DNA from: Guillardia theta CCMP2712
Lineage: Eukaryota; Protista; Cryptophyta
Direction: 5' to 3'
NCBI RefSeq assembly: GCF_000315625.1
Contig: NW_005434589.1
Location: forward strand, 75,330 to 139,329
Length of the DNA stretch: 64,000 nt
Below are positions 1-64,000 of this stretch, piece by piece (position 1 is the stretch's first letter; each line of letters begins with the position of its first letter). The notes under the pieces are model-generated. The model was not told where the DNA came from. It worked only from the letters and a program-made list of their open reading frames with translations, and searched no databases. The position numbers were made by a program, and so were the translations under genes.

Positions 1-2672
1 ACTGGGTCGATCCCGCCTATCAGAACATGACATTTGTGCGTCAACACTTCTACGGCATGTCGCCGGACTCGAGCACGTGGCAGCGATACGTCATCTCCTT
101 CTACTGGGTGTGCGCGACCTTAAGTATGAACGGGATGATAGGAGATCTCATACCCCAGAACATCGTCGAGATTGTCTTCACCATCGTACTCATGTGCCTT
201 AACATGACTCTGTTCCGCATTCTTGTCGGCGAAGTGTCGACGATCGTGATGAAGGAGGACCAGGACGTCGTGAAGCGACGTGAGAACCTCGAAACAATCA
301 GCTCCTTCCTCTCCAACGAAAAGTTCACCGCCCAGCTCAAAGAGGAGATACAGCGTCACTTCAGCACCATGGAGATCGGAGTGTCGCAGGACCAGGCAGT
401 CCTGCTGCGGGACCTGAACCACAACCTCCGTGTCGAGGTAGCAAAGCATCTGTACAAGGAGTACATCGAGACCATCCCGCTCTTCGACGGCTGCAGCGAG
501 AACCTCCTCGACGGCACCTGTATCCTCCTGCACGAGATGCACTACTACCCTGAAGAGTACCTCTTCAACGTCTCCGAAGGTGAACCCCTGTCGCTGCTCC
601 TTGACCCTCCTGACTTTCCCTCTTAGTCTGCACGGAGATGTTCTTTGTTGTCTCGGGGGTGGTGGAGGAGATCGACCTGCAGGCGGATGGCACCGAGCAG
701 GTTCAGTCCCTCCGACGAGCCTACCAGTCTGTCGGCGATCTACCATTCTTCTTCGGCATCCGCCACTTCCTCAGCGGCAGAGCCTCCCATGATGGCGCTG
801 TTTGCATGCGGCTGGATCGGCAGGGGTTCTTCGAAATGCTCAAGAACTTCCCCAAGGACGAGGAGGTGATCGCACAGAACGCGTTCAAGAGCTTCGACGT
901 AGTTGCCAAGTCCAAGACAGGAGGGAGCAGCAGGCACTCGAGCTCCAAGAGGAGCGCAAACTCGTCGGTAAGGAGCTCCAACTCCACGTCCCGCAGGAGG
1001 AGGAGGAAGAACGCGCGAGCCAAGGACGAGACTCAGTCGGCGCACGCGCAGTCGAGGGGGTCGGAGACGATGCCGTCGGCGAGTGTGGAGAACTCCTCGC
1101 AGGAGGAGAACTCGGACGAGGAGGACACGGCAGACAACAAGATCGAGAAGCTGAAGGATCAGAGGAAGCGAGACAGGCTCAACCTCCTCCTCGACGCTGC
1201 CTTCCTGGGCGATGTCCCCAAAGTCAAGACGATCCTCGCCAGCGGCGACATCAGCATCCTCGATCACGATCAGAACAAGCGAACAGCTCTCCACGTCGCC
1301 GCGAGCGAAGGGCACCACGAGCTCGTCCACCTGCTGCTCGAGCTGCGCGCAGATGCTAACGCCAAAGACAAGTTTGAAAACACGCCGGTCAACGATGCCG
1401 TGAGAACCAAACACGACAAGGTCATCGACGTGATTCGGTCGCACATGAAGAGCATCAGGTACAGCCTGCCTGGCAGTCAAGTTGGCGTCGAGCTCTGCGA
1501 AGCTGCGGCGACAGGGAACCTCGAGCAGATCACCCGCCTGCTCAACAATGGCGTCAACGTCAACGAGGCGGACTACGATGGCCGCACAGTGAGTCAACTT
1601 TGATCATCTCCAATGCAACTGACTGATGGTCCTTCTTGTCCTCCAGGCCCTGCACCTCGCGTGCTGTGAAGGTCATCTGCATGCCGTAGAGAGTCTGCTC
1701 AAGGCTCAAGCCAACGTGCACTGTCAAGATCGGTTCACCGGCACGGCCCTGGAAGACTCAGTTCGCCATCACTTCAACAACAGGACCTCTACCCAGATCC
1801 AGGAGCTGCTGCGCAAGCACGGCGCTTCTCTCGAGCACAAGATGCAGGAGTATGCAGCAAAGATGTGCTTCTACGCGAGCCAAGGCATGCTGGACAACAT
1901 CAAGATCCTCGTTGAGAACGGCATCGCAGTCAACGTGGGCGACTACGACAGCCGCACGCCTCTGCATCTCGCAGCCTCGACGGGCTGGACGTCAGTGGTG
2001 GAGTACCTAGTGAGGCGGGAGGAGATCAAGATCAACCAGACGGACAGGTTCGGCTCCACCGCCCTCGACGACGCAATGCGCCACGGAAAGAAGAGCGTCG
2101 CAGCCATGCTGGAGGAGTTCGGGGGGCTGAGCAAAGACAACCCCAAGTTCCAGTCAGTGAAGGCAGCGATGCGAGACGTGGAGGAAGAGCATAAGGAGAA
2201 GCTCGCGCTCAAGGAGAAGATCTCGGTACTGGTGCAGAACAGCCCGGAGACAACGGCCCTGCGCTGGGTGAGGGACGTCCTGCAGCACAAGATCACGAGC
2301 TCCAGCAACGAGATCGAGCCTCTCGTGCGGCGCATCATATGGGTCGTGAGAGGGCTGCAGTCCAGGGCGACCATGGACGATGGTCACTTTGTGATCTCCT
2401 GCTCTGAAGCCATGTGCGAGCGAGCGATCAGCCTCTGCGATGAGCTGAAAGCGGCGCTGGGCTCGACCCGGTCGTCTCTGTTGGAGGAGGACAACTCCCT
2501 TGGGCCCATCCACTGCAAGCTGTGGACGTCTTACAACCAGACGTACAAGACACGGGCGGAGGAGATGAAAAGAACTCTGTGCCAGTTTGCCAAAGTAGCT
2601 CGGGTGATCAGAAAGACTGCAAAGGAGATCACAAAGGCGTTGCGGCGAGCGGTACAAAACTCGTCGCACTGA
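1..2672 (+). CDS. Cyclic-nucleotide-binding-domain cation channel with C-terminal ankyrin repeats (AKT/KAT/SKOR-like architecture), 5' partial
   Basis: Pore helix YVISFYWVCATL, S6, C-linker (LKEEIQRHF, LNHNLRVEVA), CNBD (IPLFDGCSENLL...EMFFVVSGVVE) and repeated ankyrin motifs (DQNKRTALHVAA, DYDGRT|ALHLAC, DYDSRTPLHLAA). GT-AG introns 580-626 and 1589-1646 join the three ORFs in frame. Confidence 0.88.
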
Positions 2673-3322
2673 GTGGTGCTGGATGGTGCAGACAAGAGAA
2701 GGAGGGAGGAAAGCGAGCTTGTTAAATATACACAGTAAACCTAAAGTAAAGTAAGCTTCAAGTGAAGGACAAACTATCCATCTTCATTCTCTTTGTTTTC
2801 GTGCTATCCATAAATCAACCAGTTCACCTGATACGATCTGTTATCGCTTTTCTCGAAGTCGCTAATGGGACTCAAAGCATCTTCCTATGCTGATCCCCTC
2901 CTCTCTCCTCCTACATCACGGCTCGTGTCTCCTTGTTGAAGTTCTTACCCACATTCTCGATACTCCCCTAGCGCCTATTCTCAACCATTTTCTGCACGTT
3001 CCAAACGCCTCCTCCTTTCAGAGAGTCAAGAGGAGAATGACAAGAGGAGAAGGACATAGGTTACTGATCACCGAAACCGATTTGTTTGATGCTGCTGGAT
3101 GCTGTCACCCGAACCTTCCCGATCGATCCTCCCCTCCTAATCTACTCTCTTTCTCCTCCTTCTCCCACTCCCCTCCCCCCTCCTCCTCCTCCTCTTCCAC
3201 TTCGTCCGCCCATGCTGCTTGTAGAGAGCATCCTTGACATGATCTTGCCCGATTAAACCACCCCTACCCCTCTGACAAGGCTTATAGCAGCCCACCCCTT
3301 TGACTTCTTCCCACCCGCGTCC

Positions 3323-3400
3323 ATGGAATGGTTACTATCGACCAGACGCGGACGTTCGTTCGGCGAGGTGAAGAGAGGAGGACGAGAAGGTGAGCACGAA

Positions 3401-3478
<78 letters not shown>

Positions 3479-6400
3479 CAGAATTAAGTTATTTGATCGC
3501 GTCTCACTTTGTGCAGATGTCGAGAGTCTGTTCCTCCGAAGCCACTTGGACACCCTTGAAGCCACTGATGACGGATTGGACGGAGAAATCACCGAGTTTG
3601 CCGACCTTGAGACCTTGATCGACCGAAAGTTGCTGCAAATCGCTTCTTCATGTCAGGAGGAGGAGGAGGAGGAGAAAGTCGGCACCAATGAGCTCTACAT
3701 TCACTCGACGGTGTACGGGGGTTCTCTCAGGACGAGCCACCGGGGCTCCGTGCTTGAGAGCCATGACGACTTCGTATCGGCCAAGGTGAAGAGCAGCGTC
3801 TCTCAGGGCTCGTGGATGTATGAAGTCACTCTGCACACCGGCGGGCTCTCTCAGATCGGCTGGGCAACCTCCCGGTGCAGGTTCACGAGCATGATAGGGG
3901 TGGGAGACACGCAGGGGTCCATAGCCTATGATGGGCATCGGACGTTCCGATGGAACAACAAGAGTTTCGCTCAGTACGGACTGCCGTGGGCGTGCGGGGA
4001 CGTCGTAGGATGCTGCATCGACCTGGACGCAGGTGTCGCATCCTTCACGCTCAACGGGGTGAATCTGGGAACCGCCTTCACCTCTCTGAGGAGGACGTGC
4101 TACAGTCCTGCCGTGAGTGTCGCGTACGGGGAGAAGATCAGCGTCAACTTGGGGTCTAGCCCCTTCCAGGTCCAGGGAGATTGTGTGGCAGATCCTGACT
4201 GACTCGTCGGCAGTTCCCTCAGGCTGGCTTCAGGGCTCTCTGCAGGCAGCCGAGGACAAGTCTGCAGCAGCAGCACGACTACATCTGGCGGTCAAGCATG
4301 AAGTTCGCGCTCAGGAGCATGAACCCGGCTTCCTGCTTCACTAGCGCGCAAGAGGCCTGTGCGACCTTGTACGAGGATGCATCGGACGATGTTGAGGACT
4401 CGTCTAGGTCAGTATGGAGGGAGTCTTGTGCCTGCAGTGCTGAGGCTGGAGCAGGAGCAGGAGGCTGTGGAGGGCTGGCTCCTCCCCTTCGGACATGTCG
4501 GTGCTCTTCATGCACTTGCTCCTCTCCAAGATCTTCAGCGGGAAGCTCGACTCACATCACATCACCTTCAGCGTCAGGAGATACTTGTTCAAGCACCTCG
4601 TTGCCCTCTGCGCAAGGGAGCCCAACGGGCTTGGCGCTGCGGCCTACGTGATAGGGTTGATGTCTGTCCTGCTCTCTCCGCAGGACTCTAGAGTCCTCTG
4701 GCCTTCCTTGCTGGAAGTTTGCGCAGAGCAGGCAAGATACAGCTCCTTGCGCTGGGGTACAGCTGGGGGGGTTCAGGGTGACAGACCGCTGGAGGTGACG
4801 GAGGCACAGACATGCGAGTTCAGTCTTGCTATCTTGTACATCCTCCTCAGGAACAGGATTACCCGGGAGGTCCTGATGGGTCACGTCGAGAGTCTTTGTG
4901 CCAACCTTGAGGTGGCAGCGAGCGAACGCGTTGACGTGCAGCTGACGTGCCGGGGCAGGACGCGATGTCGTACCGAGAATTCTCTGAGACGTCGCTGGAG
5001 CACCTTCCGCCCAGCAAGGTCTGCGCCAGCAGCACCACACGGCTCTTGACGCTCTCTCGCAGATTCTCTTTCAACTGATGACCGACGAGGTTCACAAACT
5101 CGAGGTTTCTGGTACCAACCTCTTGCTGCCATGACGCTTCCCTTGCAGGTCACATGGAAGGAGATCTTTGAGCTGATACCGCAAAGCATCCGATCCCGTT
5201 GGATGCTGTCCCTTGTTGCCAGGAACAGACAAGCTGAGGCCTCCGTGGTTCCGCCAGGAGTCACGAGGACGTTCCTGTCGGTCAACACGTTCTTCATCTT
5301 TCTTGCAAGGTCTCTAGACCAGCTCGACCAGACCAGTTGGACAGACAAGCTGTACCGGCTGGTGAACTTCTCTGACAAGAACGCGTTTTACCTGTATGGA
5401 AACATTCATGTTGATGTCTCGCTCTTGGGAGGGACAGTGCAGTATGTCACTAGAACTTACGGATCGAACGATGACGTTGACGTGGAAGAAGACGAGGTTG
5501 TGTTAGAGTTTCGCCGCGTGCTGCTCTACTTTATGTTTCGGATTCAAAGCAAACTCCAGCAGGCGCTATGTTCACATCCTTTGTTCTGCGGCTCTGACGT
5601 TGGCGTCATCAACCCTGTCTTCATGGAGGCCCAGGATCAAGACACTATGAACCACAAGAAGAGTATCGTGTGTTGTACCACTACCTTCTCTCCTCGGAAC
5701 AGTCTGCTCATCTTGCGATTTTTCAACCTTCTGATCGATGCGCTGAACTCGCTCATTCAGGTGATGACAAAAAGTTGCCCAAGCTCCCCCTGCCTCTTCC
5801 TTCTGTGACTTGTGTTCTCCATCGCTTCCCTTCCCCTTCCCATCACCATCCGACTGCGATCGCAGACTCGTCGTTCATCGCTCTACTTCGTTCCTGAGGG
5901 CCTCCTGCTTGCTACTCTCAGCCTGATGATTGCTCTTGCCAAGGTATCTTGTTGTCGACACGCTCAGGACCTGACAAGATTTCAGGTCCAGGGAAAGCAG
6001 TTCTTCAAACGTCAAGGTGGCTGCCTGTTTGCAAGGCTAGCTAACCGCTCTAACTCTTGGTGAAGGAGGAGCAGTTGAGACGGTCATCAGAATTCTAGTC
6101 GAGTGCATCAGTGATAGAATGATCATCAACCCCGATGTCAAGGCAAGCATCTTGGCCGCCATGTCTTTAGTGATGAAACATTCGGCTGATCTCGGTACTG
6201 TTCTCGCCTCTTCCCCTGATGCTCTCTTGACCGCGTCTTGGGCATCAGAACTCTTCCAGACGGACATGGACGGGCGGGCCGAGTGCCCAGGGGAGAAGTC
6301 GAGGACTTCACTCAAGTTCGAGCTGTTCCGATCGCTGCTAGAGTCCTTTGACGACAAGAACTGGGTGCCAACGCTGAGAATCTTGCGGGAGGTATGGGAG

Positions 6401-8015
6401 GGAACTGCGATGAGTCAGCGGTTGAAGACTTCTTCCTTTGCGAACCATCACGACAAGAGCACGACATTGGGGTTCGGCCATGACAGCTGCAGCTCCCTAA
6501 CAAGGTCGTTCGTTCACGTGGCCTCAAAGGCGGATCATCTGGAGACCTGGCAAAACGTGATCGATCGAATTGTGACGAAGTTGAATTGGTCAATCTCAGA
6601 AGCGACTGGTAGGTTGACTGGTCAGATTTGCGCCTTGTCACGCTGTCGCTGCAGGAACGGTGAACGAGATTAGGAACAGCAACGCGAGAATGCTTCTTCA
6701 ATCGTCATACATTGAACCTGAGGTAGAGGCTGTCCTACCTCTTGCCTTCCCCTCCCTTCCCTTGATGCTGTTGGCAGAATCGTGTCCTAGAGGCTCTTGA
6801 AATTCAGAACTTGACGCTGCAAAAAGTGAGATGGAGTGATGACGCAGCAGGAGTTGTCTTGCTGAATTTGGGTTCTACTCAGATGAGGAAAATAGAGGTC
6901 ATGTCAGAGCTGTCGAGAGATCTCCTTTTAGCGCTTGAATTCTCTTGCAACTTCTTCCCGCATGTGGTTTCCAGTCTATCCGATGTCATGCTTCAGAGGG
7001 TTGTAGATAGTCTTTTGCATTTCCTTTCATTTGTAGGTGAGTCCATTCCACCGATGAGGGATTTTTTACTGACAAGTATGAATGCTTCAGATAACGAGTG
7101 TACAATGTTTCAGGTCTGAAAGTTACAAACCTCTTTCTTTCGAGTTTTGATTGCAGATGCAGTCTCTTAACAACGTCCCGGTCTTGCAAGAAAGAGACTT
7201 CAAGTCTCTGAGACAAAGCGACTTCCTTCTTCCCGTGTTGGGTTCGATTTCAGCTTTACTCTTCAATCAAACTACGTTCAAGTCCTCTCAAGGTGAGGAG
7301 CTTCATCATCGTGCTGTACTGAAAGTCGTCCGCAAGTCCTTGACTTGGACTCTGTCTCTCAACGCAACCTGCTGGTACGTTTCTCATCTTTCTCGCTCTT
7401 CTTCCTCAATGATCCATTCTCAGGCCATCGTGACATCTGCAGCGTTTGTTTCTTCAAGATTCGACAGGTTGTGCAAACTTTCGTGGATCAAAGAAGACAA
7501 GTCCATCCTGGGTATCGCCCGGCACAAGCATGTCGCTTACAGCAAGCAAGCTGTCGCCTACGTCGGGGACCTCAGCAAGATCATTCAGGACACTCTTTGT
7601 CGAGGCTCTAAAACATCCTCCATCGTTCACGTCGAGGTTTCAAGATCTGCTCTTGAAACACAAGTGATTCTGCTCTCAGGATGATGCCGATATTCCCGAG
7701 AGGTTTCTTGACCCCTTGACCTTCTCTCTCATGCGAGATCCTGTCACACTGCCGGCGTCAGGACAGGAAGGAAGTATGTACGTGTTTGCTGCCCCTGACC
7801 TCCTTCCTGCAGACTGTGGATCGTCGAACGATCCTCCAGCACCTTCACGTCTCTGGTGCCCTTGATGATCCCTTCAGCAGAACTCCGTTGAACGAGAGCA
7901 TGTTAGCCCTTTCTCCTCTAGCTGGCAAGAGATTTACTGTGGACTCAGGCTGGTCCCCAACGAGTCGTTGAGGAAGGAGATCGAGAGCTGGCTGATGTCG
8001 CACGGGCGACGTTGA
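3323..8015 (+). CDS. KPC1/RNF123/RKP-like ubiquitin ligase: SPRY domain, helical core, C-terminal U-box; multi-exon
   Basis: SPRY motifs WMYEVTL, QIGWAT, GVGDT, WACGDVVGCCIDLD. RKP-like core motifs YFVPE, DDKNWVP, KLNWSISE. U-box IPERFLDPLTFSLMRDPV...TVDRRTILQHL...DPFSRTPL...VPNESLRKEIESW, stop at 8013-8015. ATG 3323 with intron 3390-3516; some internal exons uncertain. Confidence 0.8.
3400..3480. repeat. (GAGCAG)n microsatellite in intron 1 of the SPRY gene
   Basis: About 13 perfect hexamer copies between the GT at 3390 and the AG at 3516. Confidence 0.9.
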
Positions 8016-8038
8016 TCGTTGCTGTTCCATCTCAACCT

Positions 8039-9225
8039 TCAGATTGGCGAACGAGTCAGGATGCTGAGAGCAAGGAGAGCTGGTAAGAGGGCACGTTCAT
8101 GGATGGTCGAAGCAGCTCCTGTTAATGTGGCCCCGAGGCAGTTGAAGCAACAGCTGTCGATGCCAGTGGAGGCAGGGAAGGTTGTGTTGAGACTGTACGG
8201 ACAGTCTTGGCAGTATGACTTTCCCAGCTCTATCAGGACAAGTCAGTGCTGTAAAGTTGACAAAAACACACAAATGACCTGATTGGAATGTTCCCAGCTC
8301 ACAGGGCAGACATGGTTCGAATCCCGTGCTGCTATATGTACCTCTGCGGCACAGTTTGAGGCACAAGCTTGCACTAGAAGCTCCTTCCTGCTCTGAGCGT
8401 GACCAGAGATGGCAAGAAACATGCGACTTCACCATGCTCGTGCTGTACCCAGGGGGACAAAACTGGCAGAGGCCACTTCCTCTGGTCTCCTGCGAGGTAG
8501 TTAGAACCTCCTTGCTCTCTTTGCGCTTGCCTTGTAAGTTCCACGTGGGCATGGCATGCAGGGAGCAGGCAGTTTCTCGCCGCACGTCAGCTTCCCGCCC
8601 GCCACCAAGAATCCGCAGAAGCCCGCCTCACATTCACATCTCCCCGTTGACGCACATCTTGCAAACAAATGACCTTGTGCCTCCCCTCTGACTCTTCACC
8701 TTGAGTTCTCATACGTAGCTTCCTTGTATCTGCAATTCCACCTAGACATTGAGTCATTCTCCTCCTTGCCATCTCGAGCGTCGGTTACTCCTTCAGCGAG
8801 CAGTTGGATGGGTTCAGATCGTATGCTGCTATACAGCATGTCGCCGAGCAGCTTGAGCCGCAGCTGAGGCATTGGAGAGTCATTGCAATCGTATCCATGA
8901 TGGCCAAACCTTGAGGAACAACCGCAACGTCCATCGCATGACACGATCTTCTGTCCCGACGGCCCTGAGCACTCTGATGTGCAGTGAGACGAGATTGTGC
9001 TGAAACATGAAAGTTCGTCACATGTCACTCGTGGAACAACCAGAACAACCTCACACAAATAGCGTCTGCCATTCTCATAGCATCGGCACATCGAGGGACA
9101 ACGAAGACCCCGTCGGGCTCGAATGAGCATGAGGAGACATCAGGAGCAAGACCTCGGGCAACTGGCCTCTCTGCCAGGAGAGCAGCATACCACAACCACA
9201 TGCGTATTCCCTTCATCCTCCACAT
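8039..9225 (-). CDS. Cys-rich (EGF-like + GCC2/GCC3 ephrin-receptor-like repeats) surface protein with hydrophobic, GPI-signal-like C-terminus; multi-exon
   Basis: Signal-like N-terminus (MWLWYAALLA). Spliced repeats CMPCPRGTYK|ETRGSGLCQFCPPGYST and CRRGTYSSTGFEPCLPCELGTFQ. Last exon ELGKSYCQDCP...GAASTIHERALLPALLALSILTRSPI*, stop at 8039-8041. Confidence 0.7.
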
Positions 9226-9369
9226 TTCTCATGCGGCAGCCTCAACTTTGACCTCAGGCGCTCGGAGACCGTAGGAGTGTCACAAGGGCAAGTACTTGGT
9301 GGGCAACCAGGTAGAGAAGATAGCGAGGAAGGGGAGCGAGGGAGATAGGGAGCAGGCGGAACAGATCAG

Positions 9370-9508
9370 CAGGGGAGGGGAAGGAGCAGGGGAGGGGAAG
9401 GAGCAGGGGAGGGGAAGGAGCAGGGGAGGGGAAGGAGCAGGAGAGGGGAAGGAGCAGGGGAGGGGAAGGAGCAGGAGAGGGGAAGGAGCAGGGGAGGGGA
9501 AGGAGCAG
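9370..9508. repeat. 17-bp minisatellite (AGGGGAGGGGAAGGAGC)n, about 8 copies
   Basis: Direct inspection; some copies carry a GGGG to GGAG variant. Confidence 0.9.
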
Positions 9509-9768
9509 TAGCCTGGAGCAGTAGGAAAGCAGGAGGGCAAGGAGGTCCGACCGCTTTATTTTTGCGAGTCGTAAAAGGACCACTAAATAGGTGTTGTATT
9601 CGAGGCTTATTAGCTTGTGCTGGAGTTTGATTGACTGCATACGGATACATTTGCAAAGATAGAGAGGTTAGTAGGTATGATGCCATTCCGAAGATGTTTG
9701 TGAGGGAATGAGGGTTACAGTTGTTTGCGGTCGAGCTAACGGATGAGATACCAGAACATGTAGAGGAA

Positions 9769-11070
9769 TTACTTGCTGGCTGACGCCTTGCGCCCTCTGC
9801 TTCTCTTCGCTGGTTTCTGGTCTGCAGCTGATGTGCTTGACAAGCCTCTCTTAAGATCTTCTCGATCTGCAGGCAGAGACTCGTTGGTTGCAGCGAAGGT
9901 CGAGTTGAGCAGCGTCGAAGCCTGAGGTGTAGTCTTCTTGGGGCTGAAGAACATATCGAGCTTGCCTTGGGGCTTCACCATCTTGGCTTTCTTGATCGCT
10001 TCAAGCCCTCCTCTCACTCTCTTCTCGCTGAAACCTTTCTCCTTCACAAGAAACTCTATCAAGCCCTCTTCGTCGGGTTCGGCATTCCAATCTATGCTGA
10101 GATTTCCCATGTCGACTACCTCAGGTGTAGTCAGCAGCTGTCGGATCTCATCGATGGGGAAGGGGTCAGGGACCACGAACTTGCTCGTGTTCAAACTCTC
10201 GATGAAGCTCTCGATATTTCCATGCTTGCGTATCCCGTGTAAGGCTGACTTCGGCCCGATCCCTTTGATAGTCTCAGAAAAGTCACATCCGCACAAGATG
10301 CAAAAATCTACAAATTGCGTCATATTGAGGCCCAAACTGCTGAGAACCTGGTCTAGATGATACTCAAGAACAGGTAATTTCCTCGCTTCCGACATGGTGA
10401 GCCTTCGCACGAGGATCGGAGAGCCGCAGCATAGCGCATCCATGTCCTCAGTCGCTGATGCATAGACCAACCCATTCTTAGCCAGAGCTGCACATTGAGC
10501 TTCGGCTTCTGAAGGTGCGTCAACCGTCGGAACTCCTAGCAGTCTCAGGAGCCGTTTACACTCTTCAGCATGCTGTTTGGTGACACGAGTTGTTCGTTTC
10601 GCAAACTTGTTCATCTCCTCAACATTCCCTTCTTCAGTGGCTTCTTGCAGCCTCTTGGCGCCCTCGTCCCTCCGGAGGTTTCGAGATGCGATTTCACCGG
10701 ACTTCAACGATGGCGGCTTTCCATCGAACACGTAGAGAGGACGGATACCTGCCTTGACCATGGCTATGGTTCTCCAGAAGAATCCTTGAAGATGACTTGT
10801 CTCTTCCCCGCTGGCTGATGTTAGAGGCTGAGCTACACCATTCTCACCAGTTGAACGAACTGCAATGAGAAACTGATACATCGCCATGCTCGCGTCTATG
10901 GCGAGCTTCTTTCCTTGGAAATCTTGAAGAGAACGCTCCTTGAGACATCCTGGCGCCTCCTTGGCAAGGAAAGGACCAAGGCCATGGATCCCACCATCTG
11001 ATGACTTGAGACAAGAAAGAAAGGTAGTGAAGAAGAAGAAGTAGTATACCAATGCTTGTCGATGAGACAT
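9769..11070 (-). CDS. FEN1: Flap endonuclease 1, intronless, with N-terminal signal-peptide-like extension
   Basis: GIHGL N-motif, LAIDASMAMYQFL, TSHLQGFFWR, YVFDGKPP, APSEAEAQCA, ATEDMDAL, CILCGCDF, IKGIGPK, PIP-box QGKLDMFF and a basic tail. First in-frame ATG at 11070. Confidence 0.95.
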   Translation of the reverse strand: MSHRQALVYYFFFFTTFLSCLKSSDGGIHGLGPFLAKEAPGCLKERSLQDFQGKKLAIDASMAMYQFLIAVRSTGENGVAQPLTSASGEETSHLQGFFWRTIAMVKAGIRPLYVFDGKPPSLKSGEIASRNLRRDEGAKRLQEATEEGNVEEMNKFAKRTTRVTKQHAEECKRLLRLLGVPTVDAPSEAEAQCAALAKNGLVYASATEDMDALCCGSPILVRRLTMSEARKLPVLEYHLDQVLSSLGLNMTQFVDFCILCGCDFSETIKGIGPKSALHGIRKHGNIESFIESLNTSKFVVPDPFPIDEIRQLLTTPEVVDMGNLSIDWNAEPDEEGLIEFLVKEKGFSEKRVRGGLEAIKKAKMVKPQGKLDMFFSPKKTTPQASTLLNSTFAATNESLPADREDLKRGLSSTSAADQKPAKRSRGRKASASK

Positions 11071-11209
11071 GAGAAGTGAAGGTCTAGTTACGGTAGACAA
11101 GAAGCACCGTCATCATCGACTCCAAGCATTCTTCCCATCCAGCTCAAGTTCCCCTATTCGCACAACACGCCCCATATTCAAACTTTTGAAACTACTAGTG
11201 ACCTGGACT

Positions 11210-11640
11210 TCTGAGGGCCGACTCGGAGTCCGATCCGGGCCGCAGGGCGGCCGGGCCCGGGGCCGGGCCGAACCGTTCACTGAAGCCTGCCAACACTGTC
11301 ACGGTGACACGTGGGCTCGTGACTGACCAACACAGACTTGTCCGGCGGAAATTCCCAGTCCCCGGAGCTGCTGACTTAGGGTGAACTTAGCGGCGGCCCC
11401 CAGGCTCGTTGGCCCAATGGGCCCGGGCCGGGCCTCTGAGTCCGATCTCACTGAGTCACCGGGCCTTGAAGGCCCTGGCCGCGCAGCAACGGACGGCGGC
11501 GCCGGGGCCGGGGCCTTTTGCCATGATTGAACTTTAGAAGGTTATGAGCCTCATAGCAGTCTCCTGTACGGTACTTGAGGTGTCATCCGGCAACTGAAGC
11601 CAGACCGTTCGAGGTTGGGTGGCCCGGGGGGTCGATGGGA
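11210..11640. promoter_or_regulatory. GC-rich CCGG/GGCCC patch in the divergent FEN1 / Mid1-like intergenic region
   Basis: Dense GGCCGGGCCC, GGCCCGG and ACTC/GAGT motifs. The same patch type recurs upstream of several other genes. Confidence 0.5.
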
Positions 11641-11822
11641 TCATGATGAAGGGGTGGGGGTAGTTAGACCAGGGTCAGGAAGGGAGCGTATCAGGTAGAA
11701 ATGGGGGTAGTCGAGGTCAATATGAAAAATTGATGACGGGGTCATGGGTGGTGAATATAGCACTGTACCTCCTCCCTGTAACGAGGGCCCGGTGGGTGGT
11801 GGTGAAAGGGTGAAGGTCGATC

Positions 11823-13009
11823 ATGGCGGTGGCGGCGAGACGGTTGACATTGCGAGGAGGAGGTGAGGGAGGCGTTGATGATGGATATGGATCGAGCTCC
11901 TGTCAGTGTCATGCTTCCAGACATGTTGATGGAAACAGAGATGTTGATGTGTGTCTCTGCCACAAGAGGACAAGTAACAGGTCTTGCAGTCCTCCTCGTC
12001 TTGATTGGCATGGCTGAGTCGTACATGACAAATTATGTCTGCAACACTTCATATGAGCTGGTCGAGAAGCAAAATCTGTCACGAACAGCGGAACCTGGCA
12101 AGGTCCTAAAAGATTTCTTCTCGTTGTCTGTTTCTTACATCCAGTTGTAAGGTTGAATTTTTCTGCAAAGACTATGTGAATTATACTGCGGTCTGTGATA
12201 CGGGGATCGATCCAAATCTCGGTTTCAATCCCAGTTGCAACAACACCTTTGCCATACAGGTACTTGCTGATGTCGTTGTTCGAGACCTGCTGAGTGCTGA
12301 TTGAATGTACTCTTATCAAGGTGTTTGCAAACCTTCAGCGAGCCCTCAGCGTCTACAGCTGCAGGGAGTATAGTCGTATCTGGACATGCGACAATTGTCG
12401 ATCAATTGAAACAATCAATGTCAAGCACGTTGACACTTCTGCAGGTTCTGCTGCATACAAGCGATGGCTCTGTGCCTCAATGTAAGTTTTCAGTTCACCT
12501 CCTGTCTTGCCTTTGATTGCCGAAATAGTTATCGCAAATGTGCTTGGGAGGATCCCTCCCTTCCCGGCCACCAGTGTCCTACCAACTTCACCAGGACTAA
12601 CTATCAAGCAATTCCGGACTGTGTTGTTAAAACATGCCAAGATGTCTGCTACGATGTGAGTTGATGCAAGTCGTGAACTTATTGCGCGATAACGTGCTGA
12701 GGATCCAGGTTGTGAGAAAATGCCCTGTAAACCTGGGCTTTCAATGTCCTCCCGTCAACGACATTCGAGAATACGATGTTTCTAATTGTGAGATTGTCAT
12801 TCAGTTTAACCAGAAGCAGTTTGATAGCGCTGCAGGTAACAACCTTGAAAGACCTTCGACTTCACTTTCAAGCAGAAAAAAACGCGGCTCGATATGGGTA
12901 TCATAAATTTTGCCCACTTTCAATGTCGAACTGAGGACGATTTGTTGCGCAGGTGGCCACGTTGCTTCTTGTGATGTCACAGATGCTCTCCACGTCCTTT
13001 ACATCATGA
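11823..13009 (+). CDS. Mid1/FAM155 (NALF)-like Cys-rich channel auxiliary subunit; multi-exon
   Basis: Spliced product contains YSRIWTCDNC|SAAYKRWLCASI|YRKC and KTCQDVCYD|VVRKCPVNLGFQCP...SNC|N, matching the Mid1 pattern YSxxxxCxxCxxAYKxWLC...CxxxCxxxxxxCPxxxGFxCP...CN. It has a hydrophobic N-terminal segment (LAVLLVLIGMAES) and C-terminal segment (VATLLLVMSQML). Start codon uncertain. Confidence 0.78.
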
Positions 13010-13154
13010 GGCATCCTCAATCCGATTGGTTTCTCAGGCTCAGGAAAGTGACAGAAATCCTTGCTTTCCAAGGCAACAAACTCTGAACTGTAAATTTACA
13101 TGCTTTTCAATACTATCACACTTATGGTGCCGCTTCTTTTGCCTTCATTTTATT

Positions 13155-15024
13155 CTAATAGTAAAGCTTGATCAATTCATCGGAGACAGCTGAGGGTGTC
13201 AGAACTCCAATGTCAGTTAGCAGTAATGTTATGTGCGATGGCCTGTTAGATGGTCAGGTACGATGTAAGCTGCGGATTTCCTCACGGTGTAAAATCAGAC
13301 GGTGGCTGACGAATCTGAAACCGTGCTCAATGACAACGCACTCGACATCGACTCAGTACCTTGATTCCTTGCTCCACTCTTGGAGTTGGTTCCTGTAACA
13401 GTATCATCAGCGCCTTCATGCCTGTCAGAGGAACGTCCACCTTCTCCGCATCAGGCAAATCCGTTGGGCTCAACGGATAGAGACGACAAAACTTATAGCT
13501 TTCTGATGCGACCTGGGGATGGAGCGTCAAATAGAGCTGTAAAACGAGCAACCGCGATCCATCTTACACAGAATGGTTTCTTCGCTTCCTTTGCTATCGC
13601 AGCAACCTATAACATAGCAATCAAACATGAGCAGAGAGCGGACAAAAAGTTCCGCGCGGACAAGAAGCAGGCACAACCTGAAAAGTTCCAATCTTGTTGA
13701 TAATGCCACCCGATTCGCATACTCCAGCAGCGCCCGTTAATACCATATCCACCTCCTGCAACAACGTCATGATGAATTCAAGTTGTGACTTGCGAGCTCA
13801 CTTGGATCACGTAACCAACTGCCGTGTCCAGGATCATATCGACGGGGATCCCTGCTTCTTGCAGCGTGCTGGCAGTCTTGAAGCCTACGCATTCAACCAT
13901 AGATGAGCGTCGTAGCAGGTGGAGTGAGTGCCATCGACACATCTACCATCGCATTCTGGTTGCCCCTGAGTTACAATCACCTACTCACGTGTCACTTACA
14001 GCAGGCAAAGTAAGAGGGTGACCTTGAATCTCACACCGGATTTCGCAGCATGTTGCAAGCAACCGCAAACAACATTGGAGTAGCCATGCACCAAGATTGC
14101 CATTCCTGACGCAATAAATCACGATATCCAATGCCTCAAGAACAGTATAATCTACCATCTCGAATGAACGGCCTGGCATTCTCCGCAATAACAGCACGAG
14201 ACACATCTGCTTGTTCAGCAAATCGCATACCTCGTTCTGACACGAATGTCCGCGTTCAGTCAAACAGTCCACATAAATCATCACAGCCCGACCTATGAGC
14301 CTCTGCTTGCAGGCTTCGAAGTCTCCAATATCGAGTGCTGTGCGTGTAACGTGCCGAGCGAAGAGCTCGCATGCAGCTGTCAACTGAATCACTTTGGACC
14401 TGATGCCTTGGAGTCAACGGCGAGGTGCGTGCTCAACGCTTGAACCACCTTTGTCCCTCAAACTTCATTTCCTGCAGTTGCTCTTGCGCAGCCTGCGAGA
14501 TAGCACACCAAATGAACGATACAATGAGGCAAGTCCGAAAGAACACCTTTAGCAGGATTTCTAACTCCATAATCGTTGAAGCTCCACTGTTCTTGATCAT
14601 GGTTGTTAGGGCGTGAATGGCTGCTACTGCAATGGCCCCTTTCTCGTTCTTTTCCATCCATCTGCCAAAAAACATCGATTTTCACTCTTTTTGCCACAGC
14701 AAACACAATCATGTCGGTTTCTTCATCAAGAACTGTGAAAACCATCCATATCTGAGACATTCAATGCCGGTGTACACCAACATCACCATCAACAAGCACC
14801 CACTCCTCCACGTGCAAAGAAACCATCTGTAAATCGGTGCAGTCCAATCACAAAGGCACAACTTCGGTAGAGTGATATGGAGAGGTAGGATGCAAAAGAC
14901 AATCAAGAACGAGCAAGACACAGACATCCCAGACGAGTTCCTCCTCCTCCTCCTCGTTCTCCTCCTCCTCCTCCTCCTCCACTCACTCCTTGAAGTTCCT
15001 GACCACCTCAGCCTCCTCCGCCAT
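13155..15024 (-). CDS. EIF2B1: Translation initiation factor eIF2B alpha subunit; multi-exon
   Basis: [13 protein letters not shown]|[45 protein letters not shown] and the C-terminal [25 protein letters not shown]. Confidence 0.9.
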
Positions 15025-15146
15025 ATTCGCTGACGCACGCTGTCCGTTACAAATAGCTTTTGTGTAACAGAAATTCATAATCCGCCTGCGACTACCCCTG
15101 TTTGGATGTGAGTCGAGGGGTGGGTGCAGTGAGTGCGGGAATCAGA
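15025..15146. promoter_or_regulatory. Compact bidirectional promoter between eIF2B-alpha and Bin3/MePCE
   Basis: Only 122 bp separate the inferred divergent ATGs; the interval contains CTACCCC and GGGGTGGG motifs. Confidence 0.5.
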
Positions 15147-17362
15147 ATGCAGGTAACAAAGCGTCTCATGTGGGAAGGGAGCGAGAAGGGAAGAGAGGAG
15201 GAGAGGAGGAGAGGAGGAGAGGAGGAGAGGAGGAGAGGGAACGAGGGGTTTCTCGGGACATCGCTGGGAAGAACAACCGCGCTCGATAACTTGTTATCCT
15301 TCAATCGATTGATTGTGAACTCGGACTGAAATCCTCGGGAAACTCACCCGAAGGCTCGTGCGGAGGGTCGAAACCTGATCCACGGAGATCGATGTTGAGG
15401 AAGGACTCATTCATGGTTTTCAACTTCAGGACAACAGCGGCACGGGCAAGAAGAGGAAACGGCAGCAGACGTCTGACGGGAACACGGCATCTTCTAGCCC
15501 TAAAAGGTCGAATTGAGGATTGGGGATCGATCGATTTTGAGACTCTTTCAGCCCTAGGAAGGAAAGAAAGCTAGACGAGAAGGGAAGAAATCTGCCACGA
15601 AGAGTTTCGAAAAATCCTACATTCCTTGAAGTAATTAGACATTGGGATCTCTCCTCTATTCGCGCCAAGGTGATTCCTCCATTGCCCAGGAACACCGAGA
15701 GAGATATCTGCATGCAGCAGACGAGGGTTCATCAAGAGGTAAACTGCATGTCTTAGCTTACCTCTCATCACTTCTCAACGTACAGGAAGGAAGAAGAAGT
15801 TTATCTATGGAAATTATGATTCCTACTATTCTTATCGAAACCCTGGTGCCTCAGAAGACCCTCGGTTGAAAGTAAGCACAAGTCTTGTGCAACATAGCCT
15901 TTTTACCTGTGCATCACAAGACTCTGGATAAACGATGGTTCCAAGGCAAGAGAGTCCTAGATATTGGTTGCAACAGGTCTATCTCGAATCATTTCCCACC
16001 TTCGACTGACAATAAGAATCTGTTTGTTTCAGTGGTGCAATCACAATCGTGAGTGTTTTTCTTGCTTTATTTTCTTTTTGGTTGGTTCCCTGTGTTGAGG
16101 TTTTCTTTCTTTGCCATGCCAGGAAATCGCTGCAACATTTTCTCCTCGGCACATCATGGGGGTCGACATAGATCCTTCGTTGGTTCAAAAGGTAGCTTGC
16201 TACTGTTGTTGACTCGTTGTTGACGGAATGAATGCCAGGCAAGGGTGAACTTGAAGTGGTCTGCGGTCAAAAGATCGGTGATGACCAGCATCCAGTAAGT
16301 GTGAAATGTCAACTGACAACAGCCCAATGGCTTTCAGGAAGAGTCGTCAAAGATTGAAAATGATGATGATCAGCACAGGCCTGAAACAGAGAGTGCAAAT
16401 GTAAAGCAGGAAAACACCGCTGCTGATCAAAGCAAGCAGCCGAACCAGATATTTCGACCCTTGTCTGTGCAATCACACAAAGTAAACGCCCATCAGTGGT
16501 TTCTATAGTCAGTTCATGACATGCTGAATGATTTGGCAGGGATCCGATGTGCGTGCGAATCGTGGGCCAGTCACGAACAACCTCCCGGATTCAGACACTC
16601 ATCCGTTTGAGTTTCCGTACAATTGTAGGTAATTGAAACGGTATTCAGAGTGGTTCTTCCGTGTTCTCTGACAGTTTCATCAGCTTTCGAAAGGAAGACT
16701 ACACCGAAGATGATGATTATGACTGCATCTATGATACAATAATCTGTCTGAGGTATTTATCGTACATCACTGATTGTGCGTCAAGTATTGCTAAGTGGTC
16801 TACTTGGATAGTGTGACAAAGTGGATACATTTTAATCATGGGGATGGAGGCATTAAGTATACTCTCTTGATGCTTCTCGATTAGATCGTCATGACGACGT
16901 GTTAGGCGCCTCTTTGACAAAGTCTACAAGTCTCTAGCGCCTGGAGGATGTTTTGTCTTGGAAATCCAGGTGAGAATGCAGTCTAAGTTAAGATTTGGTT
17001 GACAAGATTGCCTTCAGGAATGGTCATCGTACAAGAAGAAAAAGAGCCTTACAGAATCGTGATGCCGTTGCTTGTCTTGATACAACCTCTCAGTTTGAAT
17101 CAGATTCAAGAAGAATGTGGCAGCAATCACACTCCGTCCTGAACACTTTCAGGAGTATCTTGTCAAGGTTCGTGTGTACTGGAAAAAACTTTGCTCACAT
17201 CACGTCTAAAACTTCATGCAGAACGTCGGATTTGCGAGTGTAAAGACGCTGCGAGTGCCGGCAGGAGCTAGCGAGGTGAGTGATTTCTACTGCTACTGTT
17301 GTGTTGCTCGGTGACCAGTCTCTCAGGGCTTCCATCGGCCGCTCTTGGCGTTCTTTAAATGA
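15147..17362 (+). CDS. Bin3/MePCE-family RNA methylphosphate capping methyltransferase; multi-exon
   Basis: [34 protein letters not shown]|[15 protein letters not shown]|[21 protein letters not shown]|[20 protein letters not shown]; NLS-like KKRKR near the N-terminus. Confidence 0.88.
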
Positions 17363-18098
17363 CACTTGCTGTCTCTGGGGGATACTTTTGCTTTGTCGGA
17401 GTCAAATAAAGGAATTCATCACACAGCTTCGGTATCGTCCTAGTGTTCATCCCTGGTGTATTGGTTTCCTTTACAAGAGCTGAAGTGCCTTGCTGCACCT
17501 CTAATGAGCTTGAGCCGTTCCCATGTCGATCCTGACGATGCTCGGCGAACCATGGTGAAGTTGAGCTACGCAGACGTAGCCTGATGTTGATTTCTCATTA
17601 CGAGTATGCTGCTAGTTATCAACTTTGACAGGTTACCCCTACTTGCGACTACCCCCCGCCACCTAAATTTTACCTCCAAGTACCCACCCTTTTTCCCAAG
17701 CAAACGGTAGTTCATTACTACCCCTCACCCTCCCACAATTCTCCCGCCCAGGTGTCTCCCTTCCCCATGCACATGGTCCTTCTGTGCCGCCGGGCTCTCT
17801 GCCATGCCTGAGCCAGCGCTCGCGGCTTGGAAGGAAGCGGCAGAGAAGCAGGAGGATACGGGAAGCTGCCTGCTGCAGTCCTCGTATCCCCGTGGGGGTA
17901 GAGACAGGCAAACAAGGATATTGGCATAGAGAGCCGGAGAGACAAGCAGGCAGGCAGCGACAGGGGTGGAAGAGAAAGAAAGTCAGGATGCGAAACGACA
18001 TGGAAAAAGAGATGATGATGGCGATGTATTACTGTCAACACTTGTAGGGACAAGTTTGAGTTGTTTTGTTACCGTCCGTTCAGTTATCAAGCTCAATC

Positions 18099-19807
18099 AT
18101 GAGCGCGAGCTCTTCCTTCCGTTCTGCAGACATCTCAAGTGCTGAGACTTTGCAGGCTAGCTATGATTCTAATGGAAATCAGATTCTCGGGGATCAAGGA
18201 AACATCACGACCTCGATGCTCGTCCTGAGCATGTCAGTAGACTCAGACCTCAGGGTCAGAAGGCTTTCAGTCACCAACTCTTCGTCTCGTTCTTCGACAC
18301 ATCTACAACATCTACACGTTGAAGATAACATAGTGGCCGTAGATGGCATTCTTGTCAGAGGCCTGCAAGCTGGAGAGCTGGAGCAACGGCTGAGCAAATC
18401 GTCTGTGATCCTACGAGTTGTACGAGGGCAGATATCAGTGTATGTCTCTTGTAACCTGAAGAGAATCCCTTTGTCATCTGAAGCGCAGCAGACGAGTCAT
18501 GCACAGGGATCTCAGGTTGCAGGGATAGGGATCACTCTGCAGAGAAATGCCGCCAACAACGAAGTGCAGATCTCGCACGTCCATCCAGGTGGACCAGCAA
18601 GCAAGATCGCAGACATCGAGGTCGGAGATCGCGTCTTGGCTGTGGGGGCGCACAAGGTGGACGACCTTGAGATCGAGGAGATACGTCAACTCATCATCGG
18701 CCCTGAGGGGACTGAGATCGACCTCAAGGTGAGCCTTTGAATCGTGTGACAGCTCCACTTAACTTCTGCCGCCTGTCAGCTCGAGCGACAACCGCCGCCG
18801 CCCAGACAGGTCAAGTACAAGTTTCGTGTCAAGATTAGGCGGGGGCTCGTTTTCAGTCAGGATTCAACTGCGCAACAAACTTCACCACGTCTCCCGTCGA
18901 CAATTGATTTGACTGATCAAGAAGAGTCCAACGGAGAGTCTCGCAGGAATATAATTTTGCAATACATCGTGATGTTTCACGATGGCAGCCTTTCACAGCA
19001 ACGAATTTCTATGCAAAAACAAAATCCGTATACTCCAAATCGCAAATCTCCAACCAAGAGGATCAGAAACAAGGCAGAAAAGGGGAAGAATACTTCTGAT
19101 TTCTTGCCATCGGAACCGGTTCGTTTCTACACGACAAACAGCAGAGAATCATCAAGAGAGCCATCCATGGATCAAGGGTCGAGAAACGAGCATGAAACAT
19201 CCTCGAAAGGTCTTGCTTCTGAATGGGACACGATTTTTGCCGACATGGAGCCAGAATCTCTGAACTTGTCATCTTCTATGCAATCAACGTCTTCCCTTCA
19301 ACATTCTGAAGAAATTTTCTGGCCTCATGGCAGATCTGTTTTATTTGCTGATAGGAGACTCGATCCCGGCATCTACGACTCAGAAGATGATTGTGATCAG
19401 GAAGACATGCCAGCAATAGAAGAATCCTTGGACCTTCAATGGGTTCAAGTCGATCAAGATTCGAGCAGGGCAGAAGAGGCCTGTAACTTGCCTTTGACTT
19501 CCACTCATACTGTCCAAGAAGATGTGTCACTTTTCTTCCCGTCATTTGCAACAGGTGATCCACTTTCCACTCAAGATTTTGGGATCGAAAGAAGCAACTT
19601 AGATGACAACGACGCGATCAGCTTCGTCCCAAGAGAACCCGAACTCTACCATGGGCAAACTGACGAAACTCTCGAGAAAGTCACGGAACTTCTTGAGAGG
19701 ATGCAAGCAAAGTTTCAAGATATCGACAATCTGACTCGAAGGGTGAAGGGGACATCTTCCTCCTTGCCGATGTAGATTCGTCACCTGTCTAGCTTCTCTT
19801 CAACTAG
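18099..19807 (+). CDS. Tandem-PDZ-domain protein with long acidic, disordered C-terminal region
   Basis: PDZ motifs DNIVAVDG and AGIGITL...ISHVHPGGPASK...IEVGDRVLAVG...LIIGPEGTEIDL; short introns; stop at 19805-19807. Confidence 0.72.
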
Positions 19808-20143
19808 ACTTAGCAGTGCCATTCAATGTCAAAGATTATTTTATATTGGAAAGGAGAAAGAGATCGAAAGTAGGGAAAGAGGTTCGGATTTTCTCTGATT
19901 CATGTATGATTCTGAGTAAAGGGAAGTATTCTACATCGTTGCGGGGGCACAAGACGAATTTAAACAGAAGAATCGGACCACGACGAATCGCCCTCGTTGC
20001 CTTCATTTTGCTTCACGTTGCTTATCAAAGGTAATTGAATTTCAAAAAAAGGACGGTTGTAACTATTTGCCAAGCATTACATCACATCATCATAGTTTTT
20101 TCACATCACTCACTCGCTTGCTTGTTGCTCGTCTTGGTCATGC

Positions 20144-22126
20144 TCATGATGAGAGAAAGATCCATGGATTGCTCTTGCTACGGTTCCAAAAACAAGAAAG
20201 AGAATGGAGCAATCTGACCAAACAGACATTAGCTTTGAATATCAACTGAGCGACTGTATCACCAAAAGCAGTCTTCGCACGTGAGAGAATCAAATTTCGC
20301 AGAGGCGCACGACCGACATAAATGCGATAGTCTATCACAGCTTCGGTGAAGGCCTCTAGATCATGCTGTCTCAAACTCAGCAGCACGTCGGCTTGCTCTG
20401 CCACTACTTACCCCCATCACAGTGTCGTAACCTACATCTGGAAGAGTAGAACTCGTGGGGATGACTTGGTTACCCGTACAAAATGGCTCTAAATTCAATC
20501 CTGCCGTAAAACATAAGATTTTCGTCAGACTGCACTGTCAAGCATCGACCTTCTGGAATATGAGCGCCTAGCAAAGGATCGCAGATGGAATCGAGAAGAT
20601 GAGAAATCCAACCAGGCATAGCAAATCGCGGCGTCGGAATCAAGAATTGTCCTCGAATGTCGTACTGCGACATTCTCAGGCAAGCCTCAACATGATGTCT
20701 ACTTTCATACTTGCGTGACCAACGGCGATGTTGCAGCAAAGAGCGGGGTGAGGGCTCCGCTTGCTTTGGAACGGTAGAAAGGGATTGCAAAAAAATTGAT
20801 CAGCTTCCCTGCAGCCCCGAAGAAAGGAGGAAAGTATTCGCCTGCAACGCGTGAGTCTCTGAGACTCTCGAATGTCAGACATGGACTACCTTCATGCCGA
20901 AACAAGTCAGATCTGATCACTCCTGGATGAACGCAATTAACGTAAACATTCTCATACATGAGATCGCGGCATAACTGTGCCGAATGAGTTTAGTAGAGTC
21001 CACGATTTCAATCTCCTCACTTTTCTTGTGTACAGCATGAGAGCCAACTTGCTATGACCGTACCATCCCCATCTATCCCTCAGGCTGGTTCCAAGTGAGT
21101 CACACATCACCAAAGTACATGGGTGAACCTTTGATAGTTGGATGGATCATTGATTGTCGTCATGTTCAAGATGACCCCCTGCTTGGGCGCCCATCTGTGT
21201 GCTACAGAACCAACATTGACAACTCTTGATGGAAAATCTGCTGAAGCGGAGCCACGTATTTTCGGAAGCAACAGTGAAGTAAGAAGGTATGGGCCAACGA
21301 AGTTCACTTGAAATGTCTGTTCGATCCCGTCCACCGTCAGTGCATGAGGGGCCAGCATGATGCCAGCATTGTTGATGAGAAGATTGAGCGGCCTCAGTTT
21401 CATGGAATATCTTCTCACAAAATTGCAAACTGAGTCTAGGCTTGACAAGTCCAGCTCCATGAATTCAATCCTAGCGTGACTCCCAACGTCTGAGATGATA
21501 TCATTCACAGCAGAAATCCCTCTCTGCCTGTTTCTGCAGGCAAGTATCACATGCCAACCTTTTGCTGCAAGGATCCGCGACATCTCATACCCTATCCCTG
21601 TGTTCGCTCCTGTTATTATGGCGTAGCGTGGGGGTTCATTCCAGACATCTGCAATGTCCTCCTCTTTGAATTCCATCTCGGGGAAACCAGTCCTGCTGGT
21701 CCCATAAACTCTTTTCGAGGAGTTTGACATTGCTGATACAAAAGTGGGTATCATCAGTGAAAGACCAAGAAACGCGTACAAGATTTCTCTTCTCGTGAAC
21801 GGATAAAGAAGAAGCTTCACGCGGCCCGGTTCACCATCGTCCTGCCTCCAACGCCAGTCCCTCCAGTCCGATCCACCACTTCCATTTCTTCCATCCCCGC
21901 TGTGAGAGCGTAGACTCACACCATAAGCGGTCACTCTATACCTTCTCATGTGCTTTGCAGCCATCGGTAGCAGAACATGTTTGTGGCGCAACAGCTGCGT
22001 TCCTTGGTTCCCTCGACTTGGCATCACAAAAGAGTGAAACCCAAGGCATATCTCAAGAAGAGAGGAGAGGATGAAAACTCTGACTAGCATCGCGTTGCTC
22101 CGCATCTTCACAAGAAACGTCTGCAT
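20144..22126 (-). CDS. Short-chain dehydrogenase/reductase (Tic32/retinol-DH/WWOX-like) with bipartite plastid-type presequence; 3' exons uncertain
   Basis: ITGANTGIG, LDLSSLDSV, LINNAGIM, FQVNFVG, catalytic YGHSK, VHPGVIRS. N-terminal hydrophobic signal LVRVFILSSLLEICLG followed by Phe (FHSF) and a basic Ser/Arg-rich transit-like segment. Confidence 0.85.
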
Positions 22127-22686
22127 GCCTCGCTCTTCAGCCCCATCCCATCGCTCATTATATTATTGCCTCACCGGCCGCAACTGATCGCGACTGATCG
22201 CACTCATCCCCCTCGGCCCCTCAGGCCCGGCCCGGCCCGGCCCGGGCTGTTTGATTTTCAAAACTCGTGGACAGTACTACTGGTTAACTTAACTTTGAGT
22301 AAAGGGTTGACCCTCAGAAACATCCAGTGGGTGGGGTGGGGTAATGATGGAATATGCCATGTGGCGGGGGTAGGGTAGATAGTTCAAGCATGTGATCAAT
22401 TATTTAAGTGATTATTTAAAATTAGAAACCATATCATCTGTTGGAATCTACCTTTTTAAAAATCGCCTCTCTAAGACGGTATGTGCGAGTGGTACTTTAC
22501 TCAAATGGGGTCACCTAGCAATAGAGGGTAGGGTTACCCAAGAAAAATAGGGGTGAAAGCTATGATTTGGCAGGGTACTCTGCGTTTATCTAATCAACAG
22601 GGGTGGATCTGGACAGCAAGAAACCCGGCACTGATGGGGGTAGGGGTGGGTGGGGAAAGGGCGGGAAAGGAGAGGAGCCGAACAGC

Positions 22687-24521
22687 ATGAGCTCGCTGAA
22701 GCTACTGAACCAAGAGGCTGAGCATGCGAAACGCTTCATTGCGCTCGCCATGAACATCAATGCAGCCAAAGGTCTCCAGGAAGTGCTCAAGACCAACCTT
22801 GGGCCCAAGGGAACGCTCAAGATGTTGGTGGGCGGCGCTGGTGATGTAAAGCTCACCAAGGACGGCACGACGCTGTTGCACGAGATGCAAATACAAAACC
22901 CCACAGCTGCTCTCATTGCCAGGACTGCCACTGCACAGGATGATGTCTGTGGTGACGGAACAACTTCCACCGTCATCTTCATCGGCGAACTTCTGAAGCA
23001 GGCGGAGAGGCACCTCAGTGAAGGAGTGCACCCTAGGGTGCTCTGCGATGGCTTTGATATTGCCAAGAAAGAGGCGCTTCAGTTTCTCGAACAAAGAAAA
23101 GTCAAGGTTGGAAGTATCGACAGAGAAGCCTTGAATTGTGTCAGTCGCACTGCCCTTAGAACGAAGCTGCATGAAGAGTTGGCTGATCATATTGGAGATG
23201 TTTGTGTAGACGCTGTGCTTTGTATCAATGACAAGGAATCTGAAGTGCCCATTGACTTGTACATGGTTGAGATCATGCATATGCAACATAAGAATGATCT
23301 GTCGTCAAGATTAGTGAAGGGGCTTGTTCTCGATCATGGTGCAAGACACCCTGACATGCCTAAGTTCGTGAAAAATGCTTACATCTTGGTGTTGAACGTG
23401 GACTTGGAATTCACGAGGTCAGAGGTATCTTCCAACTTCTTCTATTCCAATGCAGACCAACGTGAAAAGTTGGTTGAGTCTGAGCGAAAAGTGGTAGACG
23501 AGAAAGTTAAGAAGATCATCGAGTTCAAGAGGAAAGTGTGTGATGGGAACGACAACTCCTTTGTGCTCATCAACCAGAAAGGAATCGACCCACTCTCTTT
23601 GGACATGCTTGCCAAACAGGGTATTCTGGGGCTCCGTCGATGCAAACGTCGCAACATGGAACGTCTGGCGAAAGCTTGCGGAGGAGAAGCCGTGAACTCG
23701 GTAAGTTGCTCCCTCAGTGACCGAAGTCTCTGATATGAATTCAGGTGGATGATCTTGATGCTTCTTGTCTGGGTTATGCCGGTAGGGTGTATGAAGAAAC
23801 GCTGGGAGAGGAGAAATATACTTTCGTGGAGGAGTGCAAGAATCCGCATTCGTGCACTGTGTTGATTAAGGGACCAAACAAGCATACCATTGAACAGATT
23901 AAGGATGCTGTGAGTCGGTTTCAATTTATTTTATTCAACAGATAATGTCATTCCAGGTACGCGACGGCTTGCGAGCAGTCAAAAACACGATCGAGGATGA
24001 TTGCCTCATACCCGGTGCTGGATCATTCGAAGTAGCACTCAGTCAACATTTGAAAGAACATAGCAAATCAGTTCAGGGACGTGCAAAACTCGGCGTACAG
24101 GTGCTCAGACTATACAAACTTCTCAGTGTAAAGAATTCGCAGGCATTTGCAGAAGCTCTTTTGGTGATTCCTAAGACTCTGGCATTCAATGCTGGACAGG
24201 ATGCGATGGATGCTCTGATCAATGTACAAGACGCTCAAATGAGCGGATTGGTGAGAATTTCCTTCAAGGACGGAATGTTCCTGATGCAGAGTATTCCAGG
24301 TTGCTGGGATTGATATTTCGAGCGGAGAAGCATGCTCACCCGAAGACATTGGAGTTTTTGACAACTATCGCGTCAAGAAGCAAATGATGCAGTCAGCAGG
24401 TAGGCCTTTGTCCTCGCAGAACTGAATGCTTCTCACTTCTCTGTTAGGCATCATCGCTTCCCAGCTTATCCTGGTGGATGAGATCATGCGTGCAGGCGTT
24501 GCTGCCGGCAAGAGAGGGTGA
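22687..24521 (+). CDS. CCT6: T-complex protein 1 subunit zeta
   Basis: [56 protein letters not shown]. Introns 23701-23744, 23910-23956, 24101-24142, 24251-24299 and about 24400-24448. Confidence 0.97.
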
Positions 24522-24924
24522 TGCCTGTAACATGGATGCCCCTAGTCAGCAGGTTGATTATCAAGATTGATCATAAACTATGTTCCTGCACACCTGGGTT
24601 TTTACGTGAAAAAATTATTTCTGCAACATGTGCTGAAATGCTTATGATCGTACTTTATGCATGCCCACTCTGAACCTGTCAGCTTATGAACAATGCGTGT
24701 TTTTGACGTGAAGAAACTTGGTAGATCTCTCGTAGATCTCTCGCAGATCTCTCGCTGCAAACACTCACAAGTTTATCACATTCTCTCTTCCCTGTTACAG
24801 GATCTTTCAAAATGGTACAACCCCAACGACAGTACTGCACATTCTTGTTTGGAATCTGAGTATGAAATAGATTTGACTGAGGCTGCTCGGTCAAGTGGGT
24901 GATATGTTTTCATGATTTACGAGT

Positions 24925-27900
24925 TTAGAAAAATGCCATGTGTTTGCGTTTCGAGTCTGAGCTTGGCGAAGGCTTCTCGCTCCTGCTTTTGAGCTCTTGT
25001 CGCAGTCGCTCGATCTCATTCTGAGAATCGATTTGGATAGACACAGCAGTCTTGATACGCTTCTTCAATGCGTCCATCATCCTTAATCTCCTCATGTGGC
25101 ACTTCTTGGCATCACTGTTGATTTGATTCAGTTCCTCTTGAATCTGTAAGATTTCAGGCAAAATTCTTATGAGAAGTCGTTGCAATTCAACTTTCATAGC
25201 GCACATGCATTCATTCGCTCGTTTTAGACAATCTTTTTGCAAAGCACTTCGCAAAGAAAGAGTATTTGACCGGAACAAGCAAAAAAAGCGAATAATATCT
25301 TTGATTGCTCGATCTCTAACAATTTTTGAATTGAAAACTTGCAGTTGTCTGGTTTTTTGGACCCAATCCCCCCAAGTATTCAATATTCTCGAAATGAAAC
25401 GATTAGCAAATAAATGGGATAACTTGTCTGATCTTTTCAGATGTCTCCTAATTTGACAATGTCTTTTCCAGATCGCAAGTATCTGAGTTAGATGACAATT
25501 CCTCAACCTTCGCACCAAAATCGACGAACAACATTGTTCCACGGACAGACCATACCAGTTCTTGCTGCTTCTGAACAACGTCCAAGCCCGAAACGTTCTC
25601 CTGAGACAGAAGTGCATCGAGTAGTGGGACGATTTGTGACTCAATCTTGCGTACTCCCTGAACCTCTTGCAGAAAACAAAGTACTGAAAGAGCAGCAAAG
25701 AAGTCTGACGAAACCTGAAAATATCCACAATAAGATAGGCACGCTTAAGATCCTTGAGTCGTTGAGCCCAACGAAAGAAGCATGACCGCAAAAGAAAACC
25801 GAAAAAGCGAACACGAAAACGACGAACTTTTGAAGCGTTGCCCCGCTGTCCGGCGACGCTCGCCTGCCACCGCCGCAGCCCCCTCGCCGCCTCGACCGTC
25901 CTCCATGTCCTCGCGACCTGTCCTAGGACCGCCAGGGCCTCCTTCCTCCGGCCCGCCTGCTCCCGCCACCTCTCCAGCGCCCTCCCGGCCTCCTGGCCTC
26001 TCCACCGCCTGCAGATCTTCTCTGCCCTAGACCTCAGCCGCTTGCTCTCTCCTGTCCACTCCCTCCATCGCCTCACCGCCCCCGCTGCCTTTCCGCTCCG
26101 CATCGTCCCGATCACTCGTGCCGCTACCTCGCGCAGCCGCCCCCTTGTCGCCTTCCTGGCTTGCCAGCGCTCTAGCCAGCCCGCCAGCTCCAGGCTCCGC
26201 CACCGCTGTACTACCTTCCCCGCCTTGGCCCGCAAGCCCCGCCCCTCCGCTACCCGCTCCTGCCACCGCCCTAGCGCCGCCCCGACCTCCAGGCTCCGCA
26301 TCCGCTGCACTACCCGCCGACATATCTCCGCCCCCCGCCGCCTCTCCGCTGCCCGCCCTGACCACTGCTCCCACGCCCGCCCTACCTCCCTGTACCTCAG
26401 CCGCGCCGCCGCTCGGCTCACCACCCTCCGCGCCTGCCGCCTCCTTGCCGCCTCCTCCTGCCACCGCCCTAGCGCCCGAGCTTGCGACCCCTGCATCCAG
26501 CGCTGCACTGCCCTCCGCCCCTTCGCCTCCCTCTCCCGCTGTCCGGCGACGCTCGCATGCCACCGCCGCAGCCCCCTCGCCAGCCTCGACCGTCCTCCAT
26601 GTCCTCGCGACCTGTCCTAGGACCGCCAGGGCCTCCTTCCTCCGGCCCGCCTGCTCCCGCCACCTCTCCAGCGCCCTCCCGGCCTCCTGGCCTCTCCACC
26701 GCCTGCAGATCTTCTCTGCCCTAGACCTCAGCCGCTTGCTCTCTCCTGTCCACTCCCTCCATCGCCTCACCGCCCCCGCTGCCTTTCCGCTCCGCATCGT
26801 CCCGATCACTCGTGCCGCTACCTCGCGCAGCCGCCCCCTTGTCGCCTTCCTGGCTTGCCAGCGCTCTAGCCAGCCCGCCAGCTCCAGGCTCCGCCACCGC
26901 TGTACTACCTTCCCCGCCTTGGCCCGCAAGCCCCGCCCCTCCGCTACCCGCTCCTGCCACCGCCCTAGCGCCGCCCCGACCTCCAGGCTCCGCATCCGCT
27001 GCACTACCCGCCGACATATCTCCGCCCCCCGCCGCCTCTCCGCTGCCCGCCCTGACCACTGCTCCCACGCCCGCCCTACCTCCCTGTACCTCAGCCGCGC
27101 CGCCGCTCGGCTCACCACCCTCCGCGCCTCCCGCCTCCTTGCCGCCTCCTCCTGCCACCGCCCTAGCGCCCGAGCTTGCGACCCCTGCATCCAGCGCTGC
27201 ACTGCCCTCCGCCCCTTCGCCTCCCTCTCCCGCTGTCCGGCGACGCTCGCCTGCCACCGCCGCAGCCCCCTCGCCGCCTCGACCGTCCTCCATGTCCTCG
27301 CGACCTGTCCTAGGACCGCCAGGGCCTCCTTCCTCCGGCCCGCCTGCTCCCGCCACCTCTCCAGCGCCCTCCCGGCCTCCTGGCCTCTCCACCGCCTGCA
27401 GATCTTCTCTGCCCTAGACCTCAGCCGCTTGCTCTCTCCTGTCCACTCCCTCCATCGCCTCACCGCCCCCGCTGCCTTTCCGCTCCGCATCGTCCCGATC
27501 ACTCGTGCCGCTACCTCGCGCAGCCGCCCCCTTGTCGCCTTCCTGGCTTGCCAGCGCTCTAGCCAGCCCGCCAGCTCCAGGCTCCGCCACCGCTGTACTA
27601 CCTTCCCCGCCTTGGCCCGCAAGCCCCGCCCCTCCGCTACCCGCTCCTGCCACCGCCCTAGCGCCGCCCCGACCTCCAGGCTCCGCATCCGCTGCACTAC
27701 CCGCCGACATATCTCCGCCCCCCGCCGCCTCTCCGCTGCCCGCCCTGACCACTGCTCCCACGCCCGCCCTACCTCCCTGTACCTCAGCCGCGCCGCCGCT
27801 CGGCTCACCACCCTCCGCGCCTCCCGCCTCCTTGCCGCCTCCTCCTGCCACCGCCCTAGCGCCCGAGCTTGCGACCCCTGCATCCAGCGCTGCACTGCCC

Positions 27901-30900
27901 TCCGCCCCTTCGCCTCCCTCTCCCGCTGTCCGGCGACGCTCGCCTGCCACCGCCGCAGCCCCCTCGCCGCCTCGACCGTCCTCCATGTCCTCGCGACCTG
28001 TCCTAGGACCGCCAGGGCCTCCTTCCTCCGGCCCGCCTGCTCCCGCCACCTCTCCAGCGCCCTCCCGGCCTCCTGGCCTCTCCACCGCCTGCAGATCTTC
28101 TCTGCCCTAGACCTCAGCCGCTTGCTCTCTCCTGTCCACTCCCTCCATCGTCTCACCGCCCCCGCTGCCTTTCCGCTCCGCATCGTCCCGATCACNNNNN
28201 NNNNNNNNNNNNNNNNNNNNNNNNNNNNNNNNNNNNNNNNNNNNNNNNNNNNNNNNNNNNNNNNNNNNNNNNNNNNNNNNNNNNNNNNNNNNNNNNNNNN
28301 NNNNNNNNNNNNNNNNNNNNNNNNNNNNNNNNNNNNNNNNNNNNNNNNNNNNNNNNNNNNNNNNNNNNNNNNNNNNNNNNNNNNNNNNNNNNNNNNNNNN
28401 NNNNNNNNNNNNNNNNNNCGCCTCTCCGCTGCCCGCCCTGACCACTGCTCCCACGCCCGCCCTACCTCCCTGTACCTCAGCCGCGCCGCCGCTCGGCTCA
28501 CCACCCTCCGCGCCTCCCGCCTCCTTGCCGCCTCCTCCTGCCACCGCCCTAGCGCCCGAGCTTGCGACCCCTGCATCCAGCGCTGCACTGCCCTCCGCCC
28601 CTTCGCCTCCCTCTCCCGCTGTCCGGCGACGCTCGCCTGCCACCGCCGCAGCCCCCTCGCCGCCTCGACCGTCCTCCATGTCCTCGCGACCTGTCCTAGG
28701 ACCGCCAGGGCCTCCTTCCTCCGGCCCGCCTGCTCCCGCCACCTCTCCAGCGCCCTCCCGGCCTCCTGGCCTCTCCACCGCCTGCAGATCTTCTCTGCCC
28801 TAGACCTCAGCCGCTTGCTCTCTCCTGTCCACTCCCTCCATCGTCGGACTTCTCTTTCGGCTTGCCGCATTCGCATGCTGACATGTATCTCCACGCTCCT
28901 CGCTACCGCGGTCTCTGCTATGGCCCGCAAGCCCCGCCCCTCCGCTACCCGTTTCTTCCAGTGCCACTGCATTTCTCTCATTCTGACGGTGTGCATATGT
29001 TTGGATGCTATTTTTAGTTTTCTGTTTCGTTCTGACTTAGCTTGAGCTTGACTTTTCCATTGTTCAAACCAATGATTTCGAGTATTTTTTTCATATGTTT
29101 TTTTCAGGTGTTGGATATGGTTCTTCGTTTGGATCTCCTCATTCAAACTTTGTTGCCAGTTGCTTAACCTTTTTTTCATCTGTTTCATCTCAAACATTGT
29201 TTTAGTCTGTCGTTTGATGACTTGTGTGTAAACCATCGTTTTCCACAAATTCAGTTTTCCTCTTGCGATCCTTTGTCGAGTTTTGTTGAGATAGTTCTTT
29301 GACAGCATCGAAATTTTTGTGATCTTGTGTAAAAAGGCCCAAACATAGTATTTTCTATTCCTGTTGGTCCAGTTTTGTACATATCTACTGAAAATTGACA
29401 GATTTTCATCTTCTATGTTGTACAAGCATGAAATGCAAAGTCGAACATTATTCTCCAGGTGTTTCAATGTTTGTTCCATTTGTATCTTCCAATTTTCAAG
29501 AGTATTCCTAAAAACCATCTTTTGGTGTGATAATTTCAAGCAATGGTCATTCCATGTGTCAATGCATCCATCGATAAGTTGGTATTCCGTTGCTTCTTGA
29601 GGTCCCGTGGAAGAAAGCAAGCTTCTTTCTTCTTCCTTTGATTCGAGCAGTTCTCTCAATTTTGCCAGCATTTCAAACAATCTGGCATCATCCATCAATT
29701 CTCTTCTATCCATTCTTTGAAGCACAACTGCGACTATTTCTGGTTCTACCGTGTACTTGCCCTGCTTGTTGCAAGCAGAGTTTCAGTTAGAAAATCTTAG
29801 AAAATGAATGAAATTGGTCACCTCTTCGATTCCTTTCATCAAAGTTAATTCTACCGATGTTCCTGGAACATCAGATCCAATTACTGCATCTTGAAATTGC
29901 TGATAGCTCTGCAAATCAAATGTTTTCCCGTCCACTTGTAAGATTGTATCCCCAACGCTCAAATGTTTGCAGTAGTATGCTGGACTACCGACAACCACAT
30001 GATTTACAGTGAAATCATTCAGCATCAATCCAATCTTCAAATCATGCATAATTATTTGTCAGCAGTTCGTGGTCATTGATGCTAAGGCTCACCGTCGTTT
30101 TCGGCGATAGCGTTTGAACGTGTAAATCTTCATTTGCATTCGATTTCTCCGCATTCAATATATTGTGACCGACTTGCAGCTGCGAAAGCATGCAAAGCAG
30201 AACATTTTTCAATTTCGATGGACTACAAGGAAATATGTTACTTCATGATATACGTTGACGAAGAAGAATCAGGAAGGCTAAAAAGATCGACCTGCTCTGA
30301 TGAGTTTCATTCTTGAGAGTCGAATCCAGTTGAGGAAATCTTTTCAGTTTATCAAGTAGCATCTTCATAGTATTCATCTCGTTGATGATAAAGCCTTCCT
30401 GCAACAAGGTGAGACTTGAATAAATCCTTTTCTCGTTTCGATTGCATTTGGAAAAAACAAGATACCAATTCCTGCTTGACATGGTGAAATTCCTTTCTCT
30501 TTAACGTAGTTCGTTTTTCTCTCTTGTCCTGATATTCAATGATTTACGAAATACAATCCTGTGAACTTTTCAGTACATTACCTGATGGTCAATAAGAGTC
30601 AAAGCGATGTCTGGGTTCTCGTTTTCATATGCATCCAAATTTTCGATTGAAAGGGAACCAGCTGGTTTGTCATCAATCATGGTCACAACATCACCAATCT
30701 GCAGTGTTCGGTCGCAATGTGCAGGGCTTCCGTAGATAACGCTGTGAACATTGCACCCATCCATAATGAGCCCAGCCTTTTTCAAACGAATTAGAAGATT
30801 CATTCGTTTTTGATCAGAACCACCGTCTTGCTTGCAAGCTTCTTTTCATCGTATGCATTCTCGAAGGTTTCAAAATAATTGTCTATCAAAGAGTAAGCTT

Positions 30901-32470
30901 TTCTGTGAGTTTCTTCTAAGTCTTCTGAAATCTCCATCCACTGATTCTGCAATACAAAGAAACTTGAATCAAATTTAGGATATGAAATATTCTGATTTTC
31001 ATGAGTAGTCTGATATCCATGTTTTGTCATTTGTAAGTCAAAATTTTGTTCTTTGAGCAAGGCAATCTGCGATGACTCAGTTTGAAATGCAACGATGGTT
31101 CAATTCAAAGAGGAGAACCTGCTCTTGTAATTTTACTTCCTGCAGCTCTAGCTCGGCGAGCTTGTTGCGAGCAACCTCTAGCTCACTTTCAAGACTGGTT
31201 ATCTGAGCCTCGTATTTCATCTGAGACGTTGAAAAATAACGAAAAAGATCAGGGACCCATCGAAGCTACACATCAAGGCTCACAATTTGGACTTTATTTG
31301 TATTTGTCTGATCAGGTTTTGTGAATTCTCTGTTCTTGTCTCAAGTGTCATTGCTATTGTTTCATAAGAGTTTGAGAAATACCGTGTCTTGTACATGCAG
31401 CTTCAATGTATTCAAAATTTCGTTCACCCTCTTGCTGGAGATTTCGCCTTTATGCTGGGCAGGTTCTTGTTTTAGAGGCAAAATTCACAACAAAAACAAT
31501 TTTGTACCTGAAGTTTTAAGACATTCTCAGAAATTTTCCTGTCATGTTCAGTAGATGCTTTCAGAATCTTTGTCCAGAGGGAGATTGCTTCGTCGATGAG
31601 AAAGGCAAGATGTTCATCTTTAGCCCGATTCTTCAGGTTTGTAAAAATCTCAAACATCGCTCTCCTGTCAGCAATGATCTCTGATGCGACTCTCTTCAAC
31701 TTGACTTCAGAAACGTCCTGGCACAGGCCATCTCAGGAGGAATTTATCAGCACTAGAGGATGATTTACGTTGTTTTGGTGCCTTATCTGTAATGAAACAA
31801 ATGTTCCAGGTACGTCAGAACCAATGATTGCACTTGGAGCAGTCTCTTGTGTAACAGGCTTGTGGTCAACCATGAGGATTCTGTCTCCTCGTGAAAGCTC
31901 CTTGGAATCGTATGCGGGTCCACCATATACCTATTACAGGAGGCAACGTAAGTTGTGTATAACTTTTCAATCATGTTTACTCACGATGTTCTCGATAGTG
32001 CATCCCTTCAGCATCAAACCAACCTGATGAAAAGAAAAGATCAGTACCTCTGGAAGTAATGTTGATCAGATCGTGGATACCGTAGTCTTTGTGCTGAATC
32101 TTGCTGTATCGAGATGAAATGGCACAGAGAGTATGTTGGTGCCAAACAGAGTTTGCAAGTCTTCAGTTATTAAGAGAGCTTCATTAACCAATTTCACACT
32201 GGTTTCAGTTGTATGGTTCTGAATTTCCATTTTTGAGAGAAGGCAATCAAGGGACAAAACCTTCTAATCAAATATAGTATGGAATTACCCAGCGGTCAAG
32301 CAATACTGGAGTCAAGTCTGCACGTTTCGCCTTGCCAGTTCGAAGGATATTATAAGCAGTGGCTGAGGGGCAGAAGAAGAGAGCACAAGCAGACAAGCTC
32401 CTTGCAAGGGATCGCAACCTACACTGAGCTCTCTGTCTTCCTCTCGCTTGTGACCATTACAGGATCCTAA
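24925..32470 (-). CDS. Giant protein with three PDZ-like domains, coiled coils and a long Sfi1-like Trp-repeat region; 5' end uncertain, apparent 1-bp frameshift at 26582
   Basis: PDZ-like exons (VGLMLKG...GGPAYDS...GDRILMVD; AGLIMDG...GSPAH...IGDVVTMID; IGLMLND...GSPAY...VGDTILQVDG...GSDVPGTSVEL) followed by 33-aa repeats ending (A/G)(L/V)xRW. Confidence 0.72.
25842..28843. repeat. Coding tandem repeat, 693-bp unit, about 4.3 near-identical copies
   Basis: Equivalent positions at 26027, 26721, 27414, 28107 and 28800 give spacings of 694, 693, 693 and 693; one copy spans the N gap. Confidence 0.95.
28196..28418. other. Assembly gap (223 N) inside the tandem repeat
   Basis: Run of N. Confidence 0.99.
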
Positions 32471-32776
32471 AGTGACTCAATACAACTACCCTACCCCTTG
32501 TCAATTGCCTCGTCAAGGCCAGACCCGGGGGTGCAGGGTGATATTAGCAGCCTATTCTTGTTCCGTCGGTAGGACGGCAGGAGTGGCCTGTCCTTCTGAT
32601 CTCTGTTGTGATTCCAATAGTTGGGTCACTAGCCGGCTGGGCCCGGGGCGGAGTAGCGGTTTTCGCTGCCTCCTTCGTTTCCTAGTGTTTGATTGAGGCG
32701 GGTTTGTAGGCTTTATCCTCGTCCTCCTTTGTTTGCTCCGGTTTGCCTTTCTTTTTCAGTCACGCAATAAACCGTC

Positions 32777-32872
32777 GGAATAGCAATTGTGACCTGACAA
32801 AGACAAGTTATATGATATGATGGAATAGCAATTGTGACCTGACCTGACAAAGACAAGTTATATGATATGATG
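32777..32872. repeat. About 45-50 bp direct duplication (GGAATAGCAATTGTGACCTGAC...AAAGACAAGTTATATGATATGAT) x2
   Basis: Two adjacent copies; the second has an extra CTGAC. Confidence 0.85.
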
Positions 32873-33428
32873 ATAAAGACAAATCATACGATGGTAAGAC
32901 AAGTCAAGTTGTGATCGTTGAAGACTGACTCAAAAGCTGCAGATTTGGAAGCTGAATCATTTTACGTGAATTTATTAAACTACTGGCACCCAACTTGGTT
33001 GCTGAATGACTATTATAATATCATTTACTATTGAATGCCAACGTCACACGAATGCGACATAATCTTGTGGCTCTTCTTCGACGGTACGGTATAAATAGGA
33101 AAACTTTGGGTGCACGGCCGCTCCCAACGATTACTCCTTCCTACGAAGTAAACACGGCCGGCGCCTTGTTTATTGGCAGCCAGCCGCCGTACTGCCGCCC
33201 TCCCACGGTCTCTGCCAGGGTCTCTGCAGTCAGCTGAGTCTGCAGTACTCGGTCAGAGTACCAGTCAGAGCATCTGTCAGCTGCCGGCGGCCGGGCCGGG
33301 CCGGTCCGGTCACGGCGGGGCGTCAGCCGCCGGGGCGTTCTGCGGGGCCGCGGTTCCGAGTTCAGGTGCGGGGCGTTGTTTAACTGGGTGGGTATGAGCG
33401 GGGACGAGGATTGCGTCCATTGCTGGTC

Positions 33429-35122
33429 ATGGCTGGCACAAAGCTGCTAGCGGGGTTGCTAGCACTGTACTGGACACAAGTTGAGATGGAACTGATGCCT
33501 CTCGGTAGGACGAGAGATAATCTTGCCCTCGATGTTGGCTTGAGCCGTCTCTGTCGTCTGAGAGAGAACCTCAGAGGTGGATATAATGATGACATCATGC
33601 TCGGGAACGAGCGGAAAAGGGCTAGGAATGATCAGACATGCATGAGTGAGAAAGGAGGAAGGACGATGCGTGACAGACAAGATAGTCACAATGATGAGGA
33701 GAAGAGGCTTCATGACACCCATATCTATGACTTTGAGGAGACGGATGAGTTGGAGGATAACGATAAGCAAATGCTGAAAGACATGTATGCAAAGGCCGCA
33801 AAGGATTACCCCGATTATGAATTCCAGCGAATACTTGAACAAGACAAAGAAGAAGAACTGAGGAGCACGCGACTGGATCGTGGAGCGCTCGTCCTTGTGG
33901 GGAATGGAGTAGAAGAACTGGACGTGGTCAGTTTTGTCACGGCTCTAAAGGAAGCCAACATTGAAGTTGTGACCGCTTCAATCGAAGGTAATCGAACGAT
34001 CCGGGGCAAACAGAGCTTGACCTTCCGAGCTGACACCATCCTGTCTGATGTCGACAAACCTCTGGACTTCCTGGGGGTTGTGATCCCCGGTGGAAACAAG
34101 AACTATACTTTGACCATGTCGAGAGACGAGCGGGTTAGAGTGCTTGTCCGCTGCCAGTATGATCGTAAAGGCATCTGCTGCTCTCTTGGAAGTGGAGTAA
34201 TTACGCTTAAAAATTCCGGCATCCTCTACGGACGGCAGTACACGGCTCCTCCGGATCTGAGAGAGCAACTCCCCGATCTGGAAGAAGATGTAGCGGTCAA
34301 AGCAGATGAGAATGTTGTGACGTCACAGGGAGGAGGAACAGCGTTGGATGCAGCCATGACGCTGGTCGAGCTATATCAGGGGCAGACAGCAGCTGTTCGT
34401 GTGGCCAGAGCTTGTCGACATCCGAGGTTGGACACCAAGTATTGTAGCATGCCTATTCACATCGACGAAGCATACAATATTCCGCAATCTGTTATGGAGC
34501 CAAACGATGACCTGGAGATTCTCCGTCCCTGCATTGGTTCATTTCCACCTCGGAAACGGTTCAACGAATCTCAGTTTGAAGAAGCATGGGGAGAGCATGA
34601 CAACGAGCTGCGAGAGCATGACAACGAGCTGCGAGAGCACGAGGCGATGATATCTCAATTATACTTCGTCAACGGCTGTCAGAGATGCACAGAAGAGTAT
34701 CAAGCTAAGCTAGAGAAAGACGGGTCGCTCATCAACTCACAGTGGGATGCATGTTCTCATGTCATCGAAGCGGAGAACAGCATGCAAGGAGATCTACAGA
34801 TCGGCGAGAAGGCTAGCGAGGTGAGCTATGATCTCCTCCTGGTTGACTTGATGGAACCGAACAGGTTGAGAAAGTTTCTGCCCTCCTGTCGTTGCTGTCA
34901 GGAGCAGAAGCACCTGCAGGCAGGGGGACGAGCTTTAACTTTGATCGATCGTGGGATACAGCAGAGAAGGTCAGTCTCATGCTTTTGCGTAGCTCCGAAT
35001 GATTTCTTCACGTTGGACAGCCCGAGCAGGAGGAGGTCACTCGCTTGTGGGAGGCAGGAGAAATCTCCGATGAGACTTTCCTCACGGCAAAGACTATCGA
35101 CTTGTATCTCGCATCCGGCTGA
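33429..35122 (+). CDS. DJ-1/PfpI (ThiJ)-like domain protein with signal-like N-terminus and acidic extensions; probably lacks the catalytic Cys
   Basis: ALVLVGNGVEELD, IEVVTASIEG, FRADTIL, VVIPGG, ENVVTSQGGGTALDAAMTLVE; two short 3' introns give a stop at 35120-35122. Confidence 0.8.
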
Positions 35123-35173
35123 TAGGATTTCCTGACGAGCAAGGAGCGGCTATTCAACTCCAGCAGATGCCCT

Positions 35174-38100
35174 TCATCCATTTCTCAGCCAATCATTCAA
35201 TGACAGTTTCAACGGAAATCACCTGATTTCCTCCAGGGCCTGCAGCACTCCAAGCTTGTGATTGAAGACAAACGAACCCGCAACAAGCGAAGAGGCACCT
35301 GCTCAAGCTCAGACACCTTCTGCCTGTGGATCTGACTCACCTGCTTCAAGGCAGAGCCTTGCGGTCTGAGTGTTGATGCCTCCGTCGACCATTATCTCCT
35401 GTTGTCAAATCTCAGCTCCTTGTTGCCGGCAACAGCAAGGCAGAGCTCTCCCTCTCTCACCAGGTCGGGGATGCGGTGCTCATCGATGAAGGACCTCAGC
35501 TGTTGAATCTTCTCCTTAACAGAAACTTGAAACTTCTGTCCTCCGAACCCTGGACTCTTGTCAGTCTCAACGGGTGAGTAGCAGCATGGAAAGACCTGGC
35601 TCGACCGCTAGAAGGTTGACAACATCGACTGGGCAGCACAGTCAGAGGAGGAAGACAACAAGCTGAACTACCGCAGCCCATGCTCACGAGCTCCAAGACC
35701 TGCGAGCAGGGGGTGGAGGGAGCGATGCAGACGCCACATCTCATTCCGGCTCGCTTGACCTCTGTGAGAAGCGGATGAGCGAGCGCGGCATCTTCTCTGC
35801 TCGGCTACCTTGGCATTGCTCGACAGCCTCCTTCAGGCGATCATGGTCAACTCCACTCAAGCTCTCCAGCTGAAGAATCACTCGGTCGGCCCCAGCCTGG
35901 CAGCGAGAGCGTGCGGTCAATGATGATGTCAAGAGAAAGCGAAGATTGAGGTTGCTACCTTAGCGAGAGCTTGAATGTAACGACTCGGACGATCAACTAC
36001 GAGATGAACGTCGAGCTTGAGACTTGTTCTCCTGCCGTACGATCACGATCACGCAAGCAACACAGCAGAAGAGAACCTGCGGATGGCCTGAACCATCTGT
36101 GGGCCGAAGGTGAGAGCACCAGGATCGTTAAGCTGCACGCCGTCGAACATGTCTGACCACACGTGACTGATGAGATGACGAGAAGATCAAGAGAAACCGA
36201 GATGGATCCACTCTTCGCCTGCTTCCTCGCACTGCTTGATTGCGTTGGCGATGTCAGCCCTAATCTCAATCAGATTCCTCCTCGAACCCCGCCCTATCTG
36301 CTCACCAATCGCAAGCCAGCAGTGAGGGGCAGATCTTAAAGTTTTGACGCTGTTGAGGACGTTTGACAACTTCGGGAGTCCTTGTCGCCTTCATCGTTCT
36401 GATCGCTGGCGCTAGTGGCAGGTAACTTCTCTTGTAGATCTTGTCGTACTCCGCATGCATCGCCATGTTTGGTTGGACAACTTTCTTGTTCCTCACCATC
36501 TCCTCCACAGCCCTTTCTACACTCCCTCCGTGGTATCCTGCCCCCCAATCTCAGGTTGCAAATCTTCTCTTCCCTGCTCTCTTCACCGGTAGCAACGGCA
36601 GCGAGGATTGCGCAGCCCAGCAGAGGTCCATCGGGACACTCTCCAACCACCTGCAAGCTTGTCAAGCACGTTTGAAAGGCAGGAGGAGGAGGGGGGAGAC
36701 CACAGGTAGACCAGTCACATCCGCATGCATCTGCAGCCACAGTTGGCTTCTCGTCACTCCTCCCGCCATCTTGATCTCCCTGTCTCAGTCTGAGCAACTT
36801 CAGAGCAACGGCTCCTGGCTACCGGAACTCTACCCCAGCTGAGGACAAGCCGTCGATGCAAGCTCGAGTGCCATAGCAGACGGACTCAAGGAAAGCTCGC
36901 CACACGTGCTGCTTCCTATGAACTATTTCACTCTTGTTCTAGGCATTCTCACCACCTCTCTCTTGCCTCCTCTGCCCTCCCCTCCCCTTGCAATCTCTTC
37001 TCCTGGATCAATCTACTTCACTTTCCTGTGACTGAGCGTCAGGCCCACGAGAGCTCCGCGGGCTGTCGGGTCAGTCGTTGGAGTTCGACTTCCTGCATGC
37101 TCATTATGGGCGAATCCTGGAGTCCAGCGACGAACCTTGAAAGGTCTCCAGCGCAACCTGTCAGACTGTCAGACATCAGTCTGTTGAACTTGTCAAAGAC
37201 GAGACCAGGCCATCGCAACCGACGCTGACGTTTGCAGCCATCAGGTCGTAGTCCTTGTACTCCATGCCTACCAGCGAGTCATTCTCAGCTGCCCTCCAGC
37301 TCATCGCCTTGTATACCTTCCTCATCCTTGCCGGAGATCAGGGACTTTGACCACCTCATCACGCTCCCCGTGCTCGACTGCCCTCCCTCCACAAAGCACA
37401 GGCCAGGAAGGGGAGCTCCGACATACGCACCCCTGCTTAGGCCCTCAGACGCGCCATCCTCTTCCCAGTCTTACTCACCACATGTTCTTCGCTGTCCTCG
37501 CCTCCGACGTCACCGCCACGTGCAGGTGGCTGGATCCAGTGATGAGCCCCAGGAGACCAGGAGCGACACACCCCAATCCCACCATCCCCACAAAAGCGTC
37601 TGGGCCGCCCTGCACGATATCTGAAGGCTCGTCAGCACAGGCTATAGCATGCTTCGAGGCCAACCGACGTGCTCGGCCAGTTGCAAGTGGTCTGCAGCTG
37701 CTTTAGTGATCTTTCCTATCACTTGCCCCATTGCAAGACATCTTGTCGGCCATTTCTCTGGATGTCTTGGTCACACGATCAGCATTCATTTCCACGCAGA
37801 GAATACCTTGCAAGTCTTCAAGGTCTATGGCTCGCAGCAGCTCTAGAGGTCTCCCCCCTGTTCCATCAGCCTTCTCGACTGCTTCTCGTCCGTTCCAATG
37901 CCACCTTGCCGCAGCATTGCAACTTGAGACACAGAGTGTCCCGGTGAGCTTGAGGTTGATGAAGTCTTGATACTCGCATATAGTAGAACTCTTCTTCCAG
38001 ACCTCCGGCTCCTTCGCTTTGATCCAGAGGGCCTTGGGAAGCATCCACTCAGCACTGATAGGACCATTGCCATCACAGTTGACAGCTATCAGGCTCTTGG

Positions 38101-38880
38101 TGATTCCATTCTCCTTCTCATAATCCTTACATCTCGACAGAATTTCAGATGCCTGCTCTGCAGCTCTGCAGTCCATCCAAAGCAATGCTGGTCGCAAGGG
38201 TTTCTTGTGATCATCCAAAGCTACCACTGTGCAGCAAGTTGTATCCACACACAATGCTTTGACCCTCATGTTCACATTCTTATGAACTTGATCCGTCTGT
38301 TTGATCAATCCTCGCACTTAAACAAGCTCAATGTGAGGTCATAAAACTCTGATGAAATCAGATACCTGCTTTACCCATGCTCTGCCACCACTCGTCTGGA
38401 TCCTGTTCTGCCCATCCTGGATGTGGATGCCGAGTCTCGTATGGAGCCGCAAATTGTCCCAACATGTTGCCCTTGACGTCGAACATCTGTGAGAAATTTG
38501 AATGAGGGGAGATAAGTTGGGGAGTTCATGATCCACCGCTGCACGAATGGACTCTGTTCCACCATCGACACTTATGAACAGGGAGTCGGATGGCTGGCAG
38601 CCACCCCTGATGCGAAGCAAGGGCGACTTTCCTGCGAGCTCTCATCAAGACGATAGTCGTTCATCGACGAAAGTACCAAGACTCTTCAAGACTGTCGGGG
38701 CGGCTTGAATCTGGAACATCCAGACCGTAGCGATAGCTGGAGAGATCATCATTCCATTTCAGATCAATCCAAGTAGGAGGCACAGAAGGAGGAGAGGAGG
38801 AGAGACAGCTGTCGATCATGATCACCTGCTCGCTGCAGCAGCTTCACCACCATCCATCCCCTTCCTCCCCGGGCCGGCAT
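35174..38880 (-). CDS. FGGY-family pentulose kinase (ribulokinase-like) fused to ribulose-phosphate 3-epimerase; multi-exon, with presequence
   Basis: Kinase: ISVDGGTESIRA, HPGWAEQDPDEWW, VDTTCCTVV, LLWMDCRA, QGGPDA, LITGSSHLH, LLGCAILAAVATG. RPE: KICPSLLACDW, WIHL|DMFDG, LTFGP, LDVHLVV, VEPGFGGQKF, MVDGGIN, VAGSFVF. The ORF at 36302-36508 reads from the kinase tail straight into the RPE N-terminus. Confidence 0.88.
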
Positions 38881-39134
38881 GGCGGCCAAAATCCTAGTTC
38901 CTCCAATGATTTTGTAGCCGTAGATCACCGTGCCACCCAGCGTGCTGCTCTGCTCAGTCCAGACTGTGAGTTGCTCACTCGCCGCCGCGGCCCCGGGCCT
39001 GTACGACGGACTGTAGTCAGAGGGTCAAGCCCCCTCGACTCTCTTGATAGTCCCTGTTGACTACCAGTACCGTACCCGGTACGGTTAGTTGTCATCACTG
39101 TTTATGAACGGGTTTAATTGGTCTTTCAACTTTT

Positions 39135-42100
39135 TTAAGGACAATTGCAATTCCCGCAGTTGCTAGCACAGACGCTACAACAGTATGTTCCCTTGCAAGT
39201 CGTCTGCCCTGCTGCAGTTCGCAGTTGCCCACAGGTCGTCAAGTAGTTCTGCAGTACCCCCGTCAGCTCGTTACATGGCAAGCGTTAGCTCGACTCACAT
39301 GAGAAGTTGTGTTGATGGTGTAGGTAGGCCAGCTCGAGACGTTCTTCACCTCCACGAGGCCCACAAGCCACCAGGAGCTCCTCCTGACCCGCACGGGCAT
39401 GATGGAGCGGAGAATCAGCCCGCTGCTGTCATAGAATTCCACCGTCTCGTTCCCCTTGAACTGCTGGAAGGTTTCCCCCCTGTTGATGTAGACGTTCACT
39501 GCCACCTTGTAGATCCCCTCCTGCGCCCCGAGCCCGAACGTGATCGTCTCTGGCCCGAACCCCGATACCGCGTCAACGTCCAACTGAATTCCACGGTTGG
39601 GCCCCTTGTCGTCCCAGTACACGATCCCTCCTGTAGCCGGGTCTCCTCCATCGTTGGCAATGACCCACAGGTCAAGGTCGAGAGGAGTCGCTCCCCACGT
39701 GAGGACGACGCGGAGGGTGTGAGGCGCTGGGAGAGGCACCATGACGACAACCAGCTGCAGGCTGCTGTCTGTTACTGAGAAGAAGAGATTGCGATCGACG
39801 TAGCCCGCGATCGTGAAGAGTCCGTCGTAGGAACCAGCTGGGAGGTAGATGAACGAGGAGGTGAACTGAGTCCAGACAGAGTCGGGGCAAGACTGGACAG
39901 CGGACGACGGGTTGCACGGCCTTTTGTCCAGACCAGCAGTCCCGACAGCAACCACCCGATCGCTCGAGCAAGGCTTGAATGAGCACAGGGTGGTACATCG
40001 GTCCCGCACGAGGCCTTGAGCAGGCAGCGAGTCACAGCTGACGTTGTCGAGCTTCTGAGCGACCTGCTGGTAGGAGAGCTGGCACATGTCCCTCCCGTAC
40101 ATCTCGAACAGCTCCTGACACGTCTTCCCACAGATGCTGGAGCTCTGACAAGCTGCTTCCTGTTGGCTGTCCAGGAGCCAGACCTTGTACTGCAGGTTGG
40201 TGAAGTCAGTACGGGATGAGAACTTGACCGCATCCTTGATCGTCAGCTGGACAGGATAGTATTGCACAGTCAGCGGGTTGTAGTTGTAGATGGACTGCGA
40301 GTTGGCGATCCACGTGTAATCGGAGTTTGCGTTCACATAGAAGTAGCCCACCATCCACCACTTGGCATACCCCAGCTGGTACGAGACCGAGGTGACGTAG
40401 GAGCCCTTGATGTAGACGTCTGCCCGGAGACTCTCGCAGGAGGGAGCAGATGGACGGAAGACGGGGGTGCGCGAGTCCATGGGAGGGATCTCGACGTAGA
40501 TCCTGTACTGTCCCTCCACAGCCTTGTAGAGCGAGAGCGAGCAGGAGCCGTTGATGACCTCGTTGACGTCCATCGTCTCGTTGTAGATGCTCTTGGTGTA
40601 GTGGAGCGAACAGGCCTCGACCTCAGCTTTGGCCGAGGCCACGGAGATAAGGGTGGAAGAGGGACCAGCGTACGTCTGCAAATTACTGTCGACATCATAC
40701 CAGTTGTTAGAGGTACCGATGGGCAAGATGAAGAAGGATAGCTCCGGGTACTGGCTACCCCAGTTGAACACGATCCTCCCCCTTAAATCTGCTGGAGACA
40801 GGAAGAAGTTCAGGAGCTTCTTCTTCCTGTCCATGGTGAAGCAGAAAGTTCGTGAGATGTACTGGGGGACCCTCAGGGTGATGTTGTAGGAGCCGCTGGC
40901 GAGGAGAATGCCGGCCGCCCCGTCGGAGTCGGAGCTCCCTGAGGACAAGAGGACTGAGTTTGGACCGGAGATCTCGTAGGAGGAGGATTGGATGATGCCG
41001 TAGTCCCTGGCTGAACGAATGCGGAAGTAGAAAAGCTGCATCTGTGAAGACAAGGGTGAGAAGAGGGAATGGTTCTTCTTGATCAGGTGAAAGGGTCAAC
41101 TACAACTCAACTGCTGGAAAGGAGGAGTGGAGGTGAGGAGCGGAGGGAAGAGGAGGGAGAAGGGTGAGGGGAAGGGGATGCGGAAGAGGAGGAGAGGAGA
41201 GGAGAGGAGAGGAGAGGAGAGGAGAGGAGAGGAGAGGAGAGGAGAGGAGAGGAGAGGAGAGGAGAGGAGAGGAGAGGAGAGGAGAGGAGGGAGGGGGTTG
41301 CATGAGATGGTAGGGATTATTACCTCCATCGCTATGTTTTGCGTCATGTCAAAGCACAACATGGGTATGGTCGACTTGACAGACCCGACCCCCAATGAGA
41401 GGATGGGCAAAGGAGCGACAGGGATCTGCAGGTATCCATCCACAAATGTGTCAACAACCTCAAGAGAGGAGCAGCTCCTCTGCAAGTTGTCTGTGAAGAC
41501 TTTGATGTTCAACACATGCCACCAGCGCTTCAGACTGTCTCCCGTCGTTGCGGCGCCCGCCTGTCAACCCGCCCGTCATCTCCCCCGCCTGCCAACTACC
41601 TCTCCCTCCTCAACAGGCTCTCCTTTTCCCCACCTGCACTTGATAGACAGCACGGACGAGGCTAGTCTCCGAGTACATGGTCGCGTAGATCTGGTCGCAG
41701 CTTCCTTGGAACGTCTCGAAGGTACTCTGAGCTCGCACAACCGCATACATCCTGTAGCTCCCAGTCGGGAGGTTGCCGTTCACCTGGACTGAGGCTGGAG
41801 CTTTCCTTGAGACGCGCAAGAGCAAGGAATGAGATGATACCGCTCCCGAAGGCAACAGGTGAATCAGCCTGAAGCAGAAACTCTCCCGGCGAGCAGCCGC
41901 TCTGTGCAGCAGGACAAGGAGATATGACATGCCGGGGACCATCTGCAGTCTCGTCATGCCGGGAACATTACCTAGCTCCTCCTCCTTCACCCATGTAGAG
42001 CGCGTACGCTCCATCAGGCAGCGCGTAGGCTGAGCTTGAAACCTGAGGACCTTCATCATCCTCTGCCATGTTTCCCTCCTGCCTCGTCACCTTCTTCCAT

Positions 42101-44470
42101 TGCCCTCCTTTCGACACGCACGTCGATTCGCTGGTGATTTTCTGGCTGGGAACAGACCACTGGGAGTAGTTAGTAAGGAGGGAGGGACCAACAGCTTGTC
42201 CTACCGTCGTGACGTTGCCTGTTGTGAAGGCGCAGGAATACAACTCCTTGCTGGACATGGTTCACACATCAGAGAAATACTGTAGGACAGGCAGCACGAA
42301 GAGCAGAGGTCTTCAACGAAACTCACACGGTAGACGGGAAGACCAGCCACAAGTCCAAGTTTGAAGGAGAGTCACACCATTCCAGCACTGCAAGACGAGT
42401 GAGCGGAAAGAGGAGGAAACGATCAGTTGGTTGTGCCACCGACTGCGAGCCCGCTGCGTGTGGGTGTCTGCACGCGGGGAGTCAAGGCCGCAGCAAGGGC
42501 AGAGCAGAGGAATACCTGCATGACCGGGTACATGGCAGCTGATATCGTCTTGTTGACATTTGTGATGGTGAATGTCTTGGTGTAGAAGTAGTAACCTGAT
42601 CATCATGTTTGACACACCAACCGAAACATGCAGCATGTGAGGACTCACCTGCTCTCTCCAGCGACATTCTCACCGTGCGATACTTGATCGACAAGATCTC
42701 TTGGCAAGCGTCCAATCCTGAGCAAATGTCACAAGTCACTCAGAGAATTGACCGCGGCCCGTGGCAGCCGGATACCTATGGTATTCAATGCTCCTCTCTT
42801 GATATTTTCGACAGCATTGTTAGCTAAGACGTACTCCATCGACAAGACGGTTCCATTCCTTGGCAATTCTTGTCCTGTTCAGACAAAGACACTTAGTGTC
42901 TCTAGCAATCTTAAAGAAGATTACCTGTCATGGCGTCGAAGAGGACTGATTTCATTGTTGAATTACAGAATTTCAGACTGATCTACATTTTCATCGATCA
43001 GTTGGAAGGTTTCAAAACCAATATCAACGGGCCCTTACAGGAAATAGAGGAGGCATCAGTCTTAGAACGGAATTCCAATTCCAAAAGTGAAATTCACCCC
43101 TGCAGCAAATCTCAGCGGGTATACATACAAGATTTCGAGGTTTCCAACCTGACGAAGCTGTACTTAAAACAGGCCATGTCATCCCTGAGCACCATGAACG
43201 ATCAGGGAGATCTACAATGGGTTTACAGCAAGGTTCAACAGCCCCTCACGTCATGTAACGAGTGCAGCCTGGCTGATGTATGCAAGACCAAGTCGTATGC
43301 TCGGCGTCAGCAAGTGAACCCAAACTTCCAGAGCATCCCTTGTCTTTGAAGAGAGACAGGACTCAGTGAAGATGGGCAGAAACTAAGTTCTCTAGCTACC
43401 GTACTGACGATACGAGAGGTGCAGGGAGTGCCAGGTCAAGAACGGCAAGGAGTTTGTATCTACATCGGCGAGTCAGCAGTCAATGAGACATGTGGAAGCG
43501 TACCATCTGGAATGACAAAGTTGGAGCAATCTTGCGAGCTGGGAGCTAAGCTAATGTACTGGCGGGGGAGAAACATTAGCCTCATCGCCTCTTGTATCCT
43601 CCTTGCGCAACTACCAAAGGTGATGACGACGTGCCATCGCTCTCCACCACGTTCGCCGATGGGGAGCAGTGTCCCATCGCACATCCATACACCCTGTTGC
43701 AAGGCAAGGTCAAGGACGAGAAGACGCTACCCCATTGATTACCTGGTGCATATTCTTGAGAAGGTGTCTGAATATTGTTCGGATGAGGGTTGTTGGTAGT
43801 TGGCTGTTGAGCTTTTCAGACACACAGGATCGAACATCTGAGGGCTGACGATTCTTGTAGACGATCCTCTGGTAGCTTGTCGCCTCTTGGTCGAACACTG
43901 CACACTGTGCATTCATGTCAACTAACAACAAGAAGTCTTGAAACTTTGATTCCGATAACACCTTAGTATAATAAATGTTCTTGACATCTCTTATTAGAGA
44001 ACCAAAGGCCGTAGCGCATTTCAAATCGCACTGATCACTAGCCCTGCCATGCAGCTTAGAGAGATTGACTAGGCTTAATCATCTCATACCAGCATAAATC
44101 TCCTTGTGTCAGCTTCCGCAATGAAGTGATTGCTATCTTACAAGGGTCGGCCAGTTCTGAGGGAGCTGGAAGTCTGGCAATGCAGATATTTCAGCAGCGG
44201 AAACACGATTGAACCACGAGTGTACCTCAAAGAAGGAAACAGATTAGTCCCATTCAAATCTGGCATTGGGCTGTACTCCACCCAAGCATGCCATCCCTGA
44301 AAGTCATCAAGACAACGATTTCCACGTCTTAGATGGCAGTATTTACCGCAACGGTGGAAAATAGTGAGGAGCAGATCACACAACAGAGCGAGAGCGCTGA
44401 GAGATATCAGTCATTGACACCAACTCGGGATAAGTTCACCTCGTTGCCGCGCTCTTGAGGATTGCAACAT
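39135..44470 (-). CDS. Large secreted protein with repeated YfaP/DUF2135-like and PEGA/carboxypeptidase-regulatory-like beta domains plus Cys-rich modules; multi-exon
   Basis: Spliced signal peptide MLQSSRARQRALSLCCVICSSLFSTVA|GW. LRVVLTWGATPLDLDLWV...LDVDAVSGFGPETITF...GIYKVAVNVY, with diverged copies (RIVFNWG...GQYRIYV...WWMVG). Ends CKGTYCCSVCASNCGNCNCP*. Confidence 0.7.
41188..41288. repeat. (GGAGA)n microsatellite, intronic
   Basis: About 19 pentamer copies. Confidence 0.92.
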
Positions 44471-45260
44471 CACCTCAACAGAACAATAAATCCCCGTCCA
44501 TGTGCAGAAAACCCAACCAAGGAAAGCCCAGTTTTAGACTTGGCGCGGCTGGTGCGCCTCCTCAGCCTTGGAGCGTCAGCGAGAACTTCCCTTCTCGTCC
44601 TCCTCGTCCTCCTCTCCTTCTTCTCTCCTCCATGGTGCTGTCAACGCCTCCACTATGTCCGCATGCTCAGTCCTTTCCGGGCTCCTGCCATCATGTTTTG
44701 ACAACCTATCACTCTTACCTGTCCACGGTGGGGTGATCCACGAATGTTGGTCACATGGTGGGGTAGTAAGAAACCTCTTGGCATCATGTTGATTGTTTTT
44801 ACAAGATGAGTGACATAGAAAAGATCAGATTGAAGGGTTCTAGAGACGAGGCCCAGAAAAAAAAAGGGGGTACAGGGTCAGACTGTCTCTTCAACGAAAT
44901 GGACATCACAGGGGTGGGTCCCCAATAATGATTCAAATCGATCGAATTGTTCTGTCAATAAAAAGAATTGTTCGATTCGAATCAAATTGTTAAAACAGTG
45001 AGGATTTTTTGTTATTTTAAAGTTTTGCCAGGGCGAAACAAGCTAGGCTTTCGGCATGGCGGGGGAGGGGGAGGGGGAGTGGGGCGGGGAAGGAAAACGT
45101 CCTCCTCCTCCTCCTGCCTCAGCTCACCATCTCACTCCTCCTCCTTCTCCTTATCACCACCTCTCCTCCCTTCCTACCCCATCTTCCCACCATTCTCTTC
45201 CTCCACGTTCATCCTCCAGACATAATGGTGGCGCGTCGCCCTCAAGCTGGCCGAGTGGGA

Positions 45261-46249
45261 TGGACTACATGGAAGACGAAGAATCTATGCCAGCTCGGGG
45301 AGGGTCTAGCCTAAACTGCAGGGAGGAAGGCGGGGAGAAGTCGTTAGCTGCAGAGTTTGTGCTAGAGGACATTCCTCGTTCGATACAGAACACAAGTTTC
45401 GCGTTTGATCATGACAGAATGTGAGTTATTTGCGAGTCCTGTTTCCTCTTGTTCACGGATTCTTGTCTGTGCACTACAGTGAGAATGGAGGAGAGCGACA
45501 TTTTTTCACCAACGAGCAGCTGTATGAACTTGTCTTGCCTTTGAAGTTACCTTACTTTTCTATGCCGCGATGCTGGTAGAATCGGTCAAATGGAGGAGGA
45601 GGGAGGAGGAGAGCTCAAGGTTATTCTCCTCCAGTATTGACTCGAAGAATGATGAGTCCTTGCAGATTGGGAAAGAAAATTTCATGCTGCTTCAAGAGAG
45701 AGGTTGAGGAGCGGGGGGAGGTGGAGGAGGGGGGGAGGGGGGGGCGATGGTGGATCGGGAGGAAGGAGAATGTTTGTTGTTGTTGGAGAATGCAGGGGAA
45801 AAGAAGGGGGTTGGAGATGGAAGATGAAGGAGCAGGGAGCGATGGTTGAGGAGGGGAGAGAGGAGGAGGCAGGGAAGGGGGTTGTAAGACGGAGGATCAT
45901 TTTTGTATCTCAAGTACTGAATTCTTGATTAGTTCACGAGCTCCGCAAGAACATCCGAGAGTATGAGGAGATTGTCGACATGGTGTCTTGACGTGACTGT
46001 GAGAAGTGAAGAGAGTTGACTCCTGTCCAGTTGCCGGCCGTCAGGCAGTGGGAAGAGAACCTTGAACGCGAACTTGTCCTCCTTCGACAGAAAGTGAGTG
46101 GCAAGCGATACTTTTGTGGTTATGATGATGATGGAGTTGTTGATTATGACTATGATGATGAAGCAGTTGACGACGACGACGACGATGATATGATGGAGTT
46201 GATGATGATGACAATGACGATGACAATGACGATGACAATGATGATGACT

Positions 46250-46318
<69 letters not shown>

Positions 46319-49300
46319 ATAACGACAATTATTTCGATGGTTGTCGGACAAATGTGACGTGGAACGGCAGATGAAGAAGGTGGCGGTGCGGCCATTGGTT
46401 CCCTTGACTTCCCTACAGCAGAGGGAGAGATGTAGAGATGTAGAGACGAGGATGAGGGGGATAGAGGAGTCCGTGGAGAGGAACGAGGAGATAGGTGAGG
46501 AGGACTCGATCCTGCTCCAGCACGTTGCAATCGAGAATCTTGAACTCAGGACGCGGCTGGCAGAGTTGGAGGGAGTCAAGCAGAAGGCTATCGGCATCAC
46601 AGTGAGATTGAGGGAGAAGCTGGCGGAGCTGGCAGAGGAGGAGCTTGATAGGAAGGGAAAGAGGGCTGAGGCTTTGAGACTGAACGAGAAGAATGGAGGA
46701 CAGGGAGCGAGGAGAAGGGAAGGGAAGTGGGAGGGAGAGGAGGGAGACTGTCAGAAGGCGCCAAGCTGGATTCCTGAATTCGTTCAGACGCGTCTCCCAA
46801 GCTTGGGCTCTTCGAATCTCAGCAGGGCCATGAAGGAGCTTAGGAGTGCGGGGATCGCCAAGTTTTCGCCATGGTGGAGCAGGGAAGAGGGTCGAAATGG
46901 GGACGAGACATTAGCGAGAGACGCTGGAGAGGGGGAGGGAGGGAGGCTGGAAGACATCGTGTCCTCCCTCCAGCATCTCTTGGGACATGACGCCGGCTGC
47001 TCGCCATGGGATTGGAACTTGATGAGGAGGGGAGAAGGAAGCGCCGCAGCTGTGGACGAGGACCACTTCCTCTCCGCCATGGCTCAACTTCGCCTCCTCC
47101 TCTCCTCGAAGACCTTCACCCAAGACCTGTTGAATCTTTCTGTCGACAGCCTTTGCATGATGGAGGAAGCGATGAAAGAGTCAGCTTCACCGTCCCCTCC
47201 CTCATCTCGCTCCTCCTCCTCGTCCATGACTCCCTCATGCTCCTGCCTTCCGGGTACTCCTCGATGGATCTGTGCCAACGTTTGACGTAGGTGAGCAGGG
47301 AGGGAGGAAAGCATTTCTCAGCTGCTGGTAGATCTTCTTGCAATCAAAGGAGTGAGAGGAGGAGAGACCTTGACCTTCCACGTTCTCCGCGCCCTCCTTC
47401 TCCTCGTCACTGTGAAGCGAGGCATGCAGACTTTTCTAGGGGACCTAGGAGCTGTGCAACGAAGTCTTGATGTACTCCGAATGAGGAGAAGGAAAGATGG
47501 GTTGCATAGCAGGGAGCAAGAAGCGATGGAGCTGTCTTGTAAACTTCTTTGCATCCTCTGTGAGCAGTAAGAGAAGAAGAAGACGATGATGATCACGATG
47601 GTTTTGACTTCTGACGGCAGGAACGAGTTGAACAAGAAGAGGTTCTTGTCGTATGGAGGAATCGCTTTGCTGATAGAGAGATTGCGTGACGGAGACATCT
47701 GGAGCCATGTGAGCGACTCGAGGTGAGGGTTCGTTCGGCTCGGGTGACGATGTTCCAGGAGTCTGCGCTTGAGGCGCTGACGACATGCTTCTCGTCGGAC
47801 GACAAGACTTGCAAGTAACACGCTGAGGAGGAGGGAACAAAGATGACGAGAGTCGCATGCAGGAACGCCCAGGATGCCGTGCGGGAGGCGAACGGTATTG
47901 CGATCTCAATCAGGCTGTTGAGGTTAGGAAATTCAGCGATGAAGGTTGAGGGTAGCGGGAGTGGGAGAGTGAACTGAGAAAACCTCAGACACTTGTTATC
48001 TGCTTCATCAAGATGTCATGCCAGGACCACAAACTCAATCAGGTCTGCTCTTCCCCGTCCTTTTCCCGGCTTTCCATCATCCCCCTGCTCCTCTTCTGTT
48101 ATGCTCGCCGTCCTTTCTCATGTCCTCGCAAGTTGGCTTTCGGTGAATCTGGGGGGATTGCACTTGTCTTGGAAGTCGTCAAGACCTCGCCTGCTTCCCT
48201 GCAGGTTGCTTCCCACCTCTCCACCTCCTCCTGCTCCCTCCGATTATCTTCATCCATTCCCCCCACCCCCCACCCTCCTCCCTCCTCCCTCCTCCTCCCT
48301 CCTCGCTTGCCTCCCTCATCAATGACCTGCAGGAAGCTTGTATCAATGTCCTGCGGCTCGTCTGCAAATCTTCGGTATCCTCTTCTCATCTCCTCGTTTC
48401 GCTTCTATTCGCTTCCTTGAGTTTCCCACCTCTTGAAGAATCCAATCTGAGCTCCCTCCGCTTCCTGCTTCATCTGCTGCTGCTCTTCTCCTCCTCTCCA
48501 GCCTCTTCCACCTCCTCATTTTCTCTACCTCCTCCTCCTGTCCATCCTCAGATCTTACATGATCCCTTCCAGCATGACAACTGGAAGAGGCTTGTCAGCT
48601 GTCGGGGTGTGGACCTCCTTTGTCGCGTCATGTACACCGGCACCCATGCTGTACAGGTTTCTCCTCCTCCTCCTCCTCCTCCTCCTCCTCCTCCTCTTCC
48701 TCCTCCTCCTCCTCCTCCTCCTCCTCCTTTTCACTCCTCTGCGTCTTCCTCTGCGCTCCTAATCCTCCTGCTCCTCTTCAATCAATCTTTTGTGAGTCTT
48801 GTAGTCTCTTCGTTTGACTTCCACTCCTCCTGATGGTTTTGCACTTCGTTCTTAATGCTGCCTCCTTTCTATCGTTCTTCTCTTTTCATTGTATCGCATT
48901 TTGGCTCATGTTCCCCCTCCTACCTCCCGCAACAAACTTTCCTCTCTTCTCATCTCTCCTACGACGCTCTTCCCTCTTCCCTCTTCCCTCTTCCCTCTTC
49001 CCTCTTCCCTCTTCCCTCTTCTCTCTTCTCTCTTCTCTCTTCACGCCTTCCACATCCTGACTTCCCTTACAGAAGGAGGTGATCGATCTCTTTCTGTCTG
49101 GCTCTGAGGAGGAGAAGGTCAGCGCTGACTCCTCTGTCCTCCTGTCCTCCTGTCCTCCTGTCCTCCTCCTCTGTTCTATTTTCTCCCGACCACCACCTCC
49201 TCTGGCCACCGTCCTCGCATCCTCCTTCCTCTACTTCTTCTCACGCTGCAGCAGCTACTTCTTGAAGAGCTTCAAGGGAACGGCGGGAAACTAGCCATCG

Positions 49301-49483
49301 AGGCTGTGAGTGCTTGGCTGATCCTTGGATCTCATTCCCAGTCTTGTACCTTTCTCTGCTCCTCTTCTTTCTCTGCAGTTCTTTGACTGGAATACCAGGC
49401 CAGAAGCTCTCTCCTCTCTCGCACAGCTGATGTGAGACTCTCTCTCTTGTCCTTCTGACCTTGTCCTTGTCCTTGTCTTCCTT

Positions 49484-49525
<42 letters not shown>

Positions 49526-49660
49526 CTTCTTCCTCGCCATGTTCTCATCGTCTTCTGCTCGTGCAGGCGTGGAAGTTAGACAAGCTTGCCCTGCTTCTTT
49601 CAGATGCCTCTCATCCTGTACTTTAGATATTCTTTGTGTCACATCGGAGGCAGAATGAAA
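45261..49660 (+). CDS. Coiled-coil + armadillo-like repeat protein; exon structure and ends uncertain
   Basis: Coiled coil (ENLELRTRLAELEGVKQK) followed by ARM-like exons: FLGDLGAVQRSLDVL, NKKRFLSYGGIALLIERL, AQDAVREANGIAISIRLL, AFGESGGIALVLEVV, NWKRLVSCRGVDLLCRVM. Confidence 0.55.
46190..46315. repeat. (ATG/GAT)n microsatellite, intronic
   Basis: Long GAT run with GAC/ACA variants. Confidence 0.92.
48661..48728. repeat. (CCT)n microsatellite, intronic
   Basis: About 22 triplets. Confidence 0.9.
48967..49020. repeat. (CTCTTCC)n heptamer repeat, intronic
   Basis: About 7 copies. Confidence 0.85.
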
Positions 49661-49811
49661 TTTATTTTTGCCGTCTCTGCAACTGATAAACTCACTTTTG
49701 ATTCCGAACTAATGTACACGTTCAACTCGACTCCTTCTCCTCATCTCTAAGTTCGTGACATGCAGAGCTACTCCCCTACTTCGCGGAACGTTCCCCTCCT
49801 GCATCCCACCT

Positions 49812-51155
49812 CTATCTTTTCCTCATCGCACCAACTTGTTTCTTGATTTTCTCAGCTCTTGTAACACCTTCGTCCTCCCTTGTCGGGAACTCGTACACGC
49901 ACTGGAGCAACGTTAGAGGAGCAGAACGGGTTCTATATTCACCTCGACACAGATTCGATCCCCATTGAACTTGACTCCCTCTTCCTGCTTCAACATTCAA
50001 AAGACATCTCCCCAAACATCCTTCCCCTTGTTGCACCATTAGCATGGTTCGCTTCTTCTTCACTTTCGCCGAGGAGCTTCCTATCTCTCCACTGCCATAG
50101 TTCCCTTCATGACACAGTACTCAATCCCTCATCGTACCTGAAACCTCCCAACGTCAGATCGCTGGAAACGACTCTATGGCAGGGAACGTGAGGAGCAAAG
50201 GGGTTCCTCCTCAGTGCCTGCATCTCTAGTTACCCGAGCACAGTCGATCAAAGATATCAGTATCCTTCAACCCCCCCTCCACCAACATCAACATCATGAA
50301 GCTACCATTTCGAGGTTCCAAAGTATTCCCTTCGAATTTCCTGATACTAAAATTATTGAAATCTCAACTCGCACAACCCTGGGGGAGTCGAACCCCCTAC
50401 CGAGCCTCTCTCGGGGTCAAAGAGCATTCCTCCTCCGCTATCTCTCCAAATCACCGANNNNNNNNNNNNNNNNNNNNNNNNNNNNNNNNNNNNNNNNNNN
50501 NNNNNNNNNNNNNNNNNNNNNNNNNNNNNNNNNNNNNNNNNNNNNNNNNNNNNNNNNNNNNNNNNNNNNNNNNNNNNNNNNNNNNNNNNNNNNNNNNNNN
50601 NNNNNNNNNNNNNNNNNNNNNNNNNNNNNNNNNNNNNNNNNNNNNNNNNNNNNNNNNNNNNNNNNNNNNNNNNNNNNNNNNNNNNNNNNNNNNNNNNNNN
50701 NNNNNNNNNNNNNNNNNNNNNNNNNNNNNNNNNNNNNNNNNNNNNNNNNNNNNNNNNNNNNNNNNNNNNNNNNNNNNNNNNNNNNNNNNNNNNNNNNNNN
50801 NNNNNNNNNNNNNNNNNNNNNNNNNNNNNNNNNNNNNNNNNNNNNNNNNNAACCACACACACACACACATGGAGGTTCCTTGTGACTAACCTGTCCAACC
50901 GCTCTAGGGCTGGAGCCAAGGAACTGAGCTATCCTCCCATACGTCGAGACCTTCCCTGTTGGAATCTGCAATCGATGTAAGGCAGATGAGACATTCACAC
51001 CAGGTGATAGGGCACGACAGCTGGGAGTGCAGGGATGGAGGCAGAGAAACACAAGACATCACACAGCTTCGAAGCCGACAAGACAGCTCGCTCACTTGTT
51101 TGCATGCCGCGTACACCCTCCCCGCATGGCTCTGCGCTGCCACCTCTCCTGCCAT
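49812..51155 (-). CDS. MGMT: O6-methylguanine-DNA methyltransferase (single-domain AGT); multi-exon, spans a gap
   Basis: Spliced: RVYAACKQ|IPTGKVSTYGRIAQFLGSSPRAVGQ|ALRRNPFAPHVPCHRVVSSDLTLGGFS...KKKRTMLM|EEGVKF; the PCHR active site is intact. Confidence 0.92.
50374..50447 (-). other. tRNA-derived / Pol III-like element in an MGMT intron (pseudo-tRNA or SINE head)
   Basis: Minus strand shows A-box-like TAGCGGAGGAGG and a perfect T-arm/B-box GGGGG-TTCGACT-CCCCC. The acceptor stem does not pair and the anticodon loop is non-canonical. Confidence 0.4.
50458..50850. other. Assembly gap (393 N), flanked by (AC)n
   Basis: Run of N. Confidence 0.99.
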
Positions 51156-51169
51156 CGTCGCACTCAGGG

Positions 51170-53480
51170 CCGGTGCAGCGGGCCCACCGTGGGCTCCGAC
51201 CCTCCCCGGCTGCCCCGGCCCCGCCTTCCAACTGATTCAATTTTCACTCCGAGGCTCGCCGGAGCCTCGGAGCGCGGCGCCGGGCCCAGGCTGCCACGAC
51301 GCGGTTACCCGGCGTGGCCCTATCGGGTCTTTAAGTGACGTGACAGTTAACTCAGATGGTTCACGTCGGACTCATCGCTGCAATTGTGCGGGGGAATGGT
51401 TCTGCGCGCAGTTAAGTGAAGGCCCGGTATCAGTTACTCAACTTGACGGTTCAAGTTTGGGGGACAGCAGTCGGCAGGATCATAGGGGTTTGGTTATCGC
51501 GGGGCTGCCCGGTGTCGGACGGTCACGCCTTTTCAGGGCCGCCGCGGCGGCTCGAGTCGCGGCGCTGACTCCGGCCGGCGCGGCGCCGAGGGCCGCTCCG
51601 AAGTTCCGACTGCGGGGCTTCAACATGATGCCAGCCGGATCGTATGCCCCTGAGCCGTGCCAGTCAGATAGCGCCGCGGCCCCCGGCGAGTTAACTTGGC
51701 AAAAACTCTCTGTAAACCAAGACGACTTACGTGTCAAGTTTCAAGGCGGCAATGTAGTGCAGAGACCGGCCGGATCAGGCGACGGTCACTGGCACTGATT
51801 GATCCCAGCCGATCATCGGATGAGCCGCCGAGGGCCATACAGCCGGGCAACGGTTGCCATGATCGGAAACTGCGGCCGGGCGACTGTACTACTCACAAGC
51901 GGCGACCGCCGCTGTGCGTCCGGCGCCCGGTGACTCAGGCTCCAAGCTGCTTCTTGCTCAGGCTCCTAGATCCTTCTCCATCCATCTTTTACCTACACAC
52001 TCTCCTTCATAGAAACCTCGTCAGTACCCTCAACACTCCTCCACCACCTGAACTCGACTGTGCCGCACTGGACTTGTTCGTCAGGCTCCCCCTCTGATCA
52101 GTCAGACTCCCCAGACACCTTTCTGATCATCTCGTCATCCATCCCATCAGTCAGTGTGCTTCAAATCCCATCGATTTCAATTGTCACCCATCTGACTTTC
52201 TCAATCCAAATTTTCCACCCAATGATGTCCACCATTCATGACCAATGTGTTTGTCCTCAGTAAAGGTGTTAGAGACTGCACAGCTGTGTATCGTTGAGGT
52301 GAATAAGGTTGGTGTAAGGATCTCAGGTGTACTGAGAGTTAGTCTTTGGTGGATCTTGGGTTAAACAGATTCTGGCCAGTGAGGTGGAGGTTGATTCGAT
52401 TATTATTGAATATAAAGAAGACCGCTGTGGCTCATCATTCCGGGCCCCGGCGAGTGTCGGGCCCGGCCCGCCGGACGGTCCTGATGATTGGCCTCGCCGT
52501 ACTCACTGATTTTGAACTTTGAGTAACCGGAACGATAGCCATGAAAGAAGTTCGGAAGTATGAAAGAAGTTCGGAAGTATGCTGTTGACCAGAAATTGGC
52601 TAGGATGGATCACCAAAATTTGAACTTTTCCGAAGTATATTGGAATATTCCATTCATGTTCAAATATCAAACAGGCGGGAAGAACGTTTAGACCCTACCT
52701 GTTACAAACCATGATTCCTTGGGCCAGAATGGGGTAGTGCGAATCGCACCATCCCTTCACTTTTTTTTTGGTTTTTCTTCAGTTCATCAAACGGACGGCA
52801 GCAAGTGGGTGGGGTACATCATGCAAAAGACCTCGGATGGTGGGGTGTGCAAAAAATACCGGTACAGATAAATCTCTCCTTTACATACCCCTTTCTTCTT
52901 AGAAAGAATTGTGGAATTAAGAGGGGTAATAAGAAAACTTCATCATCCCCTGGTGGGGTAGAGAAATCAGAAATTTGAATTTCAGGTCTCAGGGTAGGGT
53001 TAAGTCTCTCAAGGTTGTCGTGGAAATAAGTGGGGTGGTCTCAACTGCTGAATTCAAACGGCTGGAGGACAAGTCATGGGTAGGTTGTATCTAATACCGG
53101 TTCTTTTGACCTTAAATCCTTCTTGAGCTTTGGGTACTTTGATTATGCCTATCAGAATGGGGGTGGGGGTGTCTTTGTGTTCCTGGCGCCGCTAACCGAA
53201 ACGACTTTCCTTGGGGTGGGTCCTTCATTTTGTTGAGGTGGGGTGTAAATGATTCGAGGTAGGGTCATTTGAATTTCTCAGTACCGGTGGTATCACCTCT
53301 CTTGTATTTACCCGTGCTATATAGTTTCTTATCATGGGTGTAGTCAGGTTTCTTACATCTGCATGGTAGGGACCAAATTAGGAGATTTGGGGGTAGGGTC
53401 CAAGAAACACAAGTTCCATTAGGTAGGGTAGTTTGAATTTAGTGGGGTGGGGTAGGGAGAGGTTGGTTTGAACGGCGGGC
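51170..53480. promoter_or_regulatory. Divergent MGMT / beta-tubulin intergenic region with GC-rich CCGG patches and a GGGGTR-motif cluster
   Basis: CCGG/GGCC-rich at 51170-51950 and 52440-52500; many GGGGTAG/GGGTAGGG/GGGGTGG motifs at 52730-53460. Confidence 0.5.
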
Positions 53481-53674
53481 GCGGGAGGGGCAGAGAAAGC
53501 GAGTCGAGCAGGTGACTATGGCACGCGTATCATGCTCGCTGCAGCGCTTCCTTCCTCTATCCTCCTCTCCTGTGATTATTTCTGCATGAACTTCTGTGTT
53601 TTTATTTTCTTCATCCCTGAAACAATTGCCCACAACAAAAGCTGAAATGTTCTGCAGTCTTGTTCACATCGTAA

Positions 53675-55068
<1,394 letters not shown>

Positions 55069-55663
55069 ACTAACCTGAAATAATCCTACACCGTACTCAC
55101 TTGTTTATGATTTAAGACCAAATAAATTAATTTCAAAAACAACTTGTCTTCCACAACTTTCCATTGTGTTGGCAAGCGGTCTATACTTGAGCTTGACTAG
55201 CTGAGCTTCAGTGTCAATTTTGTTCAGGCATGTCAATTTTATTCACTCAACACTCCATCTAGATGTTGTCTTACACGAGGTGCATGTAGATAGTTTGAGA
55301 TCAATCTTCATTTCATTTCTAGCGTGAAGGTGTTGTATTCAACATTGACATGATCATTAATGATGACAGAACCCGGTAGTAATGAAGAGATAAGACTCGA
55401 GACGCGCTTTGGTTCTACTTCCAAGTTCGGACGCTCTTTGGTTCTACAAGTAACTTAGCCTCGGCAGTGATCGCCGTGAGCCCGGCCGCTCCCTACTTAT
55501 GGGGCGGACTGCCCGGCCCGGAGTCACTCCGAGGCTGCTGCGGCCCTGACCGTGACCGTGCCAGGCTCGGAGGAAGAGCCTGCAGTGACTGCAGGCAGCG
55601 AGGCTGCCGGGATACGAACTGAGGCGGGCGTTGTGAGGGCTCACTGATGACCTTCGGCCACTA

Positions 55664-58584
55664 ATGCCGCCACTGTCGCTCCTGGTGATGGCGCTATGGG
55701 CGACGAGCTTCTGCCCCCTCAGCCGCGCTGCCGTCGTGCCCTTCACCTCTTCCTGCGCCCTCACTGACCAATGCTTGTCCAACATGCTGCTTTCCAGGAG
55801 AGACGCCTGTGCTGGCTTACAGTACCGGTCCATTTGCGAGTGCCGACCAGGGTTCTACATGGAGCAGGGGCATGCAAGCCTTGCTCCCTTAAGGCTTCTG
55901 CATGTGCTGAGGGATCCTATCTTGTTGGCTGTGGAGAAGGGGGGGGTCAGAGTGGCACGTGTGAGCTGTGCAGTCAGTGTCCCCCCGGCACCTTCTTCAG
56001 GGGCAACTGCAGTCAGAGCAATACTGGGTGCGTGGCATGTCCAGAGGGCTTCTTCCAGGACGAGCAGACAAGTAACAAGACGTGTCGACCCTGTCCCTCC
56101 AATTCTCGATCAGACTCTGCACGGACTGCCTGTCTCTGTGATGCTGGATACAACATGCTCAACGGCTTGTGCGTTGCTTGCACCCCTAACATGACAATAG
56201 ACTGGAACAACTCGCAGTTCAATTGCGCTTGTCCGCCTGGATATGCTCGTGTGTCGCAGCATCGTTGTACTCGCTGCTCGCCTGGCTTCTTCGCGCTTCC
56301 AGACGCTAACAGTATGTGTCCAACTTGTCCCTTACTGAATGCCAGCGACGACAACGGATCATGCCTTGCCTGTCCCTCGGGGAAGTACTCCAATACCTCT
56401 GCTGCTTCCATCTGCTCCAATTGCTCCATCCCTTTCAGCGGCTCTCTCATGCCTGGGGCGACCTCCTCCTCCAACTGCTCCTGCCTGCCTGGCTACAGTG
56501 GAGGAGAAGATAGTTGTCTCGCATGTTCACCGGGCATGTACAAGGAAAACTACGGAAGCAGTCAGTGTGCTTACTGCCCGAGCGGAAAGTTTTCGGAGCA
56601 CTATGCCAGCTCAGCGTGCAGTGAGTGCTCATCAGCCTCAGGTGTCGTCACGTTCGGGGCCTCGAGCTGTTTGAACTGTTCGTGTAGCACCTGCGCCATG
56701 GGGACAGCTGCCTGCGAGTGCTGTGCAGATGCGGGATTTTATGCGAGGAGGAAGAACTCCTCCATGACATGGCTCCTCGCTCAAGCTGAAGAATCTTGCG
56801 ACGCTGCTTGCGGCAGGGCTGCAGCGACTTGCGTAGAATCCGAGCTTGTGCAGATGATGAACTTTACACAAGTCCTCGGAATCCGCTGCCAGACAACCTT
56901 CTCCTCCCCATATCCCATAGCCGCGGCTCCCTACTGCTACAACCCGCGCGCTAGTGTGCAAGGAGAAATGGTGTGTGACGAGTGCGTTTTAGCTCCGGGC
57001 TCCTCATGCGCTGCCGACAACGTGGGGGCGCGGAGAAACACATGGTATGCCAAGACCAAGAGGGTATGTCCCTGCCTCAGCTTCTCCTACTCCATCGTCC
57101 CCTGCCCTCCCGGCAAGATCTCCACAGGAGGTGCTATTTTGGACTGCTCCGAATGCGACGCTAGCGCGACTGCTGATGAATCCAGGCGCTTCTGCGTGTG
57201 CCGGGGAGGGTATGAATTCGTCTTCGGCTCATGCAAGTCCTGCAACCCTGGCAAGTACAAAATGAAGGGAGAGAACGATGTTTGCTCCAGCTGCTCTGCT
57301 GGCTCATTTGCTGGGGAGAGTGCGAGTACGACTTGCTCGCTATGTGGTCCGGGCGAGTTCAGCTCATGGAAGGGCAGCAGCAACTGTTCACTGTGCGAGC
57401 CGGGCACGTTCTCGAATCAGTCGGGGGCGATCTCATGCAGCCCCTGCGAGCCGGGGGCCTTCGCTTCCGCTTGGGGCTCTCTCTCCTGCTCCCTCTGTCC
57501 CAACGGAACTTTCTCGAGCAGCCCGGCCAGTGTGGAGTGTCAGGCATGTGGAGAGGGGCAGACGTCGATGCGAGGAAGCAGCGCCTGCGTTTGCGCCCCC
57601 GGCTTCTTCCTTCACTCAAATCTGAGTCGCTGCATTGCCTGCCCTCCTGGAACCTTCAAGAACGTCTCAGGCGATGCAGCCTGTGACGTCTGCCCCGTTC
57701 CCACTTGTTCCAATCTCACTGGCGCGACCGCATGCTCCTCCTGTGCTGCTCCCACAGCTGCGAACCAGACGCGTGGTTGCCTTCCAGGCTTCTCGCCAGA
57801 CCCTCAGGATGAGATGCAGTGCCTGCCCTGCTCCCCGGGAACCTTCAGCAATGGCTCTAGCAGCTGCCTTGCCTGTCCTCCCGGCCTCTACTCTAACGCT
57901 TCTCAGTCCGCATGTCGTGAGTGCCCGCAAGGCACCTTCACCAACACATCAGGACAATCCACCTGCCTCTCCTGCCCTCCTGGTGCCTTCCTTCTCAACT
58001 CCATCTGCTATCCCTGCCCTGCAGGTCTCTTTCTCTCCAATTGGTCCTCGTGCTCTGCTTGCCTTCCAGGCTCCTTCTCTCTGCAAGGCTCCTCGTCTTG
58101 TCAGGCTTGCGGCCGAGGCTTCTTCTCCAACTTCTCGGGAGCTTCTGCGTGCTTTGACTGCGGCAGCGAAAGGCTTTCCAACGAGACGCGCGCGACCTCA
58201 CTTGACGAGTGCAGGGCACCAGCACCAGCGCAGGAGGAGCAGACTGTGTGCAGTAGCGTATGGAATGTTTCGCTCCTCGGTGAGTCTTGCTCGAGCGTGT
58301 GCGAACGGGGAGGGAGAACATGCGACGTGGGGCTGCTGAGAGAGGCAGCTGGGGAGACGGAGCTGGTGTGGCGCTACCTACGCTACGAGTGCAACGACTG
58401 GCTGGGATTGGAGGTGCCTGAGCTCGACGTGGCACCGCTGTGCTGGAAGCCATGGGGAAGGAAGTGCGACTGTGTGGTGGTGCCGGAGACGAGAAGGGAC
58501 AAGATAACATGCGAGTCGTCTGCTGAAGGGTTCCGCATCTGCCCTTGCAAGAGCTGCACTACAAGTATCAAGACCCTGCAATGA
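55664..58584 (+). CDS. Secreted intronless Cys-rich protein (TNFR/GCC2-GCC3 repeats plus two MGAT5-C-terminal-like modules); apparent 1-bp frameshift near 55867
   Basis: Signal peptide MPPLSLLVMALWATSFCPLSRA; many CxxCPxG(T/K)(F/Y) repeats; many N-x-S/T sequons. ORFs 55664 and 55771 switch frame at a G4 run. Confidence 0.8.
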
Positions 58585-58706
58585 TGAATATGAGAGGGAC
58601 AGAGCGAAGGGAGCTGGGGATACAAAAGGCAAGAGAGGAAGTAAAGGAGGAGAATCAGTTGTAAACACAAATTGATATGCGAGGAAGGTGTAGTAGTAGT
58701 TTGAAT

Positions 58707-60534
58707 TCATAAAACGTGAAACTCTGAAGTTCGTGTTGTCATCTCTATCAGTTTCACTTCCTCGTCCTTCCCGCTGATCCTCTACACGGCCATCAGTTGC
58801 GGAAGGGAGAACTCGGACAGTGACAAAGGGAGTAGGGAGGCGCTGGATCAGAGGAGCGAAGGAGGCCGGATGGTCAGATGGATGGGAAGGGGACATGGAG
58901 TGGCAAGGGAGGAGAGAGAGGAAAGATGAGGGAGGCAGAGAGAGTCGAACGTGCAAGGAGGGGAAGCCAACAGGAGAAGTTGAACTAGGAGCGAGAGGAA
59001 GGGGGGAAAAAAATAGGCGGGCAAACTGACCTGTTCTTTCAAGTCGAACCACTTACGACACTCGTTGAAGAACCACATGTCTGGGAAGACATCGTCAGCC
59101 TCCTCTTCTTCCTCCTCCTCCTTACCCTCCTTCTCCAGCTCACCATTTTCGTGACCTGGCCCTCTTCTTTCTTTCCACGTCATCATTATCCGCCCTCCCT
59201 TATGAGATGTCAGCCATCGTAGTGAGTTCAAGAGCTTCATGAGGACACTGCGCGGCTGCCCGTAGACAACATCTGCTGCCAGGATCAAGTCTATCCTCCC
59301 TTCCCGCACAATCTCTGCACAATCTTCTTCGACCCCCCACTCGCACTTTTTGACATGAAGGCATCTCTTCTCCTCTTCTCTCGTGCAGCTCAGCCCCTTG
59401 CAGGGTTCAATTCCGTTGAGAACCACATTGTGCTGCAGCAGAGGCAGCTGCTCGGCAACGTCGCAGACAATCACGCGCTTTGCTCCCGAGAGCCAACATA
59501 GGATGCCAAGCATTCCCGTGCCGCTGCCTATCTCGACAATGGTCAGCCCACTTGGATCCAGCCCTCCACTCCCTCCTCTCCCCAAGAGCTCGCACAGGTA
59601 TATACTTCCATCCCAAACTACACTCCCAGTGCCGTCAAAAGTCTCTTGGAGATCCTCTTGGAGCCACCACGGGGAGTGACTGCGGGGCCCGCACGAGCGA
59701 CCGACTTTCTGATCGATGCGAAGGCTGAGGCCATTGAAGGAGAAAGACATCAAGCCCTCGTTCCACCTCTGCTTGAGATGGCTGGGATGTACGCCAGCAG
59801 GAAAGCAGAACACGAGCAAGTGCAAGCCACCGATCGCGACCCTTGTCCTCTCTCTTCTATTCTTGTTTCCGCTCATCATGCTCAAGCATCTTGACCCTCT
59901 TCGTCTCTTCTCACTCTTCCTCCTCCTCTCTTGTCGCCTCCCCCCGGCCTGCAAGTGCCAGCGCTCGTCATGGTCGAAGATGACTGTCTTTACTCAAAGT
60001 TAAGTTAAAGATCAGTACGAGGACAATCAGGAGAGTCGAGGAGGCTTGACCCTCACACTGTCGCACAGGCCAAACGGCGAGAAGAGAAAAGACAGCGAGA
60101 ACCAAACCTAATCCTGCCAACTGTTGTCCCCCAAACTTAACTGAGTTGCGATCACATCGGTCAGTTAGCAATGGATTTGGATGGCGGGTCGGGATGAGGG
60201 AAGGAAGTTCAGGAGAAGCAGAGAAGAGGGAAAGGGTCAGAGAGGAGAGCAAGAAGACGAGATAAGGAGAGGATGAGGATGAGGATGAGGATGAGGATGA
60301 GGATGAGGATGAGGATGAGGATGAGGATGAGGATGAGGATGAGAGAAATGGGTAGGGATGATGGGAAGAACAGGGGGAGAGGAGGGGAGGAGGAGGGGAG
60401 GAGGATGAGGAGGAGGGCGAGGGGAGGGCGAGAGGAGGGCGAGAGCCGGGAGGAGAGGAGAGGATGGGGAGAGGATGAGGAGGGGAAGAATGCATACCAA
60501 GGGGAGGAGGAGAAACCATGCAAGGAGCAGCCAT
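58707..60534 (-). CDS. METTL21/Methyltransf_16-family protein lysine methyltransferase with a hydrophobic N-terminal segment; multi-exon, start uncertain
   Basis: GTGSVVWDGSIYL, IVEIGSGTGMLGI, VIVCD, LLQHNV, CEWG, DLILAADVVY; upstream exon LAGLGLVLAVFSLLAVW. Confidence 0.82.
60269..60341. repeat. (GAGGAT)n microsatellite, intronic
   Basis: About 12 copies. Confidence 0.9.
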
Positions 60535-61158
60535 GGAGGCGATACAAACAGTTATAACTGGTGAAGCGCTGTAACTGATGATGGACTTATTTGACTGTAT
60601 GCTATATCGCGTCTTTTCATATTTAAAAAATATAAATAAACAAAAATCATTGCGATTTTATGTCCTTTCGAAGAGGTCGGAGTCAGACTCCGACGACAAA
60701 ATTCTATCTCCAGATAAAATTCGTTACCAATTCCTCGTGACTTTGCAGGGATATTGTCCAAATCATGCTATTTCGCAAAGGAGATTTCCAGAGATTTCTG
60801 CAGGGAAGGGGTTCAAGGGGGCCGATCTGACGGTAGGGTGGTGCTTAAAGCGACCACCCATCCAGCACTCCCCACCCCCCCTTTTCATAACTTAGATTCT
60901 AAATATTAGGGGTCCTCTAGCTCTATTAAAACCCTGCATGTACCCCTACCCCCCGTTCGTCAGTACACCACCATACCCCTGGTCGAATCCACCCCTTCCC
61001 CTTCGTTCGCGTTTCTCAATGCACTGGATCAGCAAAAGTCGTTCCAGCTGCTTCGATTGAGCTCACAGTCTACCAGCTCTGCTCCTGCTCCTGCTCCTGC
61101 TCCTGCTCTCCTCCTCATAATCTTTCATGTGCACGTCGGTGCAGCCGAGTTGGGCGTG

Positions 61159-61835
61159 ATGTCTGTAAATCTTGACGTGTACGTTCCTCTTGCCGCTGCT
61201 CATTCGGGGCTGGAGCCCATGCTCAGTTCTAACATTCAAAATCTTCACGCGCTTGAGGAGAATCAGCCCTTGCCGAACCTGCCTCGTCCTTCTTCGGTCT
61301 ATTTTCTCATCCAGGAATGCACCGGGCTCCCCAAGTCCAAGGACTTTCTCTTGGATACCTACGTTCGTTTCTCCAGCGGAACCTATGAGGTGAGAGGTGC
61401 CCATTGCTCATCTGGTGATTGATGACGCTGCTTCACCAGGCGAGATCTGCTGTGCAAGAACACTCTTCCGCACCGTTCTGGAATGAAATATGCCAACTTA
61501 ACGTGCCCTGCCTGCCTGCAGAAGTCAAGATACAGGTGATTGAGCCTTGTTGTCGAGTCACCTTGACGATCTCGCAGGTTATCGTGAAGCAGTTGCGACA
61601 GGACGTGACCATGTTAGAGGCAAGTATTCCCTTGACGCAGGAGCTCGTGAGCTGCTTCATGGACGAGAAGCTAGAGCTGCAGCTCTCGTCGGCCTTGCCC
61701 AACTCCCTCCGCCTCCCCCTCGACGCCGAGCAAGCTCGCTGCAAACTCAGACTAAGCTGGAGCTACGACGTTGATGATGTGAACATCATCAAGAAGGGGT
61801 TGTGGCCCCTCACCTCCGAGAAGAAGTGCTTATAG
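61159..61835 (+). CDS. Small C2-domain protein
   Basis: VYFLIQECTGLP...DTYVRF...|ARSAVQEHSSAPFWNE...VKIQ|VIVK...EASIPL...CKLRLSW; two short GT-AG introns. Confidence 0.7.
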
Positions 61836-62077
61836 CACTTGTGTCGCTTCTTCCCGCCTTCTCGCAGAAGATGTTTCATATAGAAATTTGTATTCTTACG
61901 CGGAACTTGTCAATCTTGCTCTTGTAAATTATTCTCTCTCAAGATGTGATTGTATGTAGCGGTGGAACTAGTCTGTTAGAACAAGACCCCTTCATAAAAC
62001 TATTGAACAGAAAAATGACTCCACCCATGTCACTCACGACTAGGGAAGCCAAAGGTGAAACGCTTGCTCGTCTCTTC

Positions 62078-64000
62078 TTACGCCAACCTCGTCGTGTAGG
62101 CTGTCTTCAACGTCAGCAAACATGTACTCCTGCTCACCCCGCATCCCTTGCTGCTTCTTCGAACAACCTTGTCCCCCTCCTCCCCCCCCCCGAGTTCGCT
62201 CTTGCTTCTCCTCCGCCCTTTCCCTTCCCCTTTCTTAGCCTCGTCCCTACCTGCCCATCCTCGTTGCTTGTATTGCAGAGCAGCAGCTGCTGGATCAGAG
62301 GCCTGCGGATGTTTAGGAGACGGAGAGAAACGGGAGGGTCACCTTGTAGATGCCTCGCCCGACTATGATGACGTCGCTGGTCCTCTCACTGGAGCAAGAA
62401 GCAAGGAGAGTGAGAAGGCAGAAGCTGAAAGTACAAGCGGAGGAGAGAAGGGATGAGAAATGCGAGATTGAATCTGAACAATGCGAGGCAGAGTAGGCCA
62501 TCAGAGCGAGCAGAGGTGATGTCAAGAGACAAAGGTTGATGGTGGAGGGAGTAGGAGAGAGAAGAACAAAATGTCCTACCCGATGACTACCTCTGGTGTG
62601 AGGTAGCGCTGGCCGAGCGAGTCTGTTCCCTCCTCCAATTGGACGCCTAAAAAAGAAAATAAGGAAAAGGAGCCAGCTAGGAGGTGTGCAGGTGAGCGGG
62701 ATCATGAAACTTGAGGTAGAAAAGTAGACGGGAAAGCAGATTACGAGTAACGGCGTGATGATGACGATGACGACGATGAAGATGATGGTGAAGAAGAAGA
62801 TGATGGTGGTGGTGATGGTGATGATGATGGTGAGATGGTGATGATGATTGGATTGGGGTATCCACCGGGTGTCATGTGGATCATTGACGGGTCCTCGCTG
62901 AGCCGGCTGGTGCAAATGAAACCAATACACTATAGAGCGGCGCTGGTAAGTTCCTCCGCTCCCTCCTCTCCTCAGTTCAGCTCACAAAGTCTCGTCGCGC
63001 GACGGCCATCTCTACAGTCTTCTTGGTGTACTCGCCATCCGCTAGTGTCCCAGAGGAGGACATCTGACCCAGCAATAGCAGACCCCGTCCCTTGGGCTTG
63101 CCGACCTGCACTGAATTCAGTTCGCGGGAGATGGATAGGAGGAGAATGACAGAAAGGAGTTGGCGGGGAGATGGGAGGAGAGGAAGTGACCTGAGCGAGG
63201 CCGTCTATGATTCCTGGTCCAGGTACGGTATGAGCGTTTGTGATGTGCGACCAGTCGGCAATGCGGTAGACGCCCCTGCCTTTCAGTCATGCCGGCACCA
63301 AGACGAGGGTCCACCTTACCCCCCATACTGCATTGCCACGGTGTTGCCAATGTCAGCGAACTTTCTATCCTCGAAGATGAGGAACCTGCGACAAACTGAG
63401 AAGGCGGAATGAGGCAGCACGTTTGGATGGGGAGCAAAAAGCGGGCGAGGAAACATCAGGTTAGGGTAGGACGTGAGGGAGAAGCAGGCGGGAGAGACCT
63501 ATGCTTGTCTGCAATCTTCTGAAGCTCGAGGGTGAAAGCGAGAGAGAAGTCAGCGAGAACGTCCACGTGCGTCTTGAAGAGGCAGATGTGCGGGCCAACC
63601 GCCTCTGCCAGCTGCAGCACCTGCATAGAACTGGTTGACAGCGGCTGATGGGAGTCTAGAGTAGGTAAGAGGGGTCCAGAGGAGTCTAGAGGACGTAAGA
63701 GGGGTCCAGAGGAGTCTAGAGGAGGTAAAGGAGGTTACCTCAGCACAGGTGTTGACATCAGCTGCCACTGACAAGTTCGTTTGCTTGCTCTGAAGCCAGT
63801 TTCACCTCTACCACCTCCATGCTCCGCCCTCAAGCCCAAACCCTCCAGCTCTGATCTAGCCAATTCCTCACCTCCATCAGCGTCAGCAGCTCCTTTGCCA
63901 TGTTGCTGTCGGCCATTCCTGCGCGTTCGCCGTAGCTCATCTTCGCGACTGACTTCACGGGAGCAGCAGGAGCAGGGGCACTGCTTTCAAAGCGGTTGGC
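62078..64000 (-). CDS. UMPS: Orotidine-5'-phosphate decarboxylase domain, probably the 3' part of bifunctional UMP synthase; 5' partial
   Basis: [69 protein letters not shown]|AYTTRLA*. The upstream linker (MSYGERA) is typical of UMPS. Confidence 0.92.
63651..63726. repeat. 30-bp tandem repeat (GAGTCTAGAGGACGTAAGAGGGGTCCAGAG) x about 2.5, intronic
   Basis: Direct inspection. Confidence 0.8.

What the first reader, a model, noticed from the sequence alone, without database searches (positions are those of the whole stretch)
10980..11070. FEN1 whose initiator Met is replaced by a signal peptide: candidate nucleomorph-targeted replication enzyme
Seen: the universal MGIxGL start reads DG-GIHGL, preceded in frame by MSHRQALVYYFFFFTTFLSCLKSSDG (hydrophobic core plus a small-residue S-D-G cleavage-like site). 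The gene is intronless among intron-rich neighbours and keeps its PIP-box and basic tail. Established: the free N-terminal Gly of FEN1 lies at the active site, and cryptophytes import nucleus-encoded proteins through the ER into the periplastid compartment and nucleomorph. Inference: signal cleavage would regenerate the native Gly N-terminus, activating the enzyme only after import, apparently without a conventional transit peptide. The lack of introns suggests retroposition or endosymbiotic transfer.
Basis: partly seen in the sequence, partly recalled or inferred. Interest (0 to 1): 0.75.

Follow-up and report, generated by a model that had tools for sequence, protein, structure and literature searches.

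The report
Second FEN1 with a signal-peptide leader
The cryptophyte alga Guillardia theta has, besides an ordinary flap endonuclease (FEN1), a second copy whose start methionine is replaced by a cleavable-looking signal peptide fused exactly to the catalytic N-terminal glycine; this makes it the best candidate so far for a host-encoded DNA-replication enzyme sent to the alga's relict second nucleus, but its location has not been shown.

Summary
Window 11070..9769 (minus strand) is an intact, intronless, transcribed 433-aa FEN1 of Guillardia theta CCMP2712, annotated as XP_005825316.1. Residues 1-26 form a signal-peptide-like leader. Gly27 aligns with Gly2 of human FEN1 and of nearly all canonical FEN1s.

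DNA and RNA contigs and a second strain rule out a sequencing error, and RNA contigs show no splice onto GIHGL.

At least seven cryptophyte lineages, including Hanusia and Baffinella, have diverged leaders that all end at the same junction. The -3/-1 residues are always small (SDG|G, SDC|G, AEA|G, TEA|G, VQG|G, VSG|G). The catalytic residues, PIP box and basic tail are conserved.

Guillardia and Hanusia also express a canonical MGIKGL FEN1. In this assembly it is mostly lost in a gap, so the window gene is not the only FEN1.

Periplastid/nucleomorph targeting is the best reading (about 0.62) but is unproven. The leader has no transit-peptide-like spacer and no [LI]RGG end, unlike other candidate periplastid leaders in this genome.

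The lack of introns is derived, because Baffinella's orthologue has about 12 exons. It is not a mark of endosymbiotic transfer. A red-algal origin is untested, and the AU test does not reject a within-lineage duplication (p = 0.13).

The parts
11068..11070 (-). Most likely start codon (ATG) of the leader-bearing FEN1
   Evidence: It is the first in-frame ATG after the TGA at 11112-11110. The N-terminus MSHRQA is conserved as MTDRQA in Hanusia. The RNA contig X1 at 10982-11154 is collinear across it.
10993..11070 (-). 26-codon leader MSHRQALVYYFFFFTTFLSCLKSSDG: n-region MSHRQ, uncharged h-region of 16 residues, c-region KSSDG with Ser at -3 and Gly at -1
   Evidence: The orthologous leaders have h-regions of 11-14 residues, c-regions of 5-8 residues in seven of the eight orthologous leaders (the crude parse gives 2 for Hanusia), and small -3/-1 residues.
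10978..10992 (-). GIHGL, equivalent to residues 2-6 of canonical FEN1; Gly27 corresponds to the catalytic N-terminal Gly2
   Evidence: Query residue 27 aligns to residue 2 of human FEN1 (8yjh_D) and of nearly all representatives.
10663..10992 (-). XPG N-terminal nuclease domain (aa 27-136), including the equivalents of D34, Y40, D86, K93 and R100
   Evidence: Pfam PF00752, E = 7e-25; residue-by-residue alignment to human FEN1.
10282..10536 (-). XPG I-region (aa 179-263), including the equivalents of E158, E160, D179, D181 and D233
   Evidence: Pfam PF00867, E = 3e-28; alignment to human FEN1.
9946..9969 (-). PIP box QGKLDMFF (PCNA-interaction motif QxxLxxFF)
   Evidence: It aligns to human QGRLDDFF. 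It is conserved in every listed orthologue whose sequence reaches the C-terminal region: QGKLDAFF, QGRLDNFF, QGRLESFF, QGRLDSFF, QRRLNAFF, QGKLDSFF.
9772..9816 (-). Basic C-terminal tail KPAKRSRGRKASASK (NLS-like); the protein has no KDEL/HDEL ending
9769..9771 (-). Stop codon TAA
11071..11154 (-). Transcribed 5' leader of the mRNA, with short upstream ORFs (ATGs at 11138/11129 in one frame and at 11116/11113 in another)
   Evidence: The RNA contig X1 reaches 11154; uORF translations are.
11055..11107 (-). 53-nt GT..AG segment treated as an intron in the deposited model XP_005825316.1; it is retained in the RNA contig
   Evidence: P0271 sequence, sequence of the segment, collinear RNA contig.

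Best explanation
This is a second, nucleus-encoded FEN1 of plastid-bearing cryptophytes that enters the ER co-translationally through a cleavable signal peptide.

Signal peptidase cuts exactly between leader residue 26 and Gly27. That cut produces the free Gly N-terminus which canonical FEN1 obtains by Met removal and which sits in the active site.

The plastid complex lies inside the ER lumen. From there the mature protein, with a non-aromatic +1 Gly and a charge-neutral N-terminus, most likely crosses the periplastid membrane. It would then enter the nucleomorph with the help of its basic tail and remove Okazaki-fragment flaps on nucleomorph PCNA through its PIP box. The canonical MGIKGL paralogue would serve the host nucleus.

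Shown here: the gene, its transcription, the two-paralogue arrangement, the conserved leader and junction, and intact catalytic and PCNA-binding motifs.

Inferred: cleavage at the junction, passage across the periplastid membrane without a separate transit peptide, and nucleomorph localisation.
For: - The ORF is intact and transcribed. RNA contigs run collinear across the leader and the coding region, at low depth (about 3-6) and with no coverage of the intergenic stretch 11217-11822.
- Gly27 corresponds to Gly2, and Gly2 at the processed N-terminus is an active-site element (PMC5490271).
- Seven lineages have non-homologous leaders with 11-16 uncharged residues, mostly a basic residue just before the h-region, a c-region of 5-8 residues in nearly all (crude parse: 2 in Hanusia), and small -3/-1 residues at one invariant junction.
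- In Baffinella an intron splits the leader, yet the c-region stays fused to GIKGL.
- Between two Guillardia strains the leader has 2 nonsynonymous and 0 synonymous codon changes, against 6 and 16 in the mature part.
- All catalytic residues and the PIP box are conserved.
- A canonical FEN1 is expressed in G. theta (P0270) and Hanusia (P0138).
- The leader clade is monophyletic, with SH-aLRT support of 99.
- A signal peptide is regarded as required for nucleomorph targeting (PMC6411479).
- Cryptophyte nucleomorph genomes encode no DNA polymerases, and the imported replication enzymes are still unidentified (PMC5443833).
- In diatoms a mature domain can supply transit-peptide function, and neutral N-termini reach the PPC while acidic ones stay in the ER (PMC3017844). 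The mature N-terminus here has a net charge of about 0 over 20 residues.
Against: - There is no localisation or N-terminal proteomic data.
- The leader lacks the transit-peptide-like part of the cryptophyte bipartite signal, and signal-peptide-only proteins normally stay in the ER or secretory route.
- Other candidate periplastid leaders in the same window have a spacer of about 30 aa ending in [LI]RGG. A cut after such an RGG end could be as precise, so the need for an exact N-terminus does not by itself explain the missing spacer.
- The N-terminal charge of the mature part does not differ from that of canonical FEN1s.
- The diatom precedent used an artificial substrate in another lineage.
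- No red-algal affinity was found.
- I could not check the nucleomorph genomes directly for a fen1 or pcna gene.
- SignalP was not available; the signal-peptide call rests on rules.
Confidence: 0.62

Rival explanations
1. The protein is an ER-lumenal, secreted or vacuolar nuclease. The signal peptide sends FEN1 into the ordinary secretory route, for example to digest nucleic acids, and it never crosses the periplastid membrane.
For: The leader is a signal peptide only, with no transit-peptide-like spacer and no [LI]RGG end, unlike the other candidate periplastid leaders in this window. In diatoms, lack of a functional transit peptide arrests proteins in the ER (PMC3017844).
Against: The PIP box QxxLxxFF and a basic NLS-like tail are conserved across the clade, which would be pointless where there is no PCNA or chromatin. 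The protein has no ER-retention ending. The strict preservation of the exact catalytic N-terminus and of all flap-endonuclease residues points to replication-type activity.
Confidence: 0.15
2. The leader is an uncleaved signal anchor, or is not functional, and the protein acts at or near the host nucleus or ER membrane as a modified or inactive FEN1.
For: In G. theta the uncharged stretch is 16 residues, at the upper end for a signal peptide. Cleavage has not been observed.
Against: The h-regions of the orthologues are only 11-14 residues, too short for a membrane span. Small -3/-1 residues are invariant at the junction. An uncleaved leader would block the Gly N-terminus needed in the active site (PMC5490271). 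A canonical FEN1 already serves the host nucleus.
Confidence: 0.08
3. The protein is targeted to the mitochondrion or the plastid stroma, and the leader is a presequence for an organelle with a bacterial-type genome.
For: FEN1 is reported in mitochondria of other eukaryotes (my own knowledge, not checked here). Some orthologous leaders are rich in Arg, Ala and Leu.
Against: The leaders have an uninterrupted uncharged core rather than an amphipathic basic helix. Stromal import in cryptophytes needs an aromatic +1 residue and a positively charged transit peptide (PMC5443833; PMC3017844), whereas here +1 is Gly and the net charge is about 0. A PIP box implies a PCNA clamp, which those organelles lack.
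Confidence: 0.07
4. The finding is an annotation or assembly artefact. The true mRNA would start with Met-Gly through a splice or an error, and the gene would be the ordinary nuclear FEN1.
For: The deposited model differs at the 5' end. The tract encoding the leader is pyrimidine-rich and ends in CAG, resembling a 3' splice site.
Against: Splicing at that CAG would put the downstream ATG out of frame. The RNA contig is collinear and the DNA contig identical. A second strain, Hanusia transcripts and five further lineages show the same architecture. A separate canonical FEN1 transcript exists.
Confidence: 0.03

Closest known systems
Canonical eukaryotic FEN1 (human FEN1, PDB 8yjh/3q8k; G. theta's own canonical FEN1, UniRef A0A6U5W9X7)
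   Same: It has the XPG_N and XPG_I domains, all seven carboxylates, the K93, R100 and Y40 equivalents, the PIP box and a basic tail. It is about 50 % identical to human FEN1 over the aligned residues 27-377 (E = 3e-115) and 47 % identical to the canonical paralogue.
   Different: There is no Met before the catalytic Gly. Instead a 22-61-aa hydrophobic leader is fused to it. The clade also has its own signatures, such as GLGPLLxKEAP and ALCCGSP. It forms a separate, strongly supported clade restricted so far to cryptophyte-type sequences.
Nucleus-encoded nucleomorph-targeted proteins: G. theta histone H2A (PMC5443833); B. natans POLD, POLH, RFC1, RPA1 (PMC5635652)
   Same: It is a host-nuclear gene that exists beside a host-compartment paralogue, has an N-terminal signal peptide and a non-aromatic +1 residue, and has a replication or chromatin function needed by a nucleomorph that lacks the gene.
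   Different: Those proteins carry a bipartite signal, that is a signal peptide plus a transit-peptide-like sequence. FEN1 has the signal peptide only, fused directly to the first catalytic residue. Their localisation was shown by GFP (B. natans) or predicted by the standard rule, whereas none is shown for FEN1.
'Self-targeting' of FcpD-GFP constructs in the diatom Phaeodactylum (Felsner et al. 2010, PMC3017844)
   Same: [quoted passage not shown] Neutral, non-acidic N-termini reach the periplastid compartment.
   Different: That was an engineered reporter in a diatom with a residual four-residue transit peptide. Here it would be a natural substrate in a cryptophyte with no residual transit peptide at all, and this is untested.
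Candidate periplastid leaders of G. theta ending in [LI]RGG (scan notes s1-431663, s1-436899; examples at window 33570 and 38611)
   Same: They share the same genome, a signal-peptide-like start, and a leader that ends exactly where the conserved mature protein begins.
   Different: FEN1 has no spacer and no RGG end. Its junctions read SDG|G, AEA|G, VQG|G and so on, which are signal-peptidase-type sites.

Membership tests
FEN1 (XPG/Rad2 flap endonuclease 1) | XPG_N and XPG_I nuclease domains | tested here: met
   PF00752 at 87.8 bits and PF00867 at 98.5 bits, both above the curated cut-offs.
FEN1 (XPG/Rad2 flap endonuclease 1) | Seven metal-binding carboxylates plus the Lys93, Arg100 and Tyr40 equivalents | tested here: met
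   All are identical in the alignment to human FEN1 8yjh_D.
FEN1 (XPG/Rad2 flap endonuclease 1) | Free Gly2 N-terminus in the active site | not testable with these tools
   Gly27 aligns to Gly2, but it becomes a free N-terminus only if the leader is cut exactly there. The cleavage is inferred from -3/-1 conservation.
FEN1 (XPG/Rad2 flap endonuclease 1) | C-terminal PIP box QxxLxxFF and basic tail | tested here: met
   QGKLDMFF at aa 368-375; tail KPAKRSRGRKASASK.
Cleavable eukaryotic ER signal peptide | A basic n-region, an uncharged h-region of about 7-15 residues, and a polar c-region with small residues at -3 and -1 | tested here: met
   A rule-based parse of nine leaders gives h-regions of 11-16 residues, c-regions of 5-8 residues in eight of the nine leaders (2 in Hanusia), -3 in S/A/T/V and -1 in G/C/A. 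SignalP was not available.
Cleavable eukaryotic ER signal peptide | Actual co-translational cleavage | not testable with these tools
   This needs N-terminal proteomics or in vitro translocation.
Cryptophyte bipartite targeting signal for the periplastid compartment | Signal peptide | tested here: met
Cryptophyte bipartite targeting signal for the periplastid compartment | Transit-peptide-like sequence between the signal peptide and the mature protein | tested here: not met
   In all orthologues the leader ends directly at the residue equivalent to Gly2.
Cryptophyte bipartite targeting signal for the periplastid compartment | Non-aromatic residue at +1 after the signal-peptide cut (periplastid rather than stromal class) | tested here: met
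   The +1 residue is Gly in all orthologues. The rule is as stated in PMC5443833.
Cryptophyte bipartite targeting signal for the periplastid compartment | Leader ending in a ubiquitin-tail-like [LI]RGG (a lead from this scan, not an established criterion) | tested here: not met
   FEN1 leaders end in SDG, SDC, AEA, TEA, VQG, VSG or CQA. The motif is present in two other leaders of this window.
Nucleomorph-targeted, nucleus-encoded replication protein | A separate host-compartment paralogue in the same organism | tested here: met
   P0270 (G. theta) and P0138 (Hanusia) are canonical MGIKGL FEN1 transcripts. Their exons lie on C68 at 97-100 % identity.
Nucleomorph-targeted, nucleus-encoded replication protein | Localisation in the nucleomorph and absence of the gene from the nucleomorph genome | not testable with these tools
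   There are no localisation data, and the nucleomorph chromosomes were not available to the tools. No open paper pairs 'nucleomorph' with 'flap endonuclease' for cryptophytes.
Endosymbiont-derived (red-algal) gene transferred to the host nucleus | Phylogenetic affinity to red-algal FEN1 | tested here: inconclusive
   The leader clade is sister to an unidentified MMETSP protein (P0022) and groups only weakly with deep stramenopiles. No red-algal FEN1 could be identified among the labelled rows. The AU test does not reject sisterhood with the canonical cryptophyte FEN1, p = 0.13.

The most novel reading that the evidence does not exclude
This would be a natural substrate for periplastid import that has no transit peptide. 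Signal peptidase itself would create the catalytic Gly N-terminus of FEN1, and the N-terminal segment of the folded enzyme (GI[HKQ]GLGxxLxKEAP...) would double as the signal read by the periplastid-membrane translocon. The protein would then be the first identified host-encoded enzyme of the cryptophyte nucleomorph replisome, and a counter-example to the rule that periplastid proteins need a bipartite presequence.
Probability: 0.4. Interest if true: 0.75.

Novelty: new variant of a known kind. Interest (0 to 1): 0.62.

Why it matters
How the cryptophyte nucleomorph replicates its DNA is an open question. Its genome encodes no DNA polymerases, and the imported enzymes have not been identified (PMC5443833).

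This gene gives a concrete candidate that can be tested directly. It is an ordinary, assayable enzyme with a clear paralogue control in the same cell.

It also sets up a clean experiment on import rules for complex plastids. The enzyme cannot tolerate extra N-terminal residues, so the leader had to end at one exact residue, and it does so in every lineage with a signal-peptidase-type site and no transit peptide. If the protein reaches the periplastid compartment, the bipartite-signal rule used for genome-wide predictions would miss a class of proteins.

On the practical side, the deposited gene model has a doubtful 5' end. The canonical FEN1 is also largely missing from the assembly, which could mislead gene inventories.

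Tried and rejected
- **Splice explanations.** A GT..AG segment inside the leader (GTATAC...TCATCAG, 52 nt) would put the FEN1 body out of frame. A 45-nt variant would keep the frame but still give no Met-Gly. The ATG at 10997 is out of frame. No splice was seen in the RNA contigs.
- **Sequencing error at 10993-10998.** Excluded by X6, by X1 and by the second strain L019.
- **Only FEN1 in the genome.** The assembly suggests this, but the transcript P0270 shows a canonical FEN1 whose gene is broken by a 100-N gap on C68.
- **L019 as RNA evidence.** It turned out to be genomic DNA of a related strain, so it says nothing about splicing.
- **Red-algal origin.** Naming 20 further representatives gave stramenopiles, metamonads, apicomplexans, a plant and animals, but no red alga, so this could not be tested.
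- **Tree building.** A PMSF mixture-model tree and an AU test on 99 rows did not finish. I used LG+G4 and a 38-row set instead.
- **Identity of the sister P0022.** A search with it found no named close relative.
- **Adaptation of the mature N-terminus to a transit-peptide role.** Its net charge is not different from that of canonical FEN1s.
- **A second nuclear PCNA with a leader.** Only one PCNA locus was found, on C83.
- **Repeat or transposon in the GC-rich upstream spacer.** It is single-copy with no inverted repeats.
- **Curtis et al. 2012.** The paper is not held in the library, so I could not check whether its predicted periplastid proteome lists this protein.
Full report
**What is there.** The minus strand of the window carries an uninterrupted ORF from ATG 11070 to TAA 9769, 433 codons long. 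Pfam finds the two FEN1/XPG nuclease domains, XPG_N at residues 27-136 and XPG_I at 179-263. The protein begins MSHRQALVYYFFFFTTFLSCLKSSDG, followed by GIHGL. In a phmmer search of PDB, residue 27 aligns to residue 2 of human FEN1. All catalytic residues are identical: the equivalents of D34, D86, E158, E160, D179, D181 and D233, plus K93, R100 and Y40. So is the PIP box, QGKLDMFF against human QGRLDDFF. In an exhaustive search of 1.84 billion representatives, the same register (query 27 to protein 2) holds for nearly every canonical FEN1.

**Organism and annotation.** The assembly has 87.1 Mb in 669 contigs. An exact-cluster look-up identifies the gene as Guillardia theta CCMP2712, XP_005825316.1 / EKX38336.1 / UniRef L1IPY4, 'flap endonuclease 1', 435 aa. 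That deposited model starts at an upstream ATG (11129) and removes a 53-nt GT..AG segment (11107-11055), giving MLGVDDD-ALVYYFFFF.

**Is it real?** I laid four public runs on 9500-12500. Runs X1 and X2 behave as RNA: they carry the + strand neighbour spliced at four GT..AG introns of 127, 49, 61 and 48 nt, and they have no coverage of the intergenic stretch 11217-11822. They cover the FEN1 gene at low depth (about 3-6) with collinear contigs. One of these runs from 10982 to 11154, spanning GIHGL, the whole leader, ATG 11070 and the 53-nt segment, with no difference and no joint. Run X6, which is unspliced and DNA-like, covers 10137-11642 with no differences. A metagenome contig from a related Guillardia strain (L019, 95 % nucleotide identity including the intergenic flank) keeps the same ORF with two amino-acid changes in the leader. 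A sequencing error at 10993-10998 and a splice that would join an ATG to GIHGL are therefore both excluded as far as contigs can show. The alternative in-sequence splices I could construct either break the frame or still give no Met-Gly. ATG 11070 is the better start than the deposited one, because the RNA contig keeps the 53-nt segment and because Hanusia conserves the N-terminus (MTDRQA against MSHRQA). With this start the mRNA leader holds short uORFs. Either start keeps the hydrophobic core and the junction.

**Comparative evidence, the key result.** The closest proteins are cryptophyte: Hanusia phi (81 %), Baffinella frigidus (65 %) and several environmental lineages at 69-72 %. Every one that is complete at the N-terminus has a hydrophobic leader ending directly at GI[HKQ]GL:

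| Lineage | Junction |
|---|---|
| G. theta | ...CLKSSDG\|GIHGL |
| Hanusia | ...CLGWSDC\|GIHGL |
| P0004 | ...CERRAEA\|GIHGL |
| P0294 | ...SRQNTEA\|GIHGL |
| P0291 | ...PHRRVQG\|GIHGL |
| Baffinella | ...ARPVSG\|GIKGL |
| P0010 | ...RRDTEA\|GIQGL |
| P0184 | ...NACQA\|GIHGL |

The leaders are not alignable with each other, but they share the same anatomy. Most have a basic residue just before an uncharged core of 11-16 residues, then a polar c-region of 5-8 residues (2 for Hanusia in my crude parse), with S/A/T/V at -3 and G/C/A at -1. This is the classical signal-peptide layout, and the junction is the only position that obeys the -3/-1 rule in all lineages. The cores are too short for a membrane anchor, and being uninterrupted by charges they do not look like mitochondrial presequences. 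Between the two Guillardia strains the leader has two nonsynonymous and no synonymous changes, whereas the mature part has 6 and 16. This fits a leader selected for composition and a mature part under purifying selection. Tsutakawa et al. 2017 describe 'Gly2 at the processed N-terminus' as part of the FEN1 active site (PMC5490271). That explains why the junction cannot drift.

**Is it the only FEN1?** From the assembly alone it looks so. The only other FEN1-like piece, on contig C68, covers the equivalents of residues 53-154 and abuts a 100-N gap. The exhaustive protein search, however, returned P0138, which matches the C68 exons at 98.6-100 %. Its cluster holds a Hanusia phi protein (A0A7S0EIY2) and a G. 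theta transcript product (A0A6U5W9X7, P0270, 399 aa), both starting MGIKGLTKVIG and both with a PIP box (QQRMDSFF) and a basic tail. Guillardia and Hanusia therefore each express two FEN1s, one canonical and one with a leader.

**Introns and origin.** In Baffinella the orthologue is spread over about 8 kb in about 12 exons. One intron lies inside the leader: the h-region is in exon 1, and 'RPVSG-GIKGL' opens exon 2. Another environmental lineage (P0291) reads through at least one intron. The intronless state in G. theta is therefore derived. That is compatible with retroposition or RT-mediated intron loss of a copy that already had the leader, and it is not a sign of endosymbiotic transfer.

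In maximum-likelihood trees (LG+G4, 99 and 38 rows) the leader clade is monophyletic (SH-aLRT 99). It is sister to an MMETSP protein of unknown organism (P0022, 98-99) and groups only weakly (93-94) with deep stramenopiles such as Platysulcus (and Cafeteria in the 99-row tree). The canonical cryptophyte FEN1 sits elsewhere. An AU test does not reject a tree in which the two cryptophyte types are sisters (p = 0.13). I could not identify any red-algal FEN1 in my sample, so the red-algal hypothesis is untested rather than refuted.

**Where does the protein go?** This part is inference. A signal peptide puts the protein into the ER lumen, which in cryptophytes surrounds the plastid complex. A flap endonuclease that keeps its PCNA-binding motif and a basic NLS-like tail in every lineage, and has no ER-retention ending, has no obvious use in the ER or outside the cell. 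The only PCNA- and chromatin-containing compartment behind the ER membrane is the nucleomorph. The literature supports several steps. A signal peptide is treated as required for nucleomorph targeting (PMC6411479). The nucleomorph-targeted H2A of G. theta has a signal peptide plus a transit-peptide-like sequence without Phe at +1, cryptophyte nucleomorphs encode no DNA polymerases, and their imported replication enzymes are still to be identified (PMC5443833). In the chlorarachniophyte B. natans, POLD, POLH, RFC1 and RPA1 were shown by GFP to be nucleomorph-targeted, but FEN1 was only discussed as nuclear (PMC5635652). No open paper links a flap endonuclease to a cryptophyte nucleomorph.

**The weak point.** The leader lacks the second half of the bipartite signal. 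Felsner et al. 2010 showed in a diatom that the mature domain can supply transit-peptide function, that crossing the periplastid membrane does not need positive charge, and that acidic N-termini hold proteins in the ER (PMC3017844). The mature N-terminus here has Gly at +1 and a net charge of about 0 over its first 20 residues. That is the class which reached the periplastid compartment in those constructs, but it is no different from canonical FEN1s. Notes from this scan (s1-431663, s1-436899 and others) say that many candidate periplastid proteins of G. theta have leaders made of a signal peptide, a spacer, and an ending in a ubiquitin-tail-like [LI]RGG. I checked the two examples in my own window and they are there: at 33570(+) a signal-peptide-like start, about 30 residues, then ...NLRGG, and at 38611(-) ...LLRIRGG. 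FEN1 has neither the spacer nor the RGG end, so it is atypical for this genome. A cut after RGG could also be exact, so the need for a precise Gly N-terminus does not by itself explain why FEN1 uses a bare signal peptide. I therefore put periplastid/nucleomorph targeting at about 0.62, an ordinary ER or secretory fate at about 0.15, and the remaining rivals lower.

**Novelty.** The gene is annotated as FEN1, but I found no description of the leader, of the two-paralogue arrangement, or of the exact fusion to the catalytic Gly. The genome paper (Curtis et al. 2012) is not held in the library, so I could not check whether its predicted periplastid proteome lists the protein. As a host-encoded, signal-peptide-bearing candidate for the nucleomorph it belongs to a known kind. 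The direct fusion of signal peptide to catalytic residue without a transit peptide, conserved across the group, is a new variant.

**Limits.** No signal-peptide predictor was available, and the RNA evidence consists of low-depth contigs rather than reads. No localisation or proteomic data exist, the nucleomorph genomes could not be searched, and the organisms of P0022 and of the environmental orthologues are unknown.

Noticed in passing
G000:C68:40420-40836 (L005 5424-5834), next to the N run at L005 5322-5421: In this assembly the canonical FEN1 gene of G. theta is represented only by the exons for residues 53-154. The 5' part falls in a 100-N gap, and the 3' two-thirds are nowhere in the 87-Mb assembly, although a full-length transcript product exists (P0270).
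   Followed up: yes
window 11055-11138: The deposited model XP_005825316.1 uses ATG 11129 and a 53-nt GT..AG intron (11107-11055). The RNA contig X1 retains that segment. With ATG 11070 as the start, the mRNA leader carries two overlapping sets of short uORFs, with ATGs at 11138/11129 and at 11116/11113.
   Followed up: partly
L018 (Baffinella frigidus MU646764.1) 4070-11244: The introns of the Baffinella FEN1 orthologue contain near-copies (60-97 % at protein level, some with stops) of the neighbouring exon segments, at least eight times along the gene. These could be uncollapsed haplotypes, an assembly artefact, or real local duplications.
   Followed up: no
L004 = G000:C107:118609-121833, match at about 1501-1805: This is a decayed FEN1-like fragment with in-frame stops, about 40 % identical to residues 287-360 of the window protein. 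It may be a relic copy, for example of the parental intron-bearing locus.
   Followed up: no
P0022 / P0272; L020 348-1487: The sister of the leader clade, from an unidentified MMETSP organism, also lacks Met before the Gly. It begins MPLTGG-GIKGL with no hydrophobic core. Its six-residue prefix ends L-x-G-G, reminiscent of a ubiquitin tail. The frame upstream is open with no ATG for 115 codons.
   Followed up: partly
window 33570 (+) and 38611 (-): Two other genes in the window have leaders that end in NLRGG and LLRIRGG directly before the conserved part. The first has a signal-peptide-like start and a spacer of about 30 aa. This matches the scan's lead about ubiquitin-tail-like ends of periplastid leaders.
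   Followed up: partly
window 9368-9508: There is a 17-bp tandem array (AGCAGGGGAGGGGAAGG, 8.3 copies, 96 % matches) about 260 bp downstream of the FEN1 stop codon.
   Followed up: no
window 11200-11530: The spacer between FEN1 and the divergently oriented neighbour is very GC-rich, with many GGCCCGGGCC-type runs. It is single-copy in the genome and has no inverted repeats.
   Followed up: yes
G000:C83:321767-322139: Only one PCNA locus was found in the nuclear assembly, so any nucleomorph PCNA partner would have to be nucleomorph-encoded. This was not checked.
   Followed up: partly

Follow-up and report, generated by a model that had tools for sequence, protein, structure and literature searches.

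Proteins bound for the periplastid compartment (PPC) carry bipartite leaders, in which a signal peptide is followed by a spacer without an aromatic residue at position +1 (Gould et al. 2006; Moog et al. 2011; ASAFind 2.0). These PPC leaders tolerate acidic residues, and their prediction has a recall of 25% (PMC12136025). Proteins cross the periplastid membrane in a ubiquitin-dependent manner, and workers in the field postulate a TPL peptidase, or 'peripheral maturase', yet to be identified (PMC5756292; PMC5487736). The published definition covers only the start of the spacer, and we found no mention of a conserved end in the accessible literature on PPC leaders. In a red-lineage complex plastid, the periplastid-space protein PUBL of Toxoplasma has RGG ahead of its ubiquitin-like domain, at the leader/mature border, where the authors consider that a deubiquitinase might cut (Fellows et al. 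2017, PMC5487736). Precursors of ubiquitin and Ubl proteins (polyubiquitin, Ub-ribosomal protein fusions, NEDD8) are cut by deubiquitinases (DUBs) after ...LRLRGG or LALRGG.

Two neighbouring leaders of Guillardia theta

The window, i.e. the whole stretch of 64,000 nucleotides of G. theta CCMP2712 DNA that was analysed, holds two neighbouring genes for which the initial annotation had claimed leaders of signal peptide plus spacer closing in [LI]RGG. The DNA bears this out, reading LRGG at 33570-33581 on the plus strand and LLRIRGG from 38620 to 38600 on the minus strand. The features are as follows.

33429-35122, plus strand: DJ-1/PfpI-like gene, coding sequence with both introns spliced out, 532 aa (open reading frame, Pfam, RNA-derived contigs and their joints, splice shifts, translation, Hanusia phi ortholog)
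33429-33482, plus strand: putative signal peptide at about aa 1-18 of the DJ-1-like protein, with LLAGLLALYW as core and an approximate cut point (hydrophobic 10-mer)
33483-33581, plus strand: spacer of the DJ-1-like leader, resembling a transit peptide, with acidic residues and CRLRENLRGG as its end (translation, composition)
33570-33581, plus strand: LRGG, at aa 47-50 in the DJ-1-like protein, proposed maturation site (CTC AGA GGT GGA)
33885-34370, plus strand: DJ-1/PfpI domain, aa 153-314 (Pfam PF01965, DJ-1_PfpI, E = 1.4e-26)
34821-34864 and 34970-35020, plus strand: introns of the DJ-1-like gene (joints in RNA-derived contigs)
35170-38752, minus strand: FGGY carbohydrate kinase-ribulose-phosphate 3-epimerase (FGGY-RPE) fusion gene, about 20 introns of 43-62 nt (contig joints, model building, Pfam FGGY_N, orthologs)
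38702-38752, minus strand: putative signal peptide MMISPAIATVWMFQIQA, aa 1-17, next residue Ala, not Phe (sequence, hydrophobicity, orthologs)
38632-38676, minus strand: 45-nt GT..AG intron between signal-peptide exon and motif exon (sequence, length arithmetic of contig X6 record 12)
38600-38620, minus strand: LLRIRGG, aa 30-36 (IRGG, aa 33-36), closing a 19-aa spacer; compare VLRLRGG of ubiquitin (TTG CTT CGC ATC AGG GGT GGC)
11850-11861, plus strand: third LRGG, in MAVAARRLTLRGG just ahead of a GT donor; excluded from the class (TTG CGA GGA GGA)

The DJ-1-like gene begins with the first in-frame ATG, at 33429. Since RNA-derived contigs from three runs start at 33411-33428 and are unspliced up to 34356, the leader MAGTKLLAGLLALYWTQVEMELMPLGRTRDNLALDVGLSRLCRLRENLRGG is transcribed as read. 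In such contigs the intron at 34821-34864 is spliced in run X3 and retained in X1 and X6. The hydrophobic core of the leader sits at the extreme N-terminus and has a mean Kyte-Doolittle value of 2.0 over the 10-mer; the equivalent core of the Hanusia phi ortholog is VVVLSVCW. An N-terminal extension is present, as the domain begins only at aa 153. The last four positions of NLRGG match the ubiquitin tail. In the H. phi ortholog (P0001) the motif is kept as ELLRGGY, a weak argument for it given an overall identity of 68%. The claim that the protein turns acidic after the motif holds only weakly, with 7 K+R vs 5 D+E in the next 30 residues.

The FGGY-RPE gene starts with the ATG at 38752, two codons downstream of an in-frame stop, and the last 3' exons of its model are resolved incompletely. 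Its N-terminus reads MMISPAIATVWMFQIQAAPTVLKSLG and, after the 45-nt intron (38676-38632), KSPLLRIRGGCQPSDSLFISVDGGTES; length arithmetic of the RNA-derived contig is consistent with splicing of both N-terminal introns. The core ISPAIATVWMF lies at the extreme N-terminus, together with a von Heijne-like site IQA↓A. LRIRGG is identical to LRLRGG of ubiquitin at five of six positions and conservatively replaced at the sixth, and RGG stands six residues ahead of the first kinase strand, just as had been annotated. BLASTP alignments with orthologs begin at residue ~41-44, and hence this protein, too, has an N-terminal extension.

The hydrophobic cores of both leaders are modest (mean Kyte-Doolittle 1.75-2.0). 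The likely +1 residue after each putative signal peptide is not Phe, Tyr, Trp or Leu, but Glu or Thr in the DJ-1-like protein and Ala in the kinase, depending on the assumed cut. Together with the N-terminal extensions, this agrees with the earlier view that both N-termini resemble bipartite periplastid leaders of the non-Phe kind.

Recurrence of the motif in periplastid proteins

A third LRGG had been adduced at 11850-11861. The motif is present, but not the layout of signal peptide, spacer and motif: within an ORF of 67 aa it takes up residues 9-12, no hydrophobic segment precedes it, and a GT donor follows directly. Moreover, a six-frame scan of the window revealed no enrichment of [LI]RGG, with 4 matches against 6.4 expected from composition. 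On that count, the window on its own cannot exclude coincidence, i.e. that four common residues occur in two N-termini by chance and were noticed afterwards; the post hoc definition of the motif and the misfit of the third case point in the same direction. Since the window alone is insufficient, the case for the motif rests on independent protein sets.

In the supplement of ASAFind 2.0, all six G. theta leaders with GFP-verified PPC location end in xLRGG, four of them in LRLRGG, just ahead of the conserved domain (ugg-t MSLRGG, EF-1alpha MLRLRGG, 14-3-3 ALRLRGG, RRM1 PLRLRGG, CyP ALRLRGG, Ubc8 IPLRGG). The chance of the motif from composition is ~0.5% per 100 residues, which for six of six gives ~1e-14. 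G. theta PPC Cdc48 has MRLRGG, and cryptophytes show all six residues of LRLRGG as their consensus. No [LI]RGG was found in the leaders of ~19 Phe/Tyr(+1) cryptophyte plastid proteins. The only entry of the plastid set with a clearly non-Phe signal peptide, an FBPase paralog (XP_005839318.1), has ALRLRGG; two more entries have an ambiguous +1 residue. The motif is missing from several members of the PPC set (sDTC, sTLP-1, NTRC, GLRX2, hemE), whose selection rested solely on BLAST or on a listing. The motif, which lies at the leader end, is specific to the PPC class. If the class is defined from these published sets by [LI]RGG at about residues 25-100, where the conserved domain begins, both window leaders belong to it, with the motif at aa 33-36 in the kinase and aa 47-50 in the DJ-1-like protein.

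FGGY-RPE orthologs carry PF00370, PF02782 and PF00834; nearly all eukaryotic ones have an N-terminal signal peptide, and those with long leaders show the motif again. RGG occurs in 8 N-terminal extensions of the family vs 1.2 in shuffles (the script counted 9, one of which, P0227, is an artefact), and [LI]RGG in 5 vs 0.21, a significant excess. Each of these motifs closes an acid-poor stretch and is followed by an acidic run.

Most diatom FGGY-RPE orthologs have, in addition, HAIAxLRGG between the kinase and epimerase domains.

Among PPC proteins of the diatom T. pseudonana, Der1-1 has DLRGG, TrxH SLRGG, sSec14 QIRGG, sCdc48 SARGG, sCdc48-2 IGRGG and ptDUP IPRGG. The diatom variants PRGG, ARGG, GRGG and ISGG keep [RS]GG, not Leu, and are thus less ubiquitin-like. 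As the initial annotation had supposed, the [LI]RGG ending is real and recurrent in this class. Its expectation of mature termini right after GG is borne out for at least one diatom PPC protein by the published TAILS data of Huesgen et al. (2013): T. pseudonana 21460, a ptDUP homolog, yielded the acetylated N-terminal peptide SDSDSFTQQR (position 233, 2 identifications), which directly follows ...ESIPRGG. This is the one experimental N-terminus after GG that we found, and it belongs to the PRGG variant. With this in vivo terminus, the six verified leaders set against the motif-free plastid controls, and the shuffle test, we regard mere coincidence as hardly credible.

A proposed maturation site and the candidate enzyme

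Given the six PPC leaders, the plastid controls, the T. pseudonana terminus and the FGGY-RPE orthologs, [LI]RGG at the leader end is most likely a maturation site at which the leader is cut. With somewhat better than even confidence, we propose that both proteins of the window are imported into the PPC by a non-Phe bipartite leader, and that [LI]RGG is a conserved maturation signal (LRLRGG in cryptophytes, xRGG in diatoms) read by a ubiquitin-tail-specific protease. The signal peptide would be removed in the ER lumen and the protein would cross the periplastid membrane via the ERAD-derived, ubiquitin-dependent SELMA machinery. Once in the PPC, it would lose its spacer by a cut directly after Gly-Gly, which leaves a near-native N-terminus, and the same cut could strip any ubiquitin attached to the spacer. 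On this reading, the window proteins would reside in the PPC and be cut there. As a general mark of PPC-bound proteins, [LI]RGG is apparently new and undescribed.

Could the motif be a mere inheritance? The 10-mer VPQALRLRGG stands in both CyP and the FBPase paralog of G. theta, which are otherwise unrelated, and therefore part of the recurrence may stem from copied leader cassettes. G. theta PPC ubiquitin is itself encoded as Ubl(...LRVRGG)-Ub(...LRLRGG)SY behind a signal peptide and spacer, so that a PPC ubiquitin or Ubl gene might have been the source of one cassette from which many leaders were copied, the motif being a functionless relic. Such an origin is highly improbable: the leaders, of 16-65 aa, are otherwise unalignable, the three copies in the window use differing codons (CTC AGA GGT GGA; ATC AGG GGT GGC; TTG CGA GGA GGA), and the motif occurs in both diatoms and cryptophytes and within the FGGY-RPE family, despite leaders diverged beyond recognition. 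Because PPC ubiquitin is a Ubl-Ub fusion with a C-terminal extension, the PPC must contain an RGG-cutting activity.

Another function would be that of a pseudo-ubiquitin handle for ubiquitin-binding parts of SELMA (Cdc48-Ufd1-Npl4, PUB/UBX), or of a PPC retention signal, with cutting absent or secondary. The ubiquitin-dependent import and the restriction of the motif to the PPC class, with none in stromal proteins, would suit this role, which we nonetheless judge quite improbable. Ubiquitin is recognised by its receptors through the Ile44 patch of its fold rather than through its tail, and the motif is always found at the leader/mature border, with an N-terminus mapped right after it. Furthermore, leaders without RGG bring GFP to the PPC and hold it there (PMC3017844; PMC12136025). 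The motif is therefore unnecessary for import, and a maturation role fits it better than a targeting role.

As to the enzyme, the site might be genuine and its likeness to ubiquitin convergent or irrelevant, if the assumed TPL peptidase were an unrelated one, such as a metalloprotease of the M16 type (MPP/SPP-like) or a serine protease, with a chance preference for R-G-G. Mitochondrial and stromal peptidases have Arg or Leu two or three residues ahead of the cut (PMC3774753), the diatom variants without Leu point the same way, and the ptDUP clade, known in diatoms, is reported absent from cryptophytes (PMC12412216). We still consider an unrelated peptidase unlikely. A rule of Arg at -2 or -3 would require far less than the cryptophyte consensus, a cut after GG does not agree with the diatom stromal motif, and the only N-terminus mapped follows GG rather than R or RG. 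In addition, the P1' position is unconstrained: the residues following GG are G, V, F, G, A, N, A, S, C and Y, never Pro. Judging from these sites, specificity would lie entirely on the P side, as with ubiquitin-specific proteases.

A ubiquitin-tail-specific protease (DUB/ULP-like) is thus the best, albeit unproven, candidate; that the freed GG end is conjugated, the other idea of the initial annotation, is likewise conjecture. Against the simple DUB version count the reported absence of ptDUP from cryptophytes, the missing ubiquitin fold, the looser diatom variants and the misfit of the third case. Most USP/UCH enzymes cut tail-only peptides poorly. Tail-only recognition is nevertheless feasible, because viral papain-like proteases, which have a DUB fold, cut polyproteins at LXGG in a non-ubiquitin context; we know of no LXGG-cutting enzyme of this type in the PPC. 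More tentatively, and with a little less than even confidence, we suggest that the long-sought PPC leader peptidase of algae with red-lineage complex plastids is a ubiquitin-tail-specific protease for which LRLRGG is built into the leader, one cut removing the leader and any ubiquitin attached to it during SELMA import. If so, fusion proteins such as the diatom FGGY-RPE may likewise be split at this signal, and the motif would permit proteome-wide prediction of periplastid and nucleomorph proteins.

Comparison with known systems

Both leaders of the window appear to fit the non-Phe bipartite PPC type; the motif adds a feature at the end of the spacer. A similar layout is known from the diatom stroma, where N-terminomics revealed a conserved short motif that ends the transit peptide and is followed by an acidic mature N-terminus (Huesgen et al. 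2013). The stromal motif, however, has Leu at -2 and Met/Ala/Ser at +1, occurs in Phe(+1) proteins and is served by a stromal M16 peptidase, whereas here R-G-G occupies -3 to -1 in non-Phe proteins. An M16-type site (Leu at -2, hydroxylated residues at -3 to -6, Met/Ala/Ser at +1) was rejected for the window proteins, in which a cut after GG puts Gly at -2 and Cys or Tyr at +1.

The RGG of PUBL occupies the same place as the motif described here, in the same kind of compartment. Unlike the latter, it belongs to one ubiquitin-like protein only, was seen as a feature of a ubiquitin precursor, is dispensable and apparently unprocessed, and was not proposed as a general leader feature (PMC5487736). 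The LXGG sites of viral papain-like proteases share the ubiquitin-tail-like sequence outside ubiquitin, but belong to a viral polyprotein system.

With the ubiquitin and Ubl precursors, PPC leaders have in common the same tail directly before the proposed cut, the acceptance of any residue but Pro after it, and a clean, near-native N-terminus of the product. In G. theta PPC EF-1alpha (LRLRGG|GKEKHH..IVVIGHVDSGKST), for instance, the sequence after GG is the native start after Met. They differ in that only the tail is present, the 16-65 preceding residues being a transit-peptide-like spacer without a beta-grasp fold; in the window leaders, we found no ubiquitin fold ahead of the tail and no Pfam match in the 19-32 spacer residues. 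Whereas in ubiquitin precursors the useful product is the upstream ubiquitin, in PPC leaders it is the downstream protein. The window proteins are not members of the ubiquitin family; what we propose is that their leaders work like a ubiquitin precursor.

Two convergent genes and their N-terminal extensions

The window comes from the nuclear genome of a cryptophyte, probably Guillardia theta or a close relative, and RNA-derived contigs reveal genes with numerous GT..AG introns of 43-62 nt. The region 33429-38752 is occupied by two convergent genes.

Gene models in the region 33429-38752
From ATG 33429, plus strand: DJ-1/PfpI-like gene, starting at the first in-frame ATG; based on RNA-derived contigs
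From ATG 38752 to 35170, minus strand: fusion of an FGGY carbohydrate kinase and a ribulose-phosphate 3-epimerase (FGGY-RPE); model rebuilt from RNA contig joints

At the 5' end of the DJ-1-like gene, contigs from three RNA runs begin at 33411-33428 and are unspliced up to 34356. Removal of the 3' introns 34821-34864 (optional) and 34970-35020 yields a product of 532 aa with a DJ-1/PfpI domain at aa 153-314 (PF01965, E = 1.4e-26). The 44-nt intron 34821-34864 (plus strand) is spliced in RNA run X3 and retained in runs X1 and X6; retention leads to a frameshift and another C-terminus (551 versus 532 aa). The RNA contigs also contain a G>A variant at 34280, and a single contig (34343-35898) reaches across the 3' ends of the two genes.

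The FGGY-RPE N-terminus reads MMISPAIATVWMFQIQAAPTVLKSLG from ATG 38752 and, after a 45-nt intron (38676-38632), KSPLLRIRGGCQPSDSLFISVDGGTES. Two codons 5' of this ATG there is an in-frame stop, and an upstream ORF of two codons (ATG GAA TGA, 38749-38757, minus strand) overlaps the start codon. In several runs, contigs leave the window at 33523, 34263, 38802 and 38833 and carry on with sequence not present in it, which suggests paralogous loci or strain differences with short segments in common. The loose ends probably derive from other loci. Therefore, the upstream ATG 38880 (MPARGGRGW...) is not attachable to the FGGY-RPE gene, and no canonical intron connects it to the kinase gene. Contigs of three RNA runs skip 110 nt at 36913-37022 (minus strand). 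The skipped stretch, which contains a purine-rich repeat (36962-36994), has ends that no shift brings to GT..AG, with GA..AG fitting best. It represents either one non-canonical intron or a pair of introns around a micro-exon.

The initial annotation had listed three copies of the ubiquitin-tail-like motif [LI]RGG, and all three can be read in the DNA: LRGG at 33570-33581, LLRIRGG at 38600-38620 (minus strand) and LRGG at 11850-11861. In the DJ-1-like protein and the kinase the motif indeed closes an N-terminal extension in which a hydrophobic core is followed by a spacer (32 and 19 aa, respectively). The kinase RGG lies six residues ahead of the first conserved strand, and ortholog alignments start at residue 41-44. 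That the DJ-1-like sequence turns acidic after the motif is only loosely true, as about 100 charged residues lie between motif and domain. The third copy, in the uncertain first exon of the Mid1-like gene, was not counted, for it forms residues 9-12 of a short ORF, before the hydrophobic stretch, with a GT donor directly after it. Across all six frames, [LI]RGG is found four times versus 6.4 expected from composition, and bare RGG gives 157 matches; these window statistics are uninformative alone, and the motif was picked after the fact. Motifs of the PEXEL, RxLR or RXL type were dismissed by eye as not common to the cases. A word search with DJ-1-like residues 1-160 gave no match, and the sole full-length relative found is Hanusia phi protein P0001 (EukProt; 68% identity), which retains ..KELLRGGYED. 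The conservation of LRGG at this overall identity lends weak support to the motif.

Two further features of the window were recorded. The product of a FEN1-like gene (10900-11070, minus strand) begins MSHRQALVYYFFFFTTFLSCLKSSDGG/IHGLGPF, and its 27-aa leader, which resembles a signal peptide, finishes with Gly-Gly, not RGG, at the expected native MGIHGL start. The region 26001-28700 is a tandem super-repeat of 73% GC, strongly skewed, within a giant minus-strand ORF.

The motif among periplastid and plastid proteins

Full sequences of proteins of the periplastid compartment (PPC) were taken from the ASAFind 2.0 supplement, Appendices S2 and S3 (PMC12136025). In all six G. theta leaders with PPC targeting shown by GFP fusions, the motif forms the end, directly before the conserved domain; the chance of this is about 1e-14 (composition-based rate about 0.5% per 100 residues).

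Leader ends of GFP-verified PPC proteins of G. theta (slash, end of motif)
ugg-t: ..LRMSLRGG/AGSD
EF-1alpha: ..SMLRLRGG/GKEKHH
14-3-3: ..FALRLRGG/VDGED
RRM1: ..SPLRLRGG/FRGD
Cyclophilin: ..QALRLRGG/GLPY
Ubc8: ..LIPLRGG/ANPT

The leader of the PPC Cdc48 likewise reads ..CMRLRGG/NVAM. No motif occurs in the two sDTC and two sTLP-1 sequences, NTRC, GLRX2 and hemE, which had been chosen by BLAST or listing, not by localisation. The control was the set of cryptophyte plastid proteins in the first part of Appendix S9, where [LI]RGG is absent from the leaders of about 19 proteins with Phe or Tyr at +1, the residue after the signal-peptide cut. The only clearly non-Phe leader in this set, that of the FBPase paralog XP_005839318.1, reads ..AVPQALRLRGG/SAAT; two more entries have an ambiguous +1 residue. 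In T. pseudonana, PPC proteins carry a looser xRGG (Der1-1, FDLRGG; TrxH, LSLRGG; sSec14, FQIRGG; sCdc48, LSARGG; sCdc48-2, DIGRGG; and the PPC deubiquitinase ptDUP, SIPRGG). We are confident that the motif is real and marks the end of periplastid leaders as a feature specific to this class, and the DJ-1-like and FGGY-RPE proteins are predicted to be periplastid.

The same 10-mer, VPQALRLRGG, occurs in the periplastid-type leaders of two unrelated proteins, cyclophilin gt_97923 and the FBPase paralog, which hints that some leaders may have spread as copied cassettes.

A profile search retrieved eukaryotic, mostly diatom, FGGY-RPE orthologs, most of which have a signal peptide followed by a short Ser/Thr spacer. 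Neither this search nor length-limited word searches with single exons yielded a cryptophyte ortholog of the fusion. In long extensions, an acid-poor stretch repeatedly closes with x[RS]GG before an acidic run, as in LLRISGGDSS, APLRGGDHVE, IARGGAGNDDDD, TVPRGGSTEVDDD, LLLLRGGDGGG, LRLSGGSEADE and NIRGGGNEK. RGG is present in eight of 168 N-terminal extensions versus 1.2 in shuffles (the script count of nine includes an artefact, P0227), and [LI]RGG in five versus 0.21. None of the 2,000 composition-preserving shuffles reached the observed counts, which, the sequences being related, is not a clean probability. Since nearly all eukaryotic fusions begin with a signal peptide, the pentulose kinase-epimerase would act within the secretory/periplastid system. 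Such a location is unusual for pentose-phosphate enzymes.

The linker between the two enzymes shows x[RKHS]GG in 104 of 126 mostly diatom fusion orthologs (P0152-P0266 etc.). It is almost always xRGG (65 LRGG, 7 IRGG; consensus HAIA(A/S)LRGG), coincides with the C-terminal limit of stand-alone bacterial FGGY kinases and precedes a variable spacer and the epimerase domain. A possible role of this linker motif is internal processing at a ubiquitin-tail-like site, which would split the fusion. The linker of the cryptophyte protein in the window (about 36300-36420, minus strand) has no RGG. No terminal-proteomics (TAILS) peptide was found after the LRGG in the linkers of candidate Thalassiosira-like orthologs, a result of little weight since most of the expected ArgC-type peptides would have the wrong length.

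Probable cleavage after Gly-Gly and the candidate enzyme

The motif is always found at the place of the cytosolic homolog's native N-terminus. EF-1alpha shows this best: after LRLRGG its sequence continues with GKEK..IVVIGHVDSGKST, as the protein normally begins once Met is removed. On sequence grounds, this placement of the motif argues for a cleavage site. Directly after GG, residues vary without constraint (G, V, F, G, A, N, A, S, C, Y), and Pro never occurs.

The initial annotation had expected mature termini right after GG, and published TAILS data bear this out for one protein. The T. pseudonana N-terminome (Huesgen et al. 2013, PMC3774753) lists, for position 233 of protein 21460, the peptide SDSDSFTQQR with N-alpha-acetylation (two identifications, supplementary files 3-5). 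In the ASAFind sequence this protein, Thaps3a_21460, is the ptDUP homolog, and the peptide comes after ..STILESIPRGG, ahead of the USP core GLVNLGNTCYLNS. Because Gly precedes the peptide, trypsin did not make this end, and its acetylation identifies it as a natural N-terminus. The terminus was not discussed in the original analysis, which was limited to plastid proteins with Phe or Tyr at +1 (PMC3774753). For five other T. pseudonana PPC proteins no TAILS peptides after RGG were found; most of the expected ArgC-type peptides are too long or too short, and therefore their absence means little. A cut after GG does not conform to the cleavage rule of the diatom stroma (Leu at -2, Met/Ala/Ser at +1; PMC3774753).

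Mutated plastid leaders without any RGG carry GFP to the PPC (PMC3017844; PMC12136025). PPC import is independent of the motif, and a role in maturation is therefore favoured over one in targeting. We regard the motif as a probable maturation site, cut after GG.

A ubiquitin-tail-specific protease would perform this cut. In its favour, the cryptophyte consensus is the full LRLRGG, all specificity resides on the P side, and the PPC has a ubiquitin system. The PPC ubiquitin gene of G. theta encodes a signal peptide, a spacer, a ubiquitin-like domain ending in LRVRGG and a ubiquitin ending in LRLRGG-SY; therefore, cuts after RGG are needed at both ends. On the other hand, the tail is not preceded by a ubiquitin fold, diatom variants lack the Leu, and ptDUP, the sole known PPC deubiquitinase, is a member of a clade that cryptophytes are reported to lack (PMC12412216). 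Reviews assume that a different enzyme, a "TPL peptidase" acting on the transit-peptide-like spacer, removes the leader (PMC5756292). A deubiquitinase-like enzyme is our best candidate for the leader cut, an assignment we give an even chance of being right.

Implications and relation to known systems

The protein content of the PPC is poorly known. To our knowledge, the only accepted mark of PPC leaders is a negative one, no Phe at +1, and the enzyme that removes them has never been identified. The latest predictor finds just 25% of known PPC members (PMC12136025). A positive, easily scored motif at the leader end would sharpen the prediction of periplastid and nucleomorph targeting in cryptophytes and, less so, in diatoms, and would yield exact mature N-termini. 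It would also place two metabolic proteins of the window, the DJ-1-like protein and the pentulose kinase-epimerase fusion, in the PPC, and indicate a testable enzyme class that ties leader removal to ubiquitin-dependent SELMA import. This makes direct tests possible for the PPC proteome as well as for the identity of the leader peptidase.

Descriptions of PPC leaders in Moog 2011, Felsner 2010, Gile 2015 and ASAFind 2.0 (2025; PMC12136025) do not mention a conserved end. Full-text searches gave no paper for LRGG with periplastid, although an earlier description in the subscription literature is possible, and only unrelated papers for RLRGG with plastid. What appears to be new, barring such an earlier description, is an organelle-leader cleavage motif that borrows the processing signal of ubiquitin precursors. 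RGG with periplastid retrieved only the study of Fellows et al. 2017 (PMC5487736) on Toxoplasma PUBL. In that study, an RGG ahead of the ubiquitin-like domain of PUBL was noted as a possible deubiquitinase site, for PUBL alone, and found dispensable.
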